A stretch of 62,471 bases of DNA, counting the filler, from Globobulimina sp. (lineage: Eukaryota): the NCBI GenBank assembly GCA_003354225.1. It is 17 parts of 17 records of this genome, joined end to end, with 100 filler letters (N's around TTAATTAATTAA, not from the genome) between each part and the next. Parts side by side here need not be neighbours in the genome. Positions count along the whole stretch, not along the records: positions 55,223 to 58,797 come from PIVH01002473.1; 16 more parts are not named here. The stretch is one strand, 5' to 3'. Positions 1 to 62,471 of the stretch are shown here, piece after piece. Each line of letters begins with the position of its first letter. The first letter of the stretch is position 1. The notes beneath the pieces were generated by a model, which was given only the letters and a program-made list of their open reading frames with translations, did no database searches and had not been told where the DNA came from. The position numbers and the translations under genes were made by a program.

Positions 1-939
1 AATAAAATGTTGTATTACCATAAATATGCAAAGTCACTACATCTGATTTATTGTATGAATAATTATTTTTTGTAACTTTAATAGTAACCTTGACCTTAAT
101 CGTTTTAATAGACAGAGGTAATTTTAATAATTGAACTCCTATCTTACATTTGGAATCCTCTATACTTCCTATTGATACTTTTGGTTTTATTGTCATACAA
201 AAGCAATCATTGTTAAAATTTTGCGAGAAAAACACATGCCGTTTATGGTCAGAAGTTATTCTAAAATGCTCCAACAATATTCCATCAATGTTCCATTTAT
301 ATTGACATTGCTTTTGAATAAAAATATAATTTTCATTCTTTTTATTTTCAATGTTGTCATTATTTTTGTGAATGATATGTATAATATCAACAAAACAGAC
401 AAAGTCTAATCTTTTGGGTTCCAATTGTTGCAATGTAGCATTGCGAAGAATTCTATTATGCCAAGCTGTTGACTCACATTTTGATGTAAATTCCACAGAA
501 TTTTTCCATTCCGATTGTGTTTGTAGACATTTTAATTCATAATAAACACTGATTGCTGATATTGCTGGGTCCCATTTGTGCATTTTTAATGAAAATTGTA
601 CATAGCCAATACTAACGCCTTGCGTTGGGTTTCTGCATAACGCACATTCGAATGCTACTTTATTTTGCACAAAAGTTCGGCTTTTGAACTTTTTACCCTT
701 TTTGCTTTGGAAAAATTCCTGCAGAGCTTCACCACAAAATGTCTTAAAATGGAAATAATTGAAAATCAAAAAGAGATGTACGTGTTTTTGTGATGTGTAT
801 GGCATACCCAAATTAACCCATTTTGACAAAATAATTGCAATAAAATAATCACATCATCGGGAATAGCAAATCCTATGTAACGTCTGCTATATTGAGCAAT
901 CAAATATTTCTGTCTTTGTTTTCTTTTGTTTAACTCCAT
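1..939 (-). CDS. Hypothetical eukaryotic protein, 3'-truncated, with intron 743-807; possible MATH-like repeats
   Basis: ATG at 939. Splicing TGG|GTATGC...TTTTAAG|ACA joins ..GLIW to TFCGEALQEFF.., and the frame stays open to the contig edge. The repeat-like segment YKWNIDG..F..F.SQNF...FC is only a weak match. Confidence 0.6.
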
Positions 940-1000
940 TAAATTCACAAAAACGTTTTTAATTTAAATAAAGTTTTTATTTTAACCGAGAATAATAATC

Positions 1001-1927
1001 ATGTTCACTCGGTTCACTCGTCGTGGTCTGAACACGATCCACCTCAATGCATATATTGATAAGAGTATGATGAGTTCATTGCCAACCTCACAATCATTGC
1101 ATAATGAAAACATTCAAAAGGAGTTTAGTATTCAATCGAATAACTTTTTTGACTTCAACAAGAAAGCTTCATTTGATTTAGTTCAACCATTGATTGATAG
1201 CGCAAAGATGGTTCATTCCGCGTTACCCAATCCGCAACAATGCGAAATATTGGATATAGCCTGCGGTCCTGGCTTGATATCATTGGAATGTGCCAAACAA
1301 TTAAGTCCATCCAAAAAGATAATTGGCATTGATATTACAAATGATATGTTGGATATTGCCAGAAAACATGCATTGGACAATGACGTTAAAACTGGATCAT
1401 CAAACGAATGCATCTTGGATTTTACCAATGGAAATGTGGAGGAGTTGCCGTTCGAAGACAATACGTTCGATATTGTGATTACCAGATGGACTTTTCATCA
1501 CTTTGAGGAATTGGAGAAAATATTAAAACAAATCTATAGAGTGTTAAAACCGGAAAACGGTACATTGTTATTTATGGAATTAAATGCGCCAACACACTCC
1601 GTGAAATTGGAAAAGTTGTATAATGCAATTGAAACAATACGTGATCCGACACATATATGGGCATACAATAGATATGGATGGATGGAACAACTAATAAATG
1701 CCGGATTTGAGACAGAAAAAATAAAACTTTATAGTGAGTTTTTAGGCGCACCGAGACATTTCATGCAATGGATCAAACAAACCACTGCTTCAGAAAGAGA
1801 AAGTTTATATGTATTATGTGAGGAATTGTATAATCATAATATTGATATTGGCTTTAATCTCGAGGCAAATGAAGACAATGAATTGCTAATGAAACATTCG
1901 TTCATTATCATCGGAGCAGAAAAATAA
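1001..1927 (+). CDS. Class I SAM-dependent methyltransferase (UbiE/Methyltransf_11-like), possible mitochondrial presequence
   Basis: Motif I ILDIACGPG, IGIDIT..ML, GNVEELPFEDNTFDIV, ILKQIYRVLKPENG. The N-terminus is Arg-rich and lacks acidic residues. Confidence 0.9.
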   Translation: MFTRFTRRGLNTIHLNAYIDKSMMSSLPTSQSLHNENIQKEFSIQSNNFFDFNKKASFDLVQPLIDSAKMVHSALPNPQQCEILDIACGPGLISLECAKQLSPSKKIIGIDITNDMLDIARKHALDNDVKTGSSNECILDFTNGNVEELPFEDNTFDIVITRWTFHHFEELEKILKQIYRVLKPENGTLLFMELNAPTHSVKLEKLYNAIETIRDPTHIWAYNRYGWMEQLINAGFETEKIKLYSEFLGAPRHFMQWIKQTTASERESLYVLCEELYNHNIDIGFNLEANEDNELLMKHSFIIIGAEK

Positions 1928-1967
1928 TTTCGTGTTAGATACTGTGTTAAATAAAGAAAAAGCGCAG

Positions 1968-3530
1968 TTATGGAAGACAATATACACTGTTACCTTGACA
2001 CCAATCCGTTTTAAGTCTATTGGTTCGAGTCAATAACAATATGAAAGGTGTCTCATTGCCACCAATCAAGTCCTTAAACTGTGGTTTAGTTATCCTCCCA
2101 TCCAAACTCTTCAACTTATCGTTGACCACATCAATGGTCGTATTTATCTCATTGATGGAACCAACTTGGTTTGTAATCCACTGTGGTATTCCAGCAAATT
2201 CCGTTTCTGTGATATACGACATTCCAAATGCCTGTTTTTGATGAGTATCATTGCTTGTTTCTATTTCGTCGATAAACATATCATTCACTGTGGACAATTC
2301 CTGTTTCCTTTGCAAAGAAAATGACGACACCGTGATTGGTGTTTGCGTATCAACATTATAATTAATCTTCTTTTTATTTGCTTTGCCATTGTTTATCTGG
2401 TACGGCGTGATCGGATTTGTGCCATTCCTGCTCTTCAACAAATCATTGCTATCCTTATCGTACACATTGCCATGTCCTTTAAACGTATATTTGGGGGATT
2501 GTAAGCAAGGAATTGAGCCCAAACTGTCGTCCAGGTTCGAATTGTTGCTCTCATTGTGCTTATTGCTCCTTTTCCGCATGCCGCTTCTATCAAATTTGTT
2601 GGAGAGAAGCGGTGTTTGCAATATCTGGCCATATTTGCTTGGCAGCACAGAGGTGCTGACACTCGGCGTTATGGCCGATATCGACGACGGATGCGACTCA
2701 CTTGACAGCGACTGCGAATCCACCAAATTGTTCCTATTCAAATCTATATTCATGTTGTGCTCATTCGCTTTGTTTCGCTCGTTGCTGACACCGCTTTTGC
2801 CGCGCAAATTTTTGTAAAACATTTTAAATTTGTCATCCAACGCCGGTGTTTTGGGCGTACTTGGAATGATGGTATGCAGTGACTGTACTTTGTGAGTTAT
2901 ATGCATCGGTGTAACGGTTGAATTTATGGATGAATCTATGCTTAATTTTATTGCGTTGGGCTCCGATTCTTTGTGGGTTTTTGGCGAATTTGAGCATGGA
3001 TTTAACTTAATTTTATTGTGTTTTTCGTTCATATCCGATTGCTGATTTTGTTTCGAATTTATATTAATATCGCTATCCTCGTCGCCGTCCTCCTCGGTGT
3101 CATTTTCGTTGTCGATGTCCATTGAATTATGATTATTCGTTTTGCTGTCTTCATTTTCCTGTGTTATGACATCCATTTGTTGAGCTTTTTGATTTTGATT
3201 TTGATTTTGTTTGTTTTGGGCGTCTTGTTCTTGTGGTGTTAGCGGCAAATTATATTCATAGTTGTTGTTGTTATCCGGTGTATATCCAAATTGTTGCAAT
3301 TGCTTTTCGATGCGATTTGTTTCGATTTTTATCCATTTAATCATTGAATCGAATGATTCCAAAGAATCGTAGACGGACTGTTCGGTGGAGAAGGATTGCT
3401 GCAAACCAATGGATTGGTTATAGGCGGTGTTGTATCCTAAATGTAATTCCGTCCATAGATCACCATCCTGTATCTCGTGGACAGCGGATGGCGTTGTCAA
3501 GTCGCGATTTATTTGGTGGATTTCCTGCAT
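1968..3530 (-). CDS. Ska3-like spindle/kinetochore protein
   Basis: N-terminal coiled coil ending LQQFGY, then a long S/T-P-rich disordered middle. The C-terminal ITETEFAGIPQWI...INEIN..I..VN resembles the Ska1-type microtubule-binding domain. Recognised by eye only. Confidence 0.5.
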   Translation of the reverse strand: MQEIHQINRDLTTPSAVHEIQDGDLWTELHLGYNTAYNQSIGLQQSFSTEQSVYDSLESFDSMIKWIKIETNRIEKQLQQFGYTPDNNNNYEYNLPLTPQEQDAQNKQNQNQNQKAQQMDVITQENEDSKTNNHNSMDIDNENDTEEDGDEDSDININSKQNQQSDMNEKHNKIKLNPCSNSPKTHKESEPNAIKLSIDSSINSTVTPMHITHKVQSLHTIIPSTPKTPALDDKFKMFYKNLRGKSGVSNERNKANEHNMNIDLNRNNLVDSQSLSSESHPSSISAITPSVSTSVLPSKYGQILQTPLLSNKFDRSGMRKRSNKHNESNNSNLDDSLGSIPCLQSPKYTFKGHGNVYDKDSNDLLKSRNGTNPITPYQINNGKANKKKINYNVDTQTPITVSSFSLQRKQELSTVNDMFIDEIETSNDTHQKQAFGMSYITETEFAGIPQWITNQVGSINEINTTIDVVNDKLKSLDGRITKPQFKDLIGGNETPFILLLTRTNRLKTDWCQGNSVYCLP

Positions 3531-3587
3531 GGCTTTTTTGGCAATTTTTTTAAGCGTTGTAAAGAATTCTGCTCCTGGAAATACACC

Positions 3588-3687
3588 NNNNNNNNNNNNN
3601 NNNNNNNNNNNNNNNNNNNNNNNNNNNNNNNTTAATTAATTAANNNNNNNNNNNNNNNNNNNNNNNNNNNNNNNNNNNNNNNNNNNN
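3588..3687. other. Artificial contig linker N44-TTAATTAATTAA-N44 (first of 16; the others start at 7274, 10959, 14643, 18326, 22009, 25691, 29373, 33055, 36736, 40416, 44095, 47771, 51447, 55123, 58798)
   Basis: An identical 100-nt spacer with stops in all six frames recurs every ~3.68 kb, and the flanking contig lengths decrease monotonically. Confidence 0.99.
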
Positions 3688-5295
3688 AGATCCAGAATGG
3701 AGTATGGAATAACACATTATTATCCATATGATTCTACAAAATCACTCAAGAAAACACAAAATAAATTCCTCCGATTGGCAGTACCGTGCCGACTAGACTC
3801 GCCTATGGATATTATGCAGAATATCCTAAAAATCGAACCCATTCAATGCAGAGCCCATTACCTAACAATGCGCCAATATGCAAGGGCTTACTACAATGAC
3901 GACTACCATCCACTAAATAAAACCTATAAATCACTTACAAAATATATGAATATAATCAATAACCACAAGTACCGACGCAATAAAAATAATAAAAATAATA
4001 AAAATCCAAGTAATAAATATACCAATATTCAGAAAAATCCCCTAATAATTGCTGCAAATTACAACCAAAATAATAACACAATCAAAGCATTATCAACGCA
4101 ATTCACCAAAATGAATAAACAACAAATAACAGCATCTCCAACATATAACCTCCAAACACTCCCAACAAACTACTCAGTACAGCAGGAAACTGCAAATCCA
4201 ACAACCCCAACCTCTGAAGCAATAACAATAGCATTCACAGACGGCTCTTGCGACCCAAATCCTGGCAAAGGTGGCTCAGCAGCATATATCCCAAAGCAAC
4301 CTGCTCACCCAATCCCATTTAAAAAAGTATACTATTTCAAGATACCAGTAACCATAACCACTGCAGAGATAGAAGCAATCCATATAATCCTTAATTATAT
4401 CATTGAAAACTATAACCACCATCCAATGCATTATAAAATATATGTAGATAACCTGCCGGTTTTACAATTCATTGATGGCTCCAATTACCCGAAATACCAT
4501 GAAACTAAATTATTAATTGAGAATATCTTCATTAAACTAATACAAATACAAAATATCGCTCCAAATACCACCATCACATTCATCAAAATAAAATCACATA
4601 ATAATAATGAGTTTAATGATGAAGTGGATAAACTCGCCAACTTTGCAGCACAGCATGCAAACTACGACGAAAACCTATATAATGAAATTTCGTACAACAC
4701 AACAGTCACTCAACTACACAATCAAACAGCATACCAATGGGAACAAACCTGGACAAATAGAAACACGCAGCCAAGCCAGGATAGCTACAAAATGTATATA
4801 AATAACCCGACACTAAATAATAAGATTAATAAAATAATAAAATATATGAACAGAGATGAAGCCGCAATTATAAACAGACTCATTTCAGGACATATTGAAC
4901 TGAACAAATTCCTATATAAACACAAATACATTGACACAGATAAAACCATAATAACATCGCCACATTGCACAAAATGCCAAATGAATTCAATCGAATCGAT
5001 CCACAACTTCCTACTCGTATGCCCTACATATATTAATCAGAGAAATAGAATGAAAGTATCACTCTGCAAAGCGTGGAAAGGATTTAGATATCACAATGGA
5101 TTAAATATAGAGAACCTATTTTATCCATACAACATCCGAAGACCTCCAGACATTGAAAAAGAACTAAGCCTTGAAACGCAAGTGGAAATATGGAAAACTG
5201 TACTTCAGTACGTCAAGGAATCCAAAAGATTCAATTACCTGTACCAAGTAAACCTACAGAACTTATGTCCGATCATTCCAGATCAAGGAAACTAA
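3688..5295 (+). mobile_element. 3' part of a non-LTR retrotransposon ORF2: RNase H plus C-terminal cysteine-rich (CCHC-like) domain, 5'-truncated by the contig edge
   Basis: RNase H motifs AFTDGSCDPNPGKGG, TAEIEAI, IYVDN, KIKSH...NDEVDKLA. Also RLISGHIELNKFLY and CTKC....ESIHNFLLVC. The strand is strongly A/C-biased. Confidence 0.85.
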
Positions 5296-5594
5296 TGTAC
5301 TTTGTACATGTTTCTTTAAAATATATTATATTTTTACCTTTGTTCATTGGTCTCATCCCCAAATAAAAGGACTTGTATTCTTGTTTGTTTGTACTATTTA
5401 ATAGTGTATCTTACTTGTGTATGGGTGAAATCTTTAATTGATTTCTTGAAGTTTTGAAGAAAAAAAAAAATATAACTTTAGATTCTTGCTTCACATCGGA
5501 GTTGCGACGGACATTGTTTTTTTTTAATTTAATATACACGTTAATTTTTTGAAAACAAAAAAAAAAGAAAAAAAAAGCTATGTAAATTGAAATG

Positions 5595-7273
5595 TCATAA
5601 ATCATTTTCATTTGGTGGCGGCGTCACCGACTTTTGCAAACTAATATGGTCCACCGCAGTGTTGGACTGATCGTCATCTCTCTCTTCCCGCGGATTGTCA
5701 ATAAACGACGGTGGCTGCGTCCGAGGCATGGAATAATCCGCGGGCAGATTTTGCGTAATATTCAAATGTATTTTATTCCCATTTTCCTGTGTTTCCTCCT
5801 CCGGCGTCGCATTTGTATCCACATTCACATATTCCATGTCAAATGGCGCTGTTTGTTTATTCTTTGTGCTCTCATTCTGATTCCGCATTAATTCCAATTG
5901 CGGATCATCCGATTTCTGCTCTTTTATAATGGGCCGATTCAAATTATTATTTCGCCTCTGTTTCGGGCCAAACACTGGCCGCAAAAACCTGCGATCCAAG
6001 CGATTGAACCAATGGTTGGAGATGTCATAGGTGTCAGTCTTCGTATTCTTGGTACTGTCCATGATCGGCGGACGCAGGAACTTCAAGAACGGATAAGCCA
6101 AACCGCCCAACATCAACGTCGTAAACGCCACAATGAACACCGTCGTCGTTATAATTATATTCGACGCATTGCTCGAACCGTCCTCCGGTGTGGCCACCGC
6201 CAAAGCGTACGCCACCGGGCCGCGTAAGCCCGAGTACCATAAAACAATCTGATGCTTCATCGGCAACTTATGTTTGCGGCCCATATTCAACAAAAACGCC
6301 AACGGAAACACAGAGATGGCGCGCGCACAGAAACAGAGCACCAACGTCATGACGACATAGCCGCCTTTGAACTGATGCCCCTGTTCCAAGAAAAAGGACA
6401 TTCCCAAATAAATAAACACGAACAACTCTGAAATGTAAGCAAAGGTGGACACGACATGGCGCGTCGTGGCCTGCGACTTGATGGATAAATGGTGATACGT
6501 ATAATAATCGGTCATGATGCCGGCAAACAGCACACTGCAAATACCGGACAGTCCCAAGGCTTCGGCAATGCCATACGGCAAAAAGGCGCCTAATAAAAAC
6601 GCCGCCAATTCGATTTCAAAGCTTTTTTTCAAATTCATTCTGCTGAATTTGTGCAACAACGCCACGAACAAAGCGATGGCGGTGCCGATGAGCATGGAGG
6701 CGATGGCGATGCCGGCAATCTGCGGGATGGCCGGGGCCAAAGCTTGCGACGTGGTTTTGCCGCCGCCGTCGATCGACACGAACACGCGGTTAATGACTAC
6801 GGAGGCGGCGTCGTTTAGGACTGCCTCGCCGAATAATAACACTTTTAACTGCTCGTCGACGGCCAAGGACTTCAACACTAATATGACAGCCACGGGGTCT
6901 ACGGCCGAGATTAGCGAGCCTAACATCATGTTTTTGGTGAAGGAGAGCGGCTCGATGACGCCCAACGAGCCGAAGGCGGTGAGAAAGGCGCCGATGAAGA
7001 AGGCGGACAAAGTGGTTCCGACGAAGGCGAAGGCCATTATGCTGCCGAAGTTGTGGAAGAAGAAATCTTTGGAGAGGTTGTAGCCGCTGCTGAAGATGAT
7101 CGGTGGTAGCAAGTAAATGAAGAAGAATTCGGGACTGAACGAAAACGCGTCTTCTAAGGTGCCAGTCAGGGATAAGATCAAACCGACAAGGAAGCCCAAG
7201 ATCAAATTGGCCGAAGCCTGCGGGAAATATCGCTCGATTTTTTGGAAGGTGGAGGTCGATTCGTAGCAGTAAC
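5595..7273 (-). CDS. Na+/H+ exchanger (CPA1, NHE8-like), 5'-truncated
   Basis: FSPEFFFIYLLPPIIFSSGY, GSLISAVDPVAV, LFGEAVLNDA, WYSGLRGPVAYALA; many TM helices. Confidence 0.95.
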
Positions 7274-7373
7274 NNNNNNNNNNNNNNNNNNNNNNNNNNN
7301 NNNNNNNNNNNNNNNNNTTAATTAATTAANNNNNNNNNNNNNNNNNNNNNNNNNNNNNNNNNNNNNNNNNNNN

Positions 7374-8009
7374 TTAACACCATATCAAAAGCATCCGCAC
7401 TAAAAAATATCACCATGAATGATCCAGCCACAGCGCCAACAGACACGATCCTATTAACCCAGGTTCCAACACCAAGCCAAAATAATGAAATCCATTCTGG
7501 TGGCTGCGAATATATATCAATAATCTGCGGGACCCGTCCTTTAATACAAATATCTGTAATGCCACCACCATACATTCCTTTTTCATGCATAAATACTTCC
7601 ATTGATATATAACCGGCCACTGAACTTAATGCAAATGCTAAAAGTTTAAGCTCTGTTGGTGAATCATTGCAGCTTTCTTTATCATCGACGCCATCTTCAA
7701 TGACTTGATTTAAAATCACAATTATGCCAATCATCTGTGCGAGAATACACATTGTAACTTCATGCGTCAGTCTCCATATTTCAGGACTTGCTGGACCGAC
7801 ATCTTTCCATTTATAAGCAAGATATTGATAAATATCAATATTTTCACCCGAACTACAAAATCGATATAGTTATCTCCTGGTCGTCCCGAATCGTCACTAC
7901 TTTTGGCACGTATTACCTTTGTTTTCTCTGAATCATCTTCATCTTCGTCTGTTTTTTGGTCCAACTCCAACGCCACGTCTGACACTTTTAGTTTTGTGTA
8001 CTCTGACAT
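7374..8009 (-). CDS. Hypothetical membrane protein with intron, 3'-truncated
   Basis: ATG 8009 opens an acidic N-terminus. The ORF 7318-7752 frame extends upstream (DVGPASPEIWRLTHEVTM) to a likely acceptor near 7803. About three hydrophobic segments. Confidence 0.5.
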
Positions 8010-8078
8010 TGAAAAGATTTTACTTAGTGGATGGTTCATGCATTTCCAAGCACTACAAAACAGAAAACTGAACTCATA

Positions 8079-10304
8079 ATGGCGGATGCAAGCGTACCTT
8101 TGGAGAAGAAAACTAAAGAACAAGATCCCGCATATCATGCCGTTTTGCAAGATTTTAAAAAATATTGTGAAACGACAATAGCTAATTACCAGGAAGAGGA
8201 AAATAAAGATTTAAATGACGGCTTATATAATGTACTGCGACCGAAATATAATTTAAATACAAATGGAGCAAACACAGCTACTTTAGGCAACGAGTTAACA
8301 TTATTATGCTCAGAATTAGCACTATGGATCTACACTCCAAATGACACAGCCATTCCTAAACCTGTTGCATTTAAATATGGTGTCGATGATGGTTTCTTCA
8401 ATTGGAATTATAAAAAAATCGTAGAAACAAAACAAACACAAATATCACAATGGGCTTTCTTACAATTTTCAGGAGAACCAAAAAATGCATATCTCGTATT
8501 TAAAGGGACTGATCCTGATAAAATATTCGGTTTGTTACTCTCATAAATATATATTGACTGTAAACCACATAATGAAAACTGCACAGACATCATGGCAGAT
8601 ACTGCAGTAATTCCAATGCCTATTTGGTGCAGAGAGGATGCACAAAATACAAACAGCAAAATGGAAAAAAAACAAAAACAACGCTTATCGCAAGAATTGA
8701 GTCGCTCCGATTTGAAGCATATAGTAAATGATGAGGAGCATATTGACGCTGATGATCATGAATGGCAATTCTGTGGACATTCTGGCATTTATGCTACTTT
8801 AATGCGCGATTTCCATCGTATTTGGAAGATGATAAATTGTCGAATTGCTACGTTTGATAATTTATATGTGGTCGGCCACAGTTTAGGCGGTGGCTTAGCT
8901 GTATTGTTTGGCTTAGAATCCATTATAAACAAATTCATCCCTTCCAATAAAGCAATCAATATAATAACGTTCGGCAGTCCTTCCGTGATATCGTATGAGA
9001 ATGATTTTAATTCGCTATCCCGCCATGCAAAGAAAATATTGTATGAATTGCATAATATATGCCACTGTTTTGTGAACAGATTCGACCCCGTTCCAAGAGT
9101 GCCCGCTATCGAATGGATGACAACTGTCATACCATATGCTTTGAAGAAGATTGTGGCGCAACAATTTAAACAAAAAATGAATTTGCCGGCTTTTTTAGTG
9201 CCTTTGCTGAAATTTGGAGTAAAATCAGGCGTTTCGAAATTTGTGCAATATGTGGAGAAATATTTAGATTTGCTACGCTCATATCATCCATTTGGAACTT
9301 ATTATTTTTATGCAGGGAAACATTGCGATGTTCCATTTGTGACCAAAAACCAAACTGTGATTGAACAGTTGCTTGGATTTATTCCGCCGCATAAGATTGT
9401 CACCTCTGACGGTCAAGAACTGAGAGTCTGCCATTATTCCACCAAAATGAATGCGCATAGGTTTTGCTTGTCCGATGTTACTGAGTTAACGTCGGGTGAT
9501 GTTGAGGTGAAACTGAATATTGCTGATTTATGGACGGAAGGAAGAAACAAAGTGAATGCGGAAGGTGTCGTATATGATAATGCCGCACTTTATGTGTCGG
9601 TGGAGAGTGATAATGAAGCGGTGAGAGAGGAGTATAAAGCAAAGAAATTGTCAGAAGAAGGATGGGTTATGTTGGTAAGCAATCATTTGATGGAGCAATA
9701 TATTGATATTTTTAAAGTGAATATGCAACATAAAAAATCAAAATATCCCCTGTTAGCACCAAACAATGTGGCAGATAATAATCATTTTGGTGTTGCAGAC
9801 CATGTTGAAAATAAAAGTAAAGAGAAAGAGTTAACAGCTGCAATGTATACAACTGCGAGTTTATTGAAATCGACAAGTAAAAAATTGTGGAGTCGGGCTA
9901 AGGATAAATATCAGAAAGAAATGGATCAATATCAAAGGAAAGGAAAGGAGATTGAGACAGGAAAAGGTATAGATACTAATAATAAGAATATATCAGAAAC
10001 AAATGTGGTTAATCCAACTGCTCAAATACTGCATCAACCGCAGTATGAATATTATCAATCGCAACCACAATATGTTGCTGCACCATATAGTTATAATTAT
10101 GCAAAAGCTCCACAACCAGGACTGCAACGACAAACTGTCTATGTTCAACAACCTACAAATTTAGCAAATGGTCAACAAATAGGAAATACACAGTATAGAA
10201 TTGCTCAACATCCTACACATTATGTGGTATATCCACAGCGGACACAACCTCACCAACCGCAACCAAATCAACAAAGTCTTTACCCATCTTTAGCAAAAAA
10301 GTAA
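8079..10304 (+). CDS. Class 3 lipase, intron 8530-8586
   Basis: YLVFKGTD, CGHSG, VVGHSLGGGLA nucleophile elbow, ITFGSP, FVNRFDPVPRVP, late NHLMEQY. The splice TTCG|GT..CACAG|AC restores the frame. Confidence 0.9.
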
Positions 10305-10463
10305 TGTATTTTGTTGTTATAATTAGTAATTTAATTAGTTTTGCAAAACCTCCACTTTGAGTAACAATATTGTAGTACGCGTAACATTATGCGATAAGCG
10401 GCGATGTAGATAATCATAATTGTAATTTTACAGATTTAGATAATCATTAATTCGAGCTCAGTT

Positions 10464-10829
10464 ATGTTGTTGTGTTTATTTGTAATGATGGTGGTGTGCT
10501 CTTTTGCATTGCAATTGAGTCTAACTTCATCAGCAAGAAAGTCTGACGAAACAGTTTGTATACTGACGAGAGATAAAATATGTTTAATGACGGATAAACC
10601 ATTGACAGCGGTATATATTCCAACGCCTTATGGGAAACGTTTCAATTCTTTAGCTGCAGTATTTAGTCAAAATTCATATGTTGTACTTTCTCAAGACGTT
10701 CGTGGTAGACATGATTCCACTGGAAATTATTCTTTTTTTCGAACCGCAGCAAATGATTCATTCGACACAAACGAAAAAAAAGTATTAAAAAATGTAAAAC
10801 GAAACAAAAAAGTCGAAGATAAGATTTAA
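10464..10829 (+). pseudogene. Truncated CocE/NonD (peptidase S15) family hydrolase fragment
   Basis: Signal peptide, ILTRDKICLMTD, PTPYGK and YVVLSQDVRGRHDSTG match the family N-terminus. The ORF ends before the catalytic GxSY motif. Confidence 0.55.
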
Positions 10830-11058
10830 TTTAATTTAATTTATTGTGGTGTAATAAGTAAGCAATTCTTTGAAGCAATTCCCCGTTTTGGATGATGATA
10901 TGTTGAATGATGTAAATTCCATCCATTTTGTTGAAATATTAATTGATTATTTCTTATANNNNNNNNNNNNNNNNNNNNNNNNNNNNNNNNNNNNNNNNNN
11001 NNTTAATTAATTAANNNNNNNNNNNNNNNNNNNNNNNNNNNNNNNNNNNNNNNNNNNN

Positions 11059-12022
11059 GCTCATTTATAACAGCTTCATCACACTCATCCTCATCTGTAT
11101 CCTCCTCCGAATCATCAGAATCATCCTCATCAATCAAATCCGGTCCGGATTGCTTTGGTATTAACCAAAAATCCACCTGTTATTATATATTATATATTAT
11201 GTATTGTATCATATCAATAACGGATCGATGTATTATAACTTGAAATGGAGTCAGTGGCGCTGTTTCTAACTCTGATGACGACACCAGACTCTGTATGAAC
11301 ATAATACAGGATTTGCCATAATGATAAAAATCATGTAAGTCATCGTCGATTTTGATTAATGGATTAAATTGTGTTTCCGGTAAACCTCTGGCATGAAAAA
11401 CATTCGGTGCCATAGCAAAAGTATGCACAGTTTTGCTGAATTTTAGTTCTTTTAATAATTTGTATTCTAGTTTAAAATCATCAAAATTTTTAATATGACC
11501 GTTGATTTTCATTCGGCTGTAGGTGTCGGCTAAGTTTTGCATTAATGGCATGTCCAAGAAACGACCCAATGTTAATATTTGATAAAATGTTTTATCCGCT
11601 GATTTGCTCAATAATTGCCGTGCTTGCTTGGTATATAATTTCTTGATTAATTGTAAATCATTATCTTTGATTTTGGATACATCCGTATTTATTATTTCGT
11701 CATATCTGTATTTTGAATTCGTGTATGCTTTGAGTTCGCTGTCTATGTTTGATGGGTTTTCTTTTATTTTTAACGCATATTGGATGTCTATAAACAGTTT
11801 TTTTCTGTCTTCGATATCTGCGAATAAAGATATAAATGCATCATCATCGATTAATGCGCATTCCTCAAATGTGCCATTAAAATCTTCGATTAAATCATCC
11901 AGGTCTTTGAATTCATTCTCATCACAAACGAAGGTCAGTGTGGTGGCTTGCTCTGAGGTGTATTTCGCTATTGTGACGAGATAATGCTGTGCTTTTGACA
12001 AAGCTTCATCAATCGAAGACAT
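11059..12022 (-). CDS. Hypothetical protein with intron, 3'-truncated
   Basis: 279-aa ORF. A likely intron near 11178-11238 continues into VDFWLIPKQSGPD and an acidic tract. Confidence 0.55.
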
Positions 12023-12091
12023 TTTTGGAATTTTAAGATGTTTTCACACAAAAACCTTTAAGATGTTTTCAGAGATTCATATTAATAAATA

Positions 12092-12478
12092 ATGGCAAAT
12101 TCATTACCACCTAAAATAGAGAATGAAATTAATACAAAAATCCAACCACATCTGTCTGAGGATGAAGCACACCAATTGTTGAAGGAATTGCATAAGGAAG
12201 AAATCACTTTGAAAAAATTGATTTATGAATTTACCAAATAATTGGAAAAAACTGGATTGGAGGAACAAATGTTAAGGAATTTAATTCAACAAAAAAATCA
12301 ATCATTAAATAATCAACAAAGTCAAAACAGAAATCATAATTGCAAACATGAGCAAGACGATGAGGATGATGAAGACGAAGATATTGACATAAATAATAAT
12401 GATAAAAATGATAGAATGGAGGTGGATGGAGATCAGTTACTGGTGGATCTATTCAAGGATGTTTTACATGATGCATAA
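12092..12478 (+). pseudogene. SNAPC5-like small coiled-coil protein interrupted by in-frame TAA (12239-12241)
   Basis: LKELHKEEITLKKLIYEFTK*LEKTGLEEQMLRNLI aligns by eye with recalled SNAPC5 LQELRKEEETLLRLKAALHDQLNRLKVEELALQSMI; acidic tail. Confidence 0.5.
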
Positions 12479-12575
12479 ACGAGTCATATTCTTCCATTTT
12501 TTTAAAAAGGTGCAAGGATATAAAAAATTTACAAAGTGTTTTCAACGTAAACAGCTAATTTCAATTTTTATATAA

Positions 12576-13900
12576 TTATTTTGCAGTATTAGATTCACCC
12601 ATAATTTCCTTTAATAGCAGTTGTCTTTTTGGTAGCATTGGCAAACACCATGTCATCCACCAAAACCTGCCGTAAGTTCTAAATACAAATTGCCAATTTT
12701 TTTTCGCTCCATTGTTTGAAGGTGACTTCCACGACAACCCTTTTCTCCTAAAATGTGATTGAAACTTGGAGTTTGAGAACATTTCAATAGTGGATAATCC
12801 CTTTAAACATAGATAAAAATGGAAAAATAGCAAACAGCCAACAGCAAAACAAACAGCCAACGAAAATATGCAGCCCAACATAATCCGCGATTGGGCCCTT
12901 CTTAAACCAGGATCGCCACGAAAGGAGGCACGCGAATATGACGATTTTATAAAGAAAAAATTGAGTCCAGCAAATGGGAATGCATTCAATAAAAAATAAA
13001 AACATCCGATACAGACCCAAAACATAAACAATACAAAATATCTGTAATTGCATAATCCGACACAGGAAGCTACCCAAGGACCTGTATGACAGATACGATA
13101 ACAAATTATATTTAAAGCAGAGATATTATATAAAAATAATAAAATTAACAGTGGTGATCCATAGAAATTATACATTGTTGACAGATACTGCAATGATGTG
13201 AACGTGGAGGTTTTGGTAAATTACATTCATCGCAATATCTCCAAATATATGGGTTATTTCGTAGGCCACGCACATCCAATTTGGTTTGATTAAAAAAATA
13301 ATCTTTGATGATCTGCTCATTTTTTATTTTCATAAATGTTCGTAATCTATCTTCTTCGTTGACGCTTCCATCATTTTCTGTGTTGTTGTCGGATATTAAT
13401 GGGGTCAATACTTGTATTTGTAGCAACCCTTTGCTTTTTATGTGCTTATTCGTGTTTGGGAATAATTCCTGTGAATTTCCAGCGTGCACAAATACCGCTG
13501 ATAAGTAATTGAATAGTACATTGAATAAGAAACAGAGTCCTAGCAAAGTAGTGATTATATATCTTGGATTTGATAGGCTTCCTTTATTTAAAGCTCTCAG
13601 ATGGGTGAACCATAAATATACTATGAATGAGCTGAAATGAATATAGTTTGTAGTTGTGTGGCAATATAATGTATGTCAAAACTTAACATAACACATAATG
13701 CGCCAAATACTGTTAATTATTTATTATTGTTAACATAACACATAATACATAATAAGTAAAAACTTAATAAGTTACCCATGCATGGTTGGATTATGCCAAA
13801 AACTACACTTATTAGTCGTTTGATATCCTTTTCTCGAATAAAACCAAGTCCTCGTTTCTTTCTTTTTTTTCTGTCCTTGAACATGGTTTTGAATATTTGA
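12576..13900 (-). CDS. DHHC palmitoyl acyltransferase, multi-exon (intron 13082-13149; 5' exons approximate)
   Basis: [28 protein letters not shown](C) is spliced to [15 protein letters not shown]; TTxE-like motif GLSTIE; TM helices. Confidence 0.92.
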
Positions 13901-14046
13901 ACCCGACTCTATCTTCAGCGTGAAAAACTTGTTGAAAACATGCTTGTGTTATGGTTATTACTTGTATTCGGAACCTTCGTGTCTTCATTTTCTGCTGTAA
14001 CAAGAGGTACGTAATATGTTTGGAGTTCAAAACAAGATAACAACTA

Positions 14047-14642
14047 TTGTTGATAGGTAATCAGCCTTCATTGCCAAAAGCTATACTCTTCAACGACACA
14101 GATTTATTTGATCAAAATGAACTGTTGCTTATCAAGCGTTTATTTGAGCCTCGACCGGATTTGTATAAACAGATACATTCTTCTCAATTGATACAAATAT
14201 TGCAACCATATGACATATTCCACACAACCAATACAGTTTATATTATCCCACCATTTAATGTATCAGCAAACATTATGACCAATACATCATTCATGCATCG
14301 TCTCCAAGAATTACAGTCCATAATTCAACAAGTAATCTCTCAAATGTTTCCCACAAAGTTATGTGCTTCATTCGCAATATTTGTACGTACATATTCTAAA
14401 ATAGATTGATAATATAACAGTGGCGCATCGCCTATAATTTTCCTTAGATCTGCTTTTAACACAGATCTAGCAAATGATATTTTAGAGAATATTTACAATT
14501 CCATCGATTCGGAATTATGCACTATTCGCGATCATCCGTATGATGTGGTTAATTCGATTGGACATCGATCGCATGAAATCATTATAACATTTGGATCAAA
14601 GCTGTATGACATTTCAGCACATGCATATTTAATGAATATGTT
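14047..14642 (+). CDS. Hypothetical protein, probably multi-exon, 3'-truncated
   Basis: 120-aa ORF plus a probable GT..AG intron near 14383-14420 and a downstream open frame. Confidence 0.35.
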
Positions 14643-14742
14643 NNNNNNNNNNNNNNNNNNNNNNNNNNNNNNNNNNNNNNNNNNNNTTAATTAATTAANN
14701 NNNNNNNNNNNNNNNNNNNNNNNNNNNNNNNNNNNNNNNNNN

Positions 14743-16129
14743 ATTTCCCCGATCTTTTTGTAAAATAATACTGAATAACCATTGGTGTATAGACTCTTTT
14801 TAATATTTTCCGCGTTAATAAATGATAAACCCAAACCATATAATGTTGCGGCGATATTGTATTGATAAAATGGATAAAATTATTCTCAATATTTAGTATT
14901 GAACAATCATCGTTTATCGCATTGAGGAGAATATTTTTACAATTCTTGCGCGACCATTTATTTGTTGTTGTGTCTGAATCCAAATTAAAACACCAAGCCT
15001 CTTTACACAAATTATAACAAATTAATATAATCCGATCATGCACCAAACACACATTGAAATTATTTGTGTTTTGTTTGGGTAAATAAAGATTTTTATGATT
15101 CGTTTTCGTTTTAAATAACTTCCATTTCCGATCTATCAACGAATAGCTCCAAATCTTGACATTTGAATTATGTCCGTTAAATATCAAAATCTCTTCTAAA
15201 TGCTCCACAAAAATCACTTTACAACAGTAAAAATTCGGAATCTCATTCATTTCATCAATTTCTTCCCGTTGCTCCTCAATAAAATCTTTTCGAATTTGCA
15301 ATTTCTTCGCAAAATATATGGAATGAAGGGATTTGTGAGCTATTTGCGCAAAAATATGCAACTCATTGCGTATAAAAATAGAGACCGGATAACAATATGT
15401 CATATCTGTATGCTTCGAGATGTCATAGATTTTGTCCCCGGAATCAGACCAACCGTTTAAGTCGAAAGTGGCAAAAGTTTTGTGTGCGCCGCCAAAGATA
15501 TACAACTCATTGCTCTCCGCATTGATGGCATGGCCGTGATTATAAGGCTTAAAGGCCACAGATTGAGGCTGCGATTGTGAGCTGTTGGCATTTATGTTTC
15601 TGTATTTTTTAAATTTGTCCCATGAATCATTGAATAAATCATATTTAAAAATACATCCTTCGTTGCTGATGGATTTGTTGCTATTGATGCTGTTGTTGAT
15701 GTTATTTAAATTATAATTGGAATGGTATTTGTATCCCGAATGGTACATTGATGTGGAAACAATGATAAATAATCGGTCGCGGTCCTTCATTAAGATCGGC
15801 GATGGACAGCCACGTAACAATGACGGCGGTGCGGATAAACTTATTTCTTTTTTGCGATTCCGAGGGGCGGTGCCATTGCGGTTGCGATTGTCGAGGAAAT
15901 TCAAATTGATTCCAAACCGCGACATTTTATTACCGTATGTGGCTCCATAGGCACCGTAATGGTAATTATGATTATCCCACACTTTCATTTTCTTGTTTCG
16001 CAAGTTTCTTGTTCGCAATTTCTTATTTTTGTTCGCATCGTCTTGCAATGGCGCGGATTCTCCGTCTGATTCGTCTGAATGTGTTGATGGTGACTGTCGA
16101 TCGCCTGTTTCATCGCGATGGCCATTCAT
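14743..16129 (-). CDS. Kelch-like beta-propeller protein, 3'-truncated
   Basis: IFKYDLFNDSW, ELYIFGG, IWSYSLIDRKW, WCFNLD...KW repeats; likely ATG at 16129. Confidence 0.7.
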
Positions 16130-16196
16130 TATTGGGATAGTCCTATGCCGTGGACTAAAAAACATTCGTTACTATTCCAGTACGACACCAAAAACA

Positions 16197-17276
16197 ATGA
16201 ATAACGAAGGCTCTCGCTTCAGCGATATCGCCAGCAAATATGCCACCAAATTCAATCAAACCTCAGCATGGAAAAAGATATTGATTACAGGCACCACAAT
16301 GACTGCAGGATGCATATTTTATTCATTTAGTTCCTATTATCTCAGCAAAATGTGGTACAATTCGTTGCCATATATTCATTATAACATCACAGGTGATATA
16401 AATAGTAACTGCGGCATCTTATTTTTCATTCACGGCTGGCCCGATACTGCCGCTTTATGGCAGCCTCAAGTACAATATTTAGCGCATCGCAATTATTGTT
16501 GCGTCACATTGGAACTCCCCAATTTTAATTTGGACGCACCAATGCAAAATCCGTGGGGCTATGATTTAATGCAAGTCGTAAACGCAATGGCGAGCACAAT
16601 ACAAAAAATATTAAATGATAATAATAAGACAAGTGACGGAATTATGTTAATTACACATGATTGGGGCTCATATTTGGGTGAATTATTATATATTCATTAT
16701 AAGAATGCGATACGTATTCATAAATTAGTTTTATTGGACGTTGGTGATGGTGGAAATAGAGAGAAAAAAGAAGAGTATAAATATGAGTATCAAATGGTGA
16801 ATGCGATTATGTTTTTGATGCCGCACAACATCGGCACTTGGTATTTGCGGAGATATTATAACAAAATGTTAAGTAAACGAGGCATAATATTGCCTGCGAT
16901 ACGGGATGATAATAAATTGGATTCATGTCAAGGTTATTTATATTTTTATATTATAAAAACGATATTGTTTGGCAGTAAAAATGAGAAAGAAAAGGTTAAT
17001 GTTGGTGGGAAGTTGGATGAATTTGAGGGTTTACCGATATTGTTTGTGGATGCGACGAAAGGATGGCATTATCCGGTAAAATATTATTCGAATAAATTTA
17101 GGAAATGGTTGGAGGAAAGAGATGAGTGTGAATTTGTAGAATTCGATTGTTATCATTGGATTCAAGACAATCAAATTGGTTTACCACAAAAACTTAACGT
17201 CACAATACATGAATTTATCAAAAAGAAACAAGCAAATCCTTTGATATGCGACGAGAGCAGAATCATCAGTGTTTAA
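16197..17276 (+). CDS. Alpha/beta hydrolase (epoxide hydrolase-like) with N-terminal anchor
   Basis: FIHGWPD oxyanion motif, THDWG Asp nucleophile, C-terminal DCYHW; likely ATG at 16197. Confidence 0.88.
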   Translation: MNNEGSRFSDIASKYATKFNQTSAWKKILITGTTMTAGCIFYSFSSYYLSKMWYNSLPYIHYNITGDINSNCGILFFIHGWPDTAALWQPQVQYLAHRNYCCVTLELPNFNLDAPMQNPWGYDLMQVVNAMASTIQKILNDNNKTSDGIMLITHDWGSYLGELLYIHYKNAIRIHKLVLLDVGDGGNREKKEEYKYEYQMVNAIMFLMPHNIGTWYLRRYYNKMLSKRGIILPAIRDDNKLDSCQGYLYFYIIKTILFGSKNEKEKVNVGGKLDEFEGLPILFVDATKGWHYPVKYYSNKFRKWLEERDECEFVEFDCYHWIQDNQIGLPQKLNVTIHEFIKKKQANPLICDESRIISV

Positions 17277-18425
17277 TTTATTTTTTCCACAATCTAGAGA
17301 CTTGTACTTGTTTATAAAGATAGCGGATTTAAACATTTTATATAATATTAATAAAACATTCTGAAGAAAATTCTTAAGAAACAGACAATTAAATTTTTGG
17401 GAATCAGTTGATTTTGTATTCTCTGTGAAAACTAAATGAAAGTATTTGTTATTGATACTTATCCAATTATTTTTATGCAAAATACTGGACAGCAAACCAA
17501 TAACAACCACTATAAAAACAAAAATAAAATACACTGACAGTTATTTGGGGATAGACAATACAAAATTTGTTGAATTAAATCAAAAGACAAAAGGAAGAGC
17601 ACATTCAGCACTAAATATTTTTTGTTTTTTTTGAAGTCTAAAAAGCTATGAATTGCGCGATTTTGCGCAAATACTTTCTTAATTTTATCACATTCTGTGT
17701 TGACTATTTAGTCTTTTTGTTGCGAGTTTGGTGATCTTCGTGGTCCACGGCCAACCGCTGCATTTACGAATCTTTTTTGATCTAAATATGATTGATTCAT
17801 TTTTTATTTTTGATGACAACTATGTATAATTAACATACAAATGAGTCTTTTCTTGGCTCTCCCGCATGGCATTGATTTCTTTGGTTGTTTTTCAACTTTG
17901 GGGGTGGCTGCACGAACTTTGCCAGCACGTGCTAATGACCCATGTACTTTACCCATTGTTTATCTTAGTGTGTATAAGGACTTCTTGGATGGAATGGAAT
18001 GGAATGGAATGGCTTGTTGCGAAAGGATGCTTTGAGATGTGTGGAAGTTAGGTTTGTTTTCTTAGCAAAAAAAAAACTTTAAAAGAGACACGAATTTATT
18101 TAAAATCATCACAGACTTATGCATTTATTTAAAAGTTACCTTTGTCGAGTGTAACTGACTCATTTTAAAAGTATTGGTCTGTTCGGTTCACTTCGGTTGG
18201 ACAGTTGCGATATAGCTGGTTGGATATAGCTGGTTGGACTTAGCTTAGTTTAAAAGATGCAGTTTAAATAAATCTTTTAATTTCGCTAAACATGGCAGAT
18301 CTAGATCTTTTACCTGAAACCCGTANNNNNNNNNNNNNNNNNNNNNNNNNNNNNNNNNNNNNNNNNNNNTTAATTAATTAANNNNNNNNNNNNNNNNNNN
18401 NNNNNNNNNNNNNNNNNNNNNNNNN

Positions 18426-19148
18426 ATTTGTGCGATCAATGCGTTGATGGAAGTTTATTGCCACTGTGAGATGAATATGGAATGTGTCAATTTGTTTAAT
18501 TCGAGGAATGGCATAACAGCTGACCAAATATCATACATTTTGGTGTTGAAAGCGTGTGCAAATGGTACAATGTATCATTTTGGTGATTCGATTTATGAAA
18601 TTTTAAAAGAAAATGGAATGTTGTCAGACAGTGAAAATATTGACGTTGGGATTGAAATAAATTTAATAAATATGTATGGCAAATGTGGAATGACTGATAA
18701 ATGTCAAGAAATATTTGATAATGTTTCACAAAATAAACTAAAATCAAATGTAGCAATTTGGAATGCCATGATTCAGGCTCTTGGTGTTCGGAATGGTAAA
18801 TTGGAGAAAGTGAAAGAAATTTATAAGTGCCTGGTAAAGGATTATAAATTAAGTGGAGATCGCAAAACATTTATTCATTTAATTGGTGCATGCGACCATT
18901 TTGGTGATGTGGTGGAGGCTGAAAATATATGGAATGAAATACAAGATAATGATATAAAATATGATGAGATTGTGATAAACTGTTTGATTGATTGTATGGC
19001 GAGAAAAGGATATGCAAAGAAAGCGAGACAGTTTCTGATTGACAACCAATTGGCCCAAAATGAATATACTTTTATGTCATTATTAAGTTCGAGTGCCAAA
19101 TATAATGATATTGAAATGAGTAAACAAATATTTCAGGAAATGAATTAA
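18426..19148 (+). CDS. Pentatricopeptide repeat (PPR) protein, 5'-truncated
   Basis: Tandem ~35-aa repeats: SYILVLKACA, LINMYGKCG....CQEIFD, WNAMIQALG, TFIHLIGAC.H.G, NCLIDCMARKG, IFQEM. Confidence 0.9.
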   Translation: MCAINALMEVYCHCEMNMECVNLFNSRNGITADQISYILVLKACANGTMYHFGDSIYEILKENGMLSDSENIDVGIEINLINMYGKCGMTDKCQEIFDNVSQNKLKSNVAIWNAMIQALGVRNGKLEKVKEIYKCLVKDYKLSGDRKTFIHLIGACDHFGDVVEAENIWNEIQDNDIKYDEIVINCLIDCMARKGYAKKARQFLIDNQLAQNEYTFMSLLSSSAKYNDIEMSKQIFQEMN

Positions 19149-19501
19149 GCAGTAAAGTAAACCAACATTGACTGCAATAAATCTGTAACAGCAAAACTGT
19201 AAAATCTTTCTAACCAGTAATTATATATAACCACCAACCATTCAATAAATGAAAAGTTAAAATGTGATATATCGTTTAAACTGCATACTGTTGAAAAATA
19301 GAAGATATGTAATCAACTGATGTCAAAGTGGTGAAACATATAAAATCACGTATTAATCATAATTGATGTGGCTGGAGAATAATCATAATTGATATAATTG
19401 CGGTTATTATATGCAGAAATAGAAATAATTAGTTTCTATTTTCAATTTTTTTTTCCTTTCCCTTTCAACTTTAAAAAATACACAAAAAACAGAATCGAAG
19501 C

Positions 19502-20269
19502 ATGTATCGAACAAATATTAGTATTTTGATTTTATTGGTGTTATGCAAGAATGTACGGTGTGAAGACGAGGTCCCCGGAAAACAGTCGCCGTGGTCTTCC
19601 TGGTGTTTAAGTGAAAATGATGAGATTTTAAGAGAAAACGGACAAGTCGCATTACTAAAAGATGTGGTGATTGGTGATTACATATTTGATGGTGATTCAT
19701 TTACAAAAGTATTGACAGTCGAATATGGTCCACAACAGCAAATGTCCAAATTATTCTTATCAAATATTGAAAATACCACTGATCAAACAACTGTTACATT
19801 GACATCCGGCCATTTATTGTATGATTTCGACAACGAATTACTCACTGCAGAAAATATTAAAATTGGCGATATAATTTTTAATAATTATGTTGTAAATAAC
19901 ATTCAAAGTGATGAACAATATTCGTCGTCGCCGATTACATTTAGTGGCTATTTGGAGGTGAACGGCGGTGTCAAAGTCTCCTCGTACATAAGAAGCAAAA
20001 CGTTGGCAGTCATGGTCCATAAATATTTGAGTATTTTCAGATGGATTTCTGACGATGTTAATCAACAAATTGTTGGTAAAATGGTCGAATGGATTGCAAT
20101 GGATCACCATTTTTATTATGAAAAAATGGGTAAACAGTTTTGGGACAATTCACTTAATTTTCATCTATTTGCTCCATTTGTTATCACAATGATTATTATC
20201 AACCGGTTGTATGTTCCAATTATTGTTTCCGTTCTGGTATTAATAGTTAATAAAATGAAACGAATTTGA
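19502..20269 (+). CDS. Secreted/membrane Hint (Hedgehog-type) autoprocessing domain protein
   Basis: Signal peptide, then Hint start C35 (CLSENDEI), LKDVVIGD, block B LTSGHLLY, AENIKIGD, SPITFSGYLEVNG..VSSY, and a C-terminal hydrophobic tail. Confidence 0.85.
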   Translation: MYRTNISILILLVLCKNVRCEDEVPGKQSPWSSWCLSENDEILRENGQVALLKDVVIGDYIFDGDSFTKVLTVEYGPQQQMSKLFLSNIENTTDQTTVTLTSGHLLYDFDNELLTAENIKIGDIIFNNYVVNNIQSDEQYSSSPITFSGYLEVNGGVKVSSYIRSKTLAVMVHKYLSIFRWISDDVNQQIVGKMVEWIAMDHHFYYEKMGKQFWDNSLNFHLFAPFVITMIIINRLYVPIIVSVLVLIVNKMKRI

Positions 20270-21111
20270 ATCTTATCTTAATTTGTAACGGTGCTGTGAA
20301 TCTTATCTAAAATCTATGTTTTGTGCATGCACAGATTTTTGCTGACCTCTGTTCAAAATCTATTTAGAATCAGATGAGACACAAAGCATCTTCACGCAGC
20401 GATTACTTTTTTCTTTCTCCCCAAATATTAAATTTTAAATTGTCTTTGAAAATATCTATATAATATTTTTTATATTAAACAATTCTATCATATTTTCCAA
20501 GATTTGAGAAGGCAGACCTTTATTTATTAGAACATGCAACAAATAAATTGTGGATATTGTGACTTGACTTAGTGACTCATCCCTTGTTTGTGAATGTTTT
20601 GATGTAAGTAAGATAACTTAGTGAAGTAACTAGAACGATTAAATAAAGATAATTAATCCTTGCGGATTCCAAGGCAAAGTAGTCGACACCACCAGAGGAG
20701 TCTCCACATTCGGGGGGTCAAGTGTTTAACTTACGACAGAAAGAGCGCGTAAATAAAGAGAGAATGTATAAGACAAAGTGCATTTAACGATATATTCCAA
20801 AAGATAACCCCCCCCCCCTGGTCGATAAGTTGTATACATTTAATTCAATTATCTGAGAAACTAATTCAGTTGATTTTTTCCGTCTACAACCAATATTTAA
20901 CAGACTAAACGAATAAATACTGAATTATGTCACCGTATTTATATGTAAAAGGACATAATAAACAATTACTTATATATTTTGTAGCACATTATATAAGTTT
21001 TTAACTGAGTGATAACCTTGATATCGTTGCTGAGACGAATGAAATGACACTGAATTATCTTTGTCTATATAAATAGATCTATATATATAAAAAAAAGATA
21101 TATGCATAAGT

Positions 21112-21411
21112 GTGTTGTATCGAAGTGACGTTACGCTTGAAACTAGACTAGACCTAGACAGTATAGCTCTGCCCGTAGGCCACCCTCATCTATTTCTAAC
21201 GTACGATTTTGTTAAGAACAATTATCCGGATAGTTTAGAGGTTGGGCATGGTACTCTCACGGCTCACCGCATAGAACAAAAAACTGCATATAATGTTTAC
21301 GATTTATGGCAACATAAAATCATTGATGCAATTATTTCACCATCATGGTATACAATTGATTATATTTTTGAACCACATGACAGTGTTGCTTTACGATTAG
21401 ATCGTATATAG
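21112..21411 (+). pseudogene. Possible orphan C-terminal fragment of a GH27 alpha-galactosidase-like beta-sandwich
   Basis: YNVYDLWQHK...FEPHDSVALRL resembles the family C-terminus; no catalytic domain is seen upstream. Confidence 0.3.
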
Positions 21412-21529
21412 TCTGTGCAGTTTTACACTAAACGTTAATTGTTGGTAAAAAGTTTTCTCCTCCGAGTCGTTGACGCATTTCAGTCATCTGAGTCATACTA
21501 TCCTATACTAATACTAATACTATCCTATC

Positions 21530-22008
21530 ATGAGTGTAGCATATTGCCCTTTTGAGAACGCATTTGATGCAGCATACACTGAAATGGCTGTTTCTGCCAT
21601 CATATGTATAATATTTCAGATACTATTATTGTGGCGAACGCTTTATTACGAATATAAAAATTACCAAAAACACAACAAGGTTGCAAACACCAAGATATCC
21701 ATTCGAATAACATTTATTGCATTGCAGTTGGTTGGATTTTGTTTTACATTTATCGACGTATTTCGGTTTGTCATCGATCCCTATTTCCAATTCATTCAAA
21801 AAAATGCCTTTTCCTGCGCATTGGTCGCCTATTCCCCGAAAGTGGTGACCATTATTTATTTTTTTACCTATTGTGGCCAGGTCCTGTTCAGATTGGAGCT
21901 GTCGTTCCGAGGCTCACATTTAGCGCTGGCACAAAGAACATTGCTTTTACTCTCGCTCTCGATATTAATTCCTGCCATATTTGTACCAATAATATTCTTC
22001 ATATTTGT
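21530..22008 (+). CDS. Multi-pass (serpentine/GPCR-like) membrane protein, 3'-truncated
   Basis: Four hydrophobic helices; LFRLELSFRGS after the third helix, similar to GRIYFIFKDS in ORF 29473-30163. Confidence 0.55.
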
Positions 22009-22108
22009 NNNNNNNNNNNNNNNNNNNNNNNNNNNNNNNNNNNNNNNNNNNNTTAATTAATTAANNNNNNNNNNNNNNNNNNNNNNNNNNNNNNNNNNNN
22101 NNNNNNNN

Positions 22109-24217
22109 AATCCGCTTGAGATAATCTCCAACTTTGTTTTGCAAATTTTGATTGATATTCATTAAATGTGGTTTCATCGCATGACACACTTTTTAATTTA
22201 ACTGATTGTAACCGTTTAATGTGATTTGTTTCCAATGATTGTAATTCTGATAATAAGCCATCAAAATACGATGATGATAAACCAAACTGTGAAGTCTCTC
22301 CGTCATATCTATAATGCACAACCGTCACATTAATTTCTTCCGATTTAAATATTGAACAAATATCACTAATTTTAATAACAAAACTATCCTCATAAAAAAA
22401 TAATGCTTTCATATGGTTATATTCTTCAAAAACATACATTAAATTGATAGTAATCAAAGTTTTATTGGTTACAAATGAATCAAATATGTTATTAATATAA
22501 ATTGGAAATCGATTCTCAAACTCACTCTTAATGCTATGATGTCTAAATAGCCCATTAATTATTTTATAATCTCTGCTGTTTGAGGTATGCCCCCTTAATG
22601 GTTTTGCAGTAACCACATAATTTAACGTCACGAGCGCATTGATATATACTTGATAGTTAAGACTCTCTTTCATATTCCGAACAGATCCAAACCTTAAATG
22701 TCCATAAGTTGACGAAAAAAATAATCTTTCATCTTCATTGGCATAGCACGACAGCCACGTACAATTAAAATATCTGAGATACAAATCATGTCTCTTCAAC
22801 TCCAAAATAGCACCTTTGTCTTTAGCAAAAATAACAGCAACAGATATTTGTGCAGTGGTCGACGTTGGAGACGAAAATGTGGTCAAAAACGCTGGGAATA
22901 TTAACAAGCAACCAATGCCATGATAAAACGTTTGGATTTTTGTACTGCTCATTGTAGTTCCAAAAGCATTCACTGCTTCGCATAACAGCTTGCTCCAATG
23001 TGCGTATTCTCTGTTTTGCCGCATACAGTCATTCACAGTTTGCGAATTTTGCATTTTTCGAAATGTAGTGCTGAAATTATAAGACAATGCGTCAAAATCT
23101 GTATAAAACAACACTGCCATTAAATGTTCAACACTCATTGGCGTAGTTGCTTTCATTTGATACGTTCGTTGAATTAACCGATCTTTTGGACATTGCATTT
23201 TCTTCACAGCATTCGTGTCCATTTTGGTCCGTGCTTTGACTTTAACAAAATTAAAATTTTCCAGTGAGATGTGCCATATGTTGTTGTTTAGTAACTCGTC
23301 ATATAAATTGTCATATTTTGCTGCAATGAAGGGATCATTCTGACTATTTTTTTTCTTCCAATAATTGTATCGGTGACCAAATGAGTAAACATAGGCTTTT
23401 TCGGTTTCTTCAATCTTGCCAAGTAAGCTCAAGCTGGTTGCCGTCGCTTTAATTGTTACCATAATAATTATAGTCATATAATGCTACGTATCATACCTTG
23501 CATATTATTATTGTTGTTTTCGTCTTGTTTTTCTTCTTTGGTTTCACTTTCACGCTCAGCACTCGTTACGAATTTTGTGTTAGTCATTCGATTGTCAGCA
23601 GCAACATTTTGTAATCTCTGTCGTTTGGTTTGTAACAAGTTGGATAATTTCGACATCGTAGCATCTTTATACAATTGCAATTGCTCAGTATCTTCATTAT
23701 CTTTTTGCTCTTTGATATCGTCAGTGTTTAATGCATTTACTCGAACTCTAAAACCAACGTCGAAGCTATGAACAAAGAATGAATGCATAGTATCCATTGT
23801 TTCGATGAAATATTGTTCATTGGCAGCAAGTTTACTATTTTCATTTGGTAATAAAATGTTTTGTTTTTCTCGATCTCTGTTGTTACGTTGACATTTATCG
23901 CAGGTTTTTAATTTGCACTCTTTGATGTTTTGCATGATATAATTATGTATGGATTCATATTCAGTGTTGGTAGTTTGAGTGGATTCATTATCAGATAAAT
24001 GTTTGAGTAAAACGTGGTTATAGTCATCAGTTAAAAATGGGAAGTTTGTTTTGTTAAATGTCTCGGAAATGTTTGAAATTTGTATGCTTTGATATTCGTT
24101 TAAATATTTTATAATTCGGTTGATTGATAAACATGTTTGAATGGAGGTGCATTCGTCGTTAAATAATTGGTCTTTTACGGCTTCAACAACTGCTGCTTCC
24201 AGCAAATTGTACGCCAT
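22109..24217 (-). CDS. Large protein with ADP-ribosyltransferase-like domain, intron 23447-23495, 3'-truncated
   Basis: The splice CAAG|GTATG..AAAG|CG joins the two ORFs. Motifs LFYTD, FYHGI, SSPTSTT...VAVIFA, ILEL, WLSCYANEDERLF occur in ART order. Confidence 0.6.
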
Positions 24218-24278
24218 TATGTTTCCAAACTTTTTTGGATTGTTTTATAAAAATAAATTCAGTCTTAATTCAAGCTTG

Positions 24279-25286
24279 ATGGAATCAGCAGAAACAGAAA
24301 CAGAAACAGATGGTTTATTGACAACAGGAGTTACAGGACCTACCCATACTTTCAAGGCAATGTTTCAACTGCTTTGGTCGTATAAAACCTTGATGATAAA
24401 TAGAATGATGGATAAAAGCGTGAAAGTTTGTAAATATGGTAATAAACGGAGACAAAACATGGATATTTATTTGCCACATTATAATAATGATACAGATGAC
24501 AATTCAAATCATAATGACAAGAAGGATCCATGTATGATTATATCGGTTGGGAGTGGTTGGATGTTTGGCTCTAAGTTATTTGGTGTCCCATTTGGTTATC
24601 TCGGACAGAAATTAGGATATGTTACAATTGTGATTGATTATAAAAGATATCCATTCTCAAGTATTCAAAATCAAATAAACGATTGTACGAATGCAATAAA
24701 TTGGGTGTTTAAAAATATCGACACAAAATATAATGGAGACATAAATCGTGTGAGTATAGCCACATATTCTGCTGCTGGCCATATTGTGTTCAAATCCATA
24801 TTTAAACAGTTGTATAATAAAAATAATGACTTATGGAAACCAAACAATTTGAATGCATTGTTTTTATGGTCGTGTCCGTTTGATTTGGAAGCAATATATA
24901 AATCTCACACGGATCACAAAGCATTGATATATTGTATGAATAAAGTATTTGCATTAAATAATGATTTATGTGGTTTAAAAAAACATTGTGTTACGTATGA
25001 ATTGGAACAAATGATTGAAAAAAAGCAAATAAAGCCAAATGATATTTGTCCCATATATATTGGGAATGGAGATAAAGATACGACCTGTCATTTTGATGCA
25101 GCATTCAAGTTTTATAAACTGTTAAAAAACAATGGATTTAAAACAAGATTACATTCAATTAAAGGATGGGACCATTTGGATTATGCAGTTAAAGATGTTA
25201 CTCCTTTAATATGGTCGATGCATTCAATTCTAAGTGGTCTTGAAGATCCTTTTCAAGGCTCTGGAATCTTGATAGAATATTTTTGA
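24279..25286 (+). CDS. Alpha/beta hydrolase (isoprenylcysteine methylesterase/HSL-like)
   Basis: YGNKRRQNMDIYLP, GSGWMFGSK, IDYKRYP, WVFKNI..YNGD, YSAAGH, GDKDTTC, GWDH. Confidence 0.85.
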   Translation: MESAETETETDGLLTTGVTGPTHTFKAMFQLLWSYKTLMINRMMDKSVKVCKYGNKRRQNMDIYLPHYNNDTDDNSNHNDKKDPCMIISVGSGWMFGSKLFGVPFGYLGQKLGYVTIVIDYKRYPFSSIQNQINDCTNAINWVFKNIDTKYNGDINRVSIATYSAAGHIVFKSIFKQLYNKNNDLWKPNNLNALFLWSCPFDLEAIYKSHTDHKALIYCMNKVFALNNDLCGLKKHCVTYELEQMIEKKQIKPNDICPIYIGNGDKDTTCHFDAAFKFYKLLKNNGFKTRLHSIKGWDHLDYAVKDVTPLIWSMHSILSGLEDPFQGSGILIEYF

Positions 25287-25381
25287 TTGACACTTCATTG
25301 CACCGCGGACATGCTATCATAGTCATAAGTTACAATACAAAGCACTTTGACGGACTACTACTAGTATCAAGAGTCAAGACA

Positions 25382-25690
25382 TCAAGGGTATAATTTAAAA
25401 GTCGATAGTACACCAAAATGATCCGATACATATGGCTTGGATGTGGCAATCAAATTGGCGCTGATTGCACAATATGTTTTTTTATTGATATTACTTGCAT
25501 CTTGTTCTTTATACCAAATATAATCAATTCTTTGGTTGGGTTCGCCAGCAGACATTCCATCCGATACAAGTTCATTTTGTTTAGACCATGTATAACCGGG
25601 TTTATTTGGATTACAATACTCCAGCTTGCTTACAATGCGCATTACTATCACAACGTAAAATTTTTCTGGAAATATCATATGCATGATTCC
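25382..25690 (-). CDS. C-terminus of an endonuclease/exonuclease/phosphatase (EEP) family protein
   Basis: GYTW, RIDYIW and VSDHFGV motifs; 5'-truncated. Confidence 0.8.
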   Translation of the reverse strand, partial: GIMHMIFPEKFYVVIVMRIVSKLEYCNPNKPGYTWSKQNELVSDGMSAGEPNQRIDYIWYKEQDASNINKKTYCAISANLIATSKPYVSDHFGVLSTFKLYP

Positions 25691-25790
25691 NNNNNNNNNN
25701 NNNNNNNNNNNNNNNNNNNNNNNNNNNNNNNNNNTTAATTAATTAANNNNNNNNNNNNNNNNNNNNNNNNNNNNNNNNNNNNNNNNNNNN

Positions 25791-27099
25791 GATTATTCAC
25801 AGCGATACCTTAACAATTTCAAAAACGAAATAGATACAACACTTAAATACAAAAAAGTATATAATACCCAACTGTTATGTCGTACTTCCAAACTAAGCTC
25901 ATTGTCCACTGTAACATTCCTCAAATCGCTCAAATATGGCGGCCGAATCGGTTCAAATGGGGTCAAGTCCACTGCAGCAACAACAACGCCACCATCACCG
26001 TACTCACTCTGTATATACGCAATAACCATATTGTCCCGCAACGCCACTATGGAATGAACGCCTTCATTGCAAGTAATGGCAACATCAGCACGCGAACCTT
26101 CCGCTAACCACACAATATTGCTTACAGTGCGCGGCGGATTATTGACAATCACACCATCTCTACTCAGCAGCTTCAAAGTGCACTGACCAATATCGCCAAT
26201 TTGATACCGTTGGGGATATCTTATCTCAGTCTGCAGGAAGCGGAATTTTATCCATTCCCCCACTGTCTGACAGATACTCGGTTGATATTTCCCATTCACA
26301 ATATACAAATCCTCGTCGCTGGGACTCAAATTTAATACCAATTGATTGTCTTTTTGTGCTTGCGTACGTGGCGGAAACCCATCGTTGATAAATGTGGCAT
26401 CGATGTGATTGATGAAAAATATTAATTCGCGCATGTTTGTGTACCAATTTGGTAGGTTTTCGCCAATGCCATCATCTTCGATGATAATGGCACCGCCGGC
26501 ACCGCCACCAACGTGCAGTTGCACTGAAGTATGGACATGAGAGTGATACCAATGTGTACCGCCAGAATGGGTGCAAGGAATGTTATAAATGTAAGTATTA
26601 TTTTGGCCGGGCAATACTGGCGCGAATACATAATCGCCTGGTTCTATGGGACTGATATGTAGGCCATGGGTGTGGAGGTTGGTTGTGTTGGGATCACGTT
26701 CTTGCGGTCCGCTTAAGTCTGCGTTCTCTGCACGTTCTGGACCTGTTTTTTTTGTGATATTTGGGGTTTGTTTTGTTCTTGGAAACAATATGTGTTTTTT
26801 TAGTGTATACCTAAATTATTAAAAAATGTGAGTTCATAACGTTTGCCACGTTGCATTCGTATGGTAGGACCGCCGAATGAATCTTCAAATAAGCGGGTTG
26901 TAAATGAGATGGTATTGTTGTTCCAGGATTTGGTGGATACATCAAAGGTTAATGTGGCGCTGAATAAATCTGGTGAGAGTGGACTTGGTGTCCAAGTGAT
27001 TGTAGGTGGACTGCTTAAACCATTTGAACAAACTTGGGCGTTGATGGTTTGGAGGGTTGAGATACAAAACACAAAGGAAATGAAAGCAGACGACAGCAT
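25791..27099 (-). CDS. Secreted multicopper oxidase, multi-exon (intron 26743-26810), 3'-truncated
   Basis: Signal peptide, GPTIRM, TNLHTHGLHISP, HSGGTHWYHSHVH copper motifs, VNG, GSRADV. Confidence 0.92.
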
Positions 27100-27175
27100 T
27101 ATGTTCAGTAACAATTTCTTACTCTAACAAAACTTCTTAACAATATATTCCATTATTATTATTTTTAATAGTTAT

Positions 27176-27321
27176 AAGAGCATCAGGTTTCCAGCGTCAG
27201 ATTTTTATTGTTTCTGAGAAACGAAGGCAAACCTATATTATTTTTACCTTTATCAGTCACAAGAAACGGTTTGCTTACACCTTCCCCAATAAAAATCTGA
27301 CGCTGAAAACCGGATGCTCTT
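27176..27321. repeat. 146-bp fold-back element with 35-bp terminal inverted repeats (MITE-like)
   Basis: 27176-27210 AAGAGCATCAGGTTTCCAGCGTCAGATTTTTATTG matches the reverse complement of 27287-27321 with 2 mismatches; inner 7-bp IR GCAAACC/GGTTTGC. Confidence 0.85.
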
Positions 27322-27632
27322 TCAACTTACGTCGCCATCGCAATGATGTTAAAAATCCAGTAATACACCAATCGTGATTTTTTGTTGTATACGAAGTAAA
27401 CAACATACCTGCACACAATGTTATTTATACAAATTATTATGACATCATCTTAGAATCGAACATGTATAAATACTGCTTCTTTATATCATTGATAAACTTA
27501 CAGTTTGTCAGTTTTCCCCCGTGTTAGTAATTAAAAAACTTATACAATAATTGATTCAAATTAAATTACATTACATTACAATGCTAAACCGAACAATACG
27601 CACCACTTCAAAAGAAATAAAAAAAGAAAACG

Positions 27633-29372
27633 CTATTTAGAATTTGTCACTACATTATCATTAATATTCGCTTCATCTTTCAATGTATCCTGCAAAGCAC
27701 CCAATATTCCCAATAAATTCCCTCCATCCACTTCAACCACCAACTCTGCCGATTTCTCCTTTTCCTTTTCCTTCTCCTTCTCCTTAATTTTCATTTTCTC
27801 CCTTTTTTTCTTCTCCTTTTTCTTCCTCGGATCCTTCAAATTATTCAAATTATTGGCATTGCTGAGCCCATTCGCCACAGCCACCCCGTTACCGACGGGA
27901 ATATTCAAATTCTTTACGAAGATCAAGCACCACAACAGCCCCTTCGGTATCTTACAATCAAATATATCGTCCAAATACTGTTCCGGCAATATGCCCTCAT
28001 CCGGCGGACACAGATAAAACAACAAATGTTGATGTTTGGCGGACTTACACATGGCCGCCGAGACCTTGTTCAAATCCTTATAATAATTACAGAAATCGCC
28101 ATAACTGTTCACGTCCTCCGTGCTGTACGGATGGATCTCACATAGCATCCAATGATGCGACAAATGCTGCTTCGCGCCGCCCGGACGTATCTCCCCCATA
28201 TACTTCTCCATTTCGCTGAAGTCCTTCTTCCACGAACAATGAATGCTGTGCGAGTCGCACATATTTTTAAACGGCCACCGCTCCAATTTACAGCCGGCGC
28301 GCCACACAAAGGTCACTGCAAAGGACGCACTCAAATCGCTGTCATGTGCAATCATGCGCGTATTCCAAATCTCCGCGGCCCGTTTCGGGAATCTTTTGTA
28401 TGGCGTACGCTCGAGCTCCTTTTGCACGGTTTTGCTCACTGCGGCTCGCGGCGGTGGGGGCGCTCTTTTTTTATTTTTGCCCGCTTTACTTTTCATTTTA
28501 ATGGGGGATAAGTTGGGTTTGATGAAGCGGACTTTGCCTTTTTGTTCGAATTTTTTCGGCGCACTGCGCAGAGTCAACTCTTTGCCGCGTTCGTTGGCAT
28601 TGGCGATGTATTTAGGCATGGTACGTTTGGGGATGTGGTTCGGGTTTAGACTTTTTTTAGGCATTGGAGCCGATATACGTTGTTTTTTACTCGGCGGCTC
28701 GTACGTGCAATTCCCATTTAATTTGGGTGCTTCTTTCCGTTTCTTGTAATTGGCGGCGAATTTTTTTTTCGCTCGGTGGCCTGTGCCGGGCCCGGCGCCC
28801 ATAGATCGTGGCCCGGTGGCTGTAGGTGTGACATGTTCAAAGTAAGAGACACACCCAACATAAATGATCTAAGCTTCACTTAAAAAAAACTTTTTTTTTC
28901 AATGTCACTTTCAAGTGAAACTTAAAACTAAATCCAAAGTGAAGATAAAATACTAAACATTTCGCAGCAGTGTGAAAAAAGCCACCCCGACGGGAATAGA
29001 TGGGCGCTAAAGGCGGTGGTTGTGATATCATACTGGGCGGTTTCAATTTTTTTTGGTGTCTCCGCCGCGCGCCAACATTAACATTTTTTTCCTTTTTCTT
29101 CCTCGCTTTATATTTCTTGCGCGGCTGCTTTCTGGCTTGAATGCAGAAAATGTCATCGTCGAGTTCCGGGTCCGACTTCTCGTCCATATTGAAACTCAGC
29201 GCTTGCATCTTATGGTCCCACGTCTCGCCCCACCCCAAATTATTCTGGTTGCCGTTGATGGAGATATCCTGCGATTCCTGCAAGCGCTTCTCCTGCAGCA
29301 CGTGGCCATTCAGGCGGTCGCCGGCCCGCCGGCGCTGCCCACCGCCCGCCCGAGCCAGTCGTGCCCCCGCTG
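27633..29372 (-). CDS. Hypothetical Lys/Pro-rich nuclear protein, multi-exon, 5'-truncated; possible SPOC-like C-terminal globular domain
   Basis: A 389-aa ORF and upstream ORF 28876-29301 are separated by an AT-rich intron-like segment. The domain guess is weak. Confidence 0.5.
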
Positions 29373-29472
29373 NNNNNNNNNNNNNNNNNNNNNNNNNNNN
29401 NNNNNNNNNNNNNNNNTTAATTAATTAANNNNNNNNNNNNNNNNNNNNNNNNNNNNNNNNNNNNNNNNNNNN

Positions 29473-30163
29473 GCTATAATGATCACATTTTGTGGGGCGT
29501 ATTTCAAATGGCATTTATGGCCTTCAATGGTACAGTTTAGGCTTGGTATTGTTTGGTAGAATATATTTCATTTTCAAAGACTCTGCGTTTCGATTATCCA
29601 AATGCACCATCTATTTGGTTGTTGCATTTTTTATATTTATCCCACTTTTGACAGTAACTGCCTTTGCATCGCGAGGTGACACAGTTTACATTCTTAGTGG
29701 ATTACTATTTTTTCTCTCCACATGCTATTCGGTTTGGATTACTCTGTTTTTTGTATATAAATTGTTCAAAGTATTTAAGCACTCATTGCACGATGATGAA
29801 TTATTGTCACTTATTACAAAAAACACCATTTTGGCAGTACTCTCCATTTCGGGCACATTTGTTGCTATTCTTATTTGTGTGGTTGTCATTGCAATCGGTG
29901 CCAACGAAAATGGTTCCAAATTAATGTATATTTATTATTTTGGATTTACACTGGATGTAATTACTAATTTCGTTTGCGTCACATTGACATACAAACTATT
30001 CGATAATTATTATAATATGTTATGTAAAACGATACATAATAAGTCCAAGCGATGTTGTTCAAGGGTTGCTGGTGCGGACAATATGGATTTGAATGATGTC
30101 CAACAGCCCAACATTGTGGAAATTGAACCAACGTGCACAACAACCTCAGAACAATCAAAGTGA
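29473..30163 (+). CDS. Serpentine (7TM-like) membrane protein, 5'-truncated
   Basis: Five TM helices, KNTILA, LDVITNFVCVTL, YNMLCK..H..C tail. Confidence 0.65.
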
Positions 30164-30291
30164 GGTGAAACTCATCTAAGCTCACAGACTTTCCCCATAG
30201 TACAATCTAAAAATAAAAATAAAAAATAAATATCTTCTCATCTCAAATTCTCAAAAAAAAGTTTTCTTCTCAACTAGCTACAAGTAGCAAT

Positions 30292-31650
30292 ATGAAACAC
30301 AAATGGTCAAATCCGTTTGAAGCTGCGAAAGCAGCCAGTTAAGATTGTCTTCTTCGTCGCCCAAATCCGTTTGTTACGTAAACAATGCGTTGCTTTAATT
30401 GTATATACAGGTGAAATAAATAGGGATAGACACAACTCGTCAGAGATTCCATCAACATCATCTATGGACTATTTAACACCACAAAACCAGCCAACTTATA
30501 ATATGACAGAGAATCATAATCAATTACAAATTGACTCCATGTTTAATAAAACGAAAAGCAAAATTAATTAAACAAACAAAAAGAAAGACACGAAGAAGAA
30601 GAGCAGAATCAAGATAACACATTAAATAATAACAGATATTTTGGAGAATACAAAGAATTGGAATTATTGCATAACGGCAGATTCTATAAAACTTATAAAT
30701 GTTTGAATAAAATTGATGAGAATGAATATGCGATAAAACATGATAAGTACAACAATAATGATAATGGACAAGAAACAGAGTTATTAATACGAGAAGGTTT
30801 GATATTATCCGCAATACAAAGAAACGGAACAATCTGTAAACACATTGTAAGATATTTTGATATGTTCAGAGAGCTCAATTCTTGTTATGTTGTGTTGGAA
30901 TATTGTAAATTAAATATGTTCTCTTTAAAAAATAAAAATACTGAACATCAAAAAGAAGAATTATTAATGCGAATAATATTACACATTGCCAGAGCTCTAT
31001 TATTTCTTCATAACAATAAGTTTATTCATTTTAATGTGAATCCACAAAATATATTGGTGGCGAATGCAAATAATATGATATTTAAATTGACAGATTTCAA
31101 ATTGGCGCGAAAGTTTTCAGGTATTGACAACCAACAAAATTATGCACAAATTCCAAAACTATCTGAATATCAAGAAAATGAAACAAAATATTTATGCGAT
31201 GAGATGGCTAAACAACAATTTCAACCTCAATTATTAAATAAAATCGATATATTTGCGTTAGGATTTTCGGTGTTTGATATTTTATTAAGTCAGGAATTAC
31301 CAACAATAAACAGAGAGAATAATAATTGGAATGAAATTCGAAATGAATCCAACATTATAACCGCATTGAAACAACATTCAAATGGGTTTTCATTGAATTT
31401 CAAAAAAATAATCTCCAAAATGTTGTCAATTGATCCCAATCAACGACCAAATGCCGATCAATTAATTAATATTTTACGTATATTTGATGATGACATTTTG
31501 AGGCAAAAAGATGAAGAAATAAATAGATTAAAACAAAAATTGAAATGTGTTGTGAATGAATTGAAAGCATCACATCAAAAACAAACTGGATTTAATGCTT
31601 CTCCATTTGGCAGAAAATCAAGATTGAGTAACATTTATAATGCAACTTAA
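30292..31650 (+). pseudogene. Wee1-like kinase, catalytically degenerate and with a disrupted 5' region
   Basis: RYFGEYKELELL..GRF..TYKCLNKIDENEYAIK, HIVRYF, KIDIFALG, ELP....WNEIR. However HxD reads HFN and DFG reads DFK, and there are stops at 30340 and 30565. Confidence 0.6.
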
Positions 31651-31791
31651 TTACAGCACAGTTATAAGAGCAATCTTGCCGTCGACTCATATATTAATAT
31701 TTTAGTTGATCATGACATGAAACTTCTTTTTGGAAAAATAAAGTATTTTGACTACCAGTTTAAAAAAAAAACTCTCACATCCTCAAGAACA

Positions 31792-32964
31792 ATGGATGCC
31801 AGCCATAACAGTCTTTCTTTCTACAAAAATTGCTTACAAGAACGCGTTGGATCAACTGAAAGTATCGATGATTTAACCGCAATATTAAAATTACAACTTA
31901 TTCCTCTGAATCGCATCAAATATTTTATTAGTCAAGAAATCGATGAATTAGATTTCAATTCTTATAAAAAATTGTACCATACACAAATGCCAATTGGTGA
32001 TATATTCCCATCAGATATCATCCAATATATTTTATCATTTGGTGGCGTATATCATACAAAAGCAGTCAATCAAAAATGGAAACAATATTCCGAACAAAAT
32101 GAACGAAATCATTTACAGAAATTATATACTTCAATCAATCAAATTAAATCTCCAGTGCAATATGATGAGAATATGAATAAAACCTATATTATTGACCAAA
32201 ATCGTGCAAAACTACATAAAATTGAGACTGAATTGGGATATATAGGACCAATCAAAGAGATAGAAAAAACTTTAAACATTTGCAATTCCGGTGACCGAGT
32301 ATTGGTTCATTCGGGGGTTTATAAGGTATCACAAATTCAAAATGATGTTAATATACAATTAATTGGTGTCGGAGCGGCAGTGTCTTTTAACGAAGGAGGC
32401 GACCCATGGAGTGACATAACATTTGACCATTTTTGGCCCATTACAAAATCAAAATGTTATATTCGAAACATCAAATTTTACTGTTCACAGCAGTATGACT
32501 TCGGATTTGTGGTGGATGAAAATGGAACATTATGGATGGAGAACTGCGAAGTAATAACATATGATAAATATTGTCGGGGAGTTTGGGCATTGTTTGGTTC
32601 GCATTTAACTGTTAAGAATTGTAGATTTATTGTGAATGGATCAGAGACCGGCACAGTAATTGAATTATCACCGCATGCAGAAGAGGTAAATATTATTGAT
32701 TGCACTTTTGAAGGCTGTGGAATAAAAATTACCGATACGTGTACTGATACTGATATTGATACGGATAATGTTGGAAAGTTGCAGTTGAAATGTATTGGGA
32801 ATATATTTGATATTGATTTCCATCCAATCACAGAGAGTGTTCACGGATATCCGAGTTATTTTGTACATTCAGATCAATATGTGTTAAGGGATAATTTTTT
32901 CAAAGGAACGCCTGAAAATGGAGAGAGAGAGAGAAAAATGATAAAGCTAATACAAACAAAATAA
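31792..32964 (+). CDS. F-box-like plus right-handed beta-helix (pectin-lyase fold) protein
   Basis: IFPSDIIQYILSF (F-box-like), GDRVLVHSGVY, IQLIGVG, LWMENCE, LTVKNCRF, IIDCTFEG. Confidence 0.65.
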   Translation: MDASHNSLSFYKNCLQERVGSTESIDDLTAILKLQLIPLNRIKYFISQEIDELDFNSYKKLYHTQMPIGDIFPSDIIQYILSFGGVYHTKAVNQKWKQYSEQNERNHLQKLYTSINQIKSPVQYDENMNKTYIIDQNRAKLHKIETELGYIGPIKEIEKTLNICNSGDRVLVHSGVYKVSQIQNDVNIQLIGVGAAVSFNEGGDPWSDITFDHFWPITKSKCYIRNIKFYCSQQYDFGFVVDENGTLWMENCEVITYDKYCRGVWALFGSHLTVKNCRFIVNGSETGTVIELSPHAEEVNIIDCTFEGCGIKITDTCTDTDIDTDNVGKLQLKCIGNIFDIDFHPITESVHGYPSYFVHSDQYVLRDNFFKGTPENGERERKMIKLIQTK

Positions 32965-33315
32965 AAGTGATTAGTTAAATTATTGCAATGTATGCCTTCT
33001 CATTTTGATATCTATTATGTTTATTTCATTCTATCTTTTCACAGTTGTTGTCATNNNNNNNNNNNNNNNNNNNNNNNNNNNNNNNNNNNNNNNNNNNNTT
33101 AATTAATTAANNNNNNNNNNNNNNNNNNNNNNNNNNNNNNNNNNNNNNNNNNNNACTTTCACGGCCTGCGAAACGATGTACTCTTTTTTTTCTGATCTGC
33201 TTTAATTTAATATCGAAACGAAAAGACAATCACTATAATTACACAATAAATAATGTTAAATAATTAAATATAAATCCGATCGACAAACTCGGTCATTTTA
33301 AATTTTTCATTCGTT

Positions 33316-35170
33316 TTAAAGATCTGGAGATTCATTCCATTGTGATTTGGGTCTTTTTCTCAATGTATTTGTATAACCACCATTCTTATCGTTACAATTA
33401 TATCTCTGTCTTTTCGATGCTCTCTCATTATCCCTATAATGATCCTGTTGCATCGTCCTTTTCCTTTGTCGGTCTCTGTCAAATCTATTCGCAATCTGTC
33501 CGCCAGCCGCTGGTTGCGTTTGTGTCATTGAATGATTATCACCCATACGATCCAAATATGACGATAAAAAATCTGGAGCTCTCCCAACATTATTATTAAG
33601 TCTCCGATTATTCCCACTCTCATTACTTACCGTATATTGTGCCTCCAAACTACTAATATTAATATTATTGTCATTATCACTCTCCTCAACCAAATTAATT
33701 ACATCCCTGTCCTTTTTATTTATATTGTTCTCATATTCTGCTTCATTCACACCAAAATTACCATTATTAGACCTGGCATCTGGATGCGGCTGCAACATGG
33801 CTTGTTAATTGGCAGCATGTCTTTTCTTATTATAACCATCATCCTCTTGCAGCTCACTCCCATTCTCATTCTCATTCTGCACAGTAATTCCTTGCGTAGT
33901 ACGCACTGGAAAGAAATCCGTCGGTTCCTCTGCAAAATTGCCATGTGTGGGCAAGCCAACAATGACATCGTCATCGTCTAAATGCGCAGATGACGACTGT
34001 CGATCATTATAATTCGACCGTGATGGCGTACACGTCACTTGCGGCTGAGCCAAAGGTGTGATGTTGTTATTATTATTTGTATTCGTAGATAACCGATTAT
34101 GTGTATCTGTATGTGCAGTGTTTGCGTGTTGCGAAGGAACAGGAATATCGACGTCGTGGTCATGCTCATCCTGATCGGATATGGTGGCCATTATTAATTT
34201 AATATGAATGCCTGTGGATGAAACATCATTATTGCTCTGACATAGATGGATCGGAGTTGTATTGGTCAATAATACCGGCGCACCGGCGGAGGTTAGGTAC
34301 ATTTCAATGGGTTCATTCAAGGACTGGCATAACGTCAAAAATGCTTTGAATTCCTTCTGGACGACGGTTAATATTATTTTTGTGACTGAGGCTGGCAAAT
34401 TCATATTGAATTTAGTAAAATGTTGATCGCGTTTCAAATGACAGATAGTTTGAATGCTATCTGAGTTTGCCTCTGCTGTGTCGATATATGACTTCATTGC
34501 CAGTTCGGTTTCTGATAAAATTAAAGTGATTTCCTGCAATGAATTGGCGAAATTGGATAGCACTCGTTTGAATGTGCTGGATGGACAACATATTTCCTGT
34601 AATGATTGTTGATTAAAATCAAACTCTGCCTGTAATATAGTGGCGATATCCTCAAAATGGATGATGTATTTTCGACGGATCTTGTATGCGAATGTGGAGG
34701 TTATCTCTAATTTATTCAAATCCGTTTTGAATTTTAATTCTATGCAATGGGCACTGTCTGTCAATCGAAACGCGGATAGAAATATTTTGGACTTTATTCT
34801 GGCTTTTATTGTACGGTTTGCTTCGGACAGTGAGGCGGACAGTGATTGGGTGGCATTGTGGTTATTGTTGTTGTTGTTATTATGATTGTTGTCTGGTTCA
34901 GCTTGGTAATAACAATCATAATGTTCGAAGAACACGCCAGGTTTTGGCGAGAAATCAATTTGAAAATATGCAGCCTCGCCCTCTCCCAATGTGCGTAATA
35001 CAAATCGTGACGGTGTAATCTCAAAATTAATGGATTCGCCAATTTTTGTTAAACACTATTTATTTTGTGTTGCAAGGATGGAATAATATGAGAATATAAA
35101 CGATTTGGGAACGAACCGTTACTGCTTTGATGAAACTCCTTACGGCGGTGCTTGGAATTCTGCATTCCAT
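33316..35170 (-). CDS. RAD9: Rad9 (9-1-1 checkpoint clamp), intron 35056-35116; in-frame TAA at 33805-33807 in the disordered tail
   Basis: Spliced N-terminus MECRIPSTAVRSFIKAVT|CLTKIGESI, then AAYFQIDF...FFEHY, QKEFKAFLTLC, AGAPVLL, LIMATI. ORF 33316-33798 is in frame after the TAA. Confidence 0.8.
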
Positions 35171-35214
35171 GATATTTTAAAGTTTTTTAGCTGTTTTTTT
35201 TTAGTATTGTAACA

Positions 35215-36735
35215 ATGTCAACAACAAGGAGGAAATCACAGAATCCACGATCTAAAAAATCGAGAAATTCGAAAAATAAATCATATACAACACCGCAATC
35301 TCCTCCTGTGCAATATCGATATTCACATCAAAATCTACACGTACAACCAATTAATAATGAATATAATAATGATAATTCATCCCGTGGTCATGATGATTTC
35401 TACCTAGATGACAGACCTACTCATAAAAAAAACGCAGTCTCCTCATTTTTATCTATATTCAGCACATTTTCGGCGACAAAGGCTCGTCGAAGAGACTCCA
35501 CTCTGTCTGATACCATTGACCATATGACCGACCTCGAGCTATTAAAAAGAATGAAACGACGCATATTAGATATTTTATCCAAACTTCTGGGTTTGTACAG
35601 ATTGGTTTTCGCGAACATAATCCTTGCACACTTTTTATATATCTCTAAGAAACCAAGCGATTAAAGAGAGTGAAATCTGAATTAAAATCCGAAGTATGGG
35701 AGATTGAATATAATGAATTAAAAAAGCGACTAAGCACTCACGACATTCACACAGCTACAATCAAACAAAAACTAGCCTCCGCCCGATCTTTAGCGAATTT
35801 ATCCTCATTACATAGCAATAGCAACGACGAAAACGACGATGAAGATGTCAGAGAAATGGCTACTTTCCTATTACAGGAATACTTTGACGAACCAGCCACT
35901 TCGGCCACCATCACACTGCAGCCACCTCCTCCAATCACAGCCATGGCCCCATTGAAACAAAAGAGTGCGCCACATGAGCCTTACTACGACAATGATGCTG
36001 CACCCAACGAGAATAGCAACGGCAGTGATATCGATACGGACGAATCCTACGAGGAACCAGATATCGATGATACTCATCATCAGCACCATAACCACAACCA
36101 AAACGGCACTGAGAAACGTAAAAAACGCAAGAAGAGTAAGAAAAAACTAAAATATGCCAAACGGCACAAGAACTCTGGCCATCAGAGTGACGGCGTAGTG
36201 ATGCACCGCAGAGCGCGTCCCCTCAATAGCACTGCACACAAATACTCGCCCAGACCCACTCCCGTCATCGCCTGTGGTTATGGCCACATTCCCGACGCCA
36301 ACATCACTTTACATGACCCACGCGATGAGCCACCCACTGTGACAGTGCCATATAGGAAATCCAAGGCCCACCGCCTGGAGATCCGCAACAAATTTCGCCG
36401 CGGTGTACGCAAAGCCATGTTAGTAAATGCTTGGAGCGGCATTGCCAATGAAACGCAGCATAATCAGAAAAACATATCCTTGTCACTCTCCAATATCGAC
36501 TCAGGTGTTTCTGATAAGATGAATAATATTCTACGCATCAAACACGACCCTCACGAACCAGAGTCCAAATCAGCATCACCCTCCGTATCCTACGCCACAT
36601 TGTTCAACAACTTCTTGTCGGATAAGCTCATCACCGCATTATCTACAGTTGGAACGTGGGAATTTGACCCATTTGTCTTCTTTGCCACGCCTGAGATTGG
36701 TATTTATTTGATTCATCCAAAGAGCTATGACTTGT
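35215..36735 (+). CDS. Multi-exon protein, possibly the N-terminal region of a cyclic-nucleotide phosphodiesterase, 3'-truncated
   Basis: An intron near 35591-35649 joins the ORFs. The sequence ends with LSTVGTWEFDPFVF, like the start of a PDEase_I domain. Confidence 0.4.
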
Positions 36736-37198
36736 NNNNNNNNNNNNNNNNNNNNNNNNNNNNNNNNNNNNNNNNNNNNTTAATTAATTAANNNNNNNNN
36801 NNNNNNNNNNNNNNNNNNNNNNNNNNNNNNNNNNNCACAGTCCCAACCAATCCCTTTTCTGCTTCGAATAATAGATTTAAGAGTGTCTGAAACAATAATT
36901 CCGTCCGCTTCAAGCACACATTCCTCATTCATGCAATATAAAAGACAAAGTGTTGTAAGGAACTGACATTTTATCCTAAATCCTCTTGATTTATTGTATC
37001 TAACTTATTAGGTACTCCTTACTTTAAAACTTTACTTAAAAACCCTTAGTTCAACCCTAGAACCAGGCTCGACCTACTACAAAAAACAAATAAAGTGCGT
37101 CTGCTGTGCAATAGCTGTGTCATACGAAATAGGATATGGGATATTCCTGCACTGATTGTACGCAGTTTGTTTATGTATTATTATTATTAAATGTGTGT

Positions 37199-38416
37199 CT
37201 ATTTAACATCAAGAAATGTTTTTAATCTTTGCAGCAATAAATTAAATGTTGCTGTCTGTTGCAAAATATGTATTCGTGCATAATTTTGTTGTGCATTAAA
37301 TGTACTTCCTGCAAATGAATCAATTTTGTATTTTCTTAATACTTGATATAAATCCGTATTTGTATCATCAATTCCAATCCAAAAATAAAATGCAAATTCA
37401 CTATATACAATATATTTATTTTGTTGATCAAATAACGATTTTACAACATTCCATCGTGACTGTAAAACAGATCTCATTTCATTAAAAAATTTCATTTCGT
37501 TTCCAGATAATTGCTGCAAGACATTTAATACTCTGTAGGCCGCATCAATTGGCGGCAATATTTCCATCAAAGCAATATAAGAAACCATATTTTGCGCCAT
37601 GACAGAATCAGTAACAAATGCATATCCAAACCGTGACCCAGCCAATCCCAAAGATTTTGAGGCCGAAAATATCATCACATCATAATCAGCATTTTGTGTT
37701 GGATTGGTGGTGGTTGACGGCCAATTTGTTGACATATCATAAGCAACATATTGATTATTTGTATAATATCGCTTTCGCATATCACCAACGGGATTATTTG
37801 GCATTGATACAAATTCAATTAAATCTTGGTTATCTTGTTGAAAATATGAATCATTCCATAGACAAAATGATGCTTCCAACTGAGCAAAGCTTTGATATTG
37901 CGGCCAATTTGGTGTTGTTGCGAAGACAGTTAATCGCTTATTTGCTTTTTTATGAAAGCCATAAATGGCCGCATTGATGAGCTGCGTAGCTCCAACACCA
38001 ATTACGATATATTTATTTGCTGTATTCACATTACCGACTGCTTTATGTAGATTTAAAATGGCTTCTCGCAAATAATAATTAATGCCATCTTGTGCTGATA
38101 TTGCAACATTTGATGGAGGATATAATGAAGAGCCAAATTGATAGCCATCTCGATAATAAGGATCAATCTGTGCAGGGCTTGTGTGATTTTGCCAATATTC
38201 GTCAAATACCAAAGGAGTGCCATTTTTGGCGTTTAAAATACATGATGTATTTTCTGATTTGCAATGTTCACCGTAAAAACAATCAAAACAATTACATATT
38301 GTATAATTTGACTCTCTATAAACAAATCCTTGTCCATTACAACTTGCTGAAGGATCCATTGAATGCAATACATCCAACAAAATGGAAAAATACAACATAT
38401 AGAAGAAATCAACCAT
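37199..38416 (-). CDS. Alliinase / tryptophan aminotransferase (TAA1/TAR)-family PLP enzyme with EGF-like N-terminus and signal peptide
   Basis: CNGQG...CNCFDCFYGEHC, LHKAVGN...KYIVIGVGATQLINAA, EFVSMPNNPVG, PLP-lysine FSASKSLGLAGSRFG. Confidence 0.88.
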   Translation of the reverse strand: MVDFFYMLYFSILLDVLHSMDPSASCNGQGFVYRESNYTICNCFDCFYGEHCKSENTSCILNAKNGTPLVFDEYWQNHTSPAQIDPYYRDGYQFGSSLYPPSNVAISAQDGINYYLREAILNLHKAVGNVNTANKYIVIGVGATQLINAAIYGFHKKANKRLTVFATTPNWPQYQSFAQLEASFCLWNDSYFQQDNQDLIEFVSMPNNPVGDMRKRYYTNNQYVAYDMSTNWPSTTTNPTQNADYDVMIFSASKSLGLAGSRFGYAFVTDSVMAQNMVSYIALMEILPPIDAAYRVLNVLQQLSGNEMKFFNEMRSVLQSRWNVVKSLFDQQNKYIVYSEFAFYFWIGIDDTNTDLYQVLRKYKIDSFAGSTFNAQQNYARIHILQQTATFNLLLQRLKTFLDVK

Positions 38417-38532
38417 TATCAAGTCACGTTTAATTCCAGTCCACTAAACATAACACTTATTTGTACATGTTTTTGATCTCAAAATTAAAGAAACGCACAA
38501 AAAAACAAAAGAAACACTCACACACATTTTAT

Positions 38533-40415
38533 TTACGCAACAAAGACAAATCGAATGATTGCCAAAACAGTGGTAACCATGGCCGTCGCCATTGTCTTCA
38601 TCAAAGCACCGGATAATCCTAAACCAAATATCTTTGGATGAATGCTATTTTGTTGCACTTTATAATACGCCAACATCAACAAATCCAAATAATGATCAAA
38701 ATCCTCCTGTAATGACCTCATTTCTTTCCATTTCTCTTCTTCTCGGTGTTGCTCATAAAAGTACTGCGCCACTTTTTCTTTTAATTTTTTTAATCTTTTC
38801 TTGTATACATTATCTTTCTTATTCCGTACCTGTTTAATTTTTATTTTTTCTGTTTTTATATCCAATTTATTCTCTTCCTCACTCTCAACAATTATATGCT
38901 GTATGCCGCCATCACCAGAATCATCATCAGATTGCATATCAAAATTTAACATTTTGCCTAAAAACTTATTCTCAAAATCAGTTTGCTTATATTTCTTTTG
39001 CTTTCTGTAACGTTTACTCCTTTCATGCAGCAATGTGTATAACCTATCCCAGGCACCGACATTTAGCTCAATCCAACCCATTGGACCGGTAAACACCGCC
39101 GTTGTCAATGCCTCTGATCGAATACAGCACATTTGATTCACCAATGCATACTGCTGCCTCCTCTGTAATTGATCAAATTTGGTGCCTAAAATGAATACTT
39201 TGAGCATCCAAAACATGTTAATTATAAACATAAACATTATGCACAAGAAAGTGGCAGAGATGCTCTCTTCCACGGACTCGCCGGCATTGCTAAACAGTGT
39301 CAACACAACAAATCCAGCCTGGAGTATCATAATGATGCAGAAAAATAAAATAAATAATTCTAATTCGGCGAATAACTGCCTCCCTTTCACATAAGCGTAG
39401 CTCCTGATTTCTAGCCAAGATATTAAGTTTTCTGGGTCGTCGAGTGACAAAAATTCAAATCCAGAACCATGATATGATGGTTTCTTTGTTTCTTCCTCAT
39501 CCGTATTATCCTCCTCATCTTCGGTGTTTTGGGCATCACCGGGTATCTCAATCAATGTCGTTACATCAAATATTAAACTCTCATATTGCTGGAAATATGA
39601 ATAAAATGCCTTATCAAATACATACTGCGCTAATGCTATCAATACGAAATTACTCATCATAGCTCTTACAGCAACATAGGGATTATCCCGACTAAGAAAT
39701 GGTTTATTTTCAGCTAAAACTCTGTGTAATCCAGGAATTAATGAATAAACAATGCCAATGATTATAAAAAATGAGGTTTTGGTCCAATTTACCTTTCGTT
39801 TTGATTTCGAAGCATGATAAAATGTGTACGAACGTAGAAATACTTCAACATTTGTATGGATAATGTCGTTATTATACGATGTATCTTTATAATGTAAGCG
39901 AAAGGATGTTCTATCTTCATCAGCAAACATAACATCTACATCGGGCTGTATATCCACTCTGTGACCGTACCATGAACCCATCATCAACCAAATGATGACA
40001 AACCATAACAAACCACCAATGCTCTCAACGTTTGACACATCATTTTCCGATTCATCCTCAACAGTGAGCCAATACAGAAAGTTATAACTTAAAAACGTTG
40101 CCAATAAAACAATGGAAAAGGCAATCAGCGTTCGAATGATTTTCTGAATATTTGTTTGTCGGAAAAACCAATCAATTTTGAAGATACCTCTGCCATTCGA
40201 GCTCTTTTGGTTCAATAACGATCTCAAACCCGTATTTATTGCAGATTCAACAGCAGGGTCAGGCTGACTGCGCGGGAATATTGGATATAAAAAATCCAAT
40301 AAGAAAGTACCATATTGGCTAATGCGATAATTACTGACTAATTTGGACAAGCCTTCATTGGTTATGCCCCATTCAGCGCAGTAACACCAAAACATTGTGG
40401 TTTGCATAACTACCA
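38533..40415 (-). CDS. Multi-pass membrane protein of unknown function, 5'-truncated
   Basis: 624-aa ORF with about 7 hydrophobic segments. Confidence 0.7.
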
Positions 40416-42144
40416 NNNNNNNNNNNNNNNNNNNNNNNNNNNNNNNNNNNNNNNNNNNNTTAATTAATTAANNNNNNNNNNNNNNNNNNNNNNNNNNNNN
40501 NNNNNNNNNNNNNNNCCCCCCCAGTGCCATCGATTCCCCCCCCCCACCCCCCCCCGGCGGGGGTGGCCCCCAAGGGGGTCGTGGTCGCCCAACCACATCT
40601 ATGCCTGAAATATTAAAAGTGTGTATGTAATGCACAAATTCCTGTTGACACACAATTGAGTTTCAGGGTGTTGGCTTTCCTGCGTCCACGGTTCAGTTGT
40701 ATCGCTTAGCAGAGCGCACTGGTGACAGAAAATCCAGAGTCACTGGTTTTCCAGTAGGCCGATCTTATAAATCCTTGGTCGATGGCTCCATCATAAAGAT
40801 GAAGGGTGTTGATGATCCATTCCGTGTTTTGTGGAAAAATAACAACGAATCCTCATACTTTGCGCGCCGATGCCGTGACGATGGGGCATTCATAGCTGAC
40901 CCTCATTCATGGGCAATAATACCATTCGAGCGATTGGAAAATTATAATGTTTGGGGTGGGGACAAAATGGATAAATTTACCAATCAGCAGAAACTGGATA
41001 AAACTAGAAAAAGGTACAACATACTAATATTAAAAGTACTACAGTATTACAGTATGACTAAGATTGATGTTAATTTTACTGTCTTTGGTATGGTACCATA
41101 CTGGCTTAACATTTCAGTAGAAATAGTTTGGATGCTCTACCGTTGGGTGCCGAGTTCAGCTACTTCAACATGGACAAAACCACGACAACCAAGAATAAGT
41201 AAGGTTTATTTTCCCATTTTTTTGCGATTGATTTGATACGCATGGAGGTTATTGATTGAATGGGCTGTAGGGCAGAATTGGTTTTATGAAAATTCTTGCT
41301 TGCTTCATATTCTTTGCTTCGATCAGAATAGGCAGCAAGTAAAGCAAAGAAGCAATCAACATGAAGCAAGTAAACATAGAAGTAGGTTAGTATAAGTAAG
41401 CGAGTAAAGTAAACGTACTGTAATAAATATGGGCATTGAGGTTTGCGGTGTCAAAAGTGTGCAGCACCTGGCATTTGCAGAGAATTGATTTTACACTATT
41501 TAGTTTTTTTACCGAATTTATTGTACATACTGTCTGTACAGTACTGTATGTAATATACTTTCAGGAGTCTTCTAAATGCCGTCGAATCTGACCGGCAATC
41601 TATTGCCTCCTCTGAAACATCTGGGACGTCACAATCAAAAAACACCAAGCCATCACGGGGTAGACCAAAACGGTAATGTAATGTTCATTTATTTGTTCAG
41701 GCGTTTTGGGGGGAGTGACTCTCCCACACCCATTTTCGGGACTCGAAAATGACGATTTTTGGGGCCAAAATCACAACTTAATGCTTGTATAAATCGCTCT
41801 ATTTTCGATCACTTCAAAGCAAATCCCTTAAAAACGACTAAAAATGGCCAGATTCTATAAAACCAAGATGACCGACAGAGAACTTAACTTTCGGTTTTCA
41901 TTTTATTGATTGATTGATTGATTGGTATTATTATTTTCAGCGTCAACAAAGTAGCGGAAGGGGATGATTCGGCGTCGAACACATCGGTTACCTCAAAGTC
42001 TACAAAAAGGAAGGCGTTAGGAGACCCAACAATGGACGGTGACCAAGAGAAAAAAAGCAGAGCAAATGGAAAAGACACAGGGTAAGGTTTAAGGCAGGGG
42101 GCAAAGATTTTTCGGTCAAAAATAGAGCACCCAGGTGTACTGTA

Positions 42145-42709
42145 GTTGGTCGGCCGTCTTGAAAATCTTTTGGCCCCCCACCACTGGGTGGGGGATCGAC
42201 AACTTTGGGTGTGGGATGGTCGCCAAAAAGTATAATGGGCTCTATTTTTGGCCGAAAAATTGCCAAAACGGCTCATAATTGTCTAAAACCACCTTATTTA
42301 AGCTTCAAATAGCCATAGAATGCGTAATAGCCGAAAACGCCTTATTTAAGCTGGATGTGGATGGTGATGGAAAGAGCACATTCGTGGGGGTGATTCCCCA
42401 TTCCCCCTATGTACAATATGTATTGTACTGTATCTACTAGTAGCTAAACACATTATTCTTTCAATCTACATTTGTATTTAAAATCATATTAATGGTGCTG
42501 ACGATATATCAGACGATTAGATTTAGGCTGTTGGTATATTCTACCATTGCAACATTATTCATCATTTCATAATTTAAACGCTTTCCGCGACTATGTTTGG
42601 CCGAAAAATTGCCAAAACGGCTCAAAATTGTCTAACCACGCTGTTGGTCGACCGCCTTGAAAATCTTTTGGGCCCCTCCTCACTCCATTGGGGGAGTCGA
42701 CAACTTTGG
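42145..42709. repeat. Two-module repeat in permuted order (B-A ... A-B)
   Basis: Module A TTTGGCCGAAAAATTGCCAAAACGGCTCAwAATTGTCTAA at 42247-42286 and 42596-42635. Module B GTTGGTCGrCCGyCTTGAAAATCTTTTGG...TCGACAACTTTGG at 42145-42208 and 42643-42709. Confidence 0.8.
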
Positions 42710-44194
42710 CCCCACCACCATAAATGGTATGGATGTACATTTGGGATTTGCGCAGTGCACGAACCCAGATACATAATGTATCGATGCTAGTGTATGGTGC
42801 AAAAATGAGCCACATCAGGGAAAATTAGTAAATTTGAATTGAAATACATTGTATGTACATATGTTATGTACATGTAGTTACTTTTGCACAGCACAACAAC
42901 TTCAAGTACAAATGTACAGTATGTACATATACTGATTACTGGCACATTTAATATATACTGTACTTTTTTAATTATAGTGATAATACGTATACGGTTCAAA
43001 AATCTGCTGCCGAAGCCGAATTGGAACTGTCGAAAGTGAAAGTTAAGTCGATGGATACTGTGATGAGCACCCAGTACATGGCTTTAGAGGCCGAGTAAGT
43101 CAATATCTATATTTGAAATAAAAAGGCAGATGCCGATGCAATAAGCCGTAAAAATTCTGTCATTTTAGAAATAAAATTCCTTGTACAGTACGTACATTAC
43201 TCGATTATAAAATTATTTTCAGAAATCAAAAGCTTCGGGAGGCGTACTATACATTAAGAACAGAAAAAGACTTGCTTCAAAGTGAATATGAAATGTGTAA
43301 AAATAAATGTTCTACTATCTACTCAAATATCCAAACTCAGTTGGCGAGTCTGCAGACTTCACATGCGTCTAACAGTAATCTGAAAGAATTTCTGATAGAA
43401 AACTCAAAATGCCATCAATATCTGACGACCAAGCTTGGTGAGCTGCTTCCATTCGTAATGCAACTTGTTGGAGTGCAGGGTTCAAATCAGGTAGGTACAA
43501 TATATTCATTATCGTACAGTACCATCATACAGACATGCACACACACCATTTTTGTTAATGTTGCACAGATTAGTATTTAGCTTTTTTCTCGTGACCCGTG
43601 CGAAATAAAATTTCAGAAAAATACTTTTTAAGATCAGTTTCTTTCGCTCTTTCTTATGATACTAAACTTAAATAGTAAAAAGGTAAAATGCACAAATTCG
43701 TATTGACGCTCTGACGCACATTGGAATTTGCTCGGACTTTAAATGGAAATTACTCTTTAAATATACAAAAAAATAAAAAATGCATCCATTTAAAATCAAC
43801 TTGTCAAAATGTTAAACCCCCTTTAACGAGGTTTTAATTTAATTACAATCAATCAATACAGTTGCAGGCATTTGATGATACATTGTCCGGTCAACGTGGT
43901 GATCAATATCTTGCCGAGCCGTCGGAGACGCCCGAACCAAATCCCCAACAAGAAGATCTTGACATTGAGGCTATTCTTGGACCCCCCACTGTCTGTCAGT
44001 CAACAAGTCAACGTAGGGCCACCGACCAAGAAGTACATGTTCATAAGATTAATGTCGACCGCATTGGTACTCCCATAAAAACAATTGTCAAAGANNNNNN
44101 NNNNNNNNNNNNNNNNNNNNNNNNNNNNNNNNNNNNNNTTAATTAATTAANNNNNNNNNNNNNNNNNNNNNNNNNNNNNNNNNNNNNNNNNNNN

Positions 44195-44648
44195 CGGAAT
44201 ATTTCGAAAATCAATATTTCGCAAAACTATTGTAAATAAAAATAAATCCAAAATTAAGACAAAACATACAAAAAATGTATCGGTTGATTATCGATCATCG
44301 TTATTATTTATTGATAATTTACCAAACAATGCGGACGAACATGAGTTAAGAGTACATTTCTTGAAATTCGGTGATGTAGAAAGCATCGATTTGCTATCAA
44401 ATGGGAAAAAGGGCAAAGTTCAATTTAAACAAAGAAGTGATGCACAAAAAGCATTAATTAAAGGGAAAAAATTTAAATCAAGTACCTTAACATTAACATT
44501 TGTTGAAAATTATAATAATAATCACAATATTGGTGATAATGATGATGGCGTGATTGAGGAAACTAAAAATAACAGCAAGGAATTAAAAGTATATGAAAAT
44601 TTACCGGAGACAAAACATGTAAATGTCATTGACAATGTCAAAATGTAA
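44195..44648 (+). CDS. RRM-domain protein, 5'-truncated
   Basis: SLLFIDNLPNNADEHELRVHFLKFGDVESIDL...KGKVQF.....AQKAL. Confidence 0.75.
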
Positions 44649-44899
44649 TGTAATTTGTAATGTTGTCTTTGTTCTCGTTTATTTACCAACTACTATTCGT
44701 TTCGTAGCAGTGACATGATGAAGTCCAACGAATCTTAACGATGAAGATAACCCCTACCTCCTATCAATGAGCAATTATACTTTTTTAGTTGATCGATGAC
44801 TAAGGTCATGTGGTGGTGCCAGTGGTTAGCAACATAATAAAAGAGAAGAAAAAAAAAGTTTATTACACTATAAATTAATGCAATATGCAGTATCAAACA

Positions 44900-45709
44900 T
44901 CAAATGAATCCTTGAGATAGTTCTTGTAACAGTCGAAGATCATGAACTGACAAACTTGGTATTTTTCGAACTACGTAGACTGTTTGTTTTAATATATACA
45001 GCTCCAATAACACTGACACCACACTTAATGCCACCATTAACCACGAGAAATAATAATAAGCTAAAAATACTCGAAACGCAATTGACAATAAAATAAAAAA
45101 GGCATATATAAACTATGTATAATTATATATGCGATTTTGCGTAAACTATTTAATTAAAACTAAAACTAAATACTAAACTAAAGGGACTCTCTGTAGTCTG
45201 CGGGCCCCAATAAAGCCACAAATGGCGAGAGGAATACCAATAAGGAAGAATTGATTATAAATTGCAAATACGATCATTAATGCACAATCTATTAAAGCAA
45301 AGATTTTTATTAGTCGGCAGGAGCGCGACATTTCCATCACATCGCTCATTGGCAATCCCTCCTCATTTAATAAATCATTGTCATTATCATTATCATTCAC
45401 CATATGATTGATTGGCTGCGTCAAAGGTTGGCTCAATGTTGTTTCTGTTTGTGGCTCAATACCAATGTCAATGTTAATATTAATAGTACGCCTAATTACC
45501 ATATGAATGGTTTTACCATCCACTAAATTTGAATAATCACTTATTTTAGCATTGTCAACCAATTCTATGGCTGAAAATATTAACCTTTGTTTATTTCTTG
45601 CAATACTTGTAATTTCTTCAATTTTCGATTTCAATGCAAACACTAAATCGGATGCTTCAATTTCCACAAAAAACTGATCACCAGATAACTGTTTCACATT
45701 TAGTTTCAT
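44900..45709 (-). CDS. Ubiquitin-like domain membrane protein, intron ~45114-45178
   Basis: MKLNVKQLSGDQFFVEI...LKSKI.......QRLIFS..EL.D...ISDY..L.DG.TIHMV, followed by about 4 TM helices across two exons. Confidence 0.8.
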
Positions 45710-45829
45710 TTTTGTTGGGGACTACGATGACTAGCTAGCTAACTAACTTCAAGAAAAGATTTTATGCTATAATTTTAATTTACATTACTATTAATAACTT
45801 GACAAGATGTGTTTTTTAATTATAATTTT

Positions 45830-47710
45830 TTATTGGGCAGCATCGTTTAATTCCTGTTGATCGTCTTGATCGTGTTGATAAATATCAATATCATTTATAT
45901 TAATTTTCTTTTCTTTTAAAAGTATAAATTTATTTTTTAATGAATTAATTTGTATATTTTTTTTATTTAAAATGTCTTCTAGTTCTTGAATATATTGCGT
46001 TTTTATGAGTAATTGGATTTCGGATTGCAGATATTTCTGAGTGTACTCCTCTGCCCTTTGGTTTGCATCCATTAATTGTCCCTGCAATACGCGAAAATCA
46101 GTTGAAGTAAACCGTCTTCGTGTATTTGTCTTTTGTTTCCGTAAATATTGTAACTGTTCACGGAAATTATTGATCTGTTGTTCCATTTCTTGTCGGCTTA
46201 CAATTCGATTTATAACAGCTTCGTTTTGTATTTTTTTCGCCATTTCTCCAAATCGTAAGGTTGATATCGTCTCTTCGCGATTATATTCATGCGGCGAAGC
46301 TGTGCAAATTATCATTGTCAAGGAATTGCCGCCCAACGAATCGCGTAATAACTTTGTTAGCACAGAGTCTTGATACGGAACAAAGGCTTTTTTCTCACTC
46401 AACGCCCGTATTACTTTTTTTATTGCAAATAGCGACTTTACAATTTTTTTCGCCTCGTTCAGTCTTTGCCCCGTTGCGCCAGTTTTGGTCAATTTTTCTG
46501 AACCCGCCAAATCCGCAAAACTTATCTTATTTATTTGATTTGTTCCGTCGCGAAGTGTGATTTCTATTTTTAACTGAATTATGCAATGCGATCGCGACGA
46601 TGTTTCATTTTGTAGGGTTGAGGCGGTCGCCCTATTTTTATCACAAATCTCTATCAATTTACACAAATCTACATAACTTGAAATGTCATGCCACGATAAA
46701 TTGATTAACTCGCTCCCCATTCCGACATATCGCAATTGTATTTTTAAGCGCGGCCGAATTAAATCACGCAACTTCTCCTGGTAAATCTCGATGAATCCCG
46801 CCTGAATCGTAAAAAATGCAATATCGCAGTCAGACGACAACGAACAAAATAAGTCATTCAAAATTCGCGGAATTAAACCATCCTCGTTCTTATTTATAAT
46901 ATATTCTTTTTCCTTTTCTTCCTCAAAAGTAATCTCATATTTATCGTCATCGTCATCATCAACTACATCATCATTATTATCATCATTTGGCTGCTGATTA
47001 TAACCAAACATTGTGTGTGTTTTGCCTGTTCCCGTTTGCCCGAATGCAATGATGGTACAATTATAGCCTTTGATGATATTGTCAATAAGCGGCAACCCCA
47101 ATTTTTGAAACACATCGTCCTGCGTTGTATTTGGTTTTAATACTTTATCCATTTCGAATATTTTTGATTGATTGCCAGATTTTTTAAACGCAATAACTTT
47201 ATTTTCATCATATTCCAATGGTTTTTTTTCGTTATAACATGGTAACTCAATCAACCATTCGCCATTGACTTTACGTCTTCGAAATCGTTTTTTATACTGA
47301 TTTAACTGAATAGTTTCTAACCATTCACATATTTGATCAACATTCAATTCTTTGACTGGTACTTCATTATTTTGGTTGGTAATTAGTTGCAATCTCTGTT
47401 GTAAAAAATAATCATATTCGTTGTCGTCCATATCAAATTCGTTACGAAATAACAATCTATGTTCGATTTTCTTTTCTCTCTCATTTATCGGTCGAAACCT
47501 AATGACAACCTGAATATTATACGCCTCCTCCTTTTTGGATTCTTGTTTTGATTCTTCCAAATTATTTATAATCAAACCCTTTCGCAGCATTCCAATAATT
47601 GATTTTCTTGGTGCAATATTTGAATGTTGGACATTCAAATTAGCCATTTTATTATTCACATTTCTATTTTGATTCATATCCAACAAATCTTCCAATTTCA
47701 CTTTTTTCAT
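45830..47710 (-). CDS. Kinesin motor protein (kinesin-1-like motifs) with a SAM-like insertion
   Basis: IQVVIRFRP, P-loop GQTGTGKT, FIEIYQE, NETSSRSH, DLAGSE, VPYQDSVLTKLLRDSLGGNS, ETISTLRFG; C-terminal coiled coil. Confidence 0.95.
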   Translation of the reverse strand: MKKVKLEDLLDMNQNRNVNNKMANLNVQHSNIAPRKSIIGMLRKGLIINNLEESKQESKKEEAYNIQVVIRFRPINEREKKIEHRLLFRNEFDMDDNEYDYFLQQRLQLITNQNNEVPVKELNVDQICEWLETIQLNQYKKRFRRRKVNGEWLIELPCYNEKKPLEYDENKVIAFKKSGNQSKIFEMDKVLKPNTTQDDVFQKLGLPLIDNIIKGYNCTIIAFGQTGTGKTHTMFGYNQQPNDDNNDDVVDDDDDDKYEITFEEEKEKEYIINKNEDGLIPRILNDLFCSLSSDCDIAFFTIQAGFIEIYQEKLRDLIRPRLKIQLRYVGMGSELINLSWHDISSYVDLCKLIEICDKNRATASTLQNETSSRSHCIIQLKIEITLRDGTNQINKISFADLAGSEKLTKTGATGQRLNEAKKIVKSLFAIKKVIRALSEKKAFVPYQDSVLTKLLRDSLGGNSLTMIICTASPHEYNREETISTLRFGEMAKKIQNEAVINRIVSRQEMEQQINNFREQLQYLRKQKTNTRRRFTSTDFRVLQGQLMDANQRAEEYTQKYLQSEIQLLIKTQYIQELEDILNKKNIQINSLKNKFILLKEKKININDIDIYQHDQDDQQELNDAAQ

Positions 47711-48527
47711 CCGAACTTTCTTTTTTTTTTTTTTTTTTTTTGTTTTTTTTTTTTTTTTTTTTTTTTTTTTNNNNNNNNNNNNNNNNNNNNNNNNNNNNNN
47801 NNNNNNNNNNNNNNTTAATTAATTAANNNNNNNNNNNNNNNNNNNNNNNNNNNNNNNNNNNNNNNNNNNNAATATCATGGTTGCAAATATGGAGGTTATT
47901 ACAGTGTAAAATGTTGGTGATTTGCGATACGCTGACGAATGAAATGTATGATATAATCTAGATAGACATAGAAAAAATAGATGCGATATAATAATGCCAT
48001 TAAAGATAGTATATTCGTCCATAAAATTGACACAGAAACAATGCAAATTATCAGATTGATTAACAATAAATTTAGCTGAATGATACCGAATGCAGCGCAA
48101 ACATAAAACATATATTTGAATATAAATTTCATTTTTCTCACCTTCCTAAGTTTTTGATGTCCTATGATTGTAATACAGAAAGTTATAACCAATCCCGTAA
48201 CAATGAGAATCCACTTTTTTGTTGTTGAATGCAGTTATTTAGCAGTTCCAGAAATTTACGAAGTTGTACCTCGATGATTTGCAAACTAATATGCCTTGGA
48301 CATACAGCGTCCATTAAAGCAAATGCTATATGTTTTTTTTTCACTTGAGTTTTTAGATTTGATTGTGATTCATCACCATATTTGCAGGTGTGTGCGAGGA
48401 TAATTCAAAAGTATTTATATTCATTCATACTGTACAAATACAAAATTTACAGTACTATTCATTAAAATACAGTATTTACAAAACACAACATTTACAAAAC
48501 ATTACACATTTCATACTATACTTACCG

Positions 48528-51282
48528 TCATTGTTGTTTTTTGTTGGTCAGATTATTTCCAACCATTTGATACAATACATTCATTTTCTGAGTATGTTTT
48601 TGTTTGAAGCCATCATTGTATAACATTCGTAACAAACGATGATAATGATAATAATATTTAAAATATTGAGGTTGCATCATTTTATTTCTTAATACTGGAT
48701 AATCAGTGTATAATTTAACAGTCACAATCTCCATAAAACTAATCGAATCATAATATTGATCATTATTATCCATCACCACATAACACGGTTGCTTTACATG
48801 CATTGTTTTATACATTAACTTACATTCATTTATTAATATTTTCCACTCAATTTCAAGCAAACACCATTCAAACGAACAATTTAATATTTCCTGTTTTAAA
48901 TTATCAAATACACTCTCATTAATAGCAATTCCTTGATCATATTTGTTTTCTTTCTCATCCATATCACTATGTTTGCTAATATCAAAATAATAACAATGGA
49001 TTCGATCCATTAAACGTATATTTATATTATCCATATATTTAATTGATTTATTACCGCTATTTGCATTATCAATATGTCTTTCATATATAACACATTTCTC
49101 AGTGCCACATTCATGCGCACCATCATTAAATAATAATTTATAAATTTCTGTTTTATTATGATACAGTAAACAATGATAAAATATGTCATACAATGACACA
49201 TATTCTTCTTTACTCAGCTTACTCATCGTTTGCATCTCTTTGCTGTTAGAACTACACTGTATTACTAATTTAGATACAATGTCACATTCGCCACTGTTCG
49301 AGTTACATTCTTGTACATTGTCCATTAATTTATTCTGTACTTTGCATAATATCATGATGCGAGTCGATATGTCCATGTTTAATTGACAGCATATGTTTAA
49401 TATAAATAATTCCAATGCATCCACCCATTCCTCATTGATATGTAACTCCAATTTATCACATTGTTGGTACGAATCACAAATAGTATCTATCAATATTTGA
49501 TGACAGATATTATCAAAATATTTGCTAAAGTTATCCATAAAAACTTGTATCTCTTTGAATGGATATTTTAATATACATTGACAGCAACAAATAAATTTGT
49601 TTCTAAACTCCTTCTCTTTGATTAATGCGCCAATTTCAAAGAAATACCTTGATTTCCAATATGTAAATTGTTCATCATCATCATATTCATTGTCTGCTGT
49701 TTTATCATCGCAATCTTCAAAATCTTGATGGAATTCAATACCGGTCACATTCACTCGTTTTATAATTTTAATTAAATGCTTATTGATGTCATTGTGTTGC
49801 ATTAGTTTTGGTACTATCGATTTCCATAAATTTTCATCCAAAATATTCAACACATTTAATATAAATTGATAATAATCATTCACGTTGACATTATTAATAT
49901 TGATATTGATCAGATTAATATTGCATAATTGCGTTTGTTTGAGGACATAAAATCTATTTTTAACATGTTGAGCTAAATCAATATCAACAGTGTCAATATC
50001 GACGCATTTCGCATAACATCCGTTGACAATACAAATTGGATACAAATCAAACCTTATCCACAATAAAATAATCGCATTACAACACGTAAAGCAATATTTA
50101 TGCGGAATAAGTTATCGTGTAAGGCTCAAATGACTCTTCAAAGATTTCCCTGAAAAACGCACATTTTTGATTTTGCGACAACGCTGCATCGATTTCACTC
50201 ATTTTTGATTGATTGTACATTAATTTAATATATTCATCAACATCCACTGCATCATGTTTTTCATTGTTCTCCTTTTTATATTTTACAAAGGCATCGTACG
50301 CAGCGTTGAATTTTAAATGTAATTTGTCATATTGTCCAATCATTTGATAATACTGCGCATTCTGCATCAAATTGGTAGCGTTCTTTACGGATTTAATAGC
50401 TTCGAATTTTTCTTGTGTATTATTCTGAAGCACATAAATTTGCTTCATTTCACCATTTAGCACTGAAAATATATCATTTTTGGTAATTGGATTTGTTTTC
50501 GTATTCCTGTTTCGATATTGCTGCAACCACTCTTTTGTGGCTTTTGTTAAATTAATGGAGATTATCTTTGGTAAAATAAATAAGTTATTTTCTAATCCAT
50601 AGCAATGAACATCTTTTGGCAGAAATATAAAGTGATCGTTTTTATTGATGTATTGTTTTTGTTTTGCAATGAGATATAATAATTGTATGGTGTTTGGAGA
50701 AATGGATTTGCTTTCAAATAATGTTCGTTTTGGTTTCCATAACTTATAGAAATCAAATTCGTTTCTAATAGCATTCAGATCGATAGTTTCAGAGAAATTG
50801 CTTTTATTTTCTTCAACTTCGGCTGCAAAGTGGTGTGGTATTAATATCACAAAATGTTTATCCGCAGAAAGTTGCATAAATTGATGAGAGTCATTATGCC
50901 CCGCAAAGCCACGATAAATGTGGTTGTAAATTAAAGGGTTAATTAATTGAATTTCGTTGAATAAATATTTGCTGAATTTTTTGATTTGCTTCAAATTATT
51001 CATGAAAAAATTATCATGCAATAATGGCAAACATTGCTGGCACACAAATTGTTCTTCCATATAACCATACATTTTTAACTCACATTCAATGCTTTTATTT
51101 TTAGTAAAACACGCACTGCAAATGATATCACCACAGGCCCGACAATGATGTTTTCGGCGAATGACATTAAACTCTTTGTCACAAATTTCACATTCATCGG
51201 TTGAATCATCAGACTTCCAACTTGGTGCAGTATCTGGGAGCACTTGGCTGGATTTGGAGACACTGGATGTTGCTGAACCCAT
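48528..51282 (-). CDS. FYVE-domain protein (two ORFs, junction near 50063-50100 unresolved)
   Basis: WKSDD...CEIC...F..IRRKHHCRACGDIICSAC...VCQQC; the start MGSATSS is myristoylation-like. The downstream ORF has VKLYTDY, like the ART-like family at 22109-24217. Confidence 0.7.
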
Positions 51283-51547
51283 TTGGAGCACTGGATTTGG
51301 AGATACTTGGCTGATTCAGAAAATGTTGCTGCTCCTCGCACATCTCAAAAACGCAAAGGTATTAAAATTCTTACATCCTCGCACAATGAAATCGTGCGTT
51401 ACATCCTTGCACAAATTTTCATCACTAAAAAAAAAATATTAATTAANNNNNNNNNNNNNNNNNNNNNNNNNNNNNNNNNNNNNNNNNNNNTTAATTAATT
51501 AANNNNNNNNNNNNNNNNNNNNNNNNNNNNNNNNNNNNNNNNNNNNT

Positions 51548-54265
51548 ATGAGTCATGGTCCACGCCTAATGTCGGCCACATGCAATGCAAAGAATTCGCG
51601 CCGCACTGCCTCGATTATCCCGACTATGGAGGAGATGGATGACGACTTCCTCGCCAATATCTTCGTCGATCTTGACGATGAGGACGACTACGAGGATGAG
51701 AATATGGTGCAGGGCCAGCTGAGACTGATGAACTCTGCTTCGTCGCCACCAATGTTGGCCAACGCCACTGTGGCTGTCACCGAACAGACGGAAATCAAAC
51801 AAAAGGAATGGAACGAGCTAGGCACTCTGAATGAGGCCAGCGACGAAGAGGAGCATCGCATCGAATATATGGATGATGATATGGATGATATGGACGATAT
51901 TAAAGAGGAATTCGCGAAGATTCATACAAAACGGAAACGAAATCAACACCAACGGCTGCAAAGTGCGCCCGTTGTGGTGGGCAATGACGCTATAAACACG
52001 AAGGGAAAACGCGACGATTTGCATATCTATCAAACCTGGAACTATTTCGAGGAAATGAGTGATAGTTTAAAATCAGACTACAACTCCGATGGCATGAACA
52101 CCGACAGCGATACTTATGAGAACCAGCGACAACGCGACGAGCACGACGATGATCGCAAAACTACGGATAACGCCACGTTTGGCACAGAGCGAGTTCAGTG
52201 CCATACAACTACATACAAACAAAAGTAACTATATAATTACAAACTGTTTCTGTTGCATTTCCAGGTATTTTCCACCTTCACCAAAGAACTGGCGCTCACC
52301 AGCGAGAATCCGCGCTTTATCTTCGAATCCTTGTCGGAAATCTGTGTGTCGTTGCGGTCCAAACAGATGTCCTCCAAAGCCATTAAGCACAAAATCGCGT
52401 TCGATTCACCCATACTGCGGTACGAGAGAGTGGTGAGCTTCTTGAAATTGCTGGGCTTCGCGCAAAACTATCCCTTGTCCGCCTACATCATCACCAAGAT
52501 CGACGTCCGCCGCATAGACGCGGCGTTATCGTCGTGCCAGCAGCAGCTGATTGAACTCAGTAAGAAGTCCGCCACCTATCAGGTGATTGTGACGAGCCGC
52601 CTGCGCAACACCGACAGCTTACCCATTCCGCCCATCCCGCCGCCGCCGCCCATCAACGAGGACAAATCGGACAAATACTGCGAATTGGAGCAACTGTGCG
52701 ACATCGACGCGGATCGCTGCCAGCTGTATGAGCTAATATGGTCTGCCACGCATCCCAGCAATACCGACCACAAAGCCAAGGACGTGATATTGCTGTGTTT
52801 CATTCTGATCACATCGCCGTTGAAGTTCATCAAGTTGTTAGAGGCGCGCTTTTTCAATGACGACCATGGCAGAGCGTCGCGCTCCTACTCCACCTCGACG
52901 GACAGCACTTTTATGGGCTATATGCCGGTTCCCACTCCGTCGCCGGCCACGGACGGCTCGTCGTTGCCGTCGCTGAATACGTCGCGGAACGCGTCCATCA
53001 CCTTCGACTATGAGCGGATTCAGAGCTCGTACGGCGTGCAGAAGAAAGTCATCCATATGATCCGGCTGTGGATGCAAAAGTATTGGCTGCAGGATTGGCA
53101 CAGCAACGCGGCGCTGTTGTCGTATACGGACGTCTTTGTGCGGAAAGCCAACAAAGCGTATCAGAACGACATCGACTTCGATGTGACTGAAATGAACAAA
53201 GGCTTCGAGCTCATCAGCGGGATACACAAAACTATCCAGAAACAGAGAGCCGACGCTACTTTCCGGCAGACGCCGATCGCCAATGTGCGGCCGCGGAGCA
53301 ATAGCAATAACACGGAGGTTTTGCGCAGAAAGTTGGAAAAGGCGGGGCCGCCGCGGCGGAAATCGATGCATAAACAGAAACATAAGCGGAAATTCAGTTT
53401 GTTGTCATCGCCGAGAGCCTCGAAGTTGAAGATAGCGAATTCGAACTCGAATATGAATGAGATTCCCAACGATTTGCTGAAAATAGGAAATGAGTTAATA
53501 TGCAACCAGTTGGTGCTGTATTTGCTGAGTAAGTATGGCGCCATCAATGCGCGCGAATGCCTGTATCAATACAGTCCGATCCACAAACATAAGGAGAACA
53601 TTTGTGCGCATATCCAAATCTATAAAGACACGTTTAATAACATTGTGAAATGGGTGCAATCGAGTATTTTATTACAACAACAGGTTGCGAAAAGAGCGAG
53701 AATCATTAAGAAATGGATCAAAATCACGGATTTGTTGTTTAATATCCGCTGTTTTCAGGGCTTTGTGGCTGTGCAATGTGCGTTGGCATCAAATGCTATT
53801 TACACATTGAAGGAGGCATGGAATCAACACAATGTTTTGAAGCGTAAACATCATACGAAATTCAAGGAAATCAAAGTGATCATGTCCGCGTCGCATAATT
53901 TCGAGAATTTGCGCAGATTGCAACGGGAAGCGCATGCTCCGCTGATTCCATATTTTGGTATTTTTTGCAAGGATTTGATTTATATTCAAGAGGGAGTCAG
54001 TAAGCGGAACCAGGACGGCATGATTAATTGGAGCAAATTGTGGAGAATATCGGGATTAATTAAAGACCATTTGACATCTCAACACAATTCGTCGTACAAT
54101 CGGATCATTCGAAAAAATGAGTGTATGCAGAAGTGGCTACAAACGGAGCTCCGAAGAGCTGGCACACTGAAAACCGACCATATTGACAAAATGGCGCGAG
54201 ATGTGGCGCAAAAAGATAAAAATCGCAAAATTGGACATAAAAAAAGTTTCACATTGATGCAATAA
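51548..54265 (+). CDS. RasGEF (CDC25) domain protein with PUB-like and REM regions, intron 52193-52264
   Basis: FNNIVKWVQSSIL, RARIIKKWIKI, PLIPYFGIFCKDLIYIQEG, INWSKL, FLKLLGF. The splice CGA|GT..CCAG|GTA is in frame. Confidence 0.88.
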
Positions 54266-55223
54266 TGCACTTCATTCATTTATTTGTTATATATATATAT
54301 ATATATATTGTTCCATTTCATTTCATTTCATTTCATTCATATCTTTCATCCATATTTAATATATTATTATTTATAATTAATTAATTAATTTATTTATTTG
54401 TTTTTTATCTCAAAAATGTGTATAGCCCATTTAATGCATTTTTTCTTATTCCTATTTTTTTCTATAATGTGTTATTTCTTTTTTTTTAATTGTTTGCATT
54501 GTTCGAAACATGTTTTTTCTTTTCAACTTTGTTTCGATCTTATTTTGTCTCGTTCGTTTTTTTTATCATTGTTTTTTTTTGTTTGTTTTGTTTTGTTTGG
54601 TTTGGTAACGTTGGTTGGTAAATATATCATTCATTGTGTGTTAGATTAGGAGTTGTATCTTAGCCCTCCTTCTTGTCATACTTTTTGTTTTTTTTTTTAA
54701 ATTATCCACACCGATCATTGTTCCTTAAACGCGAATTTAAACAAAATTCTTAATATTATTTGATTGATTTATTGTTTAACGCATATCATATTATTCAAAC
54801 ATATTTCCATTGTGATGACTATTCACCACATCCTTAAATTGTTTGCAACAAATCACCGCATCATTCACCACATTGTTTGCAACAAATCTATGGATATCGC
54901 AAATAAGAACTAAAAAAGTAAAATATGGATTGGCTTAATTGAAACATTCAAATCTTGGTTTATACTAATTTTCATAATCATTGTCGTTCATGTTTTAGGA
55001 TCCGTAGACTTTTGGAATTTTGGAACTTTGCGATTCTTCTGTTCCCACAGTTGTGAAGTTTTGGAAATGTTCAGAACTTCGTTTTTTTTTTATTGTTTCG
55101 AGATGTCATACACAGATCTCAANNNNNNNNNNNNNNNNNNNNNNNNNNNNNNNNNNNNNNNNNNNNTTAATTAATTAANNNNNNNNNNNNNNNNNNNNNN
55201 NNNNNNNNNNNNNNNNNNNNNNA

Positions 55224-55853
55224 AAGTACGCCCTCGAAGAAGACGGTGACGAACCCGGGGCCAGCGATGCCCGTTTCAAAGTTGTAAAGGCCGACAAAAG
55301 CAAAGGCAGCGCTACGGGCTACATAGCAAAATACATCTCAAAAAATATTGATGGTTACAATGTTGAAGCGGATCATTATGGGCGAAATGCCATTGAGTCA
55401 GCCGTTCGCATTGAAGCGTGGGCCTCAATCAATAATATACGCCAATTCCAGCAGATTGGCGGTGCCAGTATAACGGTATGGCGAGAGCTTAGGCGGCTAG
55501 AAACTACGGGCAATAAAGATCTATTAGAAGAACTTTCTCAAGCGGCAGACAAAGGTAACTGGGCTCTATACACCGAACTTATGGGGGGAGCAATTTGCCC
55601 CCGTAAAGAACGCCCCCTTCGCCCTATGATGATCGAGCGCCCAGAAGAAAATCGTTATGGCACTATTGTTAAGCGGCTTGAGGGCTTATGGTTTGGCGTA
55701 GTGGCTGTAGCCACTCGCACCCACGTATGGACTATTCGCGTAATTAGAGATCGTCTCGCTGAAAATTCAGACAGTATTGACGGTGTTGGTTTTGGGGTTG
55801 GTCTTTCTCAAGCTCCGCCGCAAGGCGGTGTCCCCTTGGAGTTCTGTCAATAA
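55224..55853 (+). CDS. P2-like replication initiator protein A (HUH rolling-circle endonuclease), C-terminal part, 5'-truncated
   Basis: The frame is open from the contig edge: SATGYIAKYISKNIDG (YxxxY catalytic tyrosines), AWAS...IRQFQQIGG..TVWRELRRL, AADKGNWALY..LMGG, ENRYG. The ORF track calls only the last 90 aa. Confidence 0.92.
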   Translation, partial: KYALEEDGDEPGASDARFKVVKADKSKGSATGYIAKYISKNIDGYNVEADHYGRNAIESAVRIEAWASINNIRQFQQIGGASITVWRELRRLETTGNKDLLEELSQAADKGNWALYTELMGGAICPRKERPLRPMMIERPEENRYGTIVKRLEGLWFGVVAVATRTHVWTIRVIRDRLAENSDSIDGVGFGVGLSQAPPQGGVPLEFCQ

Positions 55854-55857
55854 CTGT
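55815..55857 (+). promoter_or_regulatory. P2/186-type rolling-circle origin (gpA nick site) with preceding GC hairpin
   Basis: CCCCTTGGAGTTCTGTCAATAACTGT (55832-55857) resembles the recalled P2 ori GCGCCTCG^GAGTCCTGTCAATAACTGT. Hairpin CCGCC-GCAA-GGCGG at 55815-55828. Confidence 0.75.
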
Positions 55858-56116
55858 ACGGACAAAGCTGAAGGATGTAAATTTGATTGAAAAACAAAAT
55901 ACCAATCGGCGACCAACATACAAGTTGTAGGCAGGATTAACACACAAGCGATGTGTCGCTTTGACATCCTCAAAAAATGAAAAGCGCCGAACCATTCGTA
56001 AGTACGTGTCGGCTTTTCCCCCAGTAACGGACTGTTGCGACACATAAAAACAGTATAAATTTATGACGGTTTTGTGCCAAAAACAGACCCCACAAAATTT
56101 CCTAAAGAAAAACCAA

Positions 56117-56338
56117 TCAACCTTCTTTCTTAATCTGAAGCGCCTTTGGCCCTTTTGGTGCATCTGCAACAGTAAAGCTAACAGTATCTCCCTCTAATAG
56201 GTTTTTATCATCGTCAGCAACATCATCACAAAAAAAGAAAAGATCCTTACCTTTATCTCTTCTTATAAACCCAAAGCCTTTGAAATGATCATACATCCTA
56301 ACACGACCAAACTGCCTTTCTTCTAATATCATTCCCAT
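56117..56338 (-). CDS. Cold-shock domain protein, retron-associated (likely start ATG 56332, overlapping the RT stop as ATGA)
   Basis: RNP1 KGFGFI, RNP2-like DLFFF, LLEGDTVSF, KGPKA. It overlaps the 3' end of the RT gene. Confidence 0.92.
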   Translation of the reverse strand: MGMILEERQFGRVRMYDHFKGFGFIRRDKGKDLFFFCDDVADDDKNLLEGDTVSFTVADAPKGPKALQIKKEG

Positions 56339-57510
56339 ATCTCTTTGTAAGTGGGTAAGCCTGAGTGTTTTCTGCTCAACTGTTTCCGTAACGACTTGGC
56401 GAGCGCCTTGTCCGTTCTACCAAGAATGCCCAGCTGATGCTCAAGCCTACCAACACGCTTTAATAACCCAACTTTATTATGTGTTTTCTTGGAAGAATTA
56501 CAGATTTTTTTTACCTGATAAACAATATTTTTAGTGGCCGACCAATCATACATTGGCAGAATTTCACCTAAACGGTGACGGAGTTTTTTTGCCTGCTTAT
56601 GGTTAAGCCTTCCTAACTTTGCAACCAAGCCTGAGGTGTTGTTCCATAGCTTATGGTAAGACTCTGCAAAGGGAGATCTAATATATTCTTGTTCGCAAAT
56701 AAAAACCTGATGCCTAATTTGGCGACGATCTACCTTTCTTAACCGAGGCTGATTATTTCCAATCCAGAGCCCAGTAACTTTAAAGTGTTCAGGATCGGCA
56801 GAGTGTTTTTTAGTTTCTACCTTTGTTTTTTTGTTATTTATTTTTAGCCCGTGCTTTGAAAACATTCCCGCAAGGGTTTTAATATGCTTCGTCACCTCAT
56901 CATTATTTAAATCTTCAGGATATGAAATGGCAATGTCGTCGAGAAGCCTACTATACGCAATGCCTTGCCCCCTTAACTTTGAGACTATTCTGTACTCCGT
57001 ATTGAAAAACAACAAGTTGGCAATATAGGTCGAGGTACATGCTCCCTGCGGCACTTTATTCCCCAAGGTTACAATACGAGTTAAAACCTCAGAAACCTCA
57101 TCGGGAAACTTAAAAAAATATTTAAAGATATCGTTCACATAATTAGGGCGAATATTATCAAAATATTTTTTAATATCCACACTAACTATGGTCTTTGCAT
57201 TTTTATGAATTTCAGCATTTCTAACATAGTCACGCCTATTTCCTGCATCTCGAATACCTCCCTGCAAGTAAACAGGATATTTAACCTTTTCGAATATACG
57301 GGAATTTATTCTTTTCTGGAGTTTCTTGAGCTCATACTTCGGCTCGTACACAGTTCTAGGTTTTTTATTTTTTATTGTAAGTTCAAACTCAGTATAAGAT
57401 TCACTGGTTTTATTCGATATATCCAGAAGTAGCTGAGGCCTTATGCCTAGCGTTTTCGATAAGGTATCAATACTCGATATGGGTTTGTATGGGTAGTAGG
57501 GCTTGTCCAA
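56329..57510 (-). CDS. Retron-type reverse transcriptase (393 aa, TTG start)
   Basis: Region X NAEIH (98-102), VDIKKYFDNI, PQGACTS, YSRLLDD (LLDD 189-192), region Y VTG (245-247). RBS TAAGGA lies 7 nt upstream of the TTG. Confidence 0.95.
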   Translation of the reverse strand: MDKPYYPYKPISSIDTLSKTLGIRPQLLLDISNKTSESYTEFELTIKNKKPRTVYEPKYELKKLQKRINSRIFEKVKYPVYLQGGIRDAGNRRDYVRNAEIHKNAKTIVSVDIKKYFDNIRPNYVNDIFKYFFKFPDEVSEVLTRIVTLGNKVPQGACTSTYIANLLFFNTEYRIVSKLRGQGIAYSRLLDDIAISYPEDLNNDEVTKHIKTLAGMFSKHGLKINNKKTKVETKKHSADPEHFKVTGLWIGNNQPRLRKVDRRQIRHQVFICEQEYIRSPFAESYHKLWNNTSGLVAKLGRLNHKQAKKLRHRLGEILPMYDWSATKNIVYQVKKICNSSKKTHNKVGLLKRVGRLEHQLGILGRTDKALAKSLRKQLSRKHSGLPTYKEIWE

Positions 57511-57533
57511 CGATACATCCTTAAAGCGCCAGC

Positions 57534-57970
57534 AAAATGTAAGAAGTCTACATACTGTTAAAAATGTCCATTATGAACCTCGTCAACGGTACGACCCATA
57601 AAGCGAAAGCTGAAATACCAGTCTTCCACGGTTTACGAATGTCATGCTCAACTTGCTTATCAACTACTGGCTCTACTCTAGAATCAGTGGTCTTATTTTT
57701 ACTTAAAGTTACTTGTAATTTAATGCTCATTGTAATCATTTGATTACTCCTTTTCGGTTAATGCAACAACGATTGCTGAAGCGCCAGACCAGAAAAGACT
57801 GAACTAGAGATAAATTAGTTGAGCGTTGACAGACTTCTTACTTTTACGCCAGACAACTGTCGCCATAAAGTTATACGCGGCATATGCGGCACAGGGCACG
57901 CGATTGGGCGCAGGTATGGCTCCAGGAGACGGGTCATGATCCTTTACAGGATCGCACAAAGCGTCGATTC
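57534..57970 (-). ncRNA. Putative retron ncRNA (msr/msd-like) region enclosing the small ORF; boundaries approximate
   Basis: Inverted repeat GTAAGAAGTCT (57539-57549) / AGACTTCTTAC (57831-57841), extendable by 4 bp across a 1-nt bulge. Hairpins AACTA..TAGTT (57802-57820) and GATCCT-GTAA-AGGATC (57938-57953). The region lies directly upstream of a retron RT. Confidence 0.6.
57548..57739 (-). CDS. Small 63-aa protein with hydrophobic/amphipathic C-terminus, candidate retron effector
   Basis: AAGGAG RBS 7 nt before the ATG; co-oriented and 37 nt upstream of the RT; C-terminal GISAFALWVVPLTRFIMDIF. Confidence 0.65.
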   Translation of the reverse strand: MITMSIKLQVTLSKNKTTDSRVEPVVDKQVEHDIRKPWKTGISAFALWVVPLTRFIMDIFNSM

Positions 57971-58565
57971 CCTAGTATTTCCAAGTAACAGTAAAAAATA
58001 GCAAACAGGCGAATACACCTGCATGGCTGTAATTTAATTTATATCAATTAGTAAGTAAAGAGCTAAATGGACTGAGCATAGGAAGGATTAATACCCTCAT
58101 TTCTCTCAATCTACCATAATAAGAAACTATCTCGGCCACCTAAGTTTTAGCGATGACTGCCCAGCATAGAATATTTGGGGTCAGAGTAAAAATACAAACG
58201 ACCGCCTTAAGTCATCAAAGACTATATCGCTCTAAAGTCTGCTATGGGTTAAATAACTGCCCATCGTCAATATTTTCTTTCTATCGATGTCCGCTTTATG
58301 AACATATAGAGTCATCCAGCAGGCAATCCTTTGCGCCCCACCAGTCATTAGTAGGTTGCAATAAGACTATTTGTAATGCATTTTGACAAGTCATTACACA
58401 ATGCAGCACCACCTCGTAATGCAGAAAGGCAGTATTTTAAACATGGCTATGGCCCTGAGAAGAGCATCGTCTAAATTTTGTCAGAACGACTACTATGTAA
58501 TTTACAAAGAAAACGATATTGACTATAAAGCAGCCACATTGTCATATAGGCCGTTGATTTATAAG

Positions 58566-58619
58566 TGGTGCCGGGGCCGGACTTGAACGGCATGGAGTTA
58601 CCTCCGAGGGATTTTAAGT
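58566..58619 (-). pseudogene. 3' half of tRNA-Leu(TAA), att-site-like remnant
   Basis: The minus strand reads ACTTAAAATCCCTCGGAGGTAACTCCATGCCG-TTCAAGTCCGGCCCCGGCACCA: anticodon loop, long variable arm, T arm (1-nt deletion) and CCA. The 5' half is absent. Confidence 0.85.
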
Positions 58620-58739
58620 TCTCCCACTAGAAAAGAGGCTTTGAAACTTTGAAACGGACTTAATATGGCCTTAAATTTAAGAAAATTAAAACCTAATAGA
58701 AACCACTCAACTCTATCTATATGTTTTTAAAGGTTTATA

Positions 58740-58797
58740 TGGTCGGGACGAGAGGATTTGAACCTCTGACCACCACACCCCCAGTGTGGTGCGCTAC
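58740..58797 (-). tRNA. tRNA-Pro(GGG), 5' end cut by the contig edge
   Basis: The minus strand reads GTAGCGCA-CCACA-CTGGGGG-TGTGG-TGGTC-AGAGG-TTCAAAT-CCTCT-CGTCCCG-ACCA, with encoded CCA (bacterial type). Confidence 0.92.
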
Positions 58798-58897
58798 NNN
58801 NNNNNNNNNNNNNNNNNNNNNNNNNNNNNNNNNNNNNNNNNTTAATTAATTAANNNNNNNNNNNNNNNNNNNNNNNNNNNNNNNNNNNNNNNNNNNN

Positions 58898-59563
58898 TTT
58901 TTTCCTTTGTTTTTGCGCTATGATATTAAGTAAAATATCACACCATGACAATGCTTGTTGTTTGCCGGTGAGATTCGGATTACACGGCGTTATAATTGGG
59001 GTGACAGCTGATTTGGCTTTGGATAAATATGGATACGGATATAATGTTTTATTTTTATATTTTAATAAGGATATACGACTGTTATTGCGTGCATAGTTTG
59101 AGGTGGCATGGTTTGATTTATATATTGCATTGCATGGTTTTGGTGTTAGTGGTGTTTTTGTGATGTTTTGGTTGCACCATAAATAGAATGATCTATTTGT
59201 GGAATGGATTATAAATTTCGCTTCACGACGTTTGCCGCCATATCTTTTCTCAATTCGTGTTTGTGACGTTATAAAAATATCACCTTTTCTTATTTTCTCT
59301 CCATTTTGTTTAATTTCATAATATATAAGTTGGCCATTTGTATGTAATTCAAATAAACGAGGTTTATATATGTTTCCCAGAAAACCTAAACCTTTTTTGG
59401 ATAGTATTGCTGATTTAATTAATGGTGATGTTGTATGTTGGCTGCGTTGTTTGGTTGAGTTTGTTTCTTCATCACAATTGTTAAACTGCAACCCTTCCAT
59501 AAGTTCCATTATAGTCGAAGAAAAAAACAGTTTATCATCTTCAAACCATTCCCGCATCTTCAC
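58898..59563 (-). CDS. PH-domain protein, 3'-truncated
   Basis: IKSAILSKKG.....YKPRLFELHTNGQLIYYE.....KGDIFI...FIIHSTNRSFYL...QALSWCDIL. Confidence 0.8.
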
Positions 59564-60201
59564 ATTACGGTAACAAAAACGTTATTTGCAACGTACCCCG
59601 ATAAAAATGCAGAATTCATTCTAATTATATTCTTTTATTCATAATTTCATAATTATTTATAATCTTAACTAGGTGTAATCTATACAGAAAATGTGCAAAA
59701 ATGTGAAAATGTCCAAAAACGCTATATAAGATGCAATGGCATCAATACAATAAAATTCAACAATATTGTTGTGTGGAAGGCTACATTCGAAAGATTATTA
59801 TGGAAAAATTATATAGATTATGGACAGTCCAATTTAGTCCCAAGATTTTTTATAATTTTCTGGGAAACGAAAGCAAACCTATATAATTTTTACCTCCATT
59901 GTCAGTCACCAGAAACTGTTTGTTCTGACACTGAAAACCTGCTCTTTCAAGACACACCCCATCCCAGTAGCCATACGTAGCGCTGATTATCTTCAGTGAG
60001 TGGCAAACTCTTCTTTGTGTAATCAATAAATGGATTTGTTTGTCAGATAGATTTGAATTTTATAATCATATTAAAAGAATATAATTTCAATATGTTTAAA
60101 TAAATTAAAAGGTTATATAATCGAACAAATTAATAATAAAACCATGCAAAAAAGAAAATGATCCAACTTTTTATCTTTGCACATACACTGATAAATAATT
60201 T

Positions 60202-60885
60202 TCAGCCAACATATTTTTTGTTTCTTCCAGCTGTGAAATAATAAACTCCACCATTTGGACCTATATATAATTTTCTTCCTTTCGCATCAGTTCCATATTG
60301 GTAATCATTGACAATATTATCATTATTTTTTTGCTCAATTTTTAAATTCATTTGTTTCATTCTATAATTCAATGCTTCCAATTCTTCCGGTTGTTTACTT
60401 TCTCGTCTCGTGCGTTGCTTCTCTTTCGCTTTTTTCATTACATCCATTTGATAATTCCGTTTTGCGTCTTTTCGTTTTGCGAATTCTGCGTCTATTTCAT
60501 TCATTTGATTAGTCAATGCTTGTTTTCGTTGTTCTTTGGATCCATTTGTTAATTTTAAATTCATCATTTCATTTTTCAATTCTTCCACTTGTCTTTGTTT
60601 CTCTCTTATTTGATTAATTCTGCTTCTCTTTTTTTCATTTTTCCGTTGTTCAGCTTCTTCCTTTTTCTGATAACAATAGATATCGATTCTGAATATTTCT
60701 TGATTTCATTTCACTATGTTTAGGATAATTATATTAACTTGTTGGCATTTTCCACAATCTCTATATTTATTTTCATCACGCACTTTTCTATCATATCCAC
60801 TATAAATAATCGTTGTGGTGCAACTTCCGCATATTGCCTCATAAATTATTACTATTCTCTCCTTCCAAATACATTTAGTGGCCAT
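60202..60885 (-). CDS. Coiled-coil protein with N-terminal CxxC pairs and C-terminal PBCV basic-adaptor-like motif, intron 60667-60738
   Basis: The splice CAA|GTTAAT..ATCAG|AAA joins ORF 60706-60891 to ORF 60202-60588 in frame. CGSC/CGKC pairs; C-terminal GTDAKGRKLYIGPNGGVYYFTAGRNKKYV. Confidence 0.7.
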
Positions 60886-60924
60886 GCTCAAAGATGGATG
60901 ATCTTAAAAACAGAAATTTATCTG

Positions 60925-62136
60925 ATGAATAATCACAAAGAAGAATACGATGACTATAACTATTATGATGAATATTACGAAGGTGCTGAATTGTATGACT
61001 ATGATGAATTCGATGTAGATTGGGATTCAGCTAAAAAACGACTAACAAGAACACAATTGAGCACATCTAAAAAATCAAAAAAGAGAAAGAAGAAAAAGAA
61101 ATCTGCAACAACAAATAACATATGCATTGCTAATACAGATAATAACAACCAACATACAGTGGAACGTCCTATTATCAAACAATTTGACCATCCGTTACGC
61201 ATTCGGATAATGATGATGCTAAATTATGATGTTTATAATAACTATGATCATAAAGCATGGAAACTAAATATTACAGGAAATACAAGCTATAAGAAATGTA
61301 ACTATCTATTAAGTTCGTGTAGAATTGATATTTTTGATAAATTTACAAAGAAATATTGGGACTCTTATACATTTTTGCCATGTAAATATAATGCGTCTCG
61401 ATTGGATATTGTTAACAATGCATACATACCAATCTTTACTAAAATTAAAAACATACAAAATGTTGAAATGGCCAAACGAGGAACGGTTCGTGATATTGAT
61501 ACATGTGTTCTGTATTATATTGCTCAATTTTGTTTGGAAGCAAGATGTAAAAATATCAATGCAAATGATACATTTATCTCAAATATGATTGAAAATGGTA
61601 TCCAATGGGAGATAAAAAGGAATAATGTCCGAAATAAAAACAGAAATTTTGATTGTAAATCACCTGTTTATCATCGTAAAATATGGAAATTATTTGATAA
61701 ATATATAGCAAATATGCATATGTTATTCCATGTTATATTTGAATATTTAGGATATGATCGGATTACAAATATAATGATTGAAGGGAATACGACATTAAGT
61801 AATATAACAAATGAGTGTTTTAATTGTGTTGCCTATGATTATGATAAGACAGCATTTGATAAGGTGTATGAAAATAATATTGAATATGATATCGATGAAA
61901 CAACATTAAAAATGGATAATAAACAAACTGTCAAACATTACATGAATGTTGGTATGATCGTAAATCAAGCGAATTATCCCTATAATTTACAACGTCATCA
62001 TCCGTTTACAAATAAACATTTTCAAGATTCGGTGTGGATTCCAAAACAAAATCCAATGCATAATATATTAAAAAAGTCACATAGGCTAAAAACTATTACA
62101 TTGACTGGCAAAATCAGCGCTTACAGAATCCTATAA
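60925..62136 (+). CDS. Hypothetical protein
   Basis: Long open frame; likely ATG at 60925 (60898 is possible); acidic Tyr-rich then basic N-terminus. Confidence 0.6.
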   Translation: MNNHKEEYDDYNYYDEYYEGAELYDYDEFDVDWDSAKKRLTRTQLSTSKKSKKRKKKKKSATTNNICIANTDNNNQHTVERPIIKQFDHPLRIRIMMMLNYDVYNNYDHKAWKLNITGNTSYKKCNYLLSSCRIDIFDKFTKKYWDSYTFLPCKYNASRLDIVNNAYIPIFTKIKNIQNVEMAKRGTVRDIDTCVLYYIAQFCLEARCKNINANDTFISNMIENGIQWEIKRNNVRNKNRNFDCKSPVYHRKIWKLFDKYIANMHMLFHVIFEYLGYDRITNIMIEGNTTLSNITNECFNCVAYDYDKTAFDKVYENNIEYDIDETTLKMDNKQTVKHYMNVGMIVNQANYPYNLQRHHPFTNKHFQDSVWIPKQNPMHNILKKSHRLKTITLTGKISAYRIL

Positions 62137-62471
62137 ATATCTTATAACTAACTTATCAATATGCATTGCATGTATTTATTTTATCTTGCACATCTCGCAT
62201 GCATTAGTCTGTGGATACGCCGTAAGATTATAATTAAAAACAGCTATTTGACGTTCGGATATTTGGAGCGTTTCTGGTCAAAAACGATTTATAATTATTT
62301 AACCAGTTTTAAAATTTTAAATAAAATCTAGTCAATGATCTAGATTGCATGCAACATGTTATACACATCAACGTGTTACGGAGAATCTTCTTCTTTTGGC
62401 TCTATTAAAATACTGATAATGCTCCGTCGGAGAATCAAACATTGTGTACCATAAATTGCCAACCATTGTTT

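Follow-up and report, generated by a model that had tools for sequence, protein, structure and literature searches.

A predicted, covarying long-range helix encloses a small ORF in the leader RNA of a type V retron

An inverted repeat that brackets a small open reading frame (ORF) upstream of a reverse transcriptase (RT) gene was analyzed in a stretch of 62,471 nucleotides (the window; filler included) from the Globobulimina sp. assembly GCA_003354225.1. Judged by comparison of homologous loci, the repeat almost certainly forms a structural helix that is conserved in type V retron RNA; the comparison demonstrates that the helices, repeats, and ORF are conserved and covarying. We consider it probable, a role in priming included, that this is the closing stem of the small-protein mRNA domain and that it places the 3′ end of the RNA at the msd base. 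DNA synthesis is most likely started with the help of the stem on the hairpin upstream of it, and not on the small gene. The repeat reported in a preliminary description is confirmed as an observation, and the mechanism proposed there (the small ORF as the reverse-transcribed template) is rejected.

Assignment of the locus to the type V retrons

The window is a chain of approximately 3.6-kb contigs joined by N44-TTAATTAATTAA-N44 linkers, and the features of the contig that carries the repeat (PIVH01002473.1) are listed in Table 1. The RT matched the PADLOC model RT_V over its full length (5.3e-164, 544 bits; next best RT_IV, 7e-77) and Pfam RVT_1 (1.1e-19). The end of the RT gene overlaps by 10 nt an ORF that matched PADLOC CSD_V (1.3e-28) and the Pfam cold-shock domain (CSD, 7.7e-14). 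Type V retrons were defined by an RT of the type V clade, a linked cold-shock-domain protein of 67–86 aa, and a structured ncRNA upstream (Mestre 2020, PMC7736814); an RT of this clade, a small RT-linked CSD gene, and a conserved structured leader are all present here. The order of leader, ORF, and RT–CSD genes is identical in a Salmonella plasmid of the Se72 type (L016), whose CSD gene is annotated as 'retron Se72 family effector protein'. On account of the RT_V and CSD_V matches and the gene order shared with L016, the locus is assigned to the type V retrons, a known group of bacterial defences against phage, and within them to the Retron-Sen1/Se72 family. Its leader boxes and covarying stems are common to 47 other loci, Se72-type plasmids included. 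An Rfam scan of the contig returned no retron family (the matches were a sub-threshold tRNA piece and one chance match), and ARAGORN returned 0 genes on the contig.

When RT_V was searched against 400 genomes of one class, one full-strength match and two weaker ones were obtained. Since this yield was too low, homologous loci were drawn from metagenome and viral contigs; a contig scan with the window's RT alone gave 15 loci, of which only two were close relatives. Nine loci short of upstream sequence were left out, including L080 (approximately 495 nt upstream, without the exact motif). The resulting alignment, A2, comprised 48 distinct homologous loci of the Sen1/Se72-type V family. Near-identical or related DNA was also present as short contigs in two public runs (X1 and X3), in which uncovered stretches are uninformative.

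Table 1. Coordinates of the retron features along the window
Feature	Position	Strand	Basis
Contig with the inverted repeat	55223..58797	.	N runs and sequence
Cold-shock-domain protein, 73 aa	56117..56338	-	PADLOC CSD_V, Pfam CSD
Retron reverse transcriptase, type V, 393 aa, TTG start	56329..57510	-	PADLOC RT_V, Pfam RVT_1
3′ arm of the inverted repeat (IR-R), core 57548-57540	57532..57549	-	Repeat search, duplex energies, RNAalifold, covariation
Small ORF (SP), 63 aa	57548..57739	-	ORF call, comparison of 48 loci
Predicted H2, 3′ strand, within the small ORF, codons around KQVE	57640..57652	-	RNAalifold/covariation, repeat search
Shine-Dalgarno (SD) AAGGAG of the small ORF	57747..57752	-	Sequence
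Motif 2 (GGTCTGGC), second GTCYGGC copy, between the pyrimidine tract and the small-ORF ribosome-binding site	57783..57790	-	Invariant A2 columns
Predicted H2, 5′ strand: TGTCA 57831-57827 and CTCAAC 57823-57818, G57830 included	57818..57831	-	A2 columns 294-298/539-543, 304-309/531-536
5′ arm of the inverted repeat (IR-L), core 57840-57832	57831..57847	-	Repeat search, duplex energies, RNAalifold, covariation
Motif 1 (TTGTCTGGC), first GTCYGGC copy, directly 5′ of the 5′ arm	57848..57856	-	Invariant A2 columns
Candidate msd, hypervariable imperfect hairpin, conserved ATGACC to invariant TTGTCTGGC	57848..57937	-	Folds, comparison of loci
Predicted msr-like stem-loops P1 and P2	57938..57965	-	A2 columns 117-119/147-149, 150-153/175-178
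Predicted P0 hairpin (CAGGT/GCCTG), 5′ edge of the conserved leader	58006..58021	-	RNAalifold, A2 columns 32-36/46-50

Conservation and covariation of the inverted repeat

The best of the seven inverted pairs found by a repeat search of 57400–58100 has 15-nt arms (57535–57549 and 57831–57845) that are 93% complementary and lie 281 nt apart. The preliminary description, which had reported arms approximately 280 nt apart, the 3′ one overlapping the TAG stop codon of the small ORF (57550–57548), and a G at 57830 following the 5′ arm, was correct on each of these points. On the transcript (−) strand, the helix reaches from 57847–57831 paired with 57549–57532, with one bulged A (57538) and one G–U pair. 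Judged by the window alone, the repeat is not beyond chance expectation; a gapless 15-nt repeat with at most one mismatch was obtained in 27 of 300 dinucleotide shuffles of the 701-nt region.

The repeat is placed beyond chance by covariation and by the preference for cognate arms across the 48 loci. Across them, the segment immediately 3′ of an invariant TTGTCYGGC box pairs with the one immediately 3′ of the small-ORF stop codon. Cognate arms averaged −19.3 kcal/mol in duplex energy; for non-cognate arms the mean was −11.5 (sd 3.9), and shuffling the arms gave −9.1. The cognate partner ranked first in 18 loci and among the top five in 42. RNAalifold on A2 predicted the repeat helix (IR) and two further helices (H2 and H3) without guidance. 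For IR, 87.9% of the alignment cells were paired (71.9% in shuffles) and 79 cells carried double changes (27.8 in shuffles), values that none of 500 shuffles equaled; slid controls reached at most 52.9% of cells paired. Over all 37 predicted pairs, 91.4% of cells were paired versus 76.2%, and compensatory changes were observed in 32. Covariation among homologues, on which the preliminary description had made its reading depend, is thus present, with compensatory changes in all eight pairs of the IR core. Chance complementarity, in which the repeat would have no function in the window, agrees with the frequency of equally good repeats in shuffles of the region; against the IR covariation, the slid controls, and the better pairing of cognate arms, its probability is negligible.

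Organization of the leader RNA and the small ORF

The conserved leader opens with P0, which was paired in 98.6% of cells with compensatory changes in three of its five pairs, and continues with a T-rich box (GCTCTTTAA in most relatives). The msr-like stem-loops P1 and P2, the latter formed by GATCC (57953–57949) and GGATC (57942–57938), were paired in 100% of cells, with compensatory changes in two of three and two of four pairs, respectively. The candidate msd follows, measuring 70–92 nt in the 46 of 48 loci with the anchor. In the minimum free energy folds, its CCGG region paired with motif 1 in 37 of these 46 loci, so that the hairpin is closed by CCGG/CTGG. The hairpin was only modestly more stable than its shuffles, with z averaging −1.21 and falling below −2 in 14 of the 46 loci.

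Motif 1 was found by pattern in 61 of 68 loci and as variants, detected by a covariance model of the type V leader (R1), in the other seven; R1 recovered the leader in 7 of 7 further type V loci. Motif 2 follows motif 1 by 59–68 nt in the 61 loci with both motifs. The 5′ arm begins directly 3′ of motif 1 in 48 of 48 aligned loci. The arms enclose the riboregulator and the ORF, and the msr-like stems and msd-like hairpin stand 5′ of the 5′ arm. Neither visual inspection nor the RNAalifold output revealed a canonical a1 5′ of the msr stems, and no conserved 3′-end signal was found past the 3′ arm.

A corresponding ORF of 59–73 aa is open in all 48 loci, and in the window it has an alternating strand-like N-terminal pattern, a KQV motif, and a hydrophobic C-terminal helix. 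AlphaFold2 modelled a helix over residues 37–62 (block pLDDT 74–90), the rest being of low confidence. No family for the protein was retrieved from Pfam, NCBIfam, or PADLOC (SP_VI included), and the ESM Atlas yielded no usable match. Among 18 non-independent pairs of loci, 219, 175, and 237 substitutions fell on the three codon positions, and single changes in the same number of non-independent pairs were synonymous in 86 and non-synonymous in 214 cases; the pattern carries no clear coding signal, and the support for protein-level constraint is weak. The ORF is unannotated in the plasmid records examined, an omission of concern to annotators.

In predicted folds of the 48 loci, mean pairing was 0.75 for the SD, 0.66 for the AUG, and 0.65 overall; the excess for the SD is small and was obtained with no null model. 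In 38 of the 48 folds, the SD pairs mainly with a segment immediately 5′ of motif 2; in the window's own fold, its main partner lies 58 nt 3′ of the motif 2 start, away from motif 2. The only RNA-library contig fitting the locus (442 nt, 57566–58003) covers the leader and ORF without the RT, and, as contigs show neither ends nor level, it gives a weak hint of a hybrid RNA.

Role of G57830 and probable direction of DNA synthesis

In the preliminary description, the repeat was provisionally read as the canonical a1/a2 stem of a retron, with the 5′ arm as a1, G57830 as the 2′-OH branching G, and the small ORF as the template of an antisense msDNA of approximately 280 nt. The arms are real and conserved, a G directly follows the 5′ arm in the window, and in topological terms the helix points its inner end toward the ORF. 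However, the G57830 column of A2 holds a G in only 19 of 48 sequences, and it is predicted to pair with a mid-ORF column in a covarying manner (AU in 17, GC in 15), the partner of G57830 in the window being C57641. The pair belongs to H2, which starts straight after the 5′ arm with zero spacer, shows compensatory changes in 11 of 11 pairs (81.3% and 98.9% of cells paired in its two segments), and in the window overlaps the second inverted pair (I2) of the repeat search. No conserved unpaired branching G was observed in A2, either at this column or after the 3′ arm.

The size of the product also opposes the ORF as template, as Se72 DNA is 72 nt long, as its name implies, whereas approximately 280 nt would be required. 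The variable msd-like hairpin lies outside the arms (57937–57848), and the DNA of related retrons derives from the upstream msr–msd, the msDNA of type VI having been mapped to the upstream stem-loop according to a preprint (bioRxiv 10.1101/2025.10.22.683967). The prototype Se72 is reported to have neither a priming G nor a 2′–5′ link (Simon 2019, PMC6868368). Branching at G57830 and copying of the ORF are therefore very improbable. What stands of the a1/a2 reading is a functional, a1/a2-like long-range RNA helix; the roles of the arms are exchanged, since by position the 5′ arm, just 3′ of the msd, corresponds to a2 and the 3′ arm to a1. Synthesis of DNA would accordingly proceed away from the ORF, and the upstream hairpin (57848–57937) would be the template.

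We propose a single structured 'hybrid' RNA, roughly 500 nt long, made up of the leader and the small ORF. In transcript order, this RNA would comprise P0, the two msr-like stem-loops, the variable msd-like hairpin ending in motif 1, and the 5′ arm, followed by a riboregulator (pyrimidine tract, second GTCTGGC, small hairpin, SD, and AUG), the 63-aa ORF, and the 3′ arm. The inverted repeat would be the closing helix of the ORF domain, forming with the covarying H2 and H3 a junction that folds up the small-protein message, and would bring the RNA's 3′ portion up to the foot of the msd hairpin. Where the 3′ arm ends, base-paired with its 5′ counterpart, the primer–template junction would then form, from which the RT would copy upstream, the GTCTGGC box first and the hairpin next. 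Priming at this end would account for both the self-priming reported for Se72 and its missing branching G. With a 5′ end complementary to the second copy of GTCTGGC, such DNA could disrupt the anti-SD pairing and permit translation of the hydrophobic-tailed small protein, as proposed for the type VI Retron-Vpa2.

A possible alternative, to which we give a smaller share of belief, is that the stem is purely structural, regulatory, or a processing signal, with priming elsewhere in the leader and independent of the arms. It might close the ORF domain and keep it untranslated and stable, or mark a cleavage freeing the leader–ORF RNA from the RT message. IR, H2, and H3 are predicted to fold up the ORF, the stop codon lies inside the 3′ arm, the SD is mostly paired in predicted folds, and the RNA-library contig lacks the RT part. 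Type VI, moreover, was toxic once the noncoding part was deleted, so the RNA fold represses the small protein there (10.1101/2025.10.22.683967). However, in every aligned locus the 5′ arm directly adjoins the invariant box that stands at the msd-like hairpin's 3′ base, which is the place of the priming stem in canonical retrons; no other conserved stem capable of acting as a1/a2 is predicted in the leader; and Se72 is reported to use the free 3′-OH of an 'alternative msr'.

Comparison with known retrons

Retron-Sen1 (Se72), a type V retron (Rychlik 2001; Pilousova & Rychlik 2011; Mestre 2020, PMC7736814), likewise combines an RT_V with an overlapping CSD gene, and its cold-shock protein has been named the effector by the field. 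The plasmid L016 has equal leader boxes, an ORF of the 60-aa class between leader and RT, and a bracketing repeat of 12 perfect pairs (GAGTTAAAAGTC with GACTTTTAACTC). The two differ in that RT identity is only approximately 43%, the arm sequences are wholly different, and the window copy is chromosomal or prophage-borne, beside a P2-type replication gene fragment, whereas the Se72 type resides on a 4-kb plasmid. In the review, the Se72 ORF is flanked by repeat regions, a possible alternative msr, and self-priming is stated (PMC6868368); the layout observed here fits this portrayal of an ORF flanked by repeats together with self-priming.

The locus resembles a canonical retron (Retron-Eco1/Ec86) in the stem adjoining the 3′ base of the msd hairpin, the msr-like stem-loops 5′ of the msd, and the downstream RT gene. 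Unlike in Eco1, the partner of the msd-adjacent arm lies approximately 280 nt downstream, past the ORF, rather than at the RNA 5′ terminus, there is no conserved unpaired G, and the contig has no Rfam retron match.

The layout parallels that of the hybrid RNA (hyRNA) of type VI, which according to the preprint has an msr–msd arm, an RBS/AUG arm, and a CDS arm, carries direct repeats of 7 nt located at the msDNA 5′ end and within the riboregulator, and anneals its 3′ end back through inverted repeats 'resembling a1/a2' (10.1101/2025.10.22.683967). The preprint maps Vpa2 DNA by experiment to the upstream msr–msd and Sen1 DNA to its 'known msd', and reports that Gam alone triggers type V, unlike Vpa2; regulation may thus differ. 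Shared with Vpa2 are inverted repeats past the small-protein stop that tie the 3′ end to the msr–msd arm, a small protein with a hydrophobic C-terminal helix (modelled here), an RT in clade 3, and, as proposed here, a single structured RNA with an msr–msd part and a small-protein CDS; a folded RBS region may be common to both. Each carries a direct repeat of 7 nt, one copy at the end of the msd and one within the riboregulator; here it is GTCYGGC, which may or may not be the Vpa2 7-mer, and the type VI repeat is said to lie in loops, whereas motif 1 is predicted in a stem base. The locus differs in having no HTH repressor gene between the ORF and RT, the CSD gene following the RT instead, and in the lack of an SP_VI match for the small protein and of HTH_VI at the locus. 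Se72, for its part, reportedly makes detectable DNA without phage.

Of 22 loci outside type V, two contained GTCYGGC, and the bona fide type VI locus L090 (SP_VI 3.6e-13, HTH_VI 9.2e-25) carries GTCTGGC twice in comparable places. R1 detected none of 26 type IV/VI or other loci under default filters; with filters off, weak matches appeared at the expected place in L090 (11.0 bits, E 0.023) and L092 (8.1 bits, E 0.11). As R1 barely detects type VI leaders, RNA homology between types V and VI rests on layout and short boxes, and we do not claim leader sequence homology beyond these boxes and the weak filter-off matches. The comparison suggests that type V shares the hybrid-RNA layout of type VI, down to the duplicated GTCYGGC box. 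Our literature search, which lay outside the primary Se72 papers and supplements, found no paper applying the hybrid-RNA model to type V, and part of the present account may already be published; the main text of the retron census preprint by Khan (2024) mentions neither Sen1 nor type V.

Implications for type V retrons

Retron-Sen1/Se72 has been odd among retrons for two decades: it primes itself, lacks a branching G, yields a double-stranded product, and has a cold-shock 'effector' that is not known to be toxic. The family-wide covariation suggests selection on the stem around the ORF and on two more helices, and the alignment suggests that the stem is placed exactly at the base of the msd-like hairpin. 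The priming site, whether the small protein is a killer, and the role of the cold-shock protein can now be tested at the bench.

A broader reading, which we put forward tentatively and consider doubtful as a whole, is that the hybrid-RNA design extends to every type V retron, Se72 among them. The small-protein message closed by the stem would act as the 'msr', self-priming reverse transcription from its 3′ end into the upstream hairpin, and would double as the mRNA of a cryptic hydrophobic-tailed toxin. The new DNA 5′ end (the GTCTGGC complement) would invade the second GTCTGGC copy and unlock translation. The cold-shock protein, at present annotated as the effector, would instead be a nucleic-acid chaperone for the switch. 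If all of this were true, a circular permutation of the a1/a2 stem would link the canonical branched retrons, type V, and type VI.

Retron locus and its genomic setting

The 62,471-base window is a chain of 17 contigs of approximately 3.6 kb each, joined by N44-TTAATTAATTAA-N44 linkers, and is not a single molecule. The features of interest are collected in the table. Under the scheme of Mestre et al. 2020 (PMC7736814), the locus belongs to the type V retrons, whose prototype is Retron-Sen1 (Se72). No retron family was matched in an Rfam scan of the contig. The reverse transcriptase (RT) of the locus shares approximately 43% identity with RTs of the Se72 type; the retron type itself is known, and this element is a divergent new member.

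Features of the retron contig and of the type VI locus used for comparison
Feature	Position	Strand	Remarks
Contig with the retron	55223-58797		features of interest all on the minus strand
Leader		minus	approximately 190 nt
msd-like segment (putative reverse-transcribed template)	57937-57848	minus	between ATGACC and the first box
Box-like places	57526-57536, 57781-57790, 57847-57856		
Helix H2	57831-57818 with 57652-57640	minus	RNAalifold; overlaps pair I2 of the repeat search
Small ORF	57739-57548	minus	63 aa
Reverse transcriptase	57510-56329	minus	393 aa, TTG start; PADLOC RT_V 5.3e-164 (runner-up RT_IV 7e-77); Pfam RVT_1
73-aa ORF	56338-56117	minus	10-nt overlap with RT end; PADLOC CSD_V 1.3e-28; Pfam CSD
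L090, metagenome type VI locus (positions within that locus)	571-1180		two GTCTGGC copies, comparably placed, plus GCTCTTTAA and GCGAC boxes, as in type V leaders

The neighbouring contigs are mostly far more AT-rich (27-35% GC) and carry long low-complexity ORFs, whereas the retron contig has approximately 39-41% GC and a bacterial character; it may therefore derive from a different organism. The far contig end (55223-55354) showed 72-73% likeness over 131 nt to 'replication endonuclease' genes of E. coli chromosomes (175 records), which suggests that the retron is situated in a P2-like prophage beside the replication gene. Upstream of the retron, two tRNA-like 3' pieces were observed at 58560-58797 on the minus strand. 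One (58750-58797), cut by the contig end, scored 27 bits as an Rfam tRNA, under the gathering score, and the second (near 58575-58640) resembles a T-arm and acceptor end. Neither piece was called by ARAGORN, and both may be attachment-site remnants.

Conservation and covariation of the inverted repeat

The preliminary description had noted an inverted repeat bracketing the small ORF and overlapping its stop codon, and both observations were confirmed: the 15-nt arms (57535-57549 and 57831-57845) are 93% complementary and 281 nt apart, and the TAG stop overlaps the 3' arm. On the transcript strand, 57847-57831 pairs with 57549-57532; a single A is bulged out, and one of the pairs is G-U. The helix was present in the minimum-energy fold of 57500-58060, a stretch more stable than its shuffles (z -3.72). 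In the window alone, the repeat was not significant: of 300 dinucleotide shuffles of the 701 nt, 27 contained a 15-mer repeat free of gaps and with no more than one mismatch.

A genome-contig scan with a single RT protein yielded two close loci, tblastn of plasmids yielded 34 records (mostly 4-kb Enterobacteriaceae plasmids of Se72 type), and a protein search yielded 286 RTs at E ≤ 1e-60, of which 25 were aligned; this alignment then brought 80 metagenome and 9 viral-contig loci. Two exact boxes were found upstream of the RT in 61 of the 77 loci inspected, TGTCYGGC at approximately 340 nt and GGTCYGGC at approximately 280 nt, with a spacing of 59-68 nt. The other 16 loci comprised eight short of upstream sequence, seven with box variants, and one (L080) that was left out. 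A covariance model of the leader (R1) recovered all seven box-variant loci (E 4.6e-24 to 6.7e-05). In the E. coli plasmid pB27_1, the match of the type V RT is confined to residues 1-322, and the gene lies directly beside blaCMY-2 and ISEcp1; apparently, a retron from a small ColE-type plasmid was truncated when a resistance module inserted into a large IncF plasmid.

The best duplex in each of the 61 two-box loci, formed by the 40 nt after the first box with the 80 nt before the RT start, begins 0-5 nt past the first box. For the 48 distinct arm pairs among these loci, cognate arms had a mean duplex energy of -19.3 kcal/mol, whereas non-cognate arms averaged -11.5 (sd 3.9) and shuffled arms -9.1; the cognate partner ranked first in 18 and within the top five in 42. 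The arm sequences are wholly unlike across lineages (e.g., GTAAGAAGTC, GGTTAGGAGTT, GGCTGAAAGC, and TACTAAGGGGC). After the 48 regions had been aligned with MAFFT (A2, 782 columns), unguided RNAalifold predicted the repeat helix (columns 285-293 with 691-699). Its paired cells (87.9% vs. 71.9% in shuffles), cells with both-side changes (79 vs. 27.8), and covariation score (0.563 vs. 0.275) were each reached by 0 of 500 shuffles. The helix thus covaries across the 48 loci, with compensatory changes at 8 of 8 pairs. Slid controls, which keep relatedness as the shuffle control does not, gave at most 52.9% of cells paired. In the window and in L026, the locus most closely related to it, the 3' arm is followed by a third sequence, TTGCTGGCGC, that looks like the two GTCTGGC boxes; the other A2 loci do not conserve it.

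Junction, proposed branching G, and likely template

RNAalifold on A2 also predicted a leader hairpin (P0), msr-like stem-loops (P1 and P2), and two further helices. H2 joins the nucleotides directly 3' of the 5' arm to mid-ORF codons around KQV, with compensatory changes at 11 of 11 pairs, and H3 closes the 3' half of the ORF, adjoining the 3' arm. Across all 37 predicted pairs, 91.4% of cells were paired, compared with 76.2% in shuffles, and 32 pairs were compensatory. Because H2, H3, and the repeat are predicted and covary, the repeat is, on comparative grounds, the closing stem of a junction predicted to fold up the entire small-ORF message. The comparison thus shows a conserved three-helix junction, a duplicated box, an msd-like hairpin adjoining the 5' arm on its 5' side, and a conserved small ORF.

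G57830, immediately after the 5' arm, had been proposed as a retron branching G, with the ORF as the template. The alignment argues against this proposal: column 295 holds G in only 19 of 48 sequences and pairs with column 542 (C57641), as AU in 17 and GC in 15. H2 begins directly after the 5' arm without a spacer, and no conserved G was found after the 3' arm in the 48 aligned regions. As judged from the alignment, G57830 is a covarying helix position and not a conserved unpaired G, which agrees with the review by Simon et al. 2019 (PMC6868368), where Se72 is reported to have no apparent priming guanosine and no observed 2'-5' link. Branching at G57830 on an ORF template is thus highly improbable.

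The template is likely the hypervariable hairpin 5' of the 5' arm. The segment from the conserved ATGACC to the first box is hypervariable; where the anchor is present (46 of 48 loci), it measures 70-92 nt. A long imperfect hairpin, pairing CCGG with CTGG of the box, appeared in 37 of the 46 minimum-energy folds; its stability was only modestly above that of shuffles (mean z -1.21; z < -2 in 14 of 46). The matching segment in the Se72-type plasmid measures 82 nt, a length compatible with a 72-nt product. Positionally, the 5' arm, directly 3' of this hairpin, corresponds to a2 of the canonical retron priming stem, and the 3' arm to an a1 moved behind the ORF.

Small ORF and its predicted regulation

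The 63-aa ORF of the window matched nothing in Pfam or PADLOC, SP_VI included; relatives of the small protein matched no Pfam or NCBIfam family, and the ESM Atlas gave no lead. The ORF is open in 48 of 48 loci (59-73 aa). AlphaFold2 predicted a helix at residues 37-62 (block pLDDT 74-90), with low values for the remainder. Mean predicted pairing of the Shine-Dalgarno (SD) sequence was 0.75, compared with 0.65 overall in the 48 loci; in 38 of 48 loci the SD pairs chiefly with sequence directly 5' of the second box, whereas the window's own fold places the main partner elsewhere. Across 18 non-independent pairs of close relatives, ORF differences by codon position numbered 219/175/237, and single changes were 86 synonymous vs. 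214 non-synonymous. The small ORF thus appears to change almost like random DNA, and the case for its translation therefore rests on its openness everywhere, its SD and start codon, and the shared architecture, not on sequence conservation. In the Se72-type plasmid records L016 (1497-1679), L019, L020, and L021, from Salmonella, Klebsiella, Hafnia, and Pectobacterium, an ORF of approximately 60 aa between leader and RT is unannotated. The cold-shock gene of the Salmonella record is named 'retron Se72 family effector protein'.

Of five public runs, three contained all or part of the stretch, in each case in the form of assembled contigs. The single fitting contig of metatranscriptome run X2 (442 nt; 21 other letters, 8 gaps) spans 57566-58003 over its full length, covering the leader and most of the ORF and no RT. 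As contigs show no ends, strand, or level, it hints only weakly at a separate leader-ORF RNA.

Proposed priming and relation to type VI retrons

We somewhat favor a role for the 3' arm as the primer: paired to the 5' arm, it would place an RNA 3' terminus where the msd-like hairpin has its base, and the RT would extend this terminus upstream into the hairpin. This reading matches the review's account of Se72 (PMC6868368), which is said to self-prime from a free 3'-OH and whose repeat-flanked ORF, already on record there, is possibly an 'alternative msr'. The main alternative, in which the stem only represses, stabilizes, or processes the message and priming occurs elsewhere, appears less likely. 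The ORF region of Se72 is reportedly needed for DNA production, which priming from the 3' arm could explain because deletion of the ORF removes both the 3' arm and H2. More tentatively, and with a chance below even, the 5' end of the DNA, being complementary to the second box, might open the anti-SD pairing and so unlock translation of the small protein.

By sequence comparison, type V loci appear to have the same layout as the hybrid RNA of type VI Retron-Vpa2 (10.1101/2025.10.22.683967). According to that 2025 preprint, the RNA of approximately 470 nt comprises three arms: an msr-msd arm; a second arm that conceals the RBS and AUG for a small toxic protein whose C-terminal helix is hydrophobic; and a third that carries the remaining CDS. 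Its 3' end anneals to the first arm, with inverted repeats 'resembling the a1/a2 priming region', and 7-nt direct repeats occur at the msDNA 5' end and in the riboregulator. Similarly, type V loci have two invariant GTCYGGC copies in A2 and a small ORF of 59-73 aa with a predicted C-terminal helix; their SD may also be concealed, its predicted partner lying by the second box in most loci though not in the window. The Vpa2 7-mer sequence is absent from the main text of that paper, and the comparison with GTCTGGC is by layout. RT clade 3 is common to types IV, V, and VI, and Retron-Sen1 figures in the preprint solely as a relative that is triggered by Gam and has a 'known msd'.

With default filters, R1 found 0 of 26 non-type-V leaders. 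With filters off, the best matches lay exactly at the expected place but were weak: L090 (11.0 bits, E 0.023), a bona fide type VI locus (SP_VI 3.6e-13, HTH_VI 9.2e-25), and L092 (8.1 bits, E 0.11). Of 22 loci outside type V, just 2 contained the box. In the literature searched, we found no paper applying the hybrid-RNA model to type V. New for this family are the covariation evidence for the stem, H2, and H3, the rejection of a branching G, and the link drawn to the type VI hybrid RNA.
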